In this document: in pieces, positions 1 through 64,000 of the stretch
How positions within the stretch are numbered: the first letter of the stretch is position 1
Layout of the letters: every line of letters begins with the position of its first letter
From: Massalongia carnosa
Taxonomy: Eukaryota
Length of the DNA: 64,000 nucleotides
Direction of reading: 5' to 3'
Assembly (NCBI GenBank): GCA_965645245.1
Contig: OZ287071.1
Span: 1,116,001-1,180,000, forward strand
The notes under the pieces: model-generated
Seen by the model: only the letters and a program-made list of their open reading frames with translations
The model's database searches: none
Told to the model about the DNA's origin: nothing
Translations under genes and position numbers: made by a program

Positions 1-1764
1 TGAAAAATTCATTATCCACCACCATCATGCCTGAATCTTATACTATAATTGAAAATCGTATTGCAAAGGCCATTGACGCCTTAAACTCACGCAAAAACGC
101 CAAACTCAGTGCAATTGCGCGGGAATTTAATGTACCTAGAGGAAGACTTCGTTCTCGGGTCAAAGGGGTGTCATCTAAAACGAAAGTACGAGGACTGCAT
201 AATATACGTCTAAAACCCGATCAGGAGTTGGCCCTACGTCTATATCTTTTGAAACTGGATTCTTTGGACATTCCGGCTCGTCTGCATATAGTGGAAGTGG
301 CTGCATACTCCATTCTTCGTCAAACGGCTTCCGATTCGACGCCTCCTCCTCCTCTCGGCTCGCATTGGATCAAAAGATGGCTAAAACGTCAGTCAGATCT
401 TTACAAGGTTAAACGTAAGCCTCTAGCTGCTGAGCGCAAAAATGCGCATGATTTGGAGTTATTGATGGGGCATTTTGAAAAATATCAAGTAGTGAACAAG
501 TATGGAATAAATCCGAAGGATCAGTGGAATTTTGATGAAACTGGGTTTCGTATTGGTATGGCACGAAGTGATTGGATAATCACAGCAGATTCTTCTCGAC
601 AATCATACAGTTCCGATCCATCAAATCGAGAATCGCTGACAGCGGTGGAGTGTATCAACGGGGCTGGTCAGGACATTCCCCCTTTTTTAATTGTGTCTGG
701 CATCAACATCCTCGCTCCCTGGGTCAAAAACGATCTGAGCAATGATGTAGTCATTTCTACAGCTGAATCGGGCTGTACAAATGACTGGTTGAGTTTGCAA
801 TGGATCAAGCATTTCGACAAACACACTGAAAAAATAAGAGAGGGGGCTTGGAGACTTTTGATAATGGACGGTTATGGATCTCATCATACTCGAGAATTTC
901 TAGAATATTGTGAAACGAAAAACATCATTCCATTCGGATTACCATCTCATACCACAAATCTCTTACAACCATTGGATGTGTGTGTTTTTCAACCTCTGAA
1001 ACACTGGCATTCCGAGGCCGTCAATAAAGCAATTCAGAATGGAGATCAAACCTTTTCCAAAGTCGAATTTCTGAATGCATTTAGCAAGTTTCGATCGCTG
1101 GCTTTTAAACCTTCCACCATACAGTCTGCTTGGAGAAAAACAGGCTTGATTCCGTTCAATCCATGCATTGTTCTCGACAAAGTTCGAGAACTTCTTCCTC
1201 CCCCTCCTCGTGAATCAACTCCGTCTCATACAGCCCCCTATCTGTACAAGAAACCCCTCGAACCGTGCGACAGTTGGCCACAGTAGCCACAGAAATCATG
1301 ACGCATTCAGCTTGCTCGGATGACCTCGTACAAATTGTTAGCAAATTTGTAAAGGGAGCTGTTGCCGAGGTTCGAAAAGGCGATCTTCTGGAACAACGCT
1401 GGGAACAACAAATCAAGGCCCAAACTGCTCGGAAAGCTCGTAAACGAGAGGCCAATAAGATTCTTCATCACGGAGGCGTACTTACTGTTGGTGAGGCCCG
1501 TTCAATGGTTCGTGGTAGGGAGGAGCGGGAGGAGATAAGGGAGAAAGAGCGAAACGTCGCATGGGAAAAGCGTTATTGTACGGCTCTTACCAAAGTGGTT
1601 AGGCAGTCAAAAGCGCATAGAAAGATGCTTATGACTAGAAGCATTAATAGTCACAAAAGATGGATGATGATCATGAAGGAATTGCTGAAAAAAACCCCGA
1701 TGTATGTAGAATAGTTGATTTTTGGCTGTATGGCTGGTCCTGGCTGTATGGCTGGCTAGCACTA
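1..1764 (+). mobile_element. Fot1/pogo-like (Tc1/mariner superfamily) DNA transposon; left end lies outside the window
   Basis: Transposase ORFs 27..1286 and 1265..1714. Candidate right TIR 1723..1762 contains two 15-bp direct repeats (TGGCTGTATGGCTGG at 1723 and 1741) and is followed by TA (1763-1764), the TIR layout typical of Fot1-type elements. Confidence 0.85.
27..1714 (+). pseudogene. DDE_1/CENP-B-type transposase, DD35D, split by a -1 frameshift near 1234-1238
   Basis: N-terminal HTH (AIAREFNVPRGRLRSR) and catalytic motifs NFDETGF, MDGYGSH and QPLDVCVF, with 35 residues between the 2nd and 3rd Asp. The C-terminal part (ETPRTVRQL...GGVLTVGEAR) continues in another frame after a C5 run. 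Confidence 0.88.
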
Positions 1765-2216
1765 AGCGAGTCGACCGAGCGAAAGTGTGGGGCACGAATA
1801 CTCTAGCCAGAGGCGGACAGCGCCCGTGTATGATATGTTTTATCAGCCGCAAAACAGATACGGCACATAGTATACGTACGTACCTGCACCTTTTGGATAA
1901 CGACTCTATTATTACCTATTGTCTCTCTACTCCATACTCCGTACCTTGTGACTAATAGTATGATCGACTCCACGACACCTAATCTATAAAGCCCGTGTCC
2001 GGTTTGAGAATGAACAATGTGTCCTATTAAGAGTCGGATGAATGCCAATTTTCGTTGAGCCAATTGCAGACGGCTTCGTTAACCAATCAATGACTCCGTG
2101 CATCCTCAATGACTGGAGAATTTATCGGCAACATCACACCTCTTCGAGATGCCAATCAACATTTCGTCGTCTCACCGAAAAGTCAATCATCTAGAAGAAT
2201 TTTCTCTGCGTTAGTT

Positions 2217-3361
2217 ATGGTTTACTACATTCGCTTTCTGAAACCTCCCAAATTCTCACTCGTCAGGCACTCACGCCCAATCATCAAAGCCCTTATTACC
2301 ATTACCTCGGATCTTGGTGATAGAATCTATGAAGGCAGTCAATCCCTTTGGATAACATTCATTTCTTCTAATTTGGATAAATCCTCAACATGTACGGGCA
2401 AGGACTTTCTTTGGAAGGCGGGTATGAGAAGCCTTTGGATTGAGATAGATCATGGACAACTTTCACAAGTCACTTGGCCTGCGCAGATGGTTGTTGCTGC
2501 TCACAGCAGACCTCTTATAGACATGTTTTCCTTAGATAACATCCCAGAGTTTGTTGGTGTCTGGAGTGATAGCATTGATACGGACGTTTCGAAAGGGTAC
2601 AGTCCCTGGGTAATGAGAAGACTCGAGCCTATGGAAGGAGTTTCACTGAATATACGCGAAGAGACTGGCGAAAGCATTGCTCGTCATGTATGGTAGGTGT
2701 GGAGAAAGGTCTACACTGCTTGGCTGACTCCGTTAGGGATGGTGGAATCGCACTGGCCGCATGTTTGAGCAGTACGATGCTGCAGCCCCTGCATGATAGA
2801 TCTCTTCAGTCACTGAAAGCGATATTGCACGTTGCTGAGCCCGAAACGCTTAATGTGCTTGAGCTTGGCAGCGGCTGTGGACTTGTGGGCATTGCTTTTG
2901 CTTCTGTACGCCCCAAGTGCCGTATATTATTGACCGATCTACCCGACGCCATGGACATTTTAGACTACAACATATCTCATTCGCAGCTAGCCGTGGGGGC
3001 CGTAGTCGAGAAGTTAGTGCTAGACTGGGACGACAAGCTTCCAACATCAGTTATGCAAGAACAATATGGTCTTATCCTCGTTTCCGAGTGCACCTACAAC
3101 GAGATAACCATTCCTGCTCTAGTCAGGACGTTGTCTGTTCTCATTGCTCAATCACCTGCTGCGTCGGTTGTGGTAGGTACGAAAGTGCGGCACTCTAGCG
3201 AGGCTGTCTTCTTCAACCTGATGTCCGAAATCGGGTTTGTCGTGGTTGAGCAGCTAGCTATCCCTTTACCCGATCTGCAAATGGAATTGAACGAGCAGTG
3301 CTTGGAAAACGTTGACGTCTACGTTTTCTGCAAGCGCTTAGATGCCTCGTCAGCCTGTTGA
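2217..3361 (+). CDS. Putative protein-lysine methyltransferase (METTL21/EFM-like, Methyltransf_16 family); 2 exons, intron 2693..2736
   Basis: Start MVYYIRFLKPP. Splicing restores EETGESIARHVW-DGG. SAM motif VLELGSGCGLVG, plus LTDLP and LDW motifs. Confidence 0.85.
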
Positions 3362-4113
3362 TAAGCCGGAGAAATCCAGGAGGAGCAGCGCTGAGGTCGA
3401 TAGAATGGAGATTACGGCAGGGAGTATGGTACGGGGTGTTTGGTTGGCAACGCGTATATATGATGCCTGATGATGCCTTCTTATCCCAGTGGCCCATTTG
3501 AGCGAGTGGCTGCGAATGAGCGGGACATCCTCAGGATCACACGATTACCAGGCAGTTTGCCCTACAGGCCGAGGACATAGATGCAAAGACAAGAGACCTT
3601 TCCAATGTTCGTTCATGCATGCCATGCAGCTACCATGCATGCATCTGGCTTGCGATGAGGTTTGTGATTGGATGCGTACCTACTCGATGAGCTGTACGGA
3701 GTTCACTAAGAATGTTCGGGATGCTAAGAATGAACCAAGTCGGTGAACAAGAGGGCTAGCTAATGTATCCAGGCGTGAGTGGTTTAGAAGAGAGTTTACT
3801 TACTCCGTAGCTTCCTTGCATTTGACTCTGGACAGAGTCACACACTGATGCCTATTCCGTATTCTGTATAATCCGAGTTTGTAATTCAGATTAACATAGC
3901 CGATTATGTCATGAATCTTGTGGGCGGTGTAAAAAAGTCTAAAAATGCACCCACAAAAGAATGATCCAGCAAACATTGGATAATTTATATTCTCTTCTCT
4001 GGTGCCATTTCCACTTGACTTTCACTTGACTTTCACTCCAATACATCTTGCATTCCTATCCAAGCCTGTATCTTTCATGAAACTCTCGCACTCTTAAAAT
4101 CCGCTACTCAAAG

Positions 4114-4218
4114 ACGGCTTACCCAGCCCTTTCCCAATTCATCCTTCGAGATCCCTCCACACGCCCATATCCAGATATCCTTAATAACCTCCCCCCTCCT
4201 GCCACGGTCCCCGCATAG
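4114..4218 (+). promoter_or_regulatory. ACG-initiated upstream ORF (uCC-like, 34 codons) in the ODC 5' leader
   Basis: CAAAG-ACG-G is a near-cognate start in strong context (-3 A, +4 G). It reads (M)AYPALSQFILRDPSTRPYPDILNNLPPPATVPA* and lies about 210 nt upstream of the ODC AUG. Confidence 0.7.
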
Positions 4219-4428
4219 GCCATTTGTCTTATTTGATATCCTACTCAGCGCTCACTTCCCGTCGTCAGGTCCTCATCTGCCGCATAGGTTGTCCTTACGG
4301 GTTCTTCCTCTTCTCGAAGAGGAAGGGTCGAGAAGGCCTCGTGCCATAAGTCTCGGGGCGGATATATTCAGGCCTCCCTAACATAAACTTCTGTGAACGT
4401 TATCAAATCTTTCAAGTCATAAACTTGT

Positions 4429-5816
4429 ATGTCGATGGCACCATCGGCGACTAATATCGAACAATCATATGTACAGCCATATCAAAAAGAATACGGAACC
4501 GCTATCCAGGAAATTGCCCCTTTGAGTACGAATGGCTTCGGATATATTCGTAACGGAACGGATATTGGGAGAGCTCTGGTCAAGAACATCTTGAAGCAGC
4601 GAGTAGAGAGCATCGATACCAATGCTTGTGAAGCAGGCCAGGAAGATGCATTCTTCGTCGCTGATATGGGGGAGGTTTATCGCCAGCATTTGCGCTGGAA
4701 GCTAAAATTGAGACGAGTAAAGCCCCATTATGGTAAGTATTAGTCCGGAGCTATGGTGAACAAGTCTGACGGTGCAAAGCTGTGAAATGTAATCCTGATC
4801 CGGAAGTTCTCCGGTTACTTGCAGCGCTTGATACGGGCTTCGACTGCGCATCTAAGACTGAGATCGAGCAAGTGCTGGCGATTGGCGTTGATCCGTCCAG
4901 GGTTATCTATGCCCAACCGTGCAAGACCAAATCATACATCCGTTACGCTGCTCAGCAAGGGGTGAAGCAGATGACTTTTGACAACGCAGATGAGCTGTAT
5001 AAGACCAAGGCCTTATTTCCAGATGCCGAGCTTTTCTTAAGGATCTTGACAGACGACTCCACCAGTTCATGCAGGCTGAGTCTGAAATTTGGTGCTTCAC
5101 TTGACGGAACAAAGGAGCTTTTGCTATTAGCCAAGGCTTTGGACCTTAACGTTGTCGGAGTCAGCTTCCATGTAGGATCTGGCGCATCTGATCCACAAGC
5201 TTTTGCCAAAGCTGTGCAAGACTCGCGGATTGTTTTCGATCAAGCCGAAGAGATTGGGTTTAAGATGAAGACGTTGGATGTAGGCGGAGGTTTCTCCGGT
5301 GATCTGTTTGAGGAGATGGCCCATGTCCTTAGCGAGGCCCTTGACGATTACTTTCCACCCAGCGTTCGCATCATAGGAGAACCAGGCCGATACTACGTCG
5401 CCTCGGCTTTCACCCTTGCTTGTAACATAATTGCTCGCCGCGACATTCAAGATCCCGTCACACGCCTGACCTCCTACATGCTGTACATCAATGACGGCGT
5501 CTATGGAAATTTCTCCAACATCATCTTCGATCATCAGAACCCCTTCCCGTGCGTGCTGAGTAGCCCTCGCGATGGAGACGACTTGTCCACCCGAGCCACG
5601 GACTACTCTATCTGGGGCCCTTCCTGCGACGGCATCGACCGCATCTCGGAGCATTGCATATTACGTGGCGTCTTGGACGTAGGTGACTGGTTATACTTTG
5701 AGGAAATGGGAGCTTATACCAAATGCTCTGCTACGAGGTTCAACGGCTTCACCAACAACCACGACGTCATTTATATTTCGAGCGAGCCAGGAGCATCGGC
5801 TTTGCTCAATTACTAA
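4429..5816 (+). CDS. SPE1: Ornithine decarboxylase; intron 4733..4779
   Basis: Spliced PLP-lysine motif PHYAVKCN, plus FDCAS, SFHVGSG, LDVGGGF, EPGRY, WGPSCDG and MGAYT. Confidence 0.97.
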
Positions 5817-6902
5817 CTTTATGAATCATGTCGAAATGTAGCGATGAACTGGGTATTTCTTGTGTTCAGCCCAGATATTTTTTTCTTTCAGTCAAGTAAT
5901 AGAGCAGAGGTGTTTTTAGACAGGGAGCTTTAGGTTAGAACAGGGTTTTTTCTCTTGCATTTGCATTGGGTTAGGCTAGCCTTGCTATTTTTTGTACAAT
6001 AAACCATGGTTCCTTCTCTGCACATAGGTTAGAAGCTTTAGGGAGCTTTCGAGAATAAAACGTACATACCCTCGAGCTTGTTTTCACTATGCTCATTTCG
6101 CAAGCTTGTTTCCTTGCTTCAAGCACACGGATGCGAATAGATCCCCTTCAATCGCCAATTGCTCCTATCCTTCACTTTTAAACCCGACAACTAGCTGTGC
6201 AGTTTGCATCCATGTACGTTCTTTCCTCCTCCCCAAACTTGACTTCCCTTCACCAGAACAATCCATGTTCAACCTTTCATCCGGCGTTTTTGCTCCTCTT
6301 CATCTCCTTCCCGTCCACCCCAAGTTCTAAACCTTTCAACATCCATCTCTCCTCTCCCTCTCCATCCACGCTATTTTATATAAATGTTGGGGGCGAGGAC
6401 AAGGAAATACGCAGGCAGGTATGGATAGGATAAAAGAATGGATGGAATTGCAAGGGTAATGCGAGAAATGGAAGAATTAGAGGGAGATAGGAGGAAGGGA
6501 GAGACTTTGTTTCATCAGATTTGTCTGCGTCTTTATCTTTTGATTATTTTTTTCCATTAGGAGAGGAGACGACTGGATACGAAAGGAGGAAGAAAGAAAC
6601 AGACCTGGGCTTCATACCCCGGGAAAGGGGGGGTGACGAAGGAGGGTAGCATGGAAACCGTAGAGGTGGAAGGGGATTTTAATATAGACGTTTTTATGAA
6701 TCCGAAAAGGATATAGCTATGTGAATATGATATCTGGTGGCTTGAAAAACATTTGCACACCTGGATTCTCATACAACTTAACAAATTTCTGCTTGTATTA
6801 ATTTATCCAAGAAAGAGATGGGAAACACATCGAAAACACAAATCTCCCACACCCCACTCATTCAAAACGCCCGCTAAAAGCAAACCCTCCTCCGCCAATA
6901 TC

Positions 6903-8063
6903 TCATAATCTCCCCCCACCCGTGGCTTTCGGATGAATCCGAGCAGGACTCCCTAAATATGGTTCCCCAGGCTTGAACCCCGCGTGGGCCATCATGTCGG
7001 TGAAGGTGGTTGGAGGTCTCCTGAACACTTCACTCGGAGGCGAGTAAATCTTGATGCTCTCCATGCTGGGTTCTTTGCGCATCTCTGGCGTGCGCACAGG
7101 GGTTTTGACGCTCCTTCCAACCCCATCCGCGTTCTTGATCGTGGGCGAGCGCGAGAAAAGTGACTTAACCGCTGCTATTGAGCTACGTTTTTGTTGCTGC
7201 CCCTGCTGCTTAGATCTAGACTCATGCCGCAGGAAATCGGTGCGGAAGGCGTTGTTTTGAGGTTGGTAAATGGGATCTGAGACTGTGGCTGCGACGCTGC
7301 CGAAGTCGCTGCTTTCGCGTTTGTTCGTAGAGCGTTGGCGACGACCAATGCAGATGATTGCAATGATTGTAAGGAGGATACCAAGGAGGAGGCCCGGAAA
7401 GAATCCTGCAAGGATGGCGATGGCGGGAAATCTGTCGCACTGCGCAACAACGGTTCCGTTTTTGACGGCTGCTTGGGTCGGGGTGCTTTTGGCTATGGTG
7501 AATGTTTGAGTAGAGCTCTTGGATGACGAAGATAACGATGAAGATAAGGTTGAAGATGGAAGCTTACTTGTGGTTGAGAAGGTAGTCTGTGAGGATGAGG
7601 TAGATGGCTTGGACGTCGTAGATGTAGATGCACTTGAAGAGGTGCTTGCCTTCATGATACACTGCTTGTTTTGGCACGAGAAGCCTTTCGGACAGCAAGC
7701 GCTCCCGCAAGTCTCAAGCGGTTCTTGTAAATCGATGCTATGCAACTCAGCTTCGGGATGTAGCGTGGCATTCTGGAACGTTATGTCGCAGAGGATGGGC
7801 GCGATGGTGTTGCAGTCTCCCGAGGGGCAACACACCACTGAGGCGGCATTATTAAATACTACACACTGAGAGCCTGAAGGACAGCAGAAGCTGGAGGGTA
7901 GTCCTGCTTGGGTGCAAGGTAAATAACCTGAGGTGCTGCAAGAATTCGCAGCTCGAGGAAGAAGAGCTATTGTGTCAACAGCTCTCGAGAGTGCCGTCGC
8001 GGACGGAACTATAAATGATATTAGGCACGCGGCGGTGAGTTGAAGCAAAGTTATTTTGCCCAT
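6903..8063 (-). CDS. Single-pass membrane protein: signal peptide, Cys-rich domain, Ser/Thr stalk, TM helix, cytoplasmic tail (Mid2/WSC-like architecture)
   Basis: MGKITLLQLTAACLISFIVPSATA signal-like start, repeated CCP motifs, S/T-rich tract, hydrophobic AIAILAGFFPGLLLGILLTIIAIICI followed by basic GRRQR. Confidence 0.8.
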   Translation of the reverse strand: MGKITLLQLTAACLISFIVPSATALSRAVDTIALLPRAANSCSTSGYLPCTQAGLPSSFCCPSGSQCVVFNNAASVVCCPSGDCNTIAPILCDITFQNATLHPEAELHSIDLQEPLETCGSACCPKGFSCQNKQCIMKASTSSSASTSTTSKPSTSSSQTTFSTTSKLPSSTLSSSLSSSSKSSTQTFTIAKSTPTQAAVKNGTVVAQCDRFPAIAILAGFFPGLLLGILLTIIAIICIGRRQRSTNKRESSDFGSVAATVSDPIYQPQNNAFRTDFLRHESRSKQQGQQQKRSSIAAVKSLFSRSPTIKNADGVGRSVKTPVRTPEMRKEPSMESIKIYSPPSEVFRRPPTTFTDMMAHAGFKPGEPYLGSPARIHPKATGGGRL

Positions 8064-8803
8064 TATGGACCTGGTGTTAAAATGTCCAGAAGAGTTTTGG
8101 GGTAAGTATGGAAGTGGCAATGAAGTGTAAGAAGGACGAAGTTGAAAGAAGAAAGAATAGTTAATCAAGCGTGTGAAACAAAGAAAAATTTTCGGCGTGA
8201 CTGGCTAGATGTCAGGGAAGAACAATGCAAGACCAGCTATGCATCGTTGAATAAGAGGCGAAGATATCAATGATATATTCTTGGAACAAGGCATGACGAC
8301 AAGGGCGGTGGGAAAGAAGGCCGGCTTTGGTTGGCCTAGGCGGGTAGGATGGAGTGGGCATGAATTGTCAACATCTCGAGATACTTCACTTCGTCATCGT
8401 GAGCAAGTGCCCAGAACAAACATAGGCGTGCCACGCGCCTAAGTGCAGGTAATTGGGCGAGAGATGAATAGAGGAATGAATGGCCTTCAAGACTAGATGG
8501 TGAGTCTGTTGCATCAAGAGGCTACTACTCGACGTTTGTTTGCGGTTTAAGTTGACTTGAAACATCGCGAAATAGAAAGCGTGAAGTTGCGCGGTTGCAG
8601 CGTGAGAAGATGAGAAGCTATTCACGGAAAGGAGCGCGTTGATTGGTTGAGACTAAAGAGTGCATATTTATAGCGCTAAATCGTTTGGGGCAAATACGAA
8701 ACAAGACCTTCCCGATACGGGTTAGTGAATTATACAAAGTATCTGGTATCGAAACGTTTGACGATGAGCTGCCAAAAAGCATCAACTTCCCACATCGTTT
8801 TTC

Positions 8804-9944
8804 ATGATAATATCAAACCCATTGCGGCAGCAGACTGCTCTGCTAGCTCGTACATATCGCCCTGTAGGTAGTCACTGATGTATCCCTGCGTCAGATTCTT
8901 ACGCTGATAAAATCAACAGAGCAATGGTCTACGTTCAATAAACCTACACCAACGGCGGTATCGCCATCAAGTCCCTCAACTCACACATCAGGCCCATTTC
9001 GAAGAACATGGACTGCCACCTGTCTTCTCTCCAGAGGGATTCGACATGGCCTGGACCCAGTACCAGGGCTACATGGTCAACAAACTGAATCTATTGACAG
9101 AGGGTACTTTATATCAAATCAAGCGAAGTCTATAAAGGAAGCCTTCTAACAACTGTTAAAGGGACCCCGATGGCATACAAACACCCTAAAGAAATCGCCC
9201 TTGCATATGCCCGCGATGGCAGCAATGCCTCCCTGTTTAACCATGCCTCCATGGCCCACAATAATCACCATTTCTTCGAAGCACTCGTAACCCACCCACC
9301 CATTTTGTACACTAACAGACTTCTAATTTATCCGTCCTGTCTCTGCCTAGAGCCCTACACCAAAGCCAATGCCCCAACAGCTTGCCCAAAGCGTAGCCGC
9401 CTCGTTCTCCTCGATCGAATCCTTCCGCGCTACCTTTCTCGCTACGGCAGAAGCCATGTTTGGCCCCGGCTGTGTATGGCTTGTAAAGCACAATGCGGGA
9501 AACCTGCCTGCTCCGCGCAACCTTGCCATCTTAGCTACCTACCTCGCTGGCTCCCCTTATCCCGGCGCTCACTTCCGTAAGCAGCCCATCGACGTCAATA
9601 CCCTAACCACAAACATCACGGGGAACATGAAGCCCGTACATTTCGCCGCGCTTAATACACTGCAGCTGGCTGCCGGCAGTTTCGGGAGCAGCAGCGCGGG
9701 TAACAAGCAGTTGGCCCCCGGAGGGGCGGACCTGGAGGTGCTGCTAGCGGTGAATACGTGGGAGCACGTGTGGCTGATGGATCATGGGATTGATGGGAAA
9801 AGACGATATCTGGAGCATTGGTGGGATCATGTGGATTGGGCGGTGGTATCTGGGAGGGCGAACTGGGATATTGGGCCGCAAATCACGAAGTATCAAAAAC
9901 AAGTCGTGAGAATAGATATGGGAAGGATGAGCCAGCGGCTGTAA
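8804..9944 (+). CDS. Mitochondrial small-subunit ribosomal protein with Fe/Mn-SOD fold (Rsm26/mS42-like); 4 exons
   Basis: Basic presequence MIISNPLRQQ. Spliced segments FSPEGFDMAWTQYQ, LFNHASMAHNNHHFFEAL, AMFGPGCVWLV and VNTWEHVWLMDHG...VDW. SOD fold without the full metal-ligand set. Confidence 0.85.
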
Positions 9945-10094
9945 GTTGGCATATAAAGAAATCTTCTGCAGCTTTTTTATGTTATTACTGTCTTCCCCTG
10001 GGCAATTCTCCCTTCGATTTAAATGTTTTCTCCTAGAAATATTGATGGGATTTCTTACGGATGACTGTGTTCTTGGGTCATTATTTTTCTTTTC

Positions 10095-10820
10095 ACTACA
10101 GATCACCTTCTGGCCCCTCACCAGCCTTCTCTCGTTCCTCCGCCAGTAAAAATTCATTCACTCACCTGTCAAACCCTTCCCAAATCCTTGAGTCCTCTCG
10201 TTCTCATCTTCTATCCTCTTCAAACCCCTTCATTGATCTATTCATCCTCAGACGCCATCAAAAGCCACAGAGCAGCACTCTCGAGATATGATATGAAACC
10301 AACCGAGAAAGCTATTTCTCCGCTAGCAAGTTGATGATACGTATGTTTCGTCGTGAAAAGACAAATACCATCATTTATTGAAAGCAGGAAGAGGAAAGGT
10401 GACGAGAAGATTTTCTTTTTCTTTCTCCTTTTTCTCTTTTTCTTACTTTCAGAACGTCATTGAAGCTTCTTCCCTTTCTTAAAACCTTAACCAAAACTTG
10501 AAATAGAAAAGAAGCAATAGATTTGTAAGCAGAAAAAAAGAAAGAATAGAGCCCATTCAGACCCCCTTCGAGCCCTTTCTCTTTCTTCTAACGATGTTTC
10601 CGAATCATGTACTATACGGAAAGACGAATCGGATATTACTCGAACCTTTCCCCTTTTTAAATCTTGCTCAAATTTACTAATCTCCATCCTACTCTGTTTT
10701 CCCAATCCACACCTACATAAATACTTGAATCTCCAACTTCCGCTTTCACTTTCGTTCTCTCAACTGCCTGGCTGTTCGCGTTTAGGATGGGATGGGGATT
10801 TGGCTTGGGCTTTTTCATTC
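10095..10820 (-). pseudogene. Possible decayed gene of unknown family
   Basis: Protein-like segments (MKKPKPNPHPILNANSQ; KFEQDLKRGKVRVISDSSFRIVHD; YLESAALWLLMASEDE*...IWEGFDR*VNEFLLAEE) interrupted by stops. No family recognised. Confidence 0.3.
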
Positions 10821-10999
10821 GTAAGGTGTTGGATGAGACTGATGGTTTGAGGGAACAGCTATCGCTACACCTTTCAGTTGAACCCCCCCCCCCCCGAAGG
10901 AGTGTCAAAATTTTAAATTTCCACCGATCAAATCTTTCGAATTTTAGACCTCGGCACTTGACGAAACTCTTGCACCTTTTCTTCATCTTTCATAGCATC

Positions 11000-11300
11000 A
11001 TGGAGCTGAGATCATCATCTCAAGATGAGTTCTTTTCTTGTTTCGATCCTTTGTTTACTACGCTCAACAGATACGTCGAGGAAGAGAGCTACTCTATGTC
11101 ATCAATATAAAAGGATTCAAGAAAAGCAAACAAAGCGTTGTCAGAAAGAGGTGAGCCGAGAGGACGGAAAAGGGCAGAAAGGACAGGAAGGACGAAGTGG
11201 GCAAGGTGGACAAGGTGGTGAAGGGATTGAAGTACGATTTCTATGAGACCCCGATCGGAGCGGATGAAGTTCTCTGAGACATGATAACACGATTCCTGAA
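11000..11300 (+). mobile_element. Degenerate Mutator-like (MULE/FAR1-type) transposase N-terminal relic
   Basis: MELRSSSQDEF...LFTTLNRYVEEESYS, then in a shifted frame VINIKGFKKSKQSVVRK. Resembles the fungal MULE start PPPxGxF...LFxAxNxHAxxxGYAVVIxRSKK once C>T/G>A transitions are reversed. Confidence 0.5.
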
Positions 11301-12521
11301 CGTTCAAACAATGCTTCATAAACGTACGACGATCGCTCACCTGCAAGGGTCGAGTTTCCGAGACATGTCCCAAAACGTCGATTTTGCACTATAAAGTTAC
11401 TTGCTTTCTAGGGTCTCGACCCCGGCGAGGAAGGGGGGAAAAGGGGCATGTAGTAACACAACAAAGGGGGTGTAGCGATAGTGGTTCTCTAGTCTAATGA
11501 ATGAATGGAGGTGTTGTGTTTGCCTATTTGCCTATTTGGTCAAGCCTCAACTCCCCCCCCCCCTTGCAAAAAAACCAATAAAGAAAAAACAGCGGATGAA
11601 GAAAGGCTAAAGTTCAGTAATCCAAAGGGGGAGTTACTAGGTGATCTTCTGTTGGGGTTGTTTCTCTTCATGTCCCGTGGCTGGAAATGGAGCTTTGCTG
11701 AACAGAGATGGTGGATGGTTCAAGAGAATGAGAAGGAGAGAGAAGGGATTTTGGGGGGGGGGGGCGGTTAATCATTATTTAGGGAGATCTCTAATATCCC
11801 GAATAAAGTCCTTGTTACCACTCATTTCTTCTCATCCCAGTCCCCCCTCCTCTCCCCCCCCTTCTTTTTTTCCCGAACAAAATACCAGAACAGATTGGGG
11901 GGGGGAACATCTCCTAGCTACTTGGCTAATCTCAAGCCGAAAAAAAAAACAATGTAAAAAGAAGGCTAATACCTAGAATACAGAATATAGGATACAAAGG
12001 GATGGAGAGGTGTGGGCGGCCAGCTGGATGTGGCTGTTATAGAACAAGCACACCCAAGGACATAACCGCCGGAGATAGGACAAAAACGGGATATCGAAGA
12101 TACCTAGGTACCTAGGTAGATAACCCTGTGCACGAAAAACATGATGGATAACTCCCCTTGCTTCCTTGCTTCCTCACTTCCTTCCTGGCTGATGACATGA
12201 CATGGCTGAATATATCCATACACGTTTTCGCCGCTGAAGAAAGCACCAAGATCCAGATCTTAGCTGCATCCATCTCAGATTCCCTATCGCTATTGTGTCC
12301 GCCCCGCCCCCGTTCCCGCCAAAAAATCAAGACATATCGATCATCCATCCCGCCCAAGGTGCTCCCCGTTGCGCCGCCATGTCCGCTTTTAGCGGTATCG
12401 AGTATAGAAGGAAAATGCGTGTCTAGCTAGGGAAAGGTAACTTGCTCCGGAAAAATGGTGAATGGTTGAGAAGCAATACCCAATACTCCACTCGGCAAAA
12501 AGGTTCCCCTTGTTTCCAAAA

Positions 12522-15431
12522 TCACCACTCGCTCGGCACCCTAAAATCCGTAAAGCCATGAACTAGAGCGCGCCTGCGCCTCGCCGCCACCGCTGCAGCG
12601 TCGTTCGAATGCCCTTCGCTATTACCTCCAGAAACGCCCCCTGTGTTGTCGCCATCTGAGCCGATCAAGTCGCCTTCAAAAGAGGTTTCTATCTGCTGGG
12701 AGGCGTTACTTGCCACCCATTCTTCTGCTCGCTTGCGGCCAATGCTCAGATCATGTTTCACGTCGCGCTTCGATTCAAACTTCGACTCATGCTTCAGTTC
12801 GTGTTTCTTTGGTGGGATGATCTTCTCCTCGCTCTCGATGCGGGTGTATTTCTTCGGTGAAGTGATAGTATCCTCAATCTCGCCACGGGGATACTTCTTC
12901 GTAGCTACAATATGATCCTCACCGTCGCCTCGCTGGGACGTTTTTGTAGAAGTAAGCTTTGCTTCGCTCTCGCTACACGAACATGGCTTCGGAGAACCAA
13001 AATGTTCTTCGCTCTCGCCCCGCTCCCGCCCGTCGCCAAACTGCCCCCAAATAATAGGTTTATGCGCACCAGGGCGGGATTTGAGCACGGCAGGGTTCCA
13101 GGTGCTTGGAACAACCCAGCAGTGGCTTTGGATATGCTCGGCCTCCTCTTCAGGCCGGCTTCCCAACTCACCCCAAGGAACGACACCTTTCATTTGAGGC
13201 CCGAGATGGTACTGGACTCCTTCCTTGTAGCGTAAATTAGGGCTATCGACGGAGACTGTAGCAAGAACCTGAAGAATTCCGTAAATTAGCACCCAACGAC
13301 CACGGCGAGCTTCGAAAGGATCAAGCGTCTCAACCATGTCGCTCTGCTCGAAACGGATGAAGTTAGTGACGAGGTCAGTGTGCATGTAATGGTCGCGAAG
13401 ATTATAGACATTGCTCGCCTCGGCGTACGAGAGAGCTTTCCGACGCGATTTCCCAAGAATCTCCGAAGGTGACGTTGGCTTTTTGAGAGTGAAGGAGGAT
13501 TTTGGTTTGGACTGTATAGGGACTGATGTAGGCGTGATGGGATACGGATAGGGGATATGAGGGAAGCCGTTGCGGTCATCGAAGCCAACCAAGATGTCCG
13601 TAAGAGGAAGTTCGGAAGTATCGGCGCGGAATGGCTGGCCGGATTTGCTGATGATGGCCCATTTCTGCTCCGGACGATATTCTGATCCGTCGAACAACAC
13701 CTCACGATCCACGAGGTAGTCGTACAACCCATAAAAATCATTCCTCAACCGTAGCACCATGTCGCGGGTCAACCAGGTTAGCTCGTTGGTAGGTGGCCAG
13801 CGCAGGAAAGCGTTCTCATAGTACTTGCAGAGCCACTTCCTCAATCGATCGAAGCAGCCACGCGCGCTGGAGGGAGGTGCGCTGGTGACTGGCCACATTT
13901 CCGTTAAGTCGAATGACAGAAGCCACACTTGTGCTCGATGAAATCGCTCCTCCATTTCCATACTCGCGTTTTGCAGGAACATCTTCGTATGTGGAGTAAT
14001 GTAATGCCATTCGGGAATTGTCTGCAAACCCATCTCCAGCATCCCAACGCAGTGTACAAAAGCTTCAATATACCCTTCTCTCCATTGTACACCAGGGAGC
14101 TCGCTGAAAGCAAGCAAAGACGCTGCGTACGACGGGTTATTCCGAACATCGTCAAACTTATGACGTACAACGTAATCGGTAAGCCAGGCTACCCGGCTGA
14201 TGTTTCGGTCTAGATAATCTGGGTATTGCGAGATACGATGGAAAAGTATGGACATTGCTTCAAACAGGGTGGTCCCGACGAGAGCGCTCGCATCGTACAT
14301 GATGGCGAAAAAGTTGCGTGTCGTGATGTGCCAAATGGTGGAATGAATCCCAGTTGCAGATCCGGGCCATGGCACGTAGATCTCGTGCTGGATACCACTT
14401 GGTGCTCTTGGCCGACATTTCCGAGGATGATTAAGTGAACGGAGAGAGTCAGCGCCAGGATCAGAACGAGGCATGGAAAGTGAAAGATCGTTACGGAATT
14501 TCTCAAAGGGTTCTGGATGATCCTCGGGCGATATGCTCCTTAGAGAATGTTGCTCACTGGGATGGAACCGTGGCCACCCTTCCGGTTCGGCCGTATTGAA
14601 CAACTTGTCAACGAAGATCTTAGACCCGGATTGCTCGATGACCCGAGAGTTGATGCGGAACGAGGGAGGTGGTTTTGTTCGGGACCCATGCATGTACATA
14701 TATACAAAAGTATCGCCATTCTCATCCCACAGCTCAGGGTTCTGTAGCGTATTAGATCATACCTCTTACCAAACATCAATGGTTAACCTTACATTTGACA
14801 GAGACTTCCACCCGAGTTGTGGCAATTTCCCCCCACCCTCAAATCTTCGAATCTTGTGAATGACAGCTTCCTTTTGCTGCTTTGCTTTCATAGCATGCGT
14901 TGGAGGAGTGCAAGCGGGCAGGAACGGTGCGGGAATCTCGGGGGAGGTGCTTGGGGATAAGGAGGGAACGGCATCGATGGATGGAGTGAAGTCGGTGCTA
15001 CGGGACTCGGAGTCGGAGCCTCCATGGGCTGTCGCAGGTCTCTTTCGATTCACGAAGGAATGGTCTTCTCCGCCTTTGAGAAGTCTACCCAGCTTCCCCC
15101 GCAGACTCGAGCTCATGCCATCAAAATGGGTCCGGAAATCGCTTTTTTCGATGGCTGACGCCACGATGATGGGGCGAGGCTTTCGCATGGGTGGAGGAGG
15201 ATAGCCATAGGTGCTGCTGGTTGATGAAACCGACTGACGGCGGCGGGTTGGACGTGGCGAGGAGACATAGGAGGGATTGGTCGAGATGGTCGGCTTCGAC
15301 ATGGATACCGGTCCACCGGCGTAGCTGTAGAAAAAGTGATCGTCATCGCTGTATTCTGGGTGTATCTTCTGGGTACTCCGGTCTGCCCGTTGGGTGTTTT
15401 TGGCACGCACGTAGGCGCTTCTCCCCGACAT
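12522..15431 (-). CDS. Conserved fungal hypothetical protein, about 950 aa (DUF8004-like); intron 14742..14792
   Basis: Two long ORFs joined by a GTAAGG...CTAAT...CAG intron. Motifs ELWDENGDTFVY, WHITTRNFFA, WREGYIEAFVHCVGM and EARRGRWVLIYGILQVL. Confidence 0.8.
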
Positions 15432-15913
15432 GATGATGGTTCAACGCGAGTAATGAGAACGAAAAGAGTTACTCCAGACAATTACGAGGATTGGGAAAAC
15501 AACATGGACGAGCAATGAAGATTTTACCCAACCTTGTGATATTGGTAAATTTTAAGAGCGACAGCGGGGTGGAGATGACGCAAAAATGGCCGTGAAGAAA
15601 GAGCAGAAGCAAGATGGTTATGGTTGGAAAATACGTCAACGACTCCCTTCGGCTGAAATGAATGAATATATGCTGATGAAGGATAGCAACAGCACACGAG
15701 CAAGCAAAGCTAAAACGGGAACTTCACTTCTTAATTGAGTCCAGGCGTTGTTGAAGCACGCTGATGGTGGAACGAGCAGACGAGTTTGACGATGCTACTG
15801 GAATTGGTATTGGTGGCTTGCGCAGTGTCTGACCATGGGTCGCGAAAAGGTTCAGCAAAAGGAAGAAGGAGAGCAAGGGAAGAGAGTGTGAATTAATTCA
15901 GCTTCGAGTTCGA

Positions 15914-15945
15914 CACACCCACACCCATACCCACACCCACACCCA
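15914..15945 (+). repeat. (CACACC)n microsatellite, about 5 units, imperfect
   Basis: cacacccacacccatacccacacccacaccc read directly. Confidence 0.8.
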
Positions 15946-18911
15946 CAACACACACGGCACGATGATAGAGTTGTGGCAGCAGTAGCATGATGTAGGGAGA
16001 CAAACGGGCATGATCGCCTGCACACACCAAGTGTCCATGCTTTTCCATTCTTGCTCTGAGACCTATTGAACTACTCTGTACTAGACTATCACTATCAATC
16101 CATCAGCCGACATGCGGAAGAAACACGGAGGCTATCGAAAAGCCGCGTGAAAACCTCAGACAAGTTTAGGCGTGAAGTGCAAAAGATGGTGGATGTGAGA
16201 GTCCTTGCATCGCGCCACCATTTTCACCAAAAGCTTCCCATCAACGAGCTCACACTCTTGTTCGGTAAGCCGACACTGCGACTGGGGTTGTCGGGATAAA
16301 TGGTGCTGGATTGGATGTGGTGCACGTTGATGCAAGGGTTGGGGGAAAGCAAACGCAAGAGGCTTGGGGAAAAGGGGTTTGGTGCCTAGGGGGGATGGAG
16401 GATGATCCCGTTAGGCTCGTTGGCCATTGAGTCTGGATGTACCGAACGAATCGAATGAATCGAACGAAACTCGTGATGAACAAAAATGAACAGATCCATA
16501 GGGGAGTTCAACGTCCTTCCTAATTCCGCCAAATCTCCATCTCCAACCCATCCACCACACGCGACAAACCGTCAACGGCCTTCCCCACGAAGCGCTCCAA
16601 CGCGATCTGAGCGGATCGGGCGTGTGGTTTCAGCTTCAACGAATATGCTTCGAGAACCCTCGGATTCTTGCTCTTCGAGCCTTCTCACGCTGTAACTCTT
16701 TTCTGGCCTTTCATGGACCCAACGGATTAATCATCGCCAATATGGTTTCTGCGTCGAGTCATGGAGTTTGATATGCCCAGGGCCACGCCAATCGCCACGA
16801 GAAGCGGAGGCTAAGTCGCAGACCTGGTGAAATGACTGGAAATTGGGAAGTTCATCATTCCCTCGTCATTCCCTCATCGCCTCCACGCCAGTCAACATCG
16901 TCATATGCCACTCTCGCATGGAAACATAGGCAAGATTGTGCGCGATTCATCATCAGCGGAAAGCCTAGTTAATTACCGTGAGGCCTGGAGGCAGGGATCC
17001 TCGTCTCGCCTGGTTGCCCGCGCACCCTTTAAGCACTCTAATCCCGATCCAGCCAAGGTCCTACCCAGGCAAAGGCGAAAGGCGAGATGGGACAGAAACG
17101 TCAAACGAAAGGCGAGATGGTGTTTGAAGGTAAAAGAAGGTCCATGCAGAAGCGCTACTGATCTTGACATCGAATCTACGTGGTTACGTGGTTACTAATG
17201 AACTAAGGTAGGTACGTAGTTACCAAGTACCGCGATACAGAGTACCTCTGTACATACCGTGTACATACCCCAGGACGTTGCAGCGAATCGCAAGAGTCGA
17301 AGGTCCTGCCTGGTATTTCGTCATAAGCGGGTTTTAACGGCATGTTCAGGATGAATAAACATATGCAAGAAATCTTGGACCCATTGCAAGGACTGCTCCT
17401 GGCTTCCTCGCCTTGGTCGCGCAGCACCCTTTTCATGTGCAACTGCATGACTTGACTTCACCACTTATTTTGGTCTGCAGGATTCATGTCTGACATATGT
17501 GCGTGTCCACTGTACCTGGAGCATATGTAAATGTATCGGAGACTTCTGCGTGCGCTGAACCGCACCACCCGCATCACCCACGCCAACCCACAATCTAGAA
17601 GCCTTCCAATAATTTGGTGTTGACGACCTCATCCATACACGACCTCCCGGTGACTGGCCTTGGAAAAGATGGCCAGGAAAGATCAACGCGCCCAGGATGT
17701 CCGACTGGTCAATCAACTGCTGAGGGTTCATGATTGGGGTGGTGCAGAGGGTATTTATAATAGCTTCGGTGTCGGTCGCTCATGGCTCAAGCGCTGGAGG
17801 ACGGGAAGGAAGCGAAACGATCTACCTAAAAAGTCAAGCTCGCCACTCCGCCTTCAGCCTTCCGCCTAAAGTCGGCACGGCAAATACGTCTAGAATGTTC
17901 GGGGCACAGGATTTTAAGCTCATCCTCCCATCCCGTGTCTGATGCGCAAATACGGATAGGGATTTACGTCAGGACGCCTCATCTTGATACCTGAACAGAA
18001 AAGTAGTAATCGCACTGTGGTTCAAAGTTTCTTCACAATCGTTGCGTGCCGCTCTGATTGCCTCCATCCAACGCGCCCGGTCTTGAGTGTAGAGCGAATA
18101 TTATATAGATCTACCGTCTCTACCAACGCTTTTGGGAACTACTCAGTATCTTCTTCGAAACCCAGATCGTCAATCTGAAACCATATATGCTTTTTCTACT
18201 CTAATGCGCCAGCTGCAGCAAGGTCATTAAGCCAGACTAGACGCGTCTGCAGATACCACCGTTCCATCTGATTGGCAATGATATCAATGTCGCGATCGTC
18301 GCGTTATCTTTGCTCTAATGTATATCGTATGGGTGATAGAGCGTAGCGGAAGTCCCCGAAGCCGTTCACATTGCGTTAATGTAACAACAAAATTGTAAGC
18401 ATTCAGCTAGTCCAGCATCCTGTCCGTGTAACCACGGTGATCAACAACAGTCCGTGAAAGCAAGGCGAAGATGGTGCATTGGTTAAAAATAAAACAAAAA
18501 TGTCAACACTTGTGAACCCGAGCTAATGTTCCAACACTTTGGGTAAGCTCAGAAAACTTGGACGAAGTCGATCTTGAAGCTGAAGAACCTCAACGTTTCC
18601 GTGTACTCTGTAGCCAGTCTTAAACGGACTGCGAAGCCAGACAACCTTCGACCATTCCAGAAAGTATACGCGTGTTGCCTAAAACTCTAAAATCGGTAGC
18701 GTTGTATTATAAGCAAGACCCTGGAGGCTAAGCTGGGGAACTTTGGTGCAAGGAGTTCGGAGTTTGATTGTCCTCATTCTGAAGCTATACTATGCAGGCT
18801 GATGGTTAGCTCACGGACAAGACAGGGTTCGGTTGAAACAGAGTTCTCACTTCGAACGATAGTTATATCTTTAAATCGTGATGAAAGGTAAACCGGGCTC
18901 CATCGTTACGG

Positions 18912-20790
18912 CTATCTCGCTTTGAACGAAGTCCACAGCCTTTTCAGTTCTTTGAGAGCGCTCATGACTAAGGGAACTCCAACAGGGCCGAGCAAAGGCA
19001 AGTAGACGGCCACTTTGTGTTCATCCGGAAAATAAACTTGGCCCACCATGCTTTTCTCAAAAAATCCTTTCTCTGCTTCGGCTTCGGCAATCCTAGCATT
19101 ACCGAGGGCATCACTGAATCTCCCGTCCTTCAAAGCATTGCAAGTTTTTCGAAGTTGGAAAAGGGTTGTGTCAACAGCGGTCGAGACGCTTTCAGGAATT
19201 GCGATGGAGGGAAGAGCCACGGTGAGTCGAGCCAATGAGCCCATAGTTGATGAAGCTGAAAATAGCAAAGACGCCGCACGAAGCCTGGTGAGGGTCTGCA
19301 ATTGTAAGGGAAGCGAAGGTGGTGATAGAGGTGCGCCAAGAAATGATAGCAGTTGATGAGAGAATGTAAGCAGAGCGGGCTGAAGGGCTTCCTTAGGAAG
19401 CGCAGGATATGCTATTGATGCGTGTGAGGCTACGAGCGGAGAGTTCAAGATAAACACCCCCCCCCATTGTGGGATTAACCAGCTTGAGGCTTGACTGTCT
19501 TTGACTACTAACGGTACATTCGCTTCATCGGGAACGTAGATGACAAAATTCAAAGTCGGACCAGCACCAATACTTGGACTCAAAGGCCACTCCGCAGCAT
19601 TGATGAAGCCGCTGAGATCTTCCTCCCGTAATGTCCAGATTCCGAAGTCTGAATTGTATTCAGGCTTTTGCATAGTGGGAGAAAACGTGGCGTAGAGCTG
19701 GACCTGCGTATCAACAGTGAAATTACTAATAGCAGAAAGAGATTCCAGTAGGGGCGTCAAATATTCAGCAAGAGCAGACTCGATGTCCCAGGTAGATGGG
19801 AATGCAGTAGGTGTGAAAAGAGACACTGTCAAGTGATATGTCGGCGCATATTTTAGTGACTTTGCCATGCGACTGGCAAGTTGGGTTGCAAGCTCTGTGG
19901 GAGGAGTCCTGATTGATCCTGCTCTATACTCTCGGGAATTAGAGGTTGTGATTTGAGAACTCTGGGTTGACTGTCCTTGTCCTACAGACGAATGGTGATT
20001 GTTCGTTGGTGAGTTATTCGAGGACAGAATATATGCAATTGTAGCTTGCTCCTCTGTAAAAAGATCTTGAAGCTTTGCTGCAATAAAATTGGCTAATGCT
20101 GAAGAGCTAGTTGAAGTCGATGGCACTTGGCCTTGGCCGTAGTATACGTCTAACGTCGTGGAGTGTACCTGTAATTCTGCTCTTAAGCCCGTAGGGCTTT
20201 CATGGTTAAGAAGTCTGACGGTCAGCGCAACCTCTCGTTCAAGACTGATGATTTCATCTCCATTTATATCAGTTAGATCCTCATCCTGTTTGGCTGATGT
20301 ATGGAGCTTGGTAAGGTTCAGGGGTTGTTGCGCCTTCGCCAGCCGTAAGCGTAGGTGATGAGCGGAAAACTCATTTAGGTCGTCAAGGGCATGCTGTGTG
20401 ATGCGCACAAGATGCTCCGCTTCGCTTTCCTGTAATGATGACGCGTCGACAACTATCTGAAGCGGAAACGCAGGTTTGCAGGCCTAGAGAATTGTGGTCA
20501 TTAACAAAGGTATTATACAAAGCTCTTGAAGTTGCCAGACATACTTTCCCGTCCGCCCACTCCAGCATTTCCCGTAGCGGTAGGCGCGCCCTATGTATGG
20601 AAGTTGTCCAGTACCATATTGGGAGTCCTAGAAATATGATCACTGCCCAGAATGAGGCAATGACAAGACTGCGAATGCGAATGCTATCGTACGATTCCGG
20701 AGGCGGTTGCTTTTTCAAATTCGCCACCAGTTTTGCAGAAGATAGTGTAGCAGACGCAGAACTGCTGGGTCTGAACGGCTCTTCCTCCAT
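18912..20790 (-). CDS. GPI17: GPI transamidase subunit PIG-S; intron 20484..20544
   Basis: N-terminal TM FWAVIIFLGLPIWYWTTSIHRARLP, LSGFINAAEWPL, SWLIPQWGGV, and C-terminal FFEKSMVGQVYFPDEHKVAVYLPLLGP. Confidence 0.95.
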
Positions 20791-21965
20791 TGGTAGCACA
20801 GAAGCATAAGATATATGAATTCGACCCAGCGCCCCCATAAGGGAATATTCAGGGTCCGCTTCCGTTGAATCTTTGTACCAAACCGCTTTCGGAGCAGATC
20901 TTGCTATTACACCCGTCGTGCTCCTTTCCACAAAAGAATTCAGCGAAACCTCGAGAGCGCAATTACCTAAAACATTCAAATTATCAGGGACATTATGTGA
21001 CTAATTTTTTCAGTTTCTGAGTTATCACGGTTAAAATTTGCTACGTGTTCATTAAATTTCGTTTGAACCGTTCAGACTTCGTGGTTTATGGTCTGAGAAA
21101 CTTCGTTCACCTCCTTCCACTCCTCGCTCGTTATTCCCTTCGACCACCTCTATCTCTCATCTATCTTTTTGATATTATTATGACGAAATTTAAGGGCAAA
21201 GAACGAAATATTTGTGTATGAAAAAAGAAAAAAGAAATTATACAGAAACTAAAGAAGAGAGAAACGAAGGATTTGCGTTGAGCGTTACGGCTAAAGGTGA
21301 AAAACTCGATTGATGAACTATGGAAGTTCCGACGCCCTCCCCACCTAGGGAAGAGGATGTAACAATAGCAGGACCTTTCAAAATATGGCTCAACACGGGC
21401 TATAAAAAGTTGTTCTGTGTATACTATACATATAGAATACTGAACCAACTGGCAAACAAGATCCTGGTCATTTAGAGAAGTGGTCAACACGAGTATCAGT
21501 TCTGAACTGGTTTTTAAAGGCAGGAAGGTCTTATGTTCTAGGATCATTTTATGTACATTTTGTATGGGAGACAGGGGTACCGAGTGTTTCCAGCCAAATA
21601 AACCACCATACTACTAATTCGCGACTCATGTATGTCATGACTAGGGATCATTGGGCCACCTCGGAGCCGCCCCTCTGTGCCTTCCACTACAAGCCGCCTG
21701 CATCGGATGATTATACTCATGCTGTTTGCCGTTATCTCTATGTAATAGCTATGACTTCTAGGCGTACAATAGGGATGCAAGCTTGGGCTTGGCGATTTGC
21801 AATATATAATCAGCTATCTACCCAAATTACGTAGCTATGTCGAGATTCTATTTTTTTTGGAAGAGGGATTTATTTTCTTAATCTAAAGATTTGAGCCTAA
21901 ACAAACTACCTTGGAGCCTACGTTCATATACCATAGCGTTTCAGATTCATCATCTCTATCTAGAA

Positions 21966-24123
21966 ATGATGAGAATCCAGTTCTTCCTTTTCCTTGTCGT
22001 CTCGTTTTGGCCTCATTTCTTTGTTATTGCTCAGAACTCATCAGCATGCACACCACTTGTTGGCAAGCCAAAATTCCTCGATATATCTGTCAGGTCAGTA
22101 ATTCAGCCTCAACAAGGTGATCACAACTCGAGCAGTTTCAACAGTTGATGAAAATCACTGCAGGGGCTCCTTCAAGCCACCACAGAGCATCTTGCTATTG
22201 GTCTCAAAATGGGGTTTTTTCCAGCGTAGATCTTGTCAAGGTAAATCCCCCAGGACACTAGTTCACATACCAGTAAAAAGGGGCCATTAATAAAACTCGA
22301 CAGGCATACACGGCGAGAATTTAAGAAGTTAATGCAATTCTTCATGTCGTTACAGAAATCAATCCGGATGTCTTGAGCGTCGCTGCCGTATTGGATGCTG
22401 AGAGAAAATTTGGTATATCGCGAGGGTTTGCCCCCTGTGTATAAATATATAAACTGATTGTTCATTGATACATCTAGGCCATTACATGGTATACCTCTTA
22501 TAATCAAGCTATCTAAAATACTAAGATAAAAGTGGCACACAGCATATATCACTGATAGGAGCTTTTTTAGAACAATATCGCAACCAAGGACAAGATGAAT
22601 AATACAGCTACACTTTGCATGAAACTGGGAAAGGCCCATAGATAACGGCTAAATATAATAGCTGGATCATTTGCCCTTTTGGGAGCATCGGTCCCTCGAG
22701 ACTCTGGTATAGCCGCTAAACTGAGGGCCGCTGGCGTTGTAATCTTGGGCAAGTCAAACCTAAGCCAGTGGGCGAATTTCAGATCAAAGAATAGCACAAA
22801 TGGCTGGAGTGCATATGGTGGCCAAACTTAGGGAGCTTATTATTCTCTGCAAGATCCGAGTGGTAGCTCTAGCGGGAGTGCTGTTGCTTCATCCATTGGA
22901 CTTGCTGTAGCTTCTCTGGGCACTGCGGTAGACCTCCAAGAGCTTTATGCCCGTCTATTTGTGAAAAGCTAGCTGACAGCCGTAGACAAGCGGTAGTATC
23001 CTGAGTCCGGCGGAGAACAACAATGTGGTTGGTATCAAGCCAACCGTAGGGCCCACCTCGCGAGCTCTAGTAATTCCTATCAGCCAGCGTCAAGATACGG
23101 TAGGTCCTATTGCTGGCACTGTCAAAGATGCGGCATACGTCCTGCAAGCCATTGCGGGGAAAGACAGCAATGACAATTATACCTCTGCCATTCCGTGGGA
23201 TACGCTTCCCGATTACGTTGCGGCCTGCAACCTTTCCAGCCTGAAAGGCAAACGTATAGGTATCCCTCGGAATCTAATCACCCAAGTCAAAGGGTTCGAG
23301 CCTATTCTGTCGGCCTTCGAAGCCGCTATTGAAGTTATCAAAAGGGCCGGCGCTACCGTTGTGGATAACACCAACATAACGGCATACGCTCTCGATCAAT
23401 ACCTTTCCGGGAGCTCTTCGATCATCGTTCTTGACGCCGATTTCGTCTCCGACTTGCCAAACTACCTCTCCAAGCTAACGTCGAACCCTCAAAATGTGCA
23501 CAACCTAGCTGACATCAGCTATTTCACCCATCGCTTCCCTGCCGAGGACTACCCGGATCATGACACGGCGATTTGGGATGAGGCGCTGGCTCTCGGCTTC
23601 AACAACACGTCTCCCCAATTCTGGGCTGCGTACCAAACCAACCTGGAGATTTCGGGTCCCCAGGGGATCCTTGGGCTTCTTTCAAACTTCAGTCTCGACG
23701 CATTGATTCTCCCAACGGCCTTCGCGCTAGGATTGCTGGCGCTGGGTGGTCTTCCCGCAGTGACTGTGCCGTTGGGTTTTTACCTGGCCAACACCACCGT
23801 TCTCAAGAACGAACGAGGCTTGGCGGAGGTGTACCCAAATCTCCCGTACGTGCTTGCATGTTCCGTGCTTTTTTCTCTTGACGAAATTGTATTTGGCGCA
23901 GTAAGACGGCCGTGTACGCGATAAGAGGCTGACCAGCTACCTCCTTAATAATAGGTTCGGGCTCAGTTTTCTCGGCAAGGCGTGGAGTGAAGCCAGTCTG
24001 ATCGGGTTTGCGTACGCGTTTGAGCAGAGGACCAGGATCCGCGAGAAGCGCAAACCGCTCGTCGTGCCGGAAACCCAGCTTAGCGATATCCTTAAAGCCC
24101 AAAACTCGACGTGTGGGGATTGA
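21966..24123 (+). pseudogene. Secreted amidase-signature (GatA-like) family pseudogene
   Basis: Motifs GPLHGIPLIIK, ILGKSNLSQWANFRS, DPSGSSSGS, VVGIKPTVG and QDTVGPIA. Lesions: frameshift in a T run near 22215, in-frame TAA 22322 and TAG 22829, and two intron donors reading CT (22509, 22608). Confidence 0.85.
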
Positions 24124-24287
24124 ATATCTGCTAGAGGTCAGCGATTTTATAACGAGTAGGGTGGTAAAGGAGAGTTTGAGTGGCGAATACACCACCATAC
24201 CGTCTTCGATAGAGAAACACCGTTGCCCATAGTTAATGTAAATCCCCCACATAACCGGGGACTACCTAATCATTTCATGTACAACCA

Positions 24288-25565
24288 TCAACATCGTCCG
24301 TTAATAACGCTACTTTCCTCTTCGGTGAGGCTCAGACCCGGTTTTCGAAACAGCCCCTGCATCCAGCAGCGATGCATTTGTAGCTGTTTCTGTCGATTGA
24401 CAAGCAACCGCCTATCGACCCCCAAACTCACAATCTCAAACACCGGCGCCGGCTCCGGCTGTGCTACTGTGTTTTCCAAGCCATCGTTCTCCCTGGCCCC
24501 TTTCCCGCCCGGATCTTCGCCCTCACTTGAATCTCGCCCTGCTTTTTCATCCGTCTCGCCCCGTTCCTGCCTCTCCTCGTCTGGCGCGTTGCCCGTCTGC
24601 TGCATTTCCTCTTTCATAGCCCCGCCACCACCCTCCTGCCCTCCCCCAGCCACCTCCCCACCCCAAATCCCCCTCAACTCGTCCTCGGCGAAGAAATAAA
24701 CCCTTGTCCCATCCCCCCTCACATAAAAATTCTCCTCCAACCACCTGCCCTTCCGAAACCGCACCTGCGCTAGATCCCCACGTCCGTAATCCCGAAAACA
24801 CACCCGCCCCCCCGGCTTCAGCGCGCGAAACACGTTTCGCACCGCGCGCGCCCACTGCCGCGGACTGAGCGCGCTGAAAACGAAAATCAGCAACACGACG
24901 TCCACGCTGCCCGCCTCGACGCCAGCCGGCAAGCTCTCGCTCGCGACGTCCCAGACCTCAGCGCGCACGTAACGCTCATCGTACGCCGGTGCCGCGCGCA
25001 CAAGCTGCACGGCCTTGAGCGAGAAATCGCACGCGATCAGCCGCAGCCGCGGATTGCGGTTCGCCTGCACGATGGGGAACGCTGTGTTCCCCGCGCCCGC
25101 ACCGACCTCCAAGATGACCGCGCTACCCGCCCGCTCGGCCGTCAGCTCCGCCAGCACGGGGAACTCCTGCCTTAGCCATTTGCGGTCCTTGAAGAAGTTC
25201 GCCGTGTTGCAGCCGTAGAAGCGGTCCCACCATTTGGCCGGGTCGGCGTTGAACCGCGCGGCGTCGAACGCCGACACAGGCGAGGCGCGCTGCGCGGCGT
25301 ATTGCGCTTCTGCGTGGGCGAGGGCCGCGGCCGGGGGGGCAACGTGGTCCCAGGCGTTGAAGTCGTAGACGGAGGAGGTTGGGAGGAGGTGGCGGGAGCC
25401 GAATTGAAAGGGAGCGCTGGCTTTTTGATTGTTAAGCGGGGAGTGGGAAAGGTGCGGGGGAAAGGGGAGGGAGGGGGGAGAGGTGGGAGCGGGAGTTGAG
25501 GGGGGTGAGGTGGAGGTAGCGGAGAGCGAGAGAGAGGAGATTTCGGGTGGTGGTGAAGTCGACAT
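24288..25565 (-). CDS. TRM140: tRNA m3C32 methyltransferase (Trm140/Abp140, METTL2/6 family), intronless
   Basis: FQFGSR, NAWDHV, FFKDRKWLRQEFP, LEVGAGAGNT, FRDYGRGDLAQVRF, YVRGDGTRVYFF and DRRLLVNR. Confidence 0.93.
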   Translation of the reverse strand: MSTSPPPEISSLSLSATSTSPPSTPAPTSPPSLPFPPHLSHSPLNNQKASAPFQFGSRHLLPTSSVYDFNAWDHVAPPAAALAHAEAQYAAQRASPVSAFDAARFNADPAKWWDRFYGCNTANFFKDRKWLRQEFPVLAELTAERAGSAVILEVGAGAGNTAFPIVQANRNPRLRLIACDFSLKAVQLVRAAPAYDERYVRAEVWDVASESLPAGVEAGSVDVVLLIFVFSALSPRQWARAVRNVFRALKPGGRVCFRDYGRGDLAQVRFRKGRWLEENFYVRGDGTRVYFFAEDELRGIWGGEVAGGGQEGGGGAMKEEMQQTGNAPDEERQERGETDEKAGRDSSEGEDPGGKGARENDGLENTVAQPEPAPVFEIVSLGVDRRLLVNRQKQLQMHRCWMQGLFRKPGLSLTEEESSVINGRC

Positions 25566-25753
25566 GTTTTGTGGTGTGGTATGCTGGAGGGTTGGGATGG
25601 TGGTAGAATTTTCATGACATTGGCGGGGATTTTTCAAATGGCCGAGGAATCTCCGAAGTTAAGCCTGCAACCCTCAAAATTAAAAATTTTTTTGAATCCT
25701 CCAAGGCACTTGTACCTATTCGCGGTCAAGGAGCTCCTCAAACACTCCACTAA

Positions 25754-26527
25754 ATGCGCCCCCGCACCCTTCTCAACCATCTCCTCCGCTCGCACATCCA
25801 CACCCTCTGCACCCCCAACCACTTTAACCTTCCCCCCCCCTCCTCCTTCCACAGAACCTTCCTCACGGCATTTCCCCCCCAACGCCTAACTGCCTCGCGC
25901 ATCCTGCCCTTCCCCGCCGCTGCCATCTTCGCGCTTATCGCCGACATCCCCGCCTACCCGTCCTTCCTCCCGTACCTCACCTCCGCGCACACGCTCTCGG
26001 TCTCGGGGCCCGACGCGCTCACGCGCACACGTTGGCCGCGCGCCGCCGACCTGCGCGTCGGATGGGGCCCGTACGACGAGGTGTTTCGCTCCAGGGTGTT
26101 TTGCAAACCGAACAGCATCGTGGAGGCGGTGGCGGGGAGCGCGAGGTGCTCAATGGCGAGGGAGGAGTTGCCGCATTATTATGATGGGGCAGAAGAGGCG
26201 GGTGAAGAGAGCGGGGGGGAGGAGCCTGGCAATTCGGTTTTCAGCTCGCTGTTAACGCGTTGGACACTGCACGAGTTTCCATATAAGCCGCCGCCACCGC
26301 CGTCCCCAAAGGCGGACGGGGTTCCTATGCAGGAGAAGACTGCGAGCGTGAGGAGTGAGTGCAGGACGGAGGTGGGGTTGGTGATTGAGGTGCAGTTCGC
26401 TAGCGCGGTTTATGCGGCGCTGAGCCAGGCTGTGGCGCCCAAGGTCGCGGGCATCATGATCGAGGCTTTTGAACGGCGGGCGTCGGAGGTTTTGGGAGAA
26501 GGAATGGGAAACCGGGAAAGAGTCTAG
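25754..26527 (+). CDS. COQ10: Coenzyme Q-binding START-domain protein, mitochondrial
   Basis: Arg-rich presequence, IFALIADIPAYPSFLPY, ADLRVGWGPYDEVFRSRV and MIEAFERRA. Confidence 0.88.
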   Translation: MRPRTLLNHLLRSHIHTLCTPNHFNLPPPSSFHRTFLTAFPPQRLTASRILPFPAAAIFALIADIPAYPSFLPYLTSAHTLSVSGPDALTRTRWPRAADLRVGWGPYDEVFRSRVFCKPNSIVEAVAGSARCSMAREELPHYYDGAEEAGEESGGEEPGNSVFSSLLTRWTLHEFPYKPPPPPSPKADGVPMQEKTASVRSECRTEVGLVIEVQFASAVYAALSQAVAPKVAGIMIEAFERRASEVLGEGMGNRERV

Positions 26528-27067
26528 AATGAGGGGCCCGAACTAGGGTGGTGTTGAGGGGTGTGTGAATATATAAGCATTTGATGGGAGCTGTACATAT
26601 CAAACTAAACATGGTGCTTGGAGTAATATAGCCGCATCGAGAGGGAACACGCAAAGCTAGATATCATCCTGTTTCAGTACTCGATAACTAGACCACGGCC
26701 TTTCGAAGCCTATTGTCTCTTTGAATACATTCTCGTTCATGTCGCCACGCCCCTTAAGAGCGGCCCGAGGATTTGTAAGGCTTCGCTGATGTGTCTCAGT
26801 GCTGTAGAAATTTTCATAACAAAAAACCATTTCCACACCACTGACCGTCATAGATATATATGTAAAGCGGCCGACAGGCTGATGCGGAGAACCATGAATC
26901 GAGATCCCTCCAGGAAAATTGTGATGTTCAAACAAGGGGGAAAGTAGTCTGTAGTACGTAATCCACTTGAAATTCTACCGCATCTGCCCCCATCATCTGT
27001 ACTTTTCAAATCGTTTTCTAAAACGCTCACATATCCCCTCCGCACTACATTCATTTTATAACGATCG

Positions 27068-28750
27068 TCATGTTTCCACGAGCCGGACCCCTAGCTGCAC
27101 TCCTCCATCTTTACTCGGAGGGACAGTGTGTTCCAAGGAAGCTGTCGATTCCGTATCTCCTTTTTTTAGCGGGGCTTGGAGAGCTTGTAAACCAATTGTA
27201 GGGCTCTGAATGCGCGGGTGATACCCCGTATCTTGTTCGAAATCTTTGGCGCCCAGCCGATGCGCTGGATGGGTGTCAGCCTCAGGTAGTGGCGCTGTGG
27301 AACGACGACGTGGCTGCATTTCAAACCCATCTTCGCCGAAATCATGTTCGGAAGAAGAAGTAGACCAGTTACCATCGCTACGCCTTTCCCGCGGCCTCCT
27401 TTCGTTGAGAGGAGAAAAGGCAGGCAGAGCATTTGGAGCATTCCGCTCGGTCGAAGATGCCGATGCGTCACGCCGATGGCGGAATTCACTTTGTCGAAGA
27501 CGTTGTGATTTTGAAATCTGTTGCCGAAATAGATTCGGTTCGGCTTCAGCGTACGAGGCTTGTCTGGCCGGCATGCGGGGGCTTCGAAAGGCGGGTCCTG
27601 GTTGCTCCTCATCTATACGGCCAGTGTTCGTTCGGAGCGGTTCCACACCCTGATCTCGCGATACCTGGCGCTCTTCTGGATGCGGAATTTTCGGCTCGGA
27701 ACCCCAGCTGCGGATTGGGTACGCTCGCCCTTTTCTCCATGATTCGCTGACGGGGGGAAAGTACTGGCGATAAGCCCCATACGCCATTGCAATCCCAAGG
27801 AAGCTCCCAGAAATAACGTCGAAGGGATGATGACGAGCGTCCATGATGCGTGAGATAGCAATCAGAGCCGCACCGAGAGTTGGTATCATGACGAGAAATG
27901 ATTTCCAGACCTCGCCCCTCTTGTCCAAAATATGTAGTTTTCCCGCAAGATAAAGAGAGAGATAGAAAAGTCCAGCAAACGCAGCTACATCGCGGTATCA
28001 GTTCAGAGTTATAGTAGAGCACTCTGCGTGTAAACCTACAGCTGCTGTGCCCTGACGGAAAGCTTCTAAATCCATCCTTGAGAATTGCATGGTTTTGTTG
28101 TAGGCAAATGGTGCTATTGGAAAGCCCATATGGCGACGGGTCTTGTGTTCCTGGTTCTGGACGACATCTGTCTATCAAATCAGGCCGTGGCTTTCCGGTT
28201 GCATTTTTAAGAGCTCCTGTTATTACAAATGCGAGCCCTTGAGAAAGCACAAGCCCCAAGATGCCACAGTTGAGTTCCCACAGCCGCTCCTTCAAAGTAT
28301 ATTTATTCTTACGCCCATCCGGCATGGATTGATGAGAGAATATACCATCAATGGCCAAGGCATATATTGCAATTATTATTGCTGGGACCACTGCGTCTAA
28401 CGCCACAGCAAAATTAATGGTAATCCTTTCCTTAACGGCGTACGGGTATTGAATGGTGTAATTCCTTAAAGAGAAATGTTGGTGATACGGCTCAACAGCA
28501 TCGAGAGTATAGAAGCCAATGATGAGGACTCTGCTCGTGAAAATTTATTAGCACCAATGTTATAGAAAAGGTCCTTAGTATGGGCGGAGCCCTTCTCACA
28601 AAATAATCACGTAGTCGAGGATATATCTGACGAGCGTCAATACGATATGAATGACTAGCATTAATGTCTCTCGTCTTACGAAATGACTACTCTTGTTGGT
28701 AGATTGTTCGCTGCCCGAGCGAACCTCTGAGGGAGGCGAGGAGCTTCCAT
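27068..28750 (-). CDS. PAP2-family lipid phosphate phosphatase (DPP1/LPP1-like), 4 exons, long C-terminal tail
   Basis: Phosphatase motifs KNATGKPRPD, SFPSGHSS and SRIMDARHHPFDV. Spliced start MEAPRLPQ...VVISYILDYVII. Confidence 0.92.
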
Positions 28751-30378
28751 AGTAGTTGGTTAGTGGGGTTTTATTTCTCGGGGTTAAGTTTGTCAGAGAG
28801 AGAATTTTATATTCCAAGCAGATTGAAAGCAGCAGTGAACCACCGAGGAGCCATTCATGTTGGTGTGAACGTTGGCAGAACTACCCTATACTTTCCCGCC
28901 AGTGCTCCGGACGTTGTGGAGGCGAAGCTAAGTACGGTTATGTATCCATGACTCAGCCGTACCGCACGCGAGCATTGACCAAGTTAGGATGTTAACAATA
29001 ATTCATGAGCATCTACAGAGTACGTTCCAGGAAAATCCATAGGGACATCTACTCCAGCCAGAAATTTACCTCATTCTGATTTCATTCTCTCATTCTGCTG
29101 ACAACTCCTTAAGTACTCTTTACTATTTCAGAGTCTATCCCCGCGAAGGTCACCTACGATCTTACGCTTACCACAAAAGTCAAGGACTGTCAAGTGTTAA
29201 CAAGTTTTCAATGGGATTATAAAAACTCCGGCATTGATTGGTATTATTTCAGATTGCCTACACCGGTGGAGAAACGGTAACCATGCCCTACTGTAGCTCC
29301 AGAATTTGGTCCGTTGGGGAGACCTGCGTTCCCATTCAGACATCGACGAGCGCTTGACCAAGAGTATAATACGCTGCATTGAAACTATGATTAGGACCAT
29401 GAGGTCTAATAATGAAATCTAACCTGGTTTGACATGCGGAGAAGGCAATGTAGACAGCCTTCTATACACCCAAGGCCAGACTGTAGCCTGCACGTGTTTT
29501 GGGCGTGATACTTCTCCGTTCTCGAATAGTGATCAACCGACAAGACAAATGGAGTATGCACTGAAATACAAGCGTTAAAGAGCCACCTAGGAAATTAGGT
29601 AGTTCATCAGAGGAGACCTGTAGACTATGCTTGAGCTAAAGAACATAAAAAAAACAATTAGGAGTAAAAACAGAATAAAAAGGATCAGCTCGCAACGTCG
29701 AAGCATGAGATATAGTATGGAGTGCTGCTCAATCTAAATAGCCTAAAAATGAATGGTTTAAGAAGACAGGCAAACTAGCCACAGCCAACCACAATGTTTT
29801 GACTCTTTCGTGGCGTTTCTATCATTAATATTAGCCACACTGTTTATTGAGGGTCCATTCTCAGCTTGCAACAGGCATGCTAGAGGGTTTGTGAGTTATA
29901 ACCCAACCAGGATGCTCAAGCTTCGAATCTTGTCTCTTTCTAGCTTCTACGCAAAAACCATATCAATTACGGTATTAATCCCAGTATGATACTAATCAAG
30001 TAGATGCCAAGCGTCTTGAGGCAGGTTCCTCTCGTTTGGCGGTTAAGGATTCTTCTGGTTCGACCATTTTTCTAGTTTGGCCAACCGATCACTGATGATT
30101 CTCTATGCATGAGCTGGCTTGGAGGGAAGCAGACCACTCACGAGGAAACTGTAATGTGATGACGAAATTCTTCATCTAGGAGTACTCCGAGAATGTGTGC
30201 TGATACAATGATTCGTGTGGTTTGTAAGCTTAGGGGTAAGCTCCTAGATCACTAATACGTATATGAAACATCCGATATCTAGTATGTCGTAAATCCGTAA
30301 TCTACCGTACCTTAAAGCCGGTAACAAAATGAAATACGGAGTATTATGCTTGAATTCAGCAAACATTATACTGGAGCA

Positions 30379-30628
30379 CGCAGGGACCAAAATTGTCGCG
30401 ACGCCATAATTTCACCCCACCAACAAAACATCAATTTATTTACATACAAGACGATCATAAGATTGCTACTAATGACCTGTCATCCTTCCATCACCGTCCA
30501 AAACATCTTCCAGTTATTGAGGCATACCCAGAATCATTGCTGACGTTGCATACTGAATAAGTTATTTGATGATGAAAGGTTTTTTGGTGGGGTGAAAGTT
30601 TGGTGTCGCGACAATTTTGGTCCCCGCG
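30379..30628. mobile_element. MITE (non-autonomous DNA transposon), about 250 bp with ~50-bp imperfect TIRs
   Basis: Left CGCAGGGACCAAAATTGTCGCGACGCCATAATTTCACCCCACCAA versus reverse complement of the right end CGCGGGGACCAAAATTGTCGCGACACCAAACTTTCACCCCACCAA. TA on the right flank, CA on the left. Confidence 0.85.
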
Positions 30629-31290
30629 TACGGAGCTACCTAATCCAAAGGGAAGAAGATCACATTGGAGCAGTAGGCTTTGCGGGGCGCACGACGTCGA
30701 TCGGCTGTAGGTCTTGAATAAGATAAGTGTAACTCTGTAGCCTGGATAAATGTACAGAAACAGGTTAAAGGCTGAGCAGCAAGGAAGCCCACGAATGAAG
30801 CGCCGATGCTAGAAGCTATCGATTAGCCTAGACTCGGAAAACGATGAAAATGGGGGTAAAGTGCACCGGGGCAGACACTTGAATGAAAGCAATGGATGAC
30901 CAGCTTTTTGGCCAAAATGCTGATTTATTGGGCTTCTCCAACTTGTAGCCGATTTACCCAAAGGTCTCGGCTTGAATGTCGTCTGATTGCTTGGCGAGGA
31001 GTAGACTCTGTACTGTGTACATACTGTGTACCTGGTACCATGAGATGACAGTCCCCGAATCTGAGACATGTACCGAGTAGATAAGTTACAGCCGAGGCAG
31101 TTTGCATTCAGTTTTGTTAATACATCTCTAGGTACGCGTATCGTTTTAAGAACACTAGGAGGATCGAGTGTTGTTGAATGCGGTCAATCTAGCTTTCCTA
31201 TTCATGGCATGAGCGACTTCGTGTGCTTTTCGTTCCTTCTAGGTTGTGATCTTGTAATCGGTACGAGTCTTACGGATTGCTAGTTAGACT

Positions 31291-33374
31291 ATGGTTGGTA
31301 CGTTACGACGTCGCTTCGAGTTTTGATAGGATACAAAGCGGGCTGAAAAACTGATAAATACCTGTGATGTTCAGCGCCCCTCGCCATTGCAGGTCCGGCC
31401 GCATTTCTTGCGGGAGCCGCATGGCTAAATGCAAAGACCCAGCTTTCCTACGACTTTCTTCTCTTGTCGGCACTCACGAAGGCCAACATCAAGATCGCCG
31501 TTCACGAGAGGCGGGATCAGCTCAATCTCTTCTATGTCTTTGAAAAGCATGCGACTACCAAGCCAACCGCAAACCACATCTTTCTTGCTTACAATGGGAA
31601 GGATTGGAGCTTCAAAGAGGTGTATGACCTGGTGCTTAAATACGGAACTTGGATGAAGTCGACATACGCAATTGCGCCCAAGGAAGTCATTGCTATCGAT
31701 TTCATGAACTCCCCACATTTCATTTTCTTTTGGCTGGCACTCTGGAGTCTGGGCGCCCGTCCGGCCTTTCTGAACTACAATCTGACCGGTCAATCCTTAC
31801 TCCACTGTATCAAGACCTCAACAGCCCGGATTGTCTTCGTTGACGGAAAAACAAGGGCGCAATTTCTTCCTGATATACTGACAGCTGTTGCATCGCCCAC
31901 CTTTCGAGATGGAATAGGCCCCACGCAGGTAGTCTTCTTTGACGAAGCGCTTGAGCAACAGATTCATGCTACGCAAGGCGTTAGAGAGCCCAATTCATCA
32001 AGGGCAGGGGCTACCGCGGTTGAGATGGCGATTTTGATCTTTACTAGCGGCACTACTGGCCTTCCAAAGGCAGCAATCGTGAGTTGGAATAAAGCTACCG
32101 TTGGAAGTACATTCGTATCCACGTGGCTGAGCATGAAGCAAAAGGATAGGCTTTATACCGTAGGTTTTCTTCTCGCCTGCTACATCTCCATTACCGTCTG
32201 TGGAGTAAATTACATTTGTACCGTTTTGACCGATCTTCAGTGTATGCCCCTCTACCATGCCTCCGCTGCACTCCTTGGATTCTGTTCATGTCTTATAAAT
32301 GGTTGTACCTTCATCATTGGCCATAAATTTAGCACCCGAAACTTCTGGCCCGAAGTGCGCGCGTCGAACGCAACTATAATTCAATACGTCGGTGAAACAT
32401 GTCGCTACCTTCTCGCTGCCCCACCTCAACTCGATCCAACCACTGGCGAAGACCTTGACGGGAAAAACACCGTCAGGGTAGCTTTTGGGAACGGACTACG
32501 GCCTGATGTTTGGAATCGATTTAAAGAGCGCTTTGGTATTGATACCGTTGCAGAATTCTATGCAGCCACAGAAGGCCCGCAAGGAACATGGAACATCTCC
32601 TCAAATGACTTCTCTCGAGGCGCCATTGGCCGCAACGGCTTTCTTAGCAGGTGCTATCTGAATACTCAATATGTTATTGTAAAGCTAGACTGGGTGCTGG
32701 AGCTTCCCCTTCGCTCTCCCGAAAACAATAATTTCTGCACAAAGGTTTCACCAGGCTCACCCGGTGAACTTCTTTGCAAGGTCGACGCTGCCCAAATTGA
32801 CAAGAAATTCCAGGGCTATTTTAACAACGCCAAAGCCACGAACGGCAAAGTTCTCCGCGACGTCTTCGCAAAAGGCGACGCTTGGTTCCGCACCGGAGAC
32901 GTCGTCCGGTGGGACTCCGAGGGGCGATGGTACTTCTGCGACCGCGTGGGCGACACCTTTCGATGGAAAGCCGAGAACATTAGCACCGCCGAAGTCAGCG
33001 AAGCGCTCGGCACCCATCCTGCCGTACAGGAAGCTAACGTGTACGGCGTGGAGATCCCGCACCACGAGGGCCGAGCCGGGTGCGCGGCCATGGTTCTTGA
33101 CCGGGATGCCAGCCAAACCCTGCTGGATGGGGTCGCCACCCACGCGAAAGAACGCCTGCCGCGCTACGCAGTTCCATTGTTCCTGCGAATCATGAGCGAA
33201 ATACAAGCTACAGGGAACAACAAGCAGCAGAAGCATGTGCTGCGGGCGCAGGGGGTAGAGCCGGGAAAGGTAAGGGGAGCTGGAGATCGGATGTTCTGGC
33301 TCAGGGAAGGGACCTATGTAGAATTTGAGGATAGGGACTGGGAGCAGCTGCAGATGGAGAGATTACAACTTTGA
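31291..33374 (+). CDS. FAT1: Very-long-chain acyl-CoA synthetase / fatty acid transport protein; introns 31298..31374 and 32160..32240
   Basis: AMP-binding IFTSGTTGLPK, QYVGETCRYL, GNGLRPDVW, FYAATEG, and FATP signature GDAWFRTGD...DRVGDTFRWKAENIST. Confidence 0.93.
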
Positions 33375-34274
33375 AAAGGAGATGTACGCATATCGACCAC
33401 TCTCGGTTTATTCTTAACATAGTCAGCGGTTTTCTGTTTGCTTTTTTTTTCTGGTACAAGTTTCCCCCCCTATCGGCAACTCCTCTCCTCCCCTCGCCGC
33501 CCTACTGGACCTCCTCCTAGCCACCCAGTACTCCCAGGCTAATCCTTCAAGAACCACCGTCTCGCATCTCAGCTAGGAATAATGACAGACGGAATTTTCA
33601 CCAATGAAAGTATCGAGGAGAAATCTCCCCCCTCCTATAAAAAATAACTAACCAGCAAAGGAGACCCAAAACCCCCACGTCTCTGAAAAAACCCCATCCC
33701 TGAAAGTTGTACATCTCTCTTAGATATTTCATAAAAATATAGGTACCTACTTATCTAGGAAATCCTCCCCCCTATTTTATTTAATTTACTCACCCACCCC
33801 TCTGCTTCCTCTACTTTCTCCCTTCCCACCCCCCTCCTAGTTAAACGAAAGAGAGTAAAGGTCAGGAAGTAGGCGGCGAGGCCTCGACCTCCGAGTAGTT
33901 TAATTTTCGCTTCCTAGATGAGGTCGGTTAGAAGTTCTGGTCAGATCGCTCGGCTTAACTAAGTACCTCTTTCTGCTGTTTTTTTTTTCTATTTTTGTTT
34001 ATTTTAGATGTGGGTGGGATGGATGGTCTTATTAGCGCTTTTGTATGTATTTAGCAAGGAGGGGGGGTGGAGGTGGATTGATGAATTAGCGAAGATGGAT
34101 GGATGGGTTGTAGGAGAAGTGTTTAAGGGGAATGGTACCGAAGATAACGGACGTAGAAGGGCAAGAGCTTTTTCATGCTGCGTTGTGTGGATACTGTCAA
34201 TATCTCTCTATGCGAGTAAAATGTAGAAATCCTCAGTATAGTACACCCTAAACCGCCTCGGCCCAACTATACCC

Positions 34275-36376
34275 CTAAAAATCACTCCTCAACGCTGGAA
34301 ACAATACCCCCACGTGCCCCCTCCCTACGTCAACCAACGGAACCCCGTACTCCAGATCCTTCTCGACCGCATGCTGAAACAATCGCGATGCGGGCGCAAC
34401 GCCGAGCAAATCGAGCAGGTGTTTCGCCTTGGACGGCATGTACGGCTGCAGTAGAATGCCACAGACGCGGAGCGATTCCACCCCAAGGTAGATGATGCTG
34501 TCAAGCTCTTTTTGCTGTTCGGGGGCATTGAGACCCCAGGGGGCGGAGTCTTGCATTTGTTTATTTGTCTGGGGGCGGGCAGGGAAAGGGGTTAGTTTAG
34601 AAGTGAAACTAAATGTAGGATAAGGTGAAGGAGCTACAAACCTGACGGACTACCCGCATGATGGCATCCAGCGCTGCGCCAGAATCGAGGTTCACCTCCA
34701 TTTGCTTCGCGACGAATGATGGCAGTTCTTCCAGCATTTTCCAGAGGTCCAAAACGGATGAATCTTCGCCCTTAACACTAGATTGCACAGCTCGGCGGAC
34801 ACTCCACCCTTTCCCGCGCACGAGCCGACTGACCAGGTTCCCCAGAACGCCTTGAAGGTTGTTTTTATAGATCTCGATGATGAAGGCGTTGTCATAGCTT
34901 GCGTCGTCCTTGAGGCCGCCTCGGAGCGCGAGGAAGTAGCGCATTGTGTCCACGCCGAAGCGCTCTAGGGCGAAGAAGGGGTTGACGACGTTACCGGTTG
35001 ATTTGGACATTTTCTCTCGGCCAAGGGTCCAGTGGGCGTGGGTAAGAATTTGATAGGGGAGGGGGATGTCAAGGGCCATAAGGAAGGCGGGCCAATAGAT
35101 GCAGTGGAAACTTTGATGGGATCAGCAAAATTCTTTGCGTGGATTTCAAGGGGAACTTCCTTACCGGACGATATCCTTCCCAATTACGTGACAGTTTGCA
35201 GGCCAACCTGCTGCATTTTCCTGGCCCGGTATTTGGAAAGGATAGTTTGCCTTGGTGAGGTAGTTTATCAAAGCATCAAGCCAAACATATATAGTTTGGG
35301 ATTTGTCGTCTGGAACCGGGATTCCCCAATCCAATCTTTCTACAGGGCGTGATATTGACAAGTCCTCAAGGCCTGATTTTACTTGATCGACAACGTCTTT
35401 CATCCGCGTGGAAGGAAGGATAAAGGTAGGATTATCGTAATAAAATTGGAGAAGGCGATCCTTCAATGCTGACATGCGAAAATGGTAATTATTTTCTGAA
35501 GTCCACTCGACTTCTTTTCCGGTTTCCAAGGATGCCTAGAGAGGGCTAAGTCATGTTCCAGGCTCTTTCAATACTCGGTTCCTACCATGAATTTCCGCCC
35601 TGTGGATGGATCGAGCGCAAGTTGCACAGCAGATTCCGGGTAGAAGGTTTCATCGCTAACGGAATACCATCCCTCGTGCTTCGATGGATATATGAAACCT
35701 CGCTCTTTTAGCATGAGCTTGGCAAAAGTCAGCCGTTGTACTGACGTATCTCTCTAGGTTGTAGAAGTGGCGCACCCAAAAATGCTGTACTGCAAATCTA
35801 TGGTCGGGATCAGTCGTGCGGATGAAGTGGTCTCGATCAATATGAGCTTTTTGTGCTAGGTCCTGCACTACTTTTAACATCTCAACTCGAATGCTTGGAA
35901 ATTATTCCTTACGTCGAAAGCCGAGGCATTCTCGTCACATAAGGAGCGCACATCTTGCCCGGCTTTCACCGCCGCTCGCTGAATCTATCACCAGTGCCAA
36001 ATTCAGCATCTTTTCACCCCCCCGGCAAGCCAGCGTACTTTCATGCCATGTTCATCTGTACCGGTACAAAGTATCGCTTTTTCCCCTCGGAGAACATGCC
36101 ATCGTTTGAGAATATCCGTAAGCACTAACGAGTACAAGTGGCCGACGTGTGGAGCTACGGAAAGTATCAATTATATCATATGAATTCATCCAGAGGAAGG
36201 CTCCAACCTGCGTTAACATAGAAAATGGGAGTAGTGATATAGTATGGTTTTCTTGGTTGCGGAGGTTGCGCTGAGGAACTTTGCCTGCGTATCCGCGCAC
36301 GACAATTGAAACATTTCCAGTTTTTTAATAAAAAGGTGGATCTGTAAATAGTATTGCTGAGCCCTCGTGATTTCAT
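34275..36376 (-). CDS. MSM1: Mitochondrial methionyl-tRNA synthetase, multi-exon
   Basis: Presequence then YYITTPIFYVNA, FIRTTDPDH, DLSISRP, WGIPVP, YVWLDALINY, IGKDI and KMSKS. Confidence 0.93.
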
Positions 36377-36577
36377 TCTGGGTAGCTCTACGTTTACAGA
36401 AGATTTGGATGTTGAATAGGGTATGGTCCGAGCTCATCCGGCAATACCATTTTCCCGATTTCCGAAAACGGCGGCTACTTCCCTCCACTACTTTTTTTAC
36501 TCGTACGCTTAGACAGCAGAAAGTGATTCTGCATACAATAGCCAGACTGCTTCTTTGAAACTGGAGATTTTGCAATA

Positions 36578-37139
36578 ATGACGGCTCTTAGTCCAGATAT
36601 CGCAGTAAAGGTATCTACAGATGGTTTGAATACAAGGATCACTGTCTAGAACCTGAATAGCTAAGCTCTCTGCAGCTGCTCAAAACCTTGTGGATACTTA
36701 CTATCTTGCCCTACAATCCAAACGAAAGAGCTTGTCGTCTTTCTACATGGAGGCGACGACTATGCCCGACGGCAAGCCTTTACCTGCTATCACATTTAAT
36801 GGCAATGTCATCCCAAATTCTGCGGATATGCAAACGATGTTCGAAAATCAGATGCCAGCCTTGAGGATTGAGGTTCAGTGCTTCGATGCCCAAGTCATAA
36901 ACCCGAACTACATTCCGGAAAATTCACAAGGCACTGTCAGTTCCAGTGGGAAAAACATGACTATCTTGGTTATAGTCAGTGGATACATTAAATATGGGGA
37001 AGCTCGGGATGCAGCTACGAGAGGCTTTAGTGAAAACTTCGTGCTCGTACCCAATCCAGAGGCTGCAAAGGCTAAGAGTCAGGGAAAGCAATTTAAACCG
37101 TGGCTAATCCAAAGTCAAAACTTCAGGCTTGTGGTGTGA
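36578..37139 (+). CDS. NXT1: NTF2-related export protein (Nxt1/p15-like); intron 36624..36675
   Basis: Spliced start MTALSPDIAVKVSTDAAQNLVDTYY, FNGN motif, GFSENFVLVPN and WLIQSQNFRLVV. Confidence 0.85.
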
Positions 37140-37882
37140 GCAAATACCCAACGATGGAAGGAAATGGATACCGGGGGTAAATTTTCAGTGCGAGCGAATA
37201 TCCCTAGCCCATTGATTTTCGAGGACGAGGTGGGTGGCCACCTATAAACCTTAGGTATACTTACCTAATGCTAGCCACTCTCCAGACTACTTTTGAAAGG
37301 TGGATAATATTGTTCTCGCATCACAGTATAACATGCGGATTGAAAAGTAGTTCCCTTTTTAAAACAAGCGAGTCCTGTCAAACGAATGTATACAGCGAAT
37401 ACTTTACGATTTTTCAAAAAGTCTGTCACAGTTTGAAAGATTCAAGGAATTCCTCAACTCATAGTTGACACAAAGAGATGGTTTCTACATGATTAGCAAG
37501 TTCAGATTCCGTCAAGTTGATTTACAAACTTAAGCTTGTTGCTCTGGGGTAGGAACTATTTTTCAACGCCGTGTGCAAGCTTCCTCCATGAAAACTTTTA
37601 TTCCCTGATGCTCTGAGGCCTTGCCAATTTAGAACACATCTTTGCATCTGACTAGGCTGGGTAGGCAAAACTACTAGTTGCTACCTTTCTTGATGTAACA
37701 CAACCAATCCACCAACCTTCACTTACCTGCAAGCTTTAAGATATTCTCTTATCTGCATTTCTTGAATTCAAGGGTTCAACGAGCTCAGCCAAGCGAGCCA
37801 TTTGCATGTCATTTGGGAGCCGATTATGCTGTAAACCAGTATCAGCCTTTCTGAGTAGTTACTGCCCTAGAGAGTCTCAATA

Positions 37883-40400
37883 ATGGCCGAATCTTCTATG
37901 ACAAAAGCGGACTTCTACTCTTATAAATATCTACTCTTAGAGTGATTCCTGACTCTGTAAGATAAGACACCTCTTCAAGTTATCTGATTCGTTAAGCATT
38001 GAACCAATTTGTACTTTTTCTAGGCTGCGAGGTTTTTTTGCCAGTTTCGCCCCTTCTCTTCATCCAATCTACTACCGAATCAGCGATCTACCCACTTGCA
38101 ATTGCCTCCCTTCGATTACTTCAACTTAGACCAAGTTCAACGCGTTGTCAGACGTAGATCGTCCCAGCCGATGTGTGACTACGACCCCAACATAACCTAT
38201 CGATCTGACAATTTGATGATTCATCGGAGGGACTGGAATACTCATGTTCAGATAAGTAAAACTATCACATTGACGAGCATTCAAAGTGCAGACTGCGCTG
38301 CCTCAAACCCTTCCAATAGCACATCTATTGGACCTCATTATATTCTCATCTACTGGCACTACTGACCCTGGCACCCTCAATATCTTGCTCCCAAGATATT
38401 AGATACTACTGGTCTGGCCGATTCTGTTCATGCATGAATCGAATCTGTCATAATCAAGCTCATATAAGAGATTTATGTACGCTCGCACAGATCAGCATTC
38501 AAATGGCCTGGTTGCTGACGTTTGAGCTACATTTGGAGCTATAGCCAATAATAATTTAAAGCTAGACCCATATTCTGGACTACCTTCCTCTTACAAAGCC
38601 CTCATCTCTGCCGCTGTAGCTATTTCCGCCGATGGTACCGATTGCCCTGAACATCAGCCATCAGGTGCGCCTGAGAACCAGCAATGCTGGATAGCGATTA
38701 AAGCAAACCAAGCTTTATCGATTGAGTGCACCACCGAGATGGTTTCAAGATTCTATCAACTTGATTTGATCATTGATGGCATCCTTCGCGCTTCTTGGCT
38801 CTCGACTTCAGTCTATAAGAGCACCAAAGGAGCAGCAACCATACAATTCTCAAAAGGAATCTTCAAAGAAAATATATCTTTAATGGAGAGTATTCTAACA
38901 ACTTCTAGTATAAGCTAAGGTTTGTGAAAAGATGGGTATAGGAAACGGCAGTTGCTTATGATCTTCAAAGCCAAAACCGAGTTTGATGCATTAGTACCAA
39001 AACTGTTGGGGCAATCGAAATTCGAATATCAAAGGTCAATCATGGATTCACCCATAGACACAGCTCAGCTTTACCAGACGACGTGAACACATGGAAATCT
39101 CTACAGCTGAAACATGGTACTGCAAGAGTCCTTCCTACTCACGAGGTTAAGTTAGTAACTATTAAAGCTATCGTTCTGGAGGCAACACTTACAATGAATA
39201 GATTCAAAGATAGAGTGAGGCTCAATGAAACCGAGCGGAAGGCTGTGCATATGAGGATGAGAAAGCCTCGACCTGGGAAATCGCCCTGGGTTGTATTCAA
39301 ATTCCTTTACCGAAATTCAGGTACTTCGATCTAAGAGTTTTTAAACAGTAGCTAATGACTTAGAATCTCTACGCCTCGCGAACATTCTAGATGATGAAAG
39401 TCTAGACGCTGTAGCGAAGATAAGCACCACCGCTTCTGATATCGTAAATCCCACTCGAGTTCAGGGGACAGTCCCTCCAGCACAACCGGAAAACTCTCAG
39501 TTGCCTCATTCAGGCCCTAACAATTCTTGGCACCCCCGAACGCAATCGCCAGAACCAAACCTACCTGTAAACACCATTGGAGCACACTCTCCGGCTGGAT
39601 GTGCAGCCATACCTATAGCTGCTTCTCAAACGCTACTCCGTGTAATCAATCTGCTGTCTTGTTAGCGAAAGTCGGTTGGAGGGCTTAACAGCGTGGGGTT
39701 AAGAGAAGACTCTCAAACGATCAGTAGTCCGATGGCCCTCGACGCTGATAAAATGCACGCTTTTTTGAACAGCGTCACGTCAACAACCCCTTACAGGCGC
39801 TCCGGGTGGATCAGCAGACGAATCAACGCGTTATTCGCCATTAACTCTCAGCGCTGCTCCTTCTCAGCTCCTGTTCCCCCCTTCTCTTGCTAGTACCCAT
39901 TTACTGTGCATGTCATCTATCGGGAGTGATCAATCCAGCAATCCCCGAAAGCGCACAAGCTTAAGTGCCATCACCGACACCATAGCAAAACCCCCCATTT
40001 TGTCGTACCTGCGATCAACAACGATATCTTAAATCGCCGCAAGAAAGACGTGGAAATGCTGTGAGCGGAGGTCAAGGAACTGCAACGTGAGCGCGACGAG
40101 ACAAGGCGCCAGATCGATGAGGAGCAGAGCAAGACTGAAATGCTAGCCGTAAGTTCTGAAAGTCTACGAGTTTTCGTAAAACCTTATATGGAAATCTGTC
40201 TGACGATGAGGCGGCGTAAGCTTGAGACGGAATGGGCTGAGCTTGTGATCTCTAAGGCGGATTTGGAGCGTGAGATCGCCGAGAGCAGGAACGCAGTCGT
40301 TGCTCAACTTGTGGGATGTCTTCCCTTCTTCCTCTTCTTCATCTTTATTTTCTTCTACTTCTTCTTGTCTTCCTTCTGGTTTCCACACGGTTGCGCATAA
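37883..40400 (+). pseudogene. Decayed multi-exon gene of uncertain family (possibly DUF7918-like central region plus coiled-coil tail)
   Basis: Exon-like stretches bounded by GT/AG with in-frame stops (TGA 38435, TGA 38523, TAG 38939, TGA 38984). Motifs VGAIEIRI, LPTHEVKL and PWVVFKFLYRN. Confidence 0.4.
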
Positions 40401-40960
40401 GGTGGAGTTCGTTGCTGATCTGATGGTTCTGTTACGGTAGAGAGCTAACGGCCTTTGGAATATCTAAATCTTCCTTTTGAACTCCCTTTTTGGAGAAGGG
40501 GGGCCTTGAAAGGGCTCGGTTTGGTGTGAAGCTCATTTCGAATCGTTTCATCCATCCCCTTTCTTCTCCAGTGAGCCCAAAAGGCATACATACCTAACTT
40601 ACTGCCACAAAAGACCTGGCGATGTGTTTGCCACTATATCATTGGTTACCATATACCCTCCTAGTTAAATGGCCGAAAATTATAAGGCAACATCTCAAAG
40701 CCCAGAAGGAAGGGAGGAAGGCTCGCGAGCCATCTAGTGACGGTTCTTCCAGATATCGGAACTTGGAGATGCTTGCTACGCATACCTAGAAGACTTCGTT
40801 ATGTGGTTTATTTAGAATAGGTATACTCTTGATAATTAGCATAACTTACGATAATACCAGGCAAGAATGGTTTTCGTAAATGTATCGAGCCTGCTGCAGT
40901 GACCAGTCCTTCCCCAGCCCCAACTCCTAATCTATCGACCATCCAGGCGGAACAGTTCCT

Positions 40961-42598
40961 CTAGAAAACCTCCTCCTTCCTTCTACTCCGCCGGGTCTCG
41001 TAATCCCTTTTCCCATCTCTCTCTCTCTCTCCCTCCCTGTCCCTCTCTCTGTCCCTTCTGTCTCGCCTCCCCCCCCGCCCCTCATCTGTCATCTCCCGAT
41101 CTCGCCTCCGCCCGTCATATTCCCGCCGCTCATGCCTATAACCACCGCTCCCGTATCCATGGTCGTCATCGTCGCGATCTCGTCGCCGGCGATCTTTGCG
41201 CTCTTGCTCTCGTTCTGGGGAACTGCTTCGGCTTCTGCGTCGCTTGGCATGCGACAAGGGAGGGGGGCCGGTTAGCGAGGGACTTCGGTGGCGTTTTGAG
41301 GAGGTGTGGCGATCGTTGTTTCCGTCTACCGAGCGGCTTCGGTCCCGTTGTCGTCGGGATGGGGAGTTTCGGCTGCTGTCGATACGGTCGCGGTCGCGGT
41401 CGCGGTCCTTGTCTCGATGATGGTGTCTCCGATCATGTTTCCTGCCGTCCTCGATCGCTAGCGTCCGATCTTTACGCGCGTTCTTCTTCCCTTCGTCGAT
41501 AGCCAGGTTGCGATCCCGCCTCTCCCGCCAATCCACCTCTTCCCGCTTCCGGGCCTCTTTTTTCTCGTGTAGTTCCTCCTCCGTCAGCATCTCGCCCGTC
41601 TTGAAGTTCCGGAGCAACACGGGATTATACGACTTCTCCACCTTCCTCTTCCCCCCGGCGCCCCTCGCCGCCTTCCCCCATGCACCAAACTCCTCCCCGA
41701 CGCCGCCAGGCACCTCTTTAGCACCGATTCCCAGTAGCGCGGGGCGGCGCTCGACGATCCTAGCGACGCTGATCTGGTTCTTGCGCTTGCCAACCACGTC
41801 GCCTTCCTTCCAACCCATGCCGCGGAGCAGGGCGGCACCAAATTCCTCAATGGGCACAGCGGCGTAGTCGTCTAGGCTTGCAGAGTCCGGGCGCGATGCC
41901 ACGTCCGAGCGGAATGAGTCATCTTCGCTGGCGCCTAGCCTGGTGAAGCTTCCATTCTGGGTGTTGTTGTCTGCATCGTTCGCTGGGATGACGGGGAGGA
42001 CGAGAGTTGATGTTTTGGAGCCGTTTCCCATTAAGGCTTCCAGGGCTTCTTCATCAACCGTTTTTGCTTTAGGAGCGCAACCTTGTGCTATAACTTCTAA
42101 TGTTCGTGCTTCTACCATCGTCACATCCCCATCGTTATCCTCAACCGCTGCCTTGACAAAGTTTAATCCGAAATCCTGCAACGCCCCATTTGCACCTAAT
42201 GTCTTCTCTGTGACAAAATCTTTACCTACTTTTGCAGATTGAACTTCGTTTGGTAAAAGATTCCTCCCTTTCTTCCTGCTCTCTTCGCGCCAATCTCGGT
42301 TTTTCTGCCCCAAAATCACAAGTGGGGCTTTTGCTTTCTCAACGCCATGGATGCTGATCGCACCGCCGGCGGAGTGATCGAATGCAGACACAAGCTGAGG
42401 ACTACGAGTACTGGATTCATTTTCCAAGTCGGAGTCCTCGAGTGAGGAGCGAGGGCGTTTTTTCGGGTTGAGCGGTTTAGGCGATGATGGGTGTAGCTGG
42501 TTGGGTTTGGAGGTCGGTAGGGATATTGAGAATGGCTTTGGAGGGCCCGGGGGAAGTGGTGAGATTGCTGTTTGGGTTGTTGGGCTTGCGGAGGGCAT
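40961..42598 (-). CDS. SPP2: Pre-mRNA splicing factor Spp2 (G-patch), with RD/RS-rich tail
   Basis: DYAAVPIEEFGAALLRGMGWKEG...RRPALLGIGAK G-patch, NRDWR, and YNPVLLRNFKTGEMLTEEEL. Confidence 0.92.
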   Translation of the reverse strand: MPSASPTTQTAISPLPPGPPKPFSISLPTSKPNQLHPSSPKPLNPKKRPRSSLEDSDLENESSTRSPQLVSAFDHSAGGAISIHGVEKAKAPLVILGQKNRDWREESRKKGRNLLPNEVQSAKVGKDFVTEKTLGANGALQDFGLNFVKAAVEDNDGDVTMVEARTLEVIAQGCAPKAKTVDEEALEALMGNGSKTSTLVLPVIPANDADNNTQNGSFTRLGASEDDSFRSDVASRPDSASLDDYAAVPIEEFGAALLRGMGWKEGDVVGKRKNQISVARIVERRPALLGIGAKEVPGGVGEEFGAWGKAARGAGGKRKVEKSYNPVLLRNFKTGEMLTEEELHEKKEARKREEVDWRERRDRNLAIDEGKKNARKDRTLAIEDGRKHDRRHHHRDKDRDRDRDRIDSSRNSPSRRQRDRSRSVDGNNDRHTSSKRHRSPSLTGPPPLSHAKRRRSRSSSPEREQERKDRRRRDRDDDDHGYGSGGYRHERREYDGRRRDREMTDEGRGGRRDRRDRERDREGERERDGKRDYETRRSRRKEEVF

Positions 42599-42864
42599 GG
42601 CTGTAGGATGAAGCTGTTGTTGTTGTAGACTTGGGACCAAAGTTGGGCGTGTAATATCTGTATCAGCTGACTCGTACAAAGTGTGTACCTAGGTAAGGCT
42701 GGTATCCAAAACTTGATCGAGTTATAAGTCCTAATACTGCTATAATAACAATTTTTGGAAAGTTCACTTGAAGGCTGTGACACGTTCTAAAGTGCAGGAA
42801 TCAGATTGGCGATACCCTCAGTTAACTTATCTGAAGCGCTGTGCGTAGTGCCATTTTCGCAAAG

Positions 42865-43800
42865 ATGGAGAAAGATCCTTCGATTTATGTTGTGCTAGAT
42901 CCTTCAGGGGATCTCCAACTGGTAGTTAACGAAGGCGACAAGCAAAAAAAGTTCCATACGTCCTCCAAAGCAATGAGCCTAGCAAGTCCTGTATGGCAAG
43001 CTAAGCTGGATCCTTCAGGCTATTTTATGGAGTCTCGTCCTGAGAACGGTCAAGTTGCTTTACCAGATGATGACGCTGATGCTATCCTTATCGTACTTCA
43101 CATTGTGCACCTTCGGTTTCGTTACATTCCTAATGATATTACGTTTCAAAGGCTCTTGAGCCTTTCTATAGTTTGCGACAAGCATGATACTGTCGAGATA
43201 ATCCGCCCTTGGTTCCTAAATTGGCAAGGACTGTTTGATTCTAGTGCTTGGAAGCCAGTGGACGAAGAGTTACTCTTCATCGCCGGGACGTGATTACTTT
43301 TTCGCTAAACTGCCAGGATACTGGTACTACAAATATTTGTTGATGAAGCAGGAGAGTACTCGACCAACCATGGCCAAGTCCTGGAAGGAAAGATACCTCC
43401 AAGTGTAATTAGTTGTAGGCTCCTTCATTCTGGTCATCTCCCACTGACCTAAGCCTTCGTTCGATGTTCGCTGGAAAGTATTCTCAAGATCCGCAGGAAC
43501 ACAATTCATGCAATGCTGCAAGAGGACCAGAGACCAGGAGCGGTGTGGCGCTCTAATGTACGGCTCCTTGATCAAGACGCTGGAGACCGCCGGGATATGG
43601 CCGGACCACATTGCTGCATCTGCCATTACAATGAGCGGAGGATATCTATTTACGCATTTAATCAGTGCAAGGTTTTTTGTGTTACCGGCAGGCAGGTCTA
43701 AACATAACGAGCATGTTCACTGCAATCTTCAGGACGAGTGGGAGCAGAAATTAAACAATATATACGAATCTATGTTAGGCGAAATTATTGCTCTGCTACC
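42865..43800 (+). pseudogene. Fungal BTB/POZ-domain protein, disrupted
   Basis: LDPSGDLQLVV, SSKAMSLASPVW, LPDDDADAILIVLHIVHLRF and VCDKHD. Stop at 43291 after LFIAGT. The downstream segments ESILKIRRNTI and CGALMYGSL lie in different frames. Confidence 0.7.
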
Positions 43801-45029
43801 AACAACGCTGGGTGAGTCGAGCGGAACACAATCATTTTCTGTTCTTCCATTCCAAACGTATCTTTACGGGGTTAACACTCCCTCCCAGGTGCACCCAGGG
43901 CTTCTCAGCATTAAAAGCTCGAAAGAATACCGTCCACAAGGCCATCCTACTCTCCTATCGACATTTTCTAAAGATGATAAAGTTGACGTCCATATTCGCT
44001 ACATTGACGTGCTCAGTTACTGATGATGGCCTTAAATATAGTCTAGAAATCAGTGTGGTCGCCTCCAGCTCCTGCCGCATATATCATATATTCACCTCTA
44101 GATGTTTATCCATTTCGCTGGCAAGTAGGCGCCGTTCATCAGAAGAAAAGCGGCTCAGGCAAAGCTGTAGTGGTCTGGGGTTTCGGTGCCAACACACCTA
44201 CCTGGCTGGCAGTAAAGCTGAGTGTTCACTATTGTCAGTTCACCAAACACCTCTGGTTTAGTTGACAGAAGAAGCCGACCATCAAACACAGCCATGTTAG
44301 TTGGTTGGCAAAGAAAGAAAGAGAAAATGAGTCTAGGCCTCTACTAAGTCTACCGTCCCTGATCAGTCTACGATCCACCTGTACACCCACTCAACTCATA
44401 TGTACATACCGGAGTTTGGTTTCCTGGCTGCTTTGCCCTGCCTATCAGTGGGTCTACCGAGAATATAGCAGCACTAAAAAATGCTATACTTAGCTTCGCT
44501 GAATCATATACTGAACGAGGTGGTAACGGGGCAAAATAGGGAGAGGGGTGGGCAAAATAAAAGCATCCATCTATCATCAACCTTACCTTTCCACCCTAGG
44601 TTCATAGAAAAGAAGGCTTTCGTTCAAGAGTTATAGCACACACCCAGCAAGAGACCGCACTATTCCCCGTATACTCGGGGCTGCTACAACATCATCCTCA
44701 AGAAGTCTGATGCCAAATTGCAAAGAGGACAAATTCATAAACATCATCATCAAAAGTATCTTCGCTTCATCGATGCAGCAACGCAGCTGCAATGACCCAC
44801 GACATACCATATGTACAAAAAGGTAAAAATGGATCAATTCCAGCACGCTCCTCCTACCTGCTTACCTTACCTCCCGCTTCCAAATACTCCTCTTCTAAAC
44901 CCTTATACCCGCCCCCCCTTTCCCCTCAATCTGTCTCTGAACAGTAATTATATACAAGAAAATGACAAACATGAGGCGCCTCCATCCCCAATACGCTGAA
45001 GAAAAAGGATGTTAAGGAAGAGAGAAACA

Positions 45030-48000
45030 TCAATGCCCCCCAGCCATCTGCACCTGGCTCGGCCTCGGGCTTTGGCTAGGCGGCGGTCCGCCCTGGGCGC
45101 TCCCGCTCCGATGCGTTTGCGGCGTTGCGGCTCTGCTGCCTGCTCTTCCCATCGCCATGGAGCTGGAACTGCGGCTCTGCTGTGACTGTTGGTTCCGCCT
45201 CAGCTGCGCATATTGCTGTGGCAGCATCGGGCTGCCGTTGACGCCGTTCAGCATCGGCTGTTGTGGCTGATGATGCTGTTGCAGCGGGGGGGTGAGTATG
45301 TTGAGAGGTGAGTTGTTGGAGATTGCCGTCATGTTTGGGCCGGCTGCGGCCTGCATGGCGGCGGCGGCAGCCACGGTGGGGTGGTTGACGCGATAATGGT
45401 CGAGGTGTTCGGTAGTCATTTTGATGATTTGTTCGGGGCTAGCTTGGGGATTGCGGTTCTTCAACGTATTCTGGATTTGGTTCACGGCAGGAACAACGCC
45501 GCTGGAGAGACGTTGCGGTTGGGAGTGATTTGTCATTTGAGGGGAAGATGAGGAACCGGTAGGGGCTGAGAGGCCGTTGATGGAGGGACTGCCGGACCGA
45601 CCGTGAAGGCTTCCCAGGAGAGCAGGGTTATTTTGAGACATTAAGTTTAAGTGACCCGTATTGGGAGATAAAGAGTTGCCCGGTTGACCGTTGGGCAGGG
45701 GATGTTGTTGCTGACGTTGCTGCTGCAAATAGCGTTGCTGTTCCGCTTGGACGCGATTGACTTCATGGTAAATGCGCAATTTTTCGGAGCTCATCTGCGG
45801 CGGCAAGCGCTGCTGTTGCAATGTGTGCCCTTGCATCGGCGCATGGGGGACATTCTGAGCATTTGTAGGGGAAGCCCCGTTGGGCTGCGAGCCATTGAGA
45901 ACTCTTGGCATAGGAGGAATTTGACGAACTTGATTTCCTGGACCAACTGAATTCTGCCCGCCAGAAAGAGAAGAGTGGATGTTTGGGCTGGACCCGTTCG
46001 TGGAGCCCGGGATGGGAACCCTAGCAGGCTGCATCCCAGTTGAACTATGCAGTTGTTGAGCGGATTGCTGGTTAGCCTTTTGAACCTGAGCAGCCTAATT
46101 GAGGTTAGTAGCAGTATCTTGGTTATCCTTATGGAGTAGTATTACCTTCTGTTGTTGCATAACTTGCTGCCGGTAAACCCTGGCAGATTCGATAACTTTA
46201 CATTCTCGGTCATACTTGAGTCGGCTGAATTCCTGAGGCGTCTGCATAGCACGTTTGGGCTGGACTGCTTCATTGGATTTTCTCATTGCAGCAAGACCAG
46301 CAACTAATACAGCAGAGCATCAGTATAATAATAGCTTCAATTATGAGATTTTGGACATAAGTCCGGGTCGCGCATGTATTTAATACATTTAGAACGTACC
46401 GTGTTGTTGCTTGTGGAGTGCAGCCTCCCTTTTCTTGGCCAGTTTTCGCATAGCATCGACAAGATGAAGGTATTTGTTGTTCTTCCTTCGATCTACAAGA
46501 TATGGTTGCGTTGTCCTGCGCCGCATAGGTAGATGGGGCGTATTATTGCCTTGATTTTGCTGCATTGCTTGTTGCTGAGCTTCGTGGGTTTTCTGTGCAG
46601 CTTGCAACCTTGATTGGTATGCCTTGAAATATTGAGTCTTCGACATTTCTGCTGGGAGTCCTTCTAAGCCTATCCATCGTTCAAAACATTCCCAAGGAGT
46701 CCTTCGCTCAGCCCCAGAGGAGAACTTTGACGGCGACGAGAGGCAGCTGGAAATCAGTGACCAATTGTAAGCATATTCGCGAACCAGTCTTCGGAGCTCG
46801 TCGTCCTCTGCTTGTGTCCATTGCGAAGATTGACGGGATTCGAAAAAGGTTTGAGAAGGCATGACGTGCTCGGATGGCGGTCTGAATGCATGACCAGCGT
46901 GTATTCGATCTCGTATGTGCTTATTCTCCGGATTGAACAAAGCGACATTTTCCTGCTCCGGACCTATTACATCGCCGACGGACTCTGATTGTAGAAACAA
47001 TCCGGTTGTGAGATTTTGGCTAGAGTCATACGAATCCAGGTAACTATAACGGCTCTTTTTACGGGGCGGGCCTTGTTCGTGTGATCTAATCTTTCCCTGT
47101 ACAAACTTGGAGATAGGTACAACAGGTATCTTCCAAGCAGCGTCAGGTGCAAAATTCTTGATGGAAAGCGCCGACTCCTCGTAATCTATAGAAGGGTGAT
47201 ATAGTGGTAATTCGAGTAGCAACTTCTCTGTCACCGGAGTCTTGTCGACGCCGAAATAGAACATGTCAGGGGCAAGAGAAAATATTGCAGCAGGAGCGCT
47301 CCCTTGCAGAGGCTCCAGGCATGGCGAGCCGCAGTCAGTAGCAACACTGGAATTATCTTCGGCCGATGGAATCAGTTCAGGGGTAGGTGTGGCAAAGGTA
47401 ACTGCTTCGGCCCTTGCAGGCAAGGTTCGCGTTTTGATCTGAAGCGCCAATCGTTCCTTTGACGTGCTCCTAACCCATTCAGCACAAGAATCCGCTGTTA
47501 ACTTGGCAGCTGTAATCTTCCACTTCCTTTCTTCCCTAAAATCTGTCCTCATCCATTTCATTTGGCCGAGCAACACGTCCCAGTGTGCGGTAGGTCTAGC
47601 GGGTTCCGCAGACCGCTCAAGCTGTCGAAGTGACCAGCGATTGGCCGATTGGAGCTGAGAGATCCTCTCTAACATACGGCAATCTTGGTGCTCATGAAAA
47701 CTGGTATAATGATTTGCTGTACTCAAGGTTTTGTGGGCTGATGTGATCAGTGCATGCAGAGGATGTGAAATGGGAGGAGTCGCTGCCTGCATGGCAAATA
47801 GAGGCTGGAGATAGTCTTTCAATTTAGGATGATCTTCATTTGTGTCAGAGCGTGGTGAGTGAGAAGAATCAACGAGTCTCGAGCTTTGGGAAGGCTGCGG
47901 CCGAGCAAAGATCACTGTCGAAAGCTTGCTCCTCTCCTTTCCCTTTATTTCGCCGAGACGAAGCTTGAAGGCTACCGGATCTGGATTGGTACCCGCTGAT

Positions 48001-50028
48001 GCTGATCTTGGAGTCTGAATAGAAGCCTCGTCATCTCTGTGGGACTCGTGATTCGCTCGCTCATAAGGGCTTTTGTCCCCTAAATTGTTTGCAGGTTTTG
48101 GGGTCTCACCCAAAATTTCCGATACCGATTTATGCCGTATTGCACCCGACGAGACTCTCGTAGTCATTCGCTCAGGCAGCGCCTGGGCCTGTACTACCGA
48201 AGAACCTGATCTGCTCTGAATAGACGAGCTAAGAGGGGTATATGGGGTTGCTGTAGATGGTGTTACGGTCTTCTTGCTTGGTAGCGATACTTGGAGCTCC
48301 GAAGTTGTAGGAACCCCTGTATCAATCCGCATAGGCGGTCGACGGCTAAGAGTTAAGTCTTTAGATAGATCTCCTACCATACCTGAAAATGCATGATCTC
48401 TTAACCCTGCCATTGGCTTCATTAAGGATTGCTCAGGGGCATCGTATTCTTTCCTTGGGGTATCTCGTTGAACCAAACCTGTGTCATCGATTGAGTTGTG
48501 GACGGAGACATCCTCATCTTCTCCGCCTAATTCACTATGGACGAACTGGGAGGATTTGTTGGTCAGTGCCTCAGCCGGCCTGGAATGAATCTCCGCCTTG
48601 CTTAAAGGGTCTGGCGCATTTGATGGTAGCTTGAAATTTTGCATAGACTGGGCCTCCTCAAGTCGTAACTGTTCATCAGCAGTGGAAGGAGTCCCTGCGA
48701 ATTTAGGCGCCACTTGTGAGATCGCCGGCTGCAACGTGCGATCCGAATCCGGCTGTGTGACCGTTCCCAAATCATTCTTTCTCAAGCCTGAAGAATCGAA
48801 AAGGTTGCCCTTTAGATCTTGGGGAGCTGGGAACGAATCATGGCTTGAATCTTCCGTACCTGAAATTAAGTCAGGGTTCGCATTTGCAACACTTCGTTCC
48901 GTACGGCTTGACGAATCTAGGGTATCAGAAGCTTGCGTAACTACTAATAGCCGAGATATATCACTTGAGCCGTTCAATTGAACATCCAAGGTTTCGGCGT
49001 TTTGCTTTACTCCTGTATCGCATCCACCAGATGTAAGATTATCTACTTGCAACTCTTCAGCCCCCTTCGTTCGTGAATTTGCTGTCAATGAGTTATCCGA
49101 TATCTGGGCAGGCGTCAAGGCTGTCGCAACAGGCGCGGGAGTAGGAGCGACATTATGAGACGCTGAAGGTATCGTCCCAGCATTAATGCCATGCTTTGTG
49201 GGGGTTTCTTCAGAAGGCTCGTCCAGGCCTGATCTCACTGGTTGAGACGTAAGAGGCGAGGGATCAACGATATAAGCCTCTTCATAGTCTTGGTGGTTCG
49301 CCTCCCCGTGTGTTTCCCCCTCATTTGATCTAGGCTGCACATGTAAGCCGGCTCCATTCTCCCCTCGCAGCGAGATTTCCTCGACAGCCGAAGTTCGGTT
49401 TGGAATCGAAGCCCTACGATGGGAAATCCTTTGGTCTATACCGCCAAGAGTCGTCCCTGACGTATGTTGCTTGGCCTTTTCGATTCCATGATTTGTACCA
49501 TTGTCCTGATTATGCAACGGCTCGACGACTCTCTGCTCTACACTATCCGAGCCTTGAAGTAGGTCCTGCGAAAGCTGTAACGAACGTGATGGTTGAACCT
49601 TAGTGTAAGGTAAACCTTGCGAAAAGTTGGTACCATGGAGTGAAGGTAGGGTCGAAGGGTCGAAGAACCGTCCTCTGTTGGGTCAAACGACGATTAGTGA
49701 AAGATGCCAGTAATTTTAGTACTTTGCCTGCTTACTCCAATATTTTATTTGCCTCCAGGAAAGCAGTTTCACCACCGTCATAATATTTAGCGTCATTGAA
49801 GCCCTGACCCTGTACTTTCGCGATTTGCAAGAAAGTTACGGTCGCATGATATAGTTGCCTTAACTTCAACTCTCGAGACGTTATACAGCGACTAAAAATC
49901 CCATAAAATATAATATTAGCGATTTGTTTTTTTCGCATCGAGTCCAAGTAGCGTTTAAGCTGGGTTTGAATATTTAAAACATACGTAAGGTCATCTTGCT
50001 TCGACGTCAGGATCTCTTGTCTGATCAT
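45030..50028 (-). CDS. EAF1: NuA4 scaffold subunit Eaf1/Vid21 (HSA + SANT/Myb domains, Q-rich tail), 5 exons
   Basis: HSA domain RWSLRQ...HWDVLLGQMKWMRTDFREERKWK and SANT domain WTQAEDDELRRLVREYAYNWSLIS...RRTPWECFERW. Confidence 0.95.
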
Positions 50029-50404
50029 CGGATGTATCTCGACAGCATAACATTCCTAATTATTGCGAAAAGCGACAAGGCTCACGGTATTCCATTCATG
50101 AGCAATCAGAGTAATTTATTGCGAAGAATTTATCATTCTGTGTCGTGATTTTCTATCGCAAAAGGTGATGGTGAGGTTATCCTGATGCCGGTCGGGATAG
50201 ATAGGATGAGGGAACGCGTATATCGTCAACATCCTAAGGCCATATCTAATCTTTTGCCCCCAAGCGAGCTGGAAGTAGCTGTTAGTAGCAGTAGCGCTTC
50301 CGCAATTTATCCCCCTCTCAAAATTTAAGAGTTCGCGTAATTTTCTTCAGATAGTGGAATTCAATGCCCAGATAATTCGCTGATAAAAATTTTCAAAGTC
50401 AGTC

Positions 50405-51987
50405 ATGGGTAAGAGAAAGAGGGTCCAGGCCGGGAATTATACGCTATCAATGGAAAATGATCAAGCTGCTACACCTGTATCATTGACAGCCGATGAATCC
50501 ACAGTAATCAACGGCAAACGAGCACGACTGCAATTTAAAGGGGATATACTGAATCCGACCATCCAAATAATCACCGGTAGCTATGAAAAAATTCTCCATG
50601 GAGTGACGGCATCGTTATCATGGCAAGCTGGGAGCCAGCTAAAAGCAGACCCAGAAGTTAAGTTTGCCGATACCTTTTTGTTTAATGCGCATGGCTCAGC
50701 GATACGATGTCTTGCCATTTCACCTCCCTCGTCATCAACAGCTGTGTCTAGCTCCCAAAAAGCCATACTTGCAAGCGGCAGCTCAGATCAAATCATCAAC
50801 CTTTATCATATTTCTACATCCGTCCCACCGCCGAGGAAAGGTGGAGCAACTCCAACGCCTTCTCTCCTGGCTAAAAAGACCAACGAAAACCCTCGGAATA
50901 GGGAGCTTGGGTCACTTCAACATCACAGTTCCAGCATCAATGCAATTTATTTTCCTACCCGCTCAAAGCTTCTGTCTGCGGCTGAGGATAGTACAATAGC
51001 AATCACGCGCACGAGAGATTGGACTGTACTTTCCACCATTAAAGCGCCCATCCCAAAAGCTCATGGCCGTCCAAGTGGAGACACCGCTCCATATGGAGGG
51101 GCTCCTAGTGGAATCAACGATTTCGCCGTTCACCCAAGTATGAAGGTCTTGGTGAGCGTCGGAAAGGGGGAGAAGTGTATGAGACTATGGAATTTAGTAA
51201 CTGGGAAGAAAGCAGGGGTTTTGAATTTTGCAAGAGACTTATTGCATGAAATCGGGGAAGGGCGACGGGGCAGTGGAGAAGGGAGGAAGGTAGAGTGGAA
51301 TTCCCTTGGCGAAGAGTTTGTTGTGGCCTTTGAGAAAGGTGCAATGGTTTTTGGCATGGTAAACTACTCTGCGGTAAGAATTCTAGATCAGAAAGCGCTA
51401 ACAGACAATTGCAGGATTCAAAGCCTAAATGCCGCATCTTCCCTTCACCTCCAACGAAGCTTCACCAGCTTCGCTACACCGAATTGTTGGCGGAAAATGG
51501 GCTAATATCTGAATACCTTACCGTTTCTACTGAAGATGGCCGCATCCTGTTCTTCATTACGGATACGGAAGTTGAAAATACAGTGTCAGAGTCTAGAACC
51601 AACCCAAAACTAGCAACTCTTCAACCCATTGGGCAAGTCGGTGGTATAGCAGACGGTTTGGACAGTCGAGTGAAAGACTACGAAATTTTAAGACTCACAA
51701 CACCTGGAAAATCTAACGAGAGCTTACTTATTGTTACTGGCAGCAGTGATGGAGCCATACGTCTCTGGATAGTTGATGAAATTCCACTTCTAATTAAACA
51801 AATCCCTTCGAACGGTGCCATTGACTCTGATGCCACTCAGGCTCAGACAGATGTTCCGCAAATCGGAAAACTATTAGGTGTCTACGAAACAGGAAATAGG
51901 ATTACATGCCTTAAAGCATATATAATGTCTGACCCTGCGGAAAACAAAACTTGTACCTCTTCAGATGATGCTATGGACAATTTATAA
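50405..51987 (+). CDS. MAK11: 60S biogenesis WD40 protein Mak11/PAK1IP1; intron 51359..51414
   Basis: QIITGSYEKILHG, FLFNAHGSAIRCLA, RELGSL, INDFAVHPS, LWNLVTGKKA and RITCL. Confidence 0.93.
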
Positions 51988-52779
51988 GCATAAAGGGCCA
52001 TAACTTCATAGGATGAACTGCCTTAAGCAGCACGGCGTGACTAGAGGTCTCCATACATTTAGTGGACCCAACCGATAATCAAACATCCAGAAACAGTATT
52101 GGTGATGGAGATGTTTCAGAAACTGATCGTTAACTTGTCCTGCTCATATGGAGTTTGCTGTCCGATTATAGGTTAGTTCGCTTGGGCCGCACGGCCGTCA
52201 CATTCCAAACGCTTTTGCAGAATAAATGTTTCTTGCCTGGTATAAAACTCCTTACGGACAGTACTAGTATCCCTTTTCACTGAAACACACCACGGTCTTA
52301 CTCAGTACGGAGTAACATTCCTATTGGAGAACTGTTAAGCTTATGCGCCAAAGATGTGATTAGTTTTGCCATACGGAGTACTCTATAGGTGGTTCTGGTA
52401 GAGTGTGAAAGGCACCTGGGCATAACAGTTTTTTCCGGCTCCAGCTTCCTTACATATTTAGGTAAACATAACTATAGTAATAGGGCTGAGCTTAACTACT
52501 TCTGGCGGCCCGCCGGCAATATGTACCACTTGGTTAGCGATCATGAACGGTTTGAATCACTCAAAAAGCTGTTACTCGGGAATACTACACTTTCGACCAC
52601 TGACATTACTTCAACTCTTGTTCCTCGCGGAATCTGTCTCGGCGCTGTTTTTGAGGGATTCGTTTTTATGAGCCATTTCATCAATCTGGTGGAAGCCCCA
52701 TTACAAATTAATATAAACCGAACAAAGACGAAAAGAGGAATCTACGCAGGCGTATCTCGTACGGTGAACTACCGCGATC

Positions 52780-54434
52780 ATGGCTACGAATGGCGATATG
52801 CCCTCAGATGACGACTCCCTTCCAGGGACCCCACCATTTGAAGCGGCCAATGGCCACGATAATGACGATATCGATGAAGAAGAGATCCTGGATAAACCGA
52901 AGTCTGCGCTCAAGAAAGCCCCCCGACCGGAACCAATCCCTGAGGCTGCGAGACCAGAGCTTCCAGAGCAACCTGATCCAGAAACCCTGGATGTTTCAAC
53001 GCTATCTCCGCTATCGCCCGAGATTATTGCAAGGCAAGCTACAATTAACATTGGCACAATAGGGCACGTGGCGCATGGCAAGTCCACAGTGGTAAAGGCG
53101 ATCTCCGGTGTACAGACTGTGCGGTTCAAGAATGAGCTAGAGAGAAACATTACTATAAAGCTTGGCTATGCAAATGCAAAGATATACAAGTGCGACAATG
53201 AAGGGTGTCCACGACCAACATGCTACAAAAGCTATAAAAGCGAAAAGGAAGTAGATCCACCTTGTGAGAGAGAGGGCTGTACTGGCCGCTACAGACTACT
53301 AAGACATGTCTCGTGGGTAATACCTCGGTTAGGGACAATGCGTCATGCTGACCTTTCTAATAAGTTTTGTGGATTGTCCTGGTCACGATATTCTTATGAG
53401 TACCATGTTATCAGGTGCCGCTGTTATGGACGCAGCTCTTCTCCTCATTGCTGGCAACGAGACTTGTCCTCAACCTCAAACATCGGAGCATCTAGCGGCA
53501 ATTGAAATCATGAAGCTTAATCACATTATCATCCTGCAGAACAAGGTTGATTTGATGCGTACTGAAGGCGCAGAGCAGCATTATCAATCAATCTTAAACT
53601 TCATTCGGGGCACTGTTGCAGATGGATCTCCAATCATTCCGATATCTGCCCAGCTGAAATATAACATTGATGCAATTAATGAGTATCTTGTGACTAAGAT
53701 ACCGGTCCCTCCTCGAGATTTCGGTGCGGTACCCCATATGATCATTATTCGGTCATTTGATGTCAATAAACCCGGCGCTGAAATAGAGGATCTGAAAGGC
53801 GGTGTTGCTGGAGGGAGTATTCTGACAGGTGTTCTAAAGTTGGGAGATGAGATCGAAATCAGACCTGGCCTAGTCACCAAAGATGAACAGGGGAAGATCA
53901 AGTGCCGTCCAATATTCAGCAGAGTCATATCGCTTTTTGCGGAACACAACGACTTGAAATTTGCAGTCCCGGGCGGTTTGATAGGTGTTGGAACTCGAGT
54001 TGATCCAACGCTGTGCCGCGCGGATCGCTTGGTGGGCTTCGTCTTAGGCTTGAAAGGACAACTACCAGCTATTTATACCGAGCTCGAAGTAAACTTCTTC
54101 CTACTTCGTAGACTATTAGGTGTCAAGACGGCAGACGGGAAGCAGGCCAAAGTCGGCAAGCTTACAAAGAACGAAGTTCTCATGGTCAATATTGGATCTA
54201 CGGCTACGGGGGCTAAAGTAATGGGAGTGAAAGCAGATGCGGCAAAGCTTAGCTTAACGAGTCCAGCCTGCACCGAGATAGGAGAGAAGATTGCGTTGAG
54301 CAGGAGGATCGATAAACATTGGAGACTTATTGGATGGGCGAACATTGTTGCGTAAGTCCAGCTTCCCCAATTATACGAAGACTCTTACTAAAATTGAGCG
54401 CAGGGGCAATACCCTTGAACCATCTCTCGAGTGA
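52780..54434 (+). CDS. GCD11: Translation initiation factor eIF2 gamma; introns 53313..53364 and 54352..54403
   Basis: [43 protein letters not shown] and HWRLIGW. Confidence 0.98.
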
Positions 54435-55382
54435 AGCTTTTGTCTTCACTACCTGCTTTGCATTCATTTCAAGCAAAATTGAGTAAGAGGAGGTCAAGGT
54501 TCTCCAAAAGGGAAGTTAGAGGCAATGGGGAGGCGCCCTGCTTGTACGTATCATAGATACAACCGATCATCTCCAGCCCAAAAGTGAATTTCCACTTTGA
54601 GCTAAAAAAAGATTGGAGAGCTTTGTATTAGGTGTGAAGCCCAACAGCTATGTACAGCTTTGCAGACCCCCCACATCATGAAGCGAGCAATGTCAACCAA
54701 TGTCTCTTCGTTGAGACATTTCACTACTAGCCCGTCGCTGCTGACCCCTAACTAGCTGATGCTTTAGGTTAGGTCAACTGGGGAGTTTGCCTTGAAGAGT
54801 AGCGATTGCTGAAATTCATCATTGCCTTTAACATATATCCAGTTCAAATTCAAGGCTGTCTTAAGGGAAGTGTGGATGAGTCTATGGCTAGTTTGTAAAA
54901 GTGAAAACTCACTTTGACAATGTCCATCTATACCTTGGGTATGAATAGTGTACTGATAGGCTAGAGTTCTTTAAGTTGCAGTAGATTAAGAGTGTCTTAC
55001 ACTCAAACAGACTGTAAAGGTGCTGATTTCCCTTCGAAGCTGTTCAATCATTATTTGTTCATAGCCAATTAATTCATTTAGCACACTATGTTGTATCTTA
55101 TGTAAGCTAAGTTAAGGTGCATTATGACTTCATACGGCGCACCACAGTGAATATTGATGCAGTTCTTCTTTTAGCTCTTCACTTTTAATATATTTCAGGA
55201 GCTTTCATTATTTAGAAACAACATTTCTTACCAGCACCCAACAAATCCTACCTCTTACCTGGAGACGCGTTAGTTTCTACATACTGTGTGCCTTCTCTTC
55301 GGGATCTTTCTACTTGGACTTTTTGAAGCTGGGAGGCAGCGCAACGTCTCGTGGATGAACGTTAACAAATACTTCCCCAACC

Positions 55383-58300
55383 ATGGCAGCAGCCCTTCCC
55401 ATACGGTTCACTGAGATTCTTCAGGTATGGCTGAGTTGGTGCTGGGAGTAGTTTGTTTCCATTGTTTGGCAAAGCTAACTTATCATTACCTTTAGCTGAC
55501 CCAAAACGAGATCGATGTATGTTTGGAACAAACTCTTCAGTCTGAGTAGAGACAGATGCCGAGGAAAGAGCTAACATTTAAACAGCCGACATCCATAGGC
55601 TTTAATAACTGCGTAAGACGATCTTCTTCTAGCATACATGCTATTCGACCCTAACCGTGTGGTAGACCTTGGAATCCGACCACTTTATATGTGTCCGCCA
55701 AAAGCTCAGCGAAGATGCTAATCCAGAAGTTATCATCATCAATCTCAAGAATAACAATGAGATCATCCGGAGACCAATCAAGGCTGACAGTGCCATCATG
55801 CACTGGAATAAGCAAGTCATTGCGCTTAAAGCAAATCAGCGAACCCTTCAAATCTTTGACCTGGCTCAAAAACTGAAGCTACAATCAGCCAATATGAACG
55901 AGGATGTTGTTTTTTGGAAATGGTTTAGCTCAACCTCCCTAGGCTTAGTTACGGATACTTCAGTCTATCATTGGAGCGTTTTCGATGCTAGTCAGACTGC
56001 TCCCATCAAGCTCTGCGAGCGAACTCCTAATCTTTCTGTAAGTATCCCGTTGCAAAGTAGTTAATATTGGCTAAGTGATTAACACATAGGGATGCCAAAT
56101 TATCAACTATCGCGTAAACGAGGATGAGAAGTGGATGGTTGTTGTGGGTATATCACAACAACAAGGTCGTGTTGTTGGTGCCCTTCAGCTTTACTCGCGA
56201 GACCGTGGAATCAGTCAAGCGATTGAGGCTCATGCGGCAGCATTTGGCAGTATCCGTCTCGAGGAAGCCCCTGCGGACACACGTCTCTTTACATTCGCCG
56301 TAAGAACTGCGACCGGAGCCAAGCTTCATGTGGTCGAAATCGACCACCAGCCAAACAACCCTATTTTCCCGAAGAAGGCCGTAGATGTGTATTTCCCTGC
56401 GGAGGCTACGAACGATTTTCCGGTGGCCATGCAAGTCTCCCAGAAGTACAGCGTTATCTACCTAGTCACCAAGTACGGATTTATTCATCTCTACGATCTA
56501 GAAACAGCAACCTGTATCTTCATGAACCGTATCTCCAGCGAGACTATCTTCACCACAGCTCCGGATTCCGACTCTTCTGGTATTATAGGCGTCAACCGTA
56601 AAGGTCAAGTACTGTCGGTCAGCGTTGATGAGAACACCATAATTCCTTACCTGCTCCAAAATCCCGCTAATGGTGCCCTGGCGCTCAAGTTGGCTTCGAG
56701 AGCGGGATTGGCGGGTGCTGATAGCCTCTATCAAAAACAATTCGATCAGCTTTGCACTCAAGGTAACTTTCAAGAGGCTGCCAAAATCGCTGCCAACTCA
56801 CCCCGAGGCTTCTTACGTACTCCCCAGACCATCGAGAGATTCAAGCAAGCTCCGCAAGTACAAGGCTCGCTCTCCGTAATCCTGCAGTATTTTGGAATTT
56901 TACTGGACAAAGGTTCGCTAAACTGGATAGAAAGCATCGAACTTGTTCGACCTGTGCTCGCACAGAGCCGAAAGCATCTACTTGAGAAGTGGCTGAAGGA
57001 AAACAAGTTGGAGTGCTCAGAGGAGCTGGGAGATGTGGTGCGAGTACATGATACTCAGCTAGCATTAAGTATCTACCTTCGAGCCAATATAGCCCAGAAA
57101 GTGGTGGCTGGGTTTGCGGAAACTGGACAGTTTGAAAAGATTCTCCCATATTCAAAGCAGAGTGGTTATCAACCGGATTTCGTACAGCTTCTACAGAACA
57201 TTATTAGGGTAAACCCTGAAAAAGGCGCCGAGTTCGCAACAGCATTAGCAAACGATGAAGGCGGCCCGTTGGTAGATATTGAACGTATTGTCGACGTCTT
57301 CCAGTCTCAAAACATGATACAGCAGGCGACAGCATTTCTCTTAGATGCTCTAAGGGATAATAAGCCGGAGCAGGGTCAACTGCAGACACGACTCCTGGAG
57401 ATGAATCTGGTAAACGCTCCGCAGGTTGCAGACGCCATCTTAGGTAATGAGATGTTCTCATACTATGACAAAGGTAGAGTTGCTCAGCTTTGCGAAAATG
57501 CTCAGCTGTATCAACGAGCATTGGAGAATTCGGATGACCCTGCTGCAAGGAAGCGGAACATTGTTCAAACCGACAAGCTGAACCCTGAATGGCTAGTTGG
57601 CTATTTTGGTCGCATGTCGTTGGAAGAATCGCTGGATTGCTTGAATGAGATGCTAAAGGTTAATATTCGTCAAAACTTACAAGCTGTTGTACAGATTGCT
57701 ACCAAATACTCGGATTTGTTAGGACCAAACCGTCTGGTGGATCTTTTTGAAAAGTACAGAACGGCTGAGGGGCTGTATTACTACCTCGGAAGCGTTGTGA
57801 ACCTCAGCGAGGACCCAGAGGTTCATTTCAAATATATCGAGGCTGCAACAAAGATGGGACAACTAACGGAAGTCGAACGTATCTGCCGTGATAGCAACTA
57901 TTATAATGCCGAGAAAGTCAAGAACTTCCTAAAAGAAGCCAAACTCACTGAACAGTTACCCCTCATCATCGTTTGCGATCGATTCAATTTCATCCATGAT
58001 TTGGTACTATACCTTTACCAGAATCAACAGTTCAAGTCGATCGAAGTATACGTTCAGCGCGTAAATCCAGCGAGGACGCCTTTCGTTATTGGAGCGCTTC
58101 TTGACGTTGACTGTGAGGAATCTATCATCAAGAACCTTCTGCAATCTATTGACCCTACTTCGATTCCCATCAACGATCTTGTTTCTGAGGTAGAATCCCG
58201 CAATCGACTTAAGCTACTTCTACCTTTTCTTGAGGCTACCCTTGCTTCCGGAAACCAGCAGCAAGCTGTTTACAATGCTCTTGCCAAGATTTATATTGAC

Positions 58301-60711
58301 AGTAACAATAATCCAGAGAAGTTTCTGAAAGAAAACGATATGTATGACACCCTTATTGTGGGGAAATATTGTGAAAAACGGGATCCAAATCTTGCATATA
58401 TTGCCTACCGAAAAGGTGAGAACGACCTGGAGCTTATTGGCATCACAAACGAAAACTCCATGTACAAGGCTCAATCACGCTACCTCCTGGAACGCGCCGA
58501 TCTTGAAATATGGTCTTTTGTCCTCAATGGCAATAACGTCCACCGACGATCGCTTGTAGATCAAGTTATATCAACTGCAGTACCGGAGTCTACTGATTCT
58601 GGGAAAGTATCTGTTGCCGTCAAGGCGTTCTTGGAGGCAGACTTGCCAGCTGAGCTCATTGAACTCCTGGAAAAGATAATACTTGAGCCATCTCCCTTCA
58701 GCGATAATGGAAGCCTTCAAAACCTACTCATGCTAACAGCCACAAAGGCTGATAAGGGCCGTCTCATGGACTACATTCACCAATTATCTGCTTACAATGG
58801 AGAAGAGATTGCGATCCACTGCATAGCTGTTGGTCTTTTTGAGGAAGCTTTCGAGATTTATAAGAAGGAGGACAACCATGCTGCAGCTACTCAAGTGCTT
58901 GTCGAGCATATCGTAAGCATAGATCGTGCCCAAGAGTATGCGGAACGTGTTGAACTACCTGAAGTGTGGAGCAAAGTCGCCAAAGCTCAATTGGACGGTC
59001 TGCGAATCAGCGATGCTTTGGAGTCTTATATTCGCGCAGGTGATCCTAGCAACTACAATGAAGTCATCGAAATTGCTACCCACGCTGGTAAGGATGAAGA
59101 GCTTATAAAGTATCTTCGCATGGCTAGACAAACACAGCGAGAGCCCGCCATTGATACCGCACTAGCATTCAGCTACGCTCGCACTAACCAGCTCAGCGAA
59201 CTGGAGGACTTTCTGCACGCAACAAATGTTACTGATGTCGAAGCCTCTGGAGACAAAGCCTACGCTGAAGGCTATCATCAGGCAGCAAAGATCTTTTTCA
59301 CAAGCATTTCGAATTGGGCAAAACTAGCCACCACTCTTGTGCACCTTGAAGAATACCAAGCTGCCGTGGAGTGTGCACGGAAGGCAAATAGTGTCAAAGT
59401 CTGGAAACAAGTTAACGAAGCTTGCGTTTTAAAAAGGGAATTCCGGCTAGCTCAAATCTGTGGTCTGAATCTCATTGTACATGCTGAAGAGTTGGAAGAT
59501 CTTGTCCAACAATACGAGCGCAACGGGTACTTTGACGAACTCATTTCGCTTCTCGAAGCCGGCCTTGGTCTTGAGCGCGCTCATATGGGCATGTTTACCG
59601 AGTTGGGTATTGCTTTATCTAAATTTCATCCAGATCGAACGATGGAGCATCTGAAGCTATTCTGGTCACGGATCAACATTCCTCGAATGCTTCGCGCATG
59701 TGAGGATGCTAATTTATGGCCTGAACTGATCTTTTTGTACTGCCATTTCGACGAATGGGATAATGCTGCTTTAGCAATGATGGAACGAGCAGCGGATGCT
59801 TGGGAGCATCATTCTTTCAAAGATATCGTCGTCAAGGTGACCAATCTTGAAATACTTTACCGCGCTCTGAATTTTTATATGCAGGAGCAACCACTGCTAC
59901 TTACGGATTTATTGCAGGCATTGACAGCACGGGTTGACGTCAATCGCGTTGTCCGGATGTTTGAGAAATCAGACAACATACCTATGATCAAGCCATTTCT
60001 TTTGAATGTTCAATCTCAGAACAAGAAATCTGTCAATAACGCTATCAACGACCTGCTGATCGAAGAGGACGATTACAAGACGCTACGTGACTCCGTTGAG
60101 AATTATGACAATTACGACGCTGTTGAACTGGCCTCGAGATTAGAGCGCCACGAACTTGTTTTCTTCCGTCAGATTGCAGCCAACATCTATCGGAAGAACA
60201 AGCGGTGGGAGAAGTCGATTTCCTTATCTAAGCAAGACAAGCTCTTCAAGGACGCCATCGAAACAGCAGCGCTCTCAAAAAAGAGCGATGTCACAGAAGA
60301 CTTGCTTCGCTATGTATGTGTTTCCTTTTTCACCCTTTTCTTGGTATCGCTGATTCAAGTCATTAGTTCGTCGATATTGGTAGTCGAGAGTGCTATGTTG
60401 GCATGCTCTACGCATGTTACGACTTAATCCCCCTTAACGTGGTCATGGAGTTATCATGGCGTCACAGCCTCACGGATTTCACAATGCCTTTCATGATTAA
60501 TTTCATGAGTCAGCAGGCGATGACGATTGAGACGCTGAGGAAAGATAACGAGGAGCGCAAAGCGCGCGAGGCCAAGGAGCAAAGGGAAGAGGATAGTACG
60601 CCAATTCTCGGTGGGTCCAGACTTATGCTCACGCAAGGGTCAACCACTCCGGTGCCATATACGCATACGAACGGCATTACCTCTCAACCAACCGGTTTCA
60701 GAGGGTTTTAA
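55383..60711 (+). CDS. CHC1: Clathrin heavy chain, 6 exons including two micro-exons
   Basis: MAAALPIRFTEILQ / LTQNEID / PTSIGFNNC / TLESDHFICVR, RRPIKADSAIMHW, CHCR repeats and ERAHMGMFTEL. Last intron 60314..60366. Confidence 0.98.
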
Positions 60712-61492
60712 AGGATACGATGTTAAATTTTCTGCCAAGGGTTCTCTACATTTAGCTGGGAATACCCCTCTCAAACAACAGAATGGTCATGATGTGGTTT
60801 CCAGATACCTTTGAGGAGTGGAGGAGGCATTCTATTCTTGATCTCTACGAAGGAAGGGAGAATCGGTAAAGGAAAGCTTTTGCAGTGATAGCTTACTGGT
60901 GCTGGTACTGGACTAGCTAGCTTGGCTGTATTCTATGCATGTGTATTCTAGTTTCGGAAATAAGGAAGAGGATCTTGATTCTATGTGTTGGGTGCTATAC
61001 CAAGTGAACGTATGCACATGTGATATTCTGGACAAGATGCTGTGCTTCCTAAAAATCAGCTCGGTTTACCTTTCAGCAAGCTATTCAATTTGCTCCGTTA
61101 TTAGGCGCGTTTCTCCTGAAACAATGGTTGAGATGGGAATTAACTTGTTGTTTTGAACACCGAATCATTCATTTCGTATGAATAATTGACCGAATGTGAA
61201 TAAATGAAAGAATGACGTATTTAGATAAGATTTGCATTACGTGTGTAAAATCAAGTTGTGCCCATACATGGATATGCTTTCTTCTTATCTACTGTCTCTT
61301 ATCGGCGACAATTCACAAGCGCCCACTCCCACGTGTTTTCTTTTGAGTTAGGACTCGTGGAATGCTCGCATATAAATAGGCCCTGCTCACAGCTTCACAT
61401 GTTCCCCAACCCCGTTATAACCCTTAATTGACTTCACGACACCTCTCTTTAACTCATACCGGGCTTGGTGGAAGCTCCATACCTCATTCATC

Positions 61493-64000
61493 ATGCCGAA
61501 TACAGAGCAGGACCAGTATTCAGAGCATTTCGATGCGGGCCATTCAGGGAAGGACCACTCAGTTCACCAAAGGCTGAGGGCCAATTCGGCGATAATGGAG
61601 ATGAAGAAGATTCTGGGTGCGAAATTCCCCACTAGGCACAATTGGTACTGGCGAAGGTGGGCGGCGTGTGAGATATCTTTGCTAACGAGTGGTTCTTGGC
61701 CTATTCAGTGGCCAATCGAGGCGAGATACGTGAAGTTCCCTTTTGCACCCGAAACACGGTGACTTCTTCTGCTAACATTTCGTGCCTAGCCATACGAGTA
61801 CGTTTTCTTTGAAGAACCTCACGACCAGGGAAAGGCAGCTTAGACGCGGTCATTGATATAGATCTTCCGGACGGTAAGCTTTTCGGTATAAGATCATTGC
61901 CCCTGTAGTGGGCTGGCAAAGACACCTTCGGCAGTGGGCTGATTTCTTGAAATCACTGCTAACCGGTCAATTCTTATTAGGCCCACGAGCTTTCGCTACT
62001 AACAGTAGCAGTGTTCAGGTAGCCTATGACCTCTATTTCCTCTACCCTGATACTAACGATAGTAGTTACGAGGACCGTCTTAGCATGCACAGGCAAAGTC
62101 AGTAGACATTGAGGCGGGTATTTATGGTGCCAGCTTACTGATCATGTGCTGCGTGCTTCAGAGGCAGATGAAGCATATGTGATTGGGAAGCGAGGACAAT
62201 ATACCCCTGTGGGAGCCTACCTGGCCGGAGATGAAATAATCAGGATTGCGAAACAGCACGCAGTTAACATGATCCACCCTGGGTATGGATTTCTCTCAGA
62301 AAATGCAGAGTTTGCACGAAATGTTGAAGCAGCAGGTCTAATCTTTGTCGGCCCAACTGCTGAAACTATAGATGCCTTGGGGGATAAGGTGTCTGCAAGA
62401 ACATTGGCTATCAAGTCAAATGTTCCAGTAGTACCTGGTACCGAAGGACCTGTCGAGAAGTTTGAAGATGTCAAAGCTTTCACAGATCGGTTTGGATTTC
62501 CAATCATCATCAAGGCTGCTTTTGGGGGTGGCGGACGTGGCATGAGAGTTGTACGGGAACAAGCAACGCTAAAAGATTCCTTCGAGCGAGCAACATCAGA
62601 AGCTAAGTCTGCTTTTGGCAATGGAACTGTGTTCGTTGAAAGATTTTTAGAAAGACCCAAACATATTGAGGTTCAGCTACTAGGAGACAATCATGGAAAT
62701 GTGGTGCATCTTTACGAGCGCGATTGCAGCGTCCAGCGGCGGCACCAGAAGGTGGTGGAACTCGCTCCTGCCAAAAATTTACCCATCGAGGTACGAGACC
62801 GAATCCTCAGCGATGCTGTCAAGCTCGCCAGGTCGGTCAGGTATCGAAATGCAGGCACCGCCGAGTTTCTGGTGGATCAACAGCACAGGCATTATTTCAT
62901 CGAAATCAATCCTCGCATTCAAGTAGAGCATACGATTACTGAAGAGATCACCGGCATTGATATCGTTGCAGCTCAGATACAGATTGCAGCTGGCGCAACA
63001 CTTCAGCAACTTGGATTAACTCAGGATCGTATAACTACTCGGGGTTTTGCTATTCAATGCCGAATTACTACCGAAGATCCCGCCAAGGGATTCTCTCCAG
63101 ACACGGGAAAGATTGAAGTGTATCGATCCGCTGGCGGCAATGGCGTCCGGCTGGATGGTGGAAATGGGTTTGCTGGTGCAATCATTACGCCTCATTACGA
63201 TTCAATGTTGGTCAAATGTACATGTCTCGCCTCTACCTACGAGATTGTTCGGAGGAAAATGCTCCGTGCACTTGTAGAGTTTCGGATCCGCGGCGTGAAG
63301 ACCAACATTCCTTTCCTGGGATCCTTGCTGACCCACCCTACTTTCATCGAAGGTACCTGCTGGACTACATTTATAGATGATACGCCAGAACTTTTTGCTC
63401 TAGTCGGTAGCCAGAACCGCGCGCAGAAGCTTTTGGCTTATCTAGGAGATATTGCGGTGAATGGTAGCAGCATCAAAGGTCAGATTGGAGAACCAAAATT
63501 CAGAGGTGATATTATCATGCCTAAGCTATACGATGACGATCATCAACATATCGATCCCTCCGTGCCTTGCACTGAAGGCTGGAAGGGGATTATAGATAAG
63601 GAAGGCCCGGAAGCATTTGCAAAAGCTGTTCGTGCAAACAAAGGATGTCTTGTTATGGATACTACATGGCGCGATGCCCATCAGTCCCTGCTCGCTACGA
63701 GAGTTCGGACTGTTGACTTACTAAACATCGCGAAAGAAACAAGTTATGCATATAGTAACGCGTACAGTTTAGAATGTTGGGGTGGAGCTACCTTTGACGT
63801 AGCGATGCGCTTCCTTTACGAAGACCCCTGGGACCGGCTACGAAGGTTGCGAAGGGCTGTCCCTAACATTCCGTTCCAGATGCTACTTCGAGGAGCTAAT
63901 GGTGTGGCCTATTCATCGTATGTTAATAGGAGTGCCATGAATACTCGAGCGTGCTAATTCGTGGTAGATTGCCGGACAATGCAATATACCATTTCTGTGA
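61493..64000 (+). CDS. PYC: Pyruvate carboxylase, 5' part; continues beyond the window
   Basis: Spliced KILVANRGEIPIRIFRTAHELS, biotin carboxylase motifs IHPGYGFLSEN, GGGGRGMR, RDCSVQRRHQK and INPRIQVEH, and carboxyltransferase motif DTTWRDAHQSL...WGGATFDV. Confidence 0.98.

Follow-up and report, generated by a model that had tools for sequence, protein, structure and literature searches.

Two overlapping non-AUG upstream reading frames under selection in the ornithine decarboxylase leader of filamentous ascomycetes

The leader of the ornithine decarboxylase (ODC) gene in the window, the 64-kb stretch of DNA analyzed here, carries two overlapping upstream open reading frames, which we call uORF-A and uORF-B. 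Judged by comparison with related leaders, both frames are under selection, both begin at conserved non-AUG starts, and AUG codons have been purged from the region that they occupy. We consider it probable that the pair brings about polyamine-sensitive repression of ODC. This functional reading draws on known systems with similar motifs, and it is by analogy with them that we propose translation of the frames, ribosome stalling, polyamine sensing, and a possible relay from one frame to the other.

The gene downstream of both uORFs was identified as ODC through the Pfam families PF02784 and PF00278, with one match in G000. Counted from the conserved AUG, exon 1 spans positions 4435 to 4732 and exon 2 spans 4780 to 5816 on the forward strand (+), which also bears all leader features described below. 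Together they encode a 444-aa protein in which the motifs that we take to hold the PLP lysine and the active-site cysteine of ODC are intact. The 47-nt intron between the exons (4733 to 4779) has the form GT..CTGAC..AG, and its junction is missing in spliced contigs from relatives. Pfam searches gave no match for uORF-A or for ODC exon 1, and an antizyme Pfam search of G000 likewise gave no match, as did its control.

Other genes flank this locus. A lysine methyltransferase gene at 2109 to 3361 (+), with Methyltransf_16 matched on 2690 to 3358, ends about 750 nt before the ACG start of uORF-A and so bounds the ODC promoter. Convergent with ODC, positions 6903 to 8063 (−) encode a 386-aa Ser/Thr-rich, Cys-containing protein without a Pfam match that includes a hydrophobic stretch. 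Within 27 to 1714 (+), a transposase-like ORF (DDE_1, HTH_Tnp_Tc5) ends at 1286 and is followed directly by a 138-aa ORF.

To compare leaders, homologs of ODC exon 1 were collected (358 matches, 120 listed), and 101 were aligned with the query. Metagenome contigs scanned with the exon 1 homologs yielded 156 relatives, of which the best 80 were analyzed. Statistics were computed on the 66 leaders of at least 300 nt, the window included, which reduce to 44 at 95% identity; 40 of these carry the uORF-A motif. The set is well diverged, because identity to the window in ODC exon 2 is 66 to 84% and synonymous differences amount to 0.6 to 0.7. Judged by these relatives, the window presumably belongs to Pezizomycotina.

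An earlier note on this DNA had described an ACG-initiated frame, and its coordinates and initiation context proved accurate for what is now uORF-A (4114 to 4218). The ACG at 4114 to 4116 stands in the context AAG-ACG-G and opens 34 sense codons with the C-terminus ...LNNLPPPATVPA, followed by TAG at 4216 to 4218. In the window this frame is open from 4081, and ATC at 4099 is the one further near-cognate codon in frame that has a purine at −3. An ORF of 25 to 60 codons that begins with RnnACGG and has PPP within its last ten codons occurs in the 64 kb, on both strands, only as uORF-A. When the bases of the leader were shuffled 5000 times, a fraction of 0.0004 of the shuffles gave such an ORF, although the criteria for both of these tests were set post hoc and the conservation data carry more weight.

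The N-x-L/I-P-P-P motif of uORF-A is present in 40 of the 44 nonredundant leaders and in 61 of the 68 loci whose length allows it to be seen. At 57 of 59 testable loci, its ACG start is flanked by a purine at −3 and G at +4, and 38 of the 40 leaders keep this strong context, whereas other Thr codons within uORF-A are mixed (ACG in 15 of 68). The N-N-L-P-P-P block occupies 4183 to 4200 in the window, with PPP at 4192 to 4200, and is a putative site of eIF5A-dependent elongation stalling. Its N and three prolines are invariant in alignment A4, and each proline position shows all four Pro codons. Where the two uORFs overlap, pN/pS is 0.47 in frame A, 1.21 in frame B, and 1.31 in the third frame. 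The last 12 codons of uORF-A up to PPP give 0.39 (ODC control, 0.14), and the nine codons ahead of the uORF-B start are weakly constrained (0.82).

The earlier note had proposed looking for codon-level conservation in orthologous leaders, and such conservation is found: in addition to the strong context of the ACG, pN/pS in uORF-A is 0.39 to 0.47 versus 1.1 to 1.2 in the overlapping frame and 0.9 to 2.5 across other frames. These ratios rule out that the conservation of frame A is a by-product of frame B. On this pattern of substitutions, uORF-A is real and conserved, with selection on the amino acids of its N-N-L/I-P-P-P block. The proline motif had also been likened to C-terminal stall motifs, but a fixed C-terminus is not what relatives show. 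PPP lies at most 7 codons from the stop in 32 of 40 leaders, and the tail that follows it ranges from 0 to 33 codons, ends in any of the three stop codons, and is not conserved. Because this tail varies, the PPP of uORF-A is better read as an elongation-type signal than as part of a fixed C-terminus. The whole of uORF-A measures 27 to 62 codons across leaders, short of the roughly 100 codons of the published upstream conserved coding region (uCC).

Absent from the earlier note is a second frame that overlaps uORF-A in the +1 register. In the window, uORF-B (4151 to 4381) is ATC-initiated, has 76 codons, and ends with Pro-Pro-TAA; it forms part of an AUG-less stop-to-stop frame of 120 codons at 4019 to 4381. 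The overlap of the two uORFs is 68 nt. Among loci with both motifs, the offset from A to B is +1 in 60 of 61, and the distance from the ACG to the end of the Pro-Pro-stop is 250 to 305 nt. The Pro-Pro-TAA end (4373 to 4381), a putative termination stall, sits 47 nt before the ATG at 4429 in the window. A leader frame with this ending is present in 76 of the 80 loci, always with TAA, and the remaining four loci are too short to show the end.

The start of uORF-B falls in an alignment column located 31 to 43 nt past the ACG (37 nt in the window, where the ATC at 4151 to 4153 has G at −3). In the 40 leaders this column holds TTG (24), ATC (10), ATT (2), CTG (2), ACG (1), or GTG (1) and never ATG, with A at −3 in 37 and a purine at −3 in 38. 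Any other +1 column holds a near-cognate codon in at most 15 of 40. When third bases were permuted in 100,000 trials, the maximum reached was 34 of 40 compared to 40 of 40 in the real rows, which are related to one another. If each of ten codon classes is counted once, the frame-A synonym that creates a near-cognate B start is always the one used (joint 10^-5.2). This synonymous-choice test rules out that frame A creates the start column as a side effect. The ATH class of B start requires at least three changes on an ODC tree that comprises 38 of the 44 rows, six being omitted for short exon 2 and one of those kept having a branch of suspicious length.

The reading frame that follows this column is also protected. 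Ahead of the start column, 17 frame-B stops are seen versus 15.1 expected; from the column to PPP, none is seen versus 14.1 expected. The uORF-A Leu before Asn is encoded exclusively by CTC or CTT (18 of 18), the two that do not produce a +1 stop, and the Leu before PPP uses five different codons. From the start column to the stop, uORF-B is open in 39 of 40 leaders, and in the 40th (L044) after removal of an intron. Between the ACG and the Pro-Pro-stop, only 3 AUG codons occur in 10,895 nt compared to 106 expected, and all 3 lie in the L044 intron. The pN/pS ratio of uORF-B is 0.39 over the last 7 codons and 0.61 to 0.66 in the middle. Taken as evidence from leader comparison, these patterns indicate that uORF-B has its own non-AUG start and is under selection.

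The L044 intron is 55 nt long and of canonical GT..CTGAC..AG form, and frame B is continuous once it is removed. P0181, a Parastagonospora gene model at NCBI, reads like such a uORF-B with the intron taken out.

The earlier note regarded uORF-A alone as the uCC of this leader. That assignment is not supported as it was put: it is uORF-B that ends in Pro-Pro-stop and that, at 71 to 86 codons from the inferred start, nears the published length of about 100, and uORF-B best matches the published Pezizomycotina uCC. The uORF-A motif is missing and uORF-B is kept in 7 of the 68 long-enough loci (4 of the 44 nonredundant leaders plus L080), namely L067, L013, L034, L068 to L070, and L080. Thus, uORF-A is dispensable, because some leaders without it keep uORF-B and because L067 fuses the ACG frame with the Pro-Pro-stop. 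The fused frame in L067, with its ACG in frame with the Pro-Pro-stop, has 85 codons. In L034 and L068, a Met-Asn-stop mini ORF is found in place of uORF-A, and the ODC junction is intronless.

An independent check was made with deposited proteins. A profile built from 37 uORF-B peptides matched 76 protein representatives, 2 of which come from analyzed loci; 72 of the 76 end in PP, and an A motif in frame with B is seen in none. Among the 18 matches that were looked up, those named come from Aspergillus varians, Thermomyces, Dothidotthia, Parastagonospora, Thermothelomyces, Colletotrichum, Metarhizium, Pyricularia, and Leptodontidium, and the named matches span four classes. We retained 64 proteins of at least 88 aa that end in PP, lie outside the analyzed loci, and have distinct ends. 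With the B start column masked, L, I, V, or T is present there in 52 of the 64. After K or N the count is 42 of 43, versus 43 of 169 in a control elsewhere, in a test where the alignment is guided by the K column and covers residues rather than codons.

Some of these proteins also preserve a +1 shadow of the A motif, which is found in 19 of 64 by a strict pattern and in 34 of 64 by a loose one (shuffle means of 0.2 and 1.6). Even by the loose pattern it is missing in 30 of 64, all compared as bare protein sequences. Matches from Aspergillus, Thermomyces, and Dothidotthia show the shadow strictly and those from Colletotrichum and Metarhizium loosely, and neither pattern found it in the Leptodontidium, Thermothelomyces, or Pyricularia matches. 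Word-index protein searches returned 9 candidates for the stop-to-stop frame B, of which none passed, and 571 candidates for the uORF-B alignment, with a single match that is the frame of L052 itself. Several uORF-B frames are deposited as “hypothetical proteins” (P0124, P0126, P0135, P0138, P0159, P0169, P0173, and P0194), several of them partial and one named ornithine decarboxylase. These entries are probably mis-started gene models.

Contigs from relatives place the ACG within the ODC mRNA leader of those relatives, as the earlier note had anticipated for the window. The ODC intron is missing from nine short contigs, which are of a spliced, mRNA type, and five of the nine reach the ACG and extend 50 to 224 nt further upstream with no AUG there. 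Two contigs, L032 and L033, are most likely transcripts because they match the genomic locus L036 apart from 51 gap positions, and both frames lie at the genomic offset in them. Three of the five contigs that reach the ACG have a nearest genomic locus that is just 71 to 89% identical, and these may be intronless DNA. For the window itself, four contig runs over 3300 to 6300 yielded no transcript ends.

At the other end of the leader, the AUG at 4429 had been taken as the first main start and its context as weak. The context is indeed weak, but it is the following ATG, at 4435, that is conserved as the ODC start. A weak main AUG was rejected as a general feature, since in 35 of 44 leaders the conserved ODC AUG has a good context, with G at −3. 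A tandem in-frame AUG-NNN-AUG at the ODC start, as at 4429 and 4435 in the window, occurs in 10 of the 44 leaders.

Two further elements lie within uORF-B. The first is a near-invariant block at 4277 to 4287 (L-P-H-R/K/S codons), present in all 44 leaders, whose constraint includes synonymous sites: pS is 0.13 compared to 0.6 to 0.74 elsewhere. In every case this block forms a stop in frame A. Per-locus folds gave no consistent pairing partner for it, and its pattern is not enriched in G000 (10 matches versus 34 for the reversed pattern). In budding yeast the codon pair CUG-CCG is inhibitory, which provides a possible lead for this block. The second element is a predicted hairpin at 4300 to 4329, located 17 nt past the His codon of the block, that we regard as plausible rather than proven. 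Relative to synonymous recoding, its median z is −2.1, with 34 of 43 leaders below −1.5 and the window at −1.4, and 90.7% of cells are paired compared to 88.1% in shuffles. Its covariation score does not exceed that of shuffles (244 of 500), and RNAalifold gave no consensus. An Rfam search over 3700 to 4600 yielded 0 matches at E 1, and the leader as a whole folds no better than shuffles (z of 0.06 and 0.38).

Upstream of the ACG, 27 of 40 leaders have a 7- to 10-bp hairpin at a distance of about 10 to 35 nt (z below −1.5 against base shuffles). Examples are L002, L011, L020, L032, L054, and L081; the hairpin is absent from the window, L012, L019, and L022. Specific to the window are two AUG ORFs (+) upstream of the ACG, one of 22 codons (3961 to 4029) and one of 6 codons (4077 to 4097), the latter stopping 17 nt before the ACG, where many relatives have the hairpin. 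These two ORFs may lie within the leader. If they are part of the transcript, they could steer reinitiating ribosomes past both weak starts.

How might the two frames control ODC? When polyamines are low, most scanning 43S complexes would pass over the two weak starts and go on to the ODC AUG. When polyamines are high, eIF5A would be inhibited, a ribosome started at the ACG would stall at PPP, and scanning complexes would queue behind it. The distance to the first Pro is 41 nt from the B start in 36 of 40 leaders (38 to 44 in all) and 72 to 81 nt from the ACG. With typical ribosome footprint sizes, the B start would lie near the first queue position and the ACG near the second, so that a stall at PPP would be expected to raise initiation at both. 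Ribosomes diverted into uORF-B would translate 71 to 86 codons, may pause at the invariant block and hairpin, and would stall at the Pro-Pro-stop, 44 to 194 nt before the ODC AUG, such that scanning is blocked and ODC is repressed. The 41-nt spacing of the B start may be a mere result of peptide conservation free of indels.

We tentatively speculate that the ODC leaders of filamentous ascomycetes contain an undescribed two-stage, cross-frame queuing relay, wherein a PPP stall sensitive to polyamines and eIF5A is so spaced that it switches on the out-of-frame uORF-B. Such a relay would operate with a B start that drifts among six near-cognate codons and with a nucleotide-level pause element combined with the Pro-Pro-stop, and its response would be steeper than that from a single uCC. 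If this proposal is true, ribosome queuing would extend from the self-reinforcement of one uORF to the activation of a second frame, and the relay would account for the translational part of the repression in the Neurospora ODC leader that responds to polyamine depletion.

A less likely explanation, although one that deserves some weight, is that both uORFs are translated and act either as a constitutive damper or in response to some other cue, such as start stringency set by eIF1 and eIF5, hypusination state, or mRNA decay; we extend the same low expectation to polyamine control of ODC occurring mainly at the mRNA level or via antizyme. All the evidence gathered here is conservation, which in itself says nothing about polyamines, and the nucleotide-level constraint on the invariant block (pS 0.13) resembles that on a DNA- or RNA-binding site. 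In Neurospora crassa, as described in the available part of PMC2811004, a leader region that contains the uCC represses ODC, and of an approximately 30-fold repression just approximately 3-fold was translational. However, polyamine depletion partly relieves this translational component (PMC2811004), and proline motifs of the same type, PPW in AZIN1 and PS-stop in HOL1, are tested polyamine sensors according to the accessible text of PMC9082881 and PMC11550727. These observations favor polyamine-sensitive repression by the pair.

The fixed relationship of the two frames brings to mind a +1 ribosomal frameshift, in which a ribosome that starts at the ACG slips near PPP, as in antizyme, and ends at the Pro-Pro-stop with an 83- to 100-codon product. 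The +1 offset in 60 of 61 loci, the 250 to 305 nt from the ACG to the end of the Pro-Pro-stop, which is near the published 100 codons, and the 85-codon ACG frame of L067 would all fit. Nevertheless, we find this quite improbable given the character of the supposed slip region, where no shift site is conserved: an in-frame CCC-C is present in just 21 of 40 leaders, PPP wobbles freely, and the tail and stop vary. A slip would also have no need of the near-cognate start that frame B possesses in 40 of 40 leaders or of an open frame B upstream of PPP (0 stops versus 14.1 expected), and 0 of the 76 independent proteins have the A motif in frame with B.

The product of uORF-B could be what matters, as a trans-acting microprotein directed, for example, at ODC or antizyme, with uORF-A just tuning its synthesis. 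Peptide selection does reach the middle of uORF-B, 35 to 45 residues from the end (pN/pS 0.66). This selection is nonetheless weak beside that on ODC (0.14), the invariant residues are limited to the terminal prolines and the nucleotide-level block, and AUG is never used at the B start, which argues against a need for the product; we rate the idea as very improbable. Finally, there is scarcely any chance that a leader intron joins A and B into a single uCC: introns are frequent in fungal leaders and L044 has one within uORF-B, but motif spacing changes in steps of three only, and L032 and L033, which lack the ODC intron, keep both frames at the same offset as genomic L036, so that such an intron is excluded in this one relative by its mRNA-type contigs.

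The uCC family is known, and the two-frame layout is probably a new variant of it. Our literature search, whose reach did not include the primary papers of 2008 and 2018, found no account of two uCCs in fungal ODC leaders. The Pezizomycotina ODC uCC is reportedly due to Ivanov, Loughran, and Atkins (2008), and queuing at the AZIN1 uCC is said to have been described by Ivanov et al. (2018). Because the review PMC2811004, in its available portion, lists both UUG and ACG starts, we place the chance that both frames are already in the primary 2008 paper at somewhat less than even. If they are, the present locus becomes a well-supported additional member. For both frames, exact and testable starts and stall sites are given here, and a natural series of near-cognate swaps is available along with lineages in which uORF-A has been lost or fused.

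Among known systems, the closest is the Pezizomycotina ODC uCC itself. The accessible sections of PMC2811004 describe it as a region of about 100 codons with conservation concentrated at its end, adjacent prolines close to the C-terminus, and AUU, UUG, or ACG as putative starts, and state that its role in fungi was never tested directly and that the start codon is putative. The frames reported here share with it the ODC leader, a non-AUG start, two adjacent prolines, and end-weighted conservation; a position in the 5′ leader (in relatives), codon conservation, a non-AUG start, and adjacent prolines are all found. In contrast to the one uCC per leader in that part of the review, there are two overlapping frames here (27 to 62 and 71 to 86 codons), and each frame has a start and a proline motif to itself.

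A polyamine-pathway leader with two conserved uORFs that overlap is likewise known from plant AdoMetDC, with its tiny/small pair, as outlined in the same portion of PMC2811004. Those uORFs are AUG-initiated with a one-base overlap, and the first shields ribosomes from the second, whereas here both starts are non-AUG, the overlap is 68 nt, and both frames have proline motifs. Conserved near-cognate starts (ACG, AUU, and CUG) that are swapped among Pezizomycotina also occur in N. crassa cpc-1, and these codons initiate in N. crassa extracts (available text of PMC5487733). In cpc-1 they extend the main ORF in frame, and here they appear to open separate uORFs of an inhibitory type.

The proposed stalls have counterparts as well. 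The PS-stop of the Saccharomyces cerevisiae HOL1 uORF undergoes polyamine-dependent termination stalling, as reported in the available part of PMC11550727, and the Pro-Pro-stop of uORF-B may by analogy act in the same manner; HOL1 has a single uORF and encodes a transporter, compared to two uORFs before ODC. In vertebrate AZIN1, when polyamines are high, a stall at PPW increases, through eIF5A, initiation at an AUU some 30 codons upstream (accessible text of PMC9082881). As in AZIN1, the weak start of uORF-A precedes an internal di- or triproline, by 24 to 27 codons compared to about 30, with AUU and PPW in AZIN1 corresponding to ACG and PPP in uORF-A (PMC9082881 and PMC11550727, both as available in part), and eIF5A-dependent queuing is likely in both. 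What sets the present leaders apart from AZIN1 is that a second, out-of-frame uORF starts in the queue zone and that the main ORF encodes the enzyme itself.
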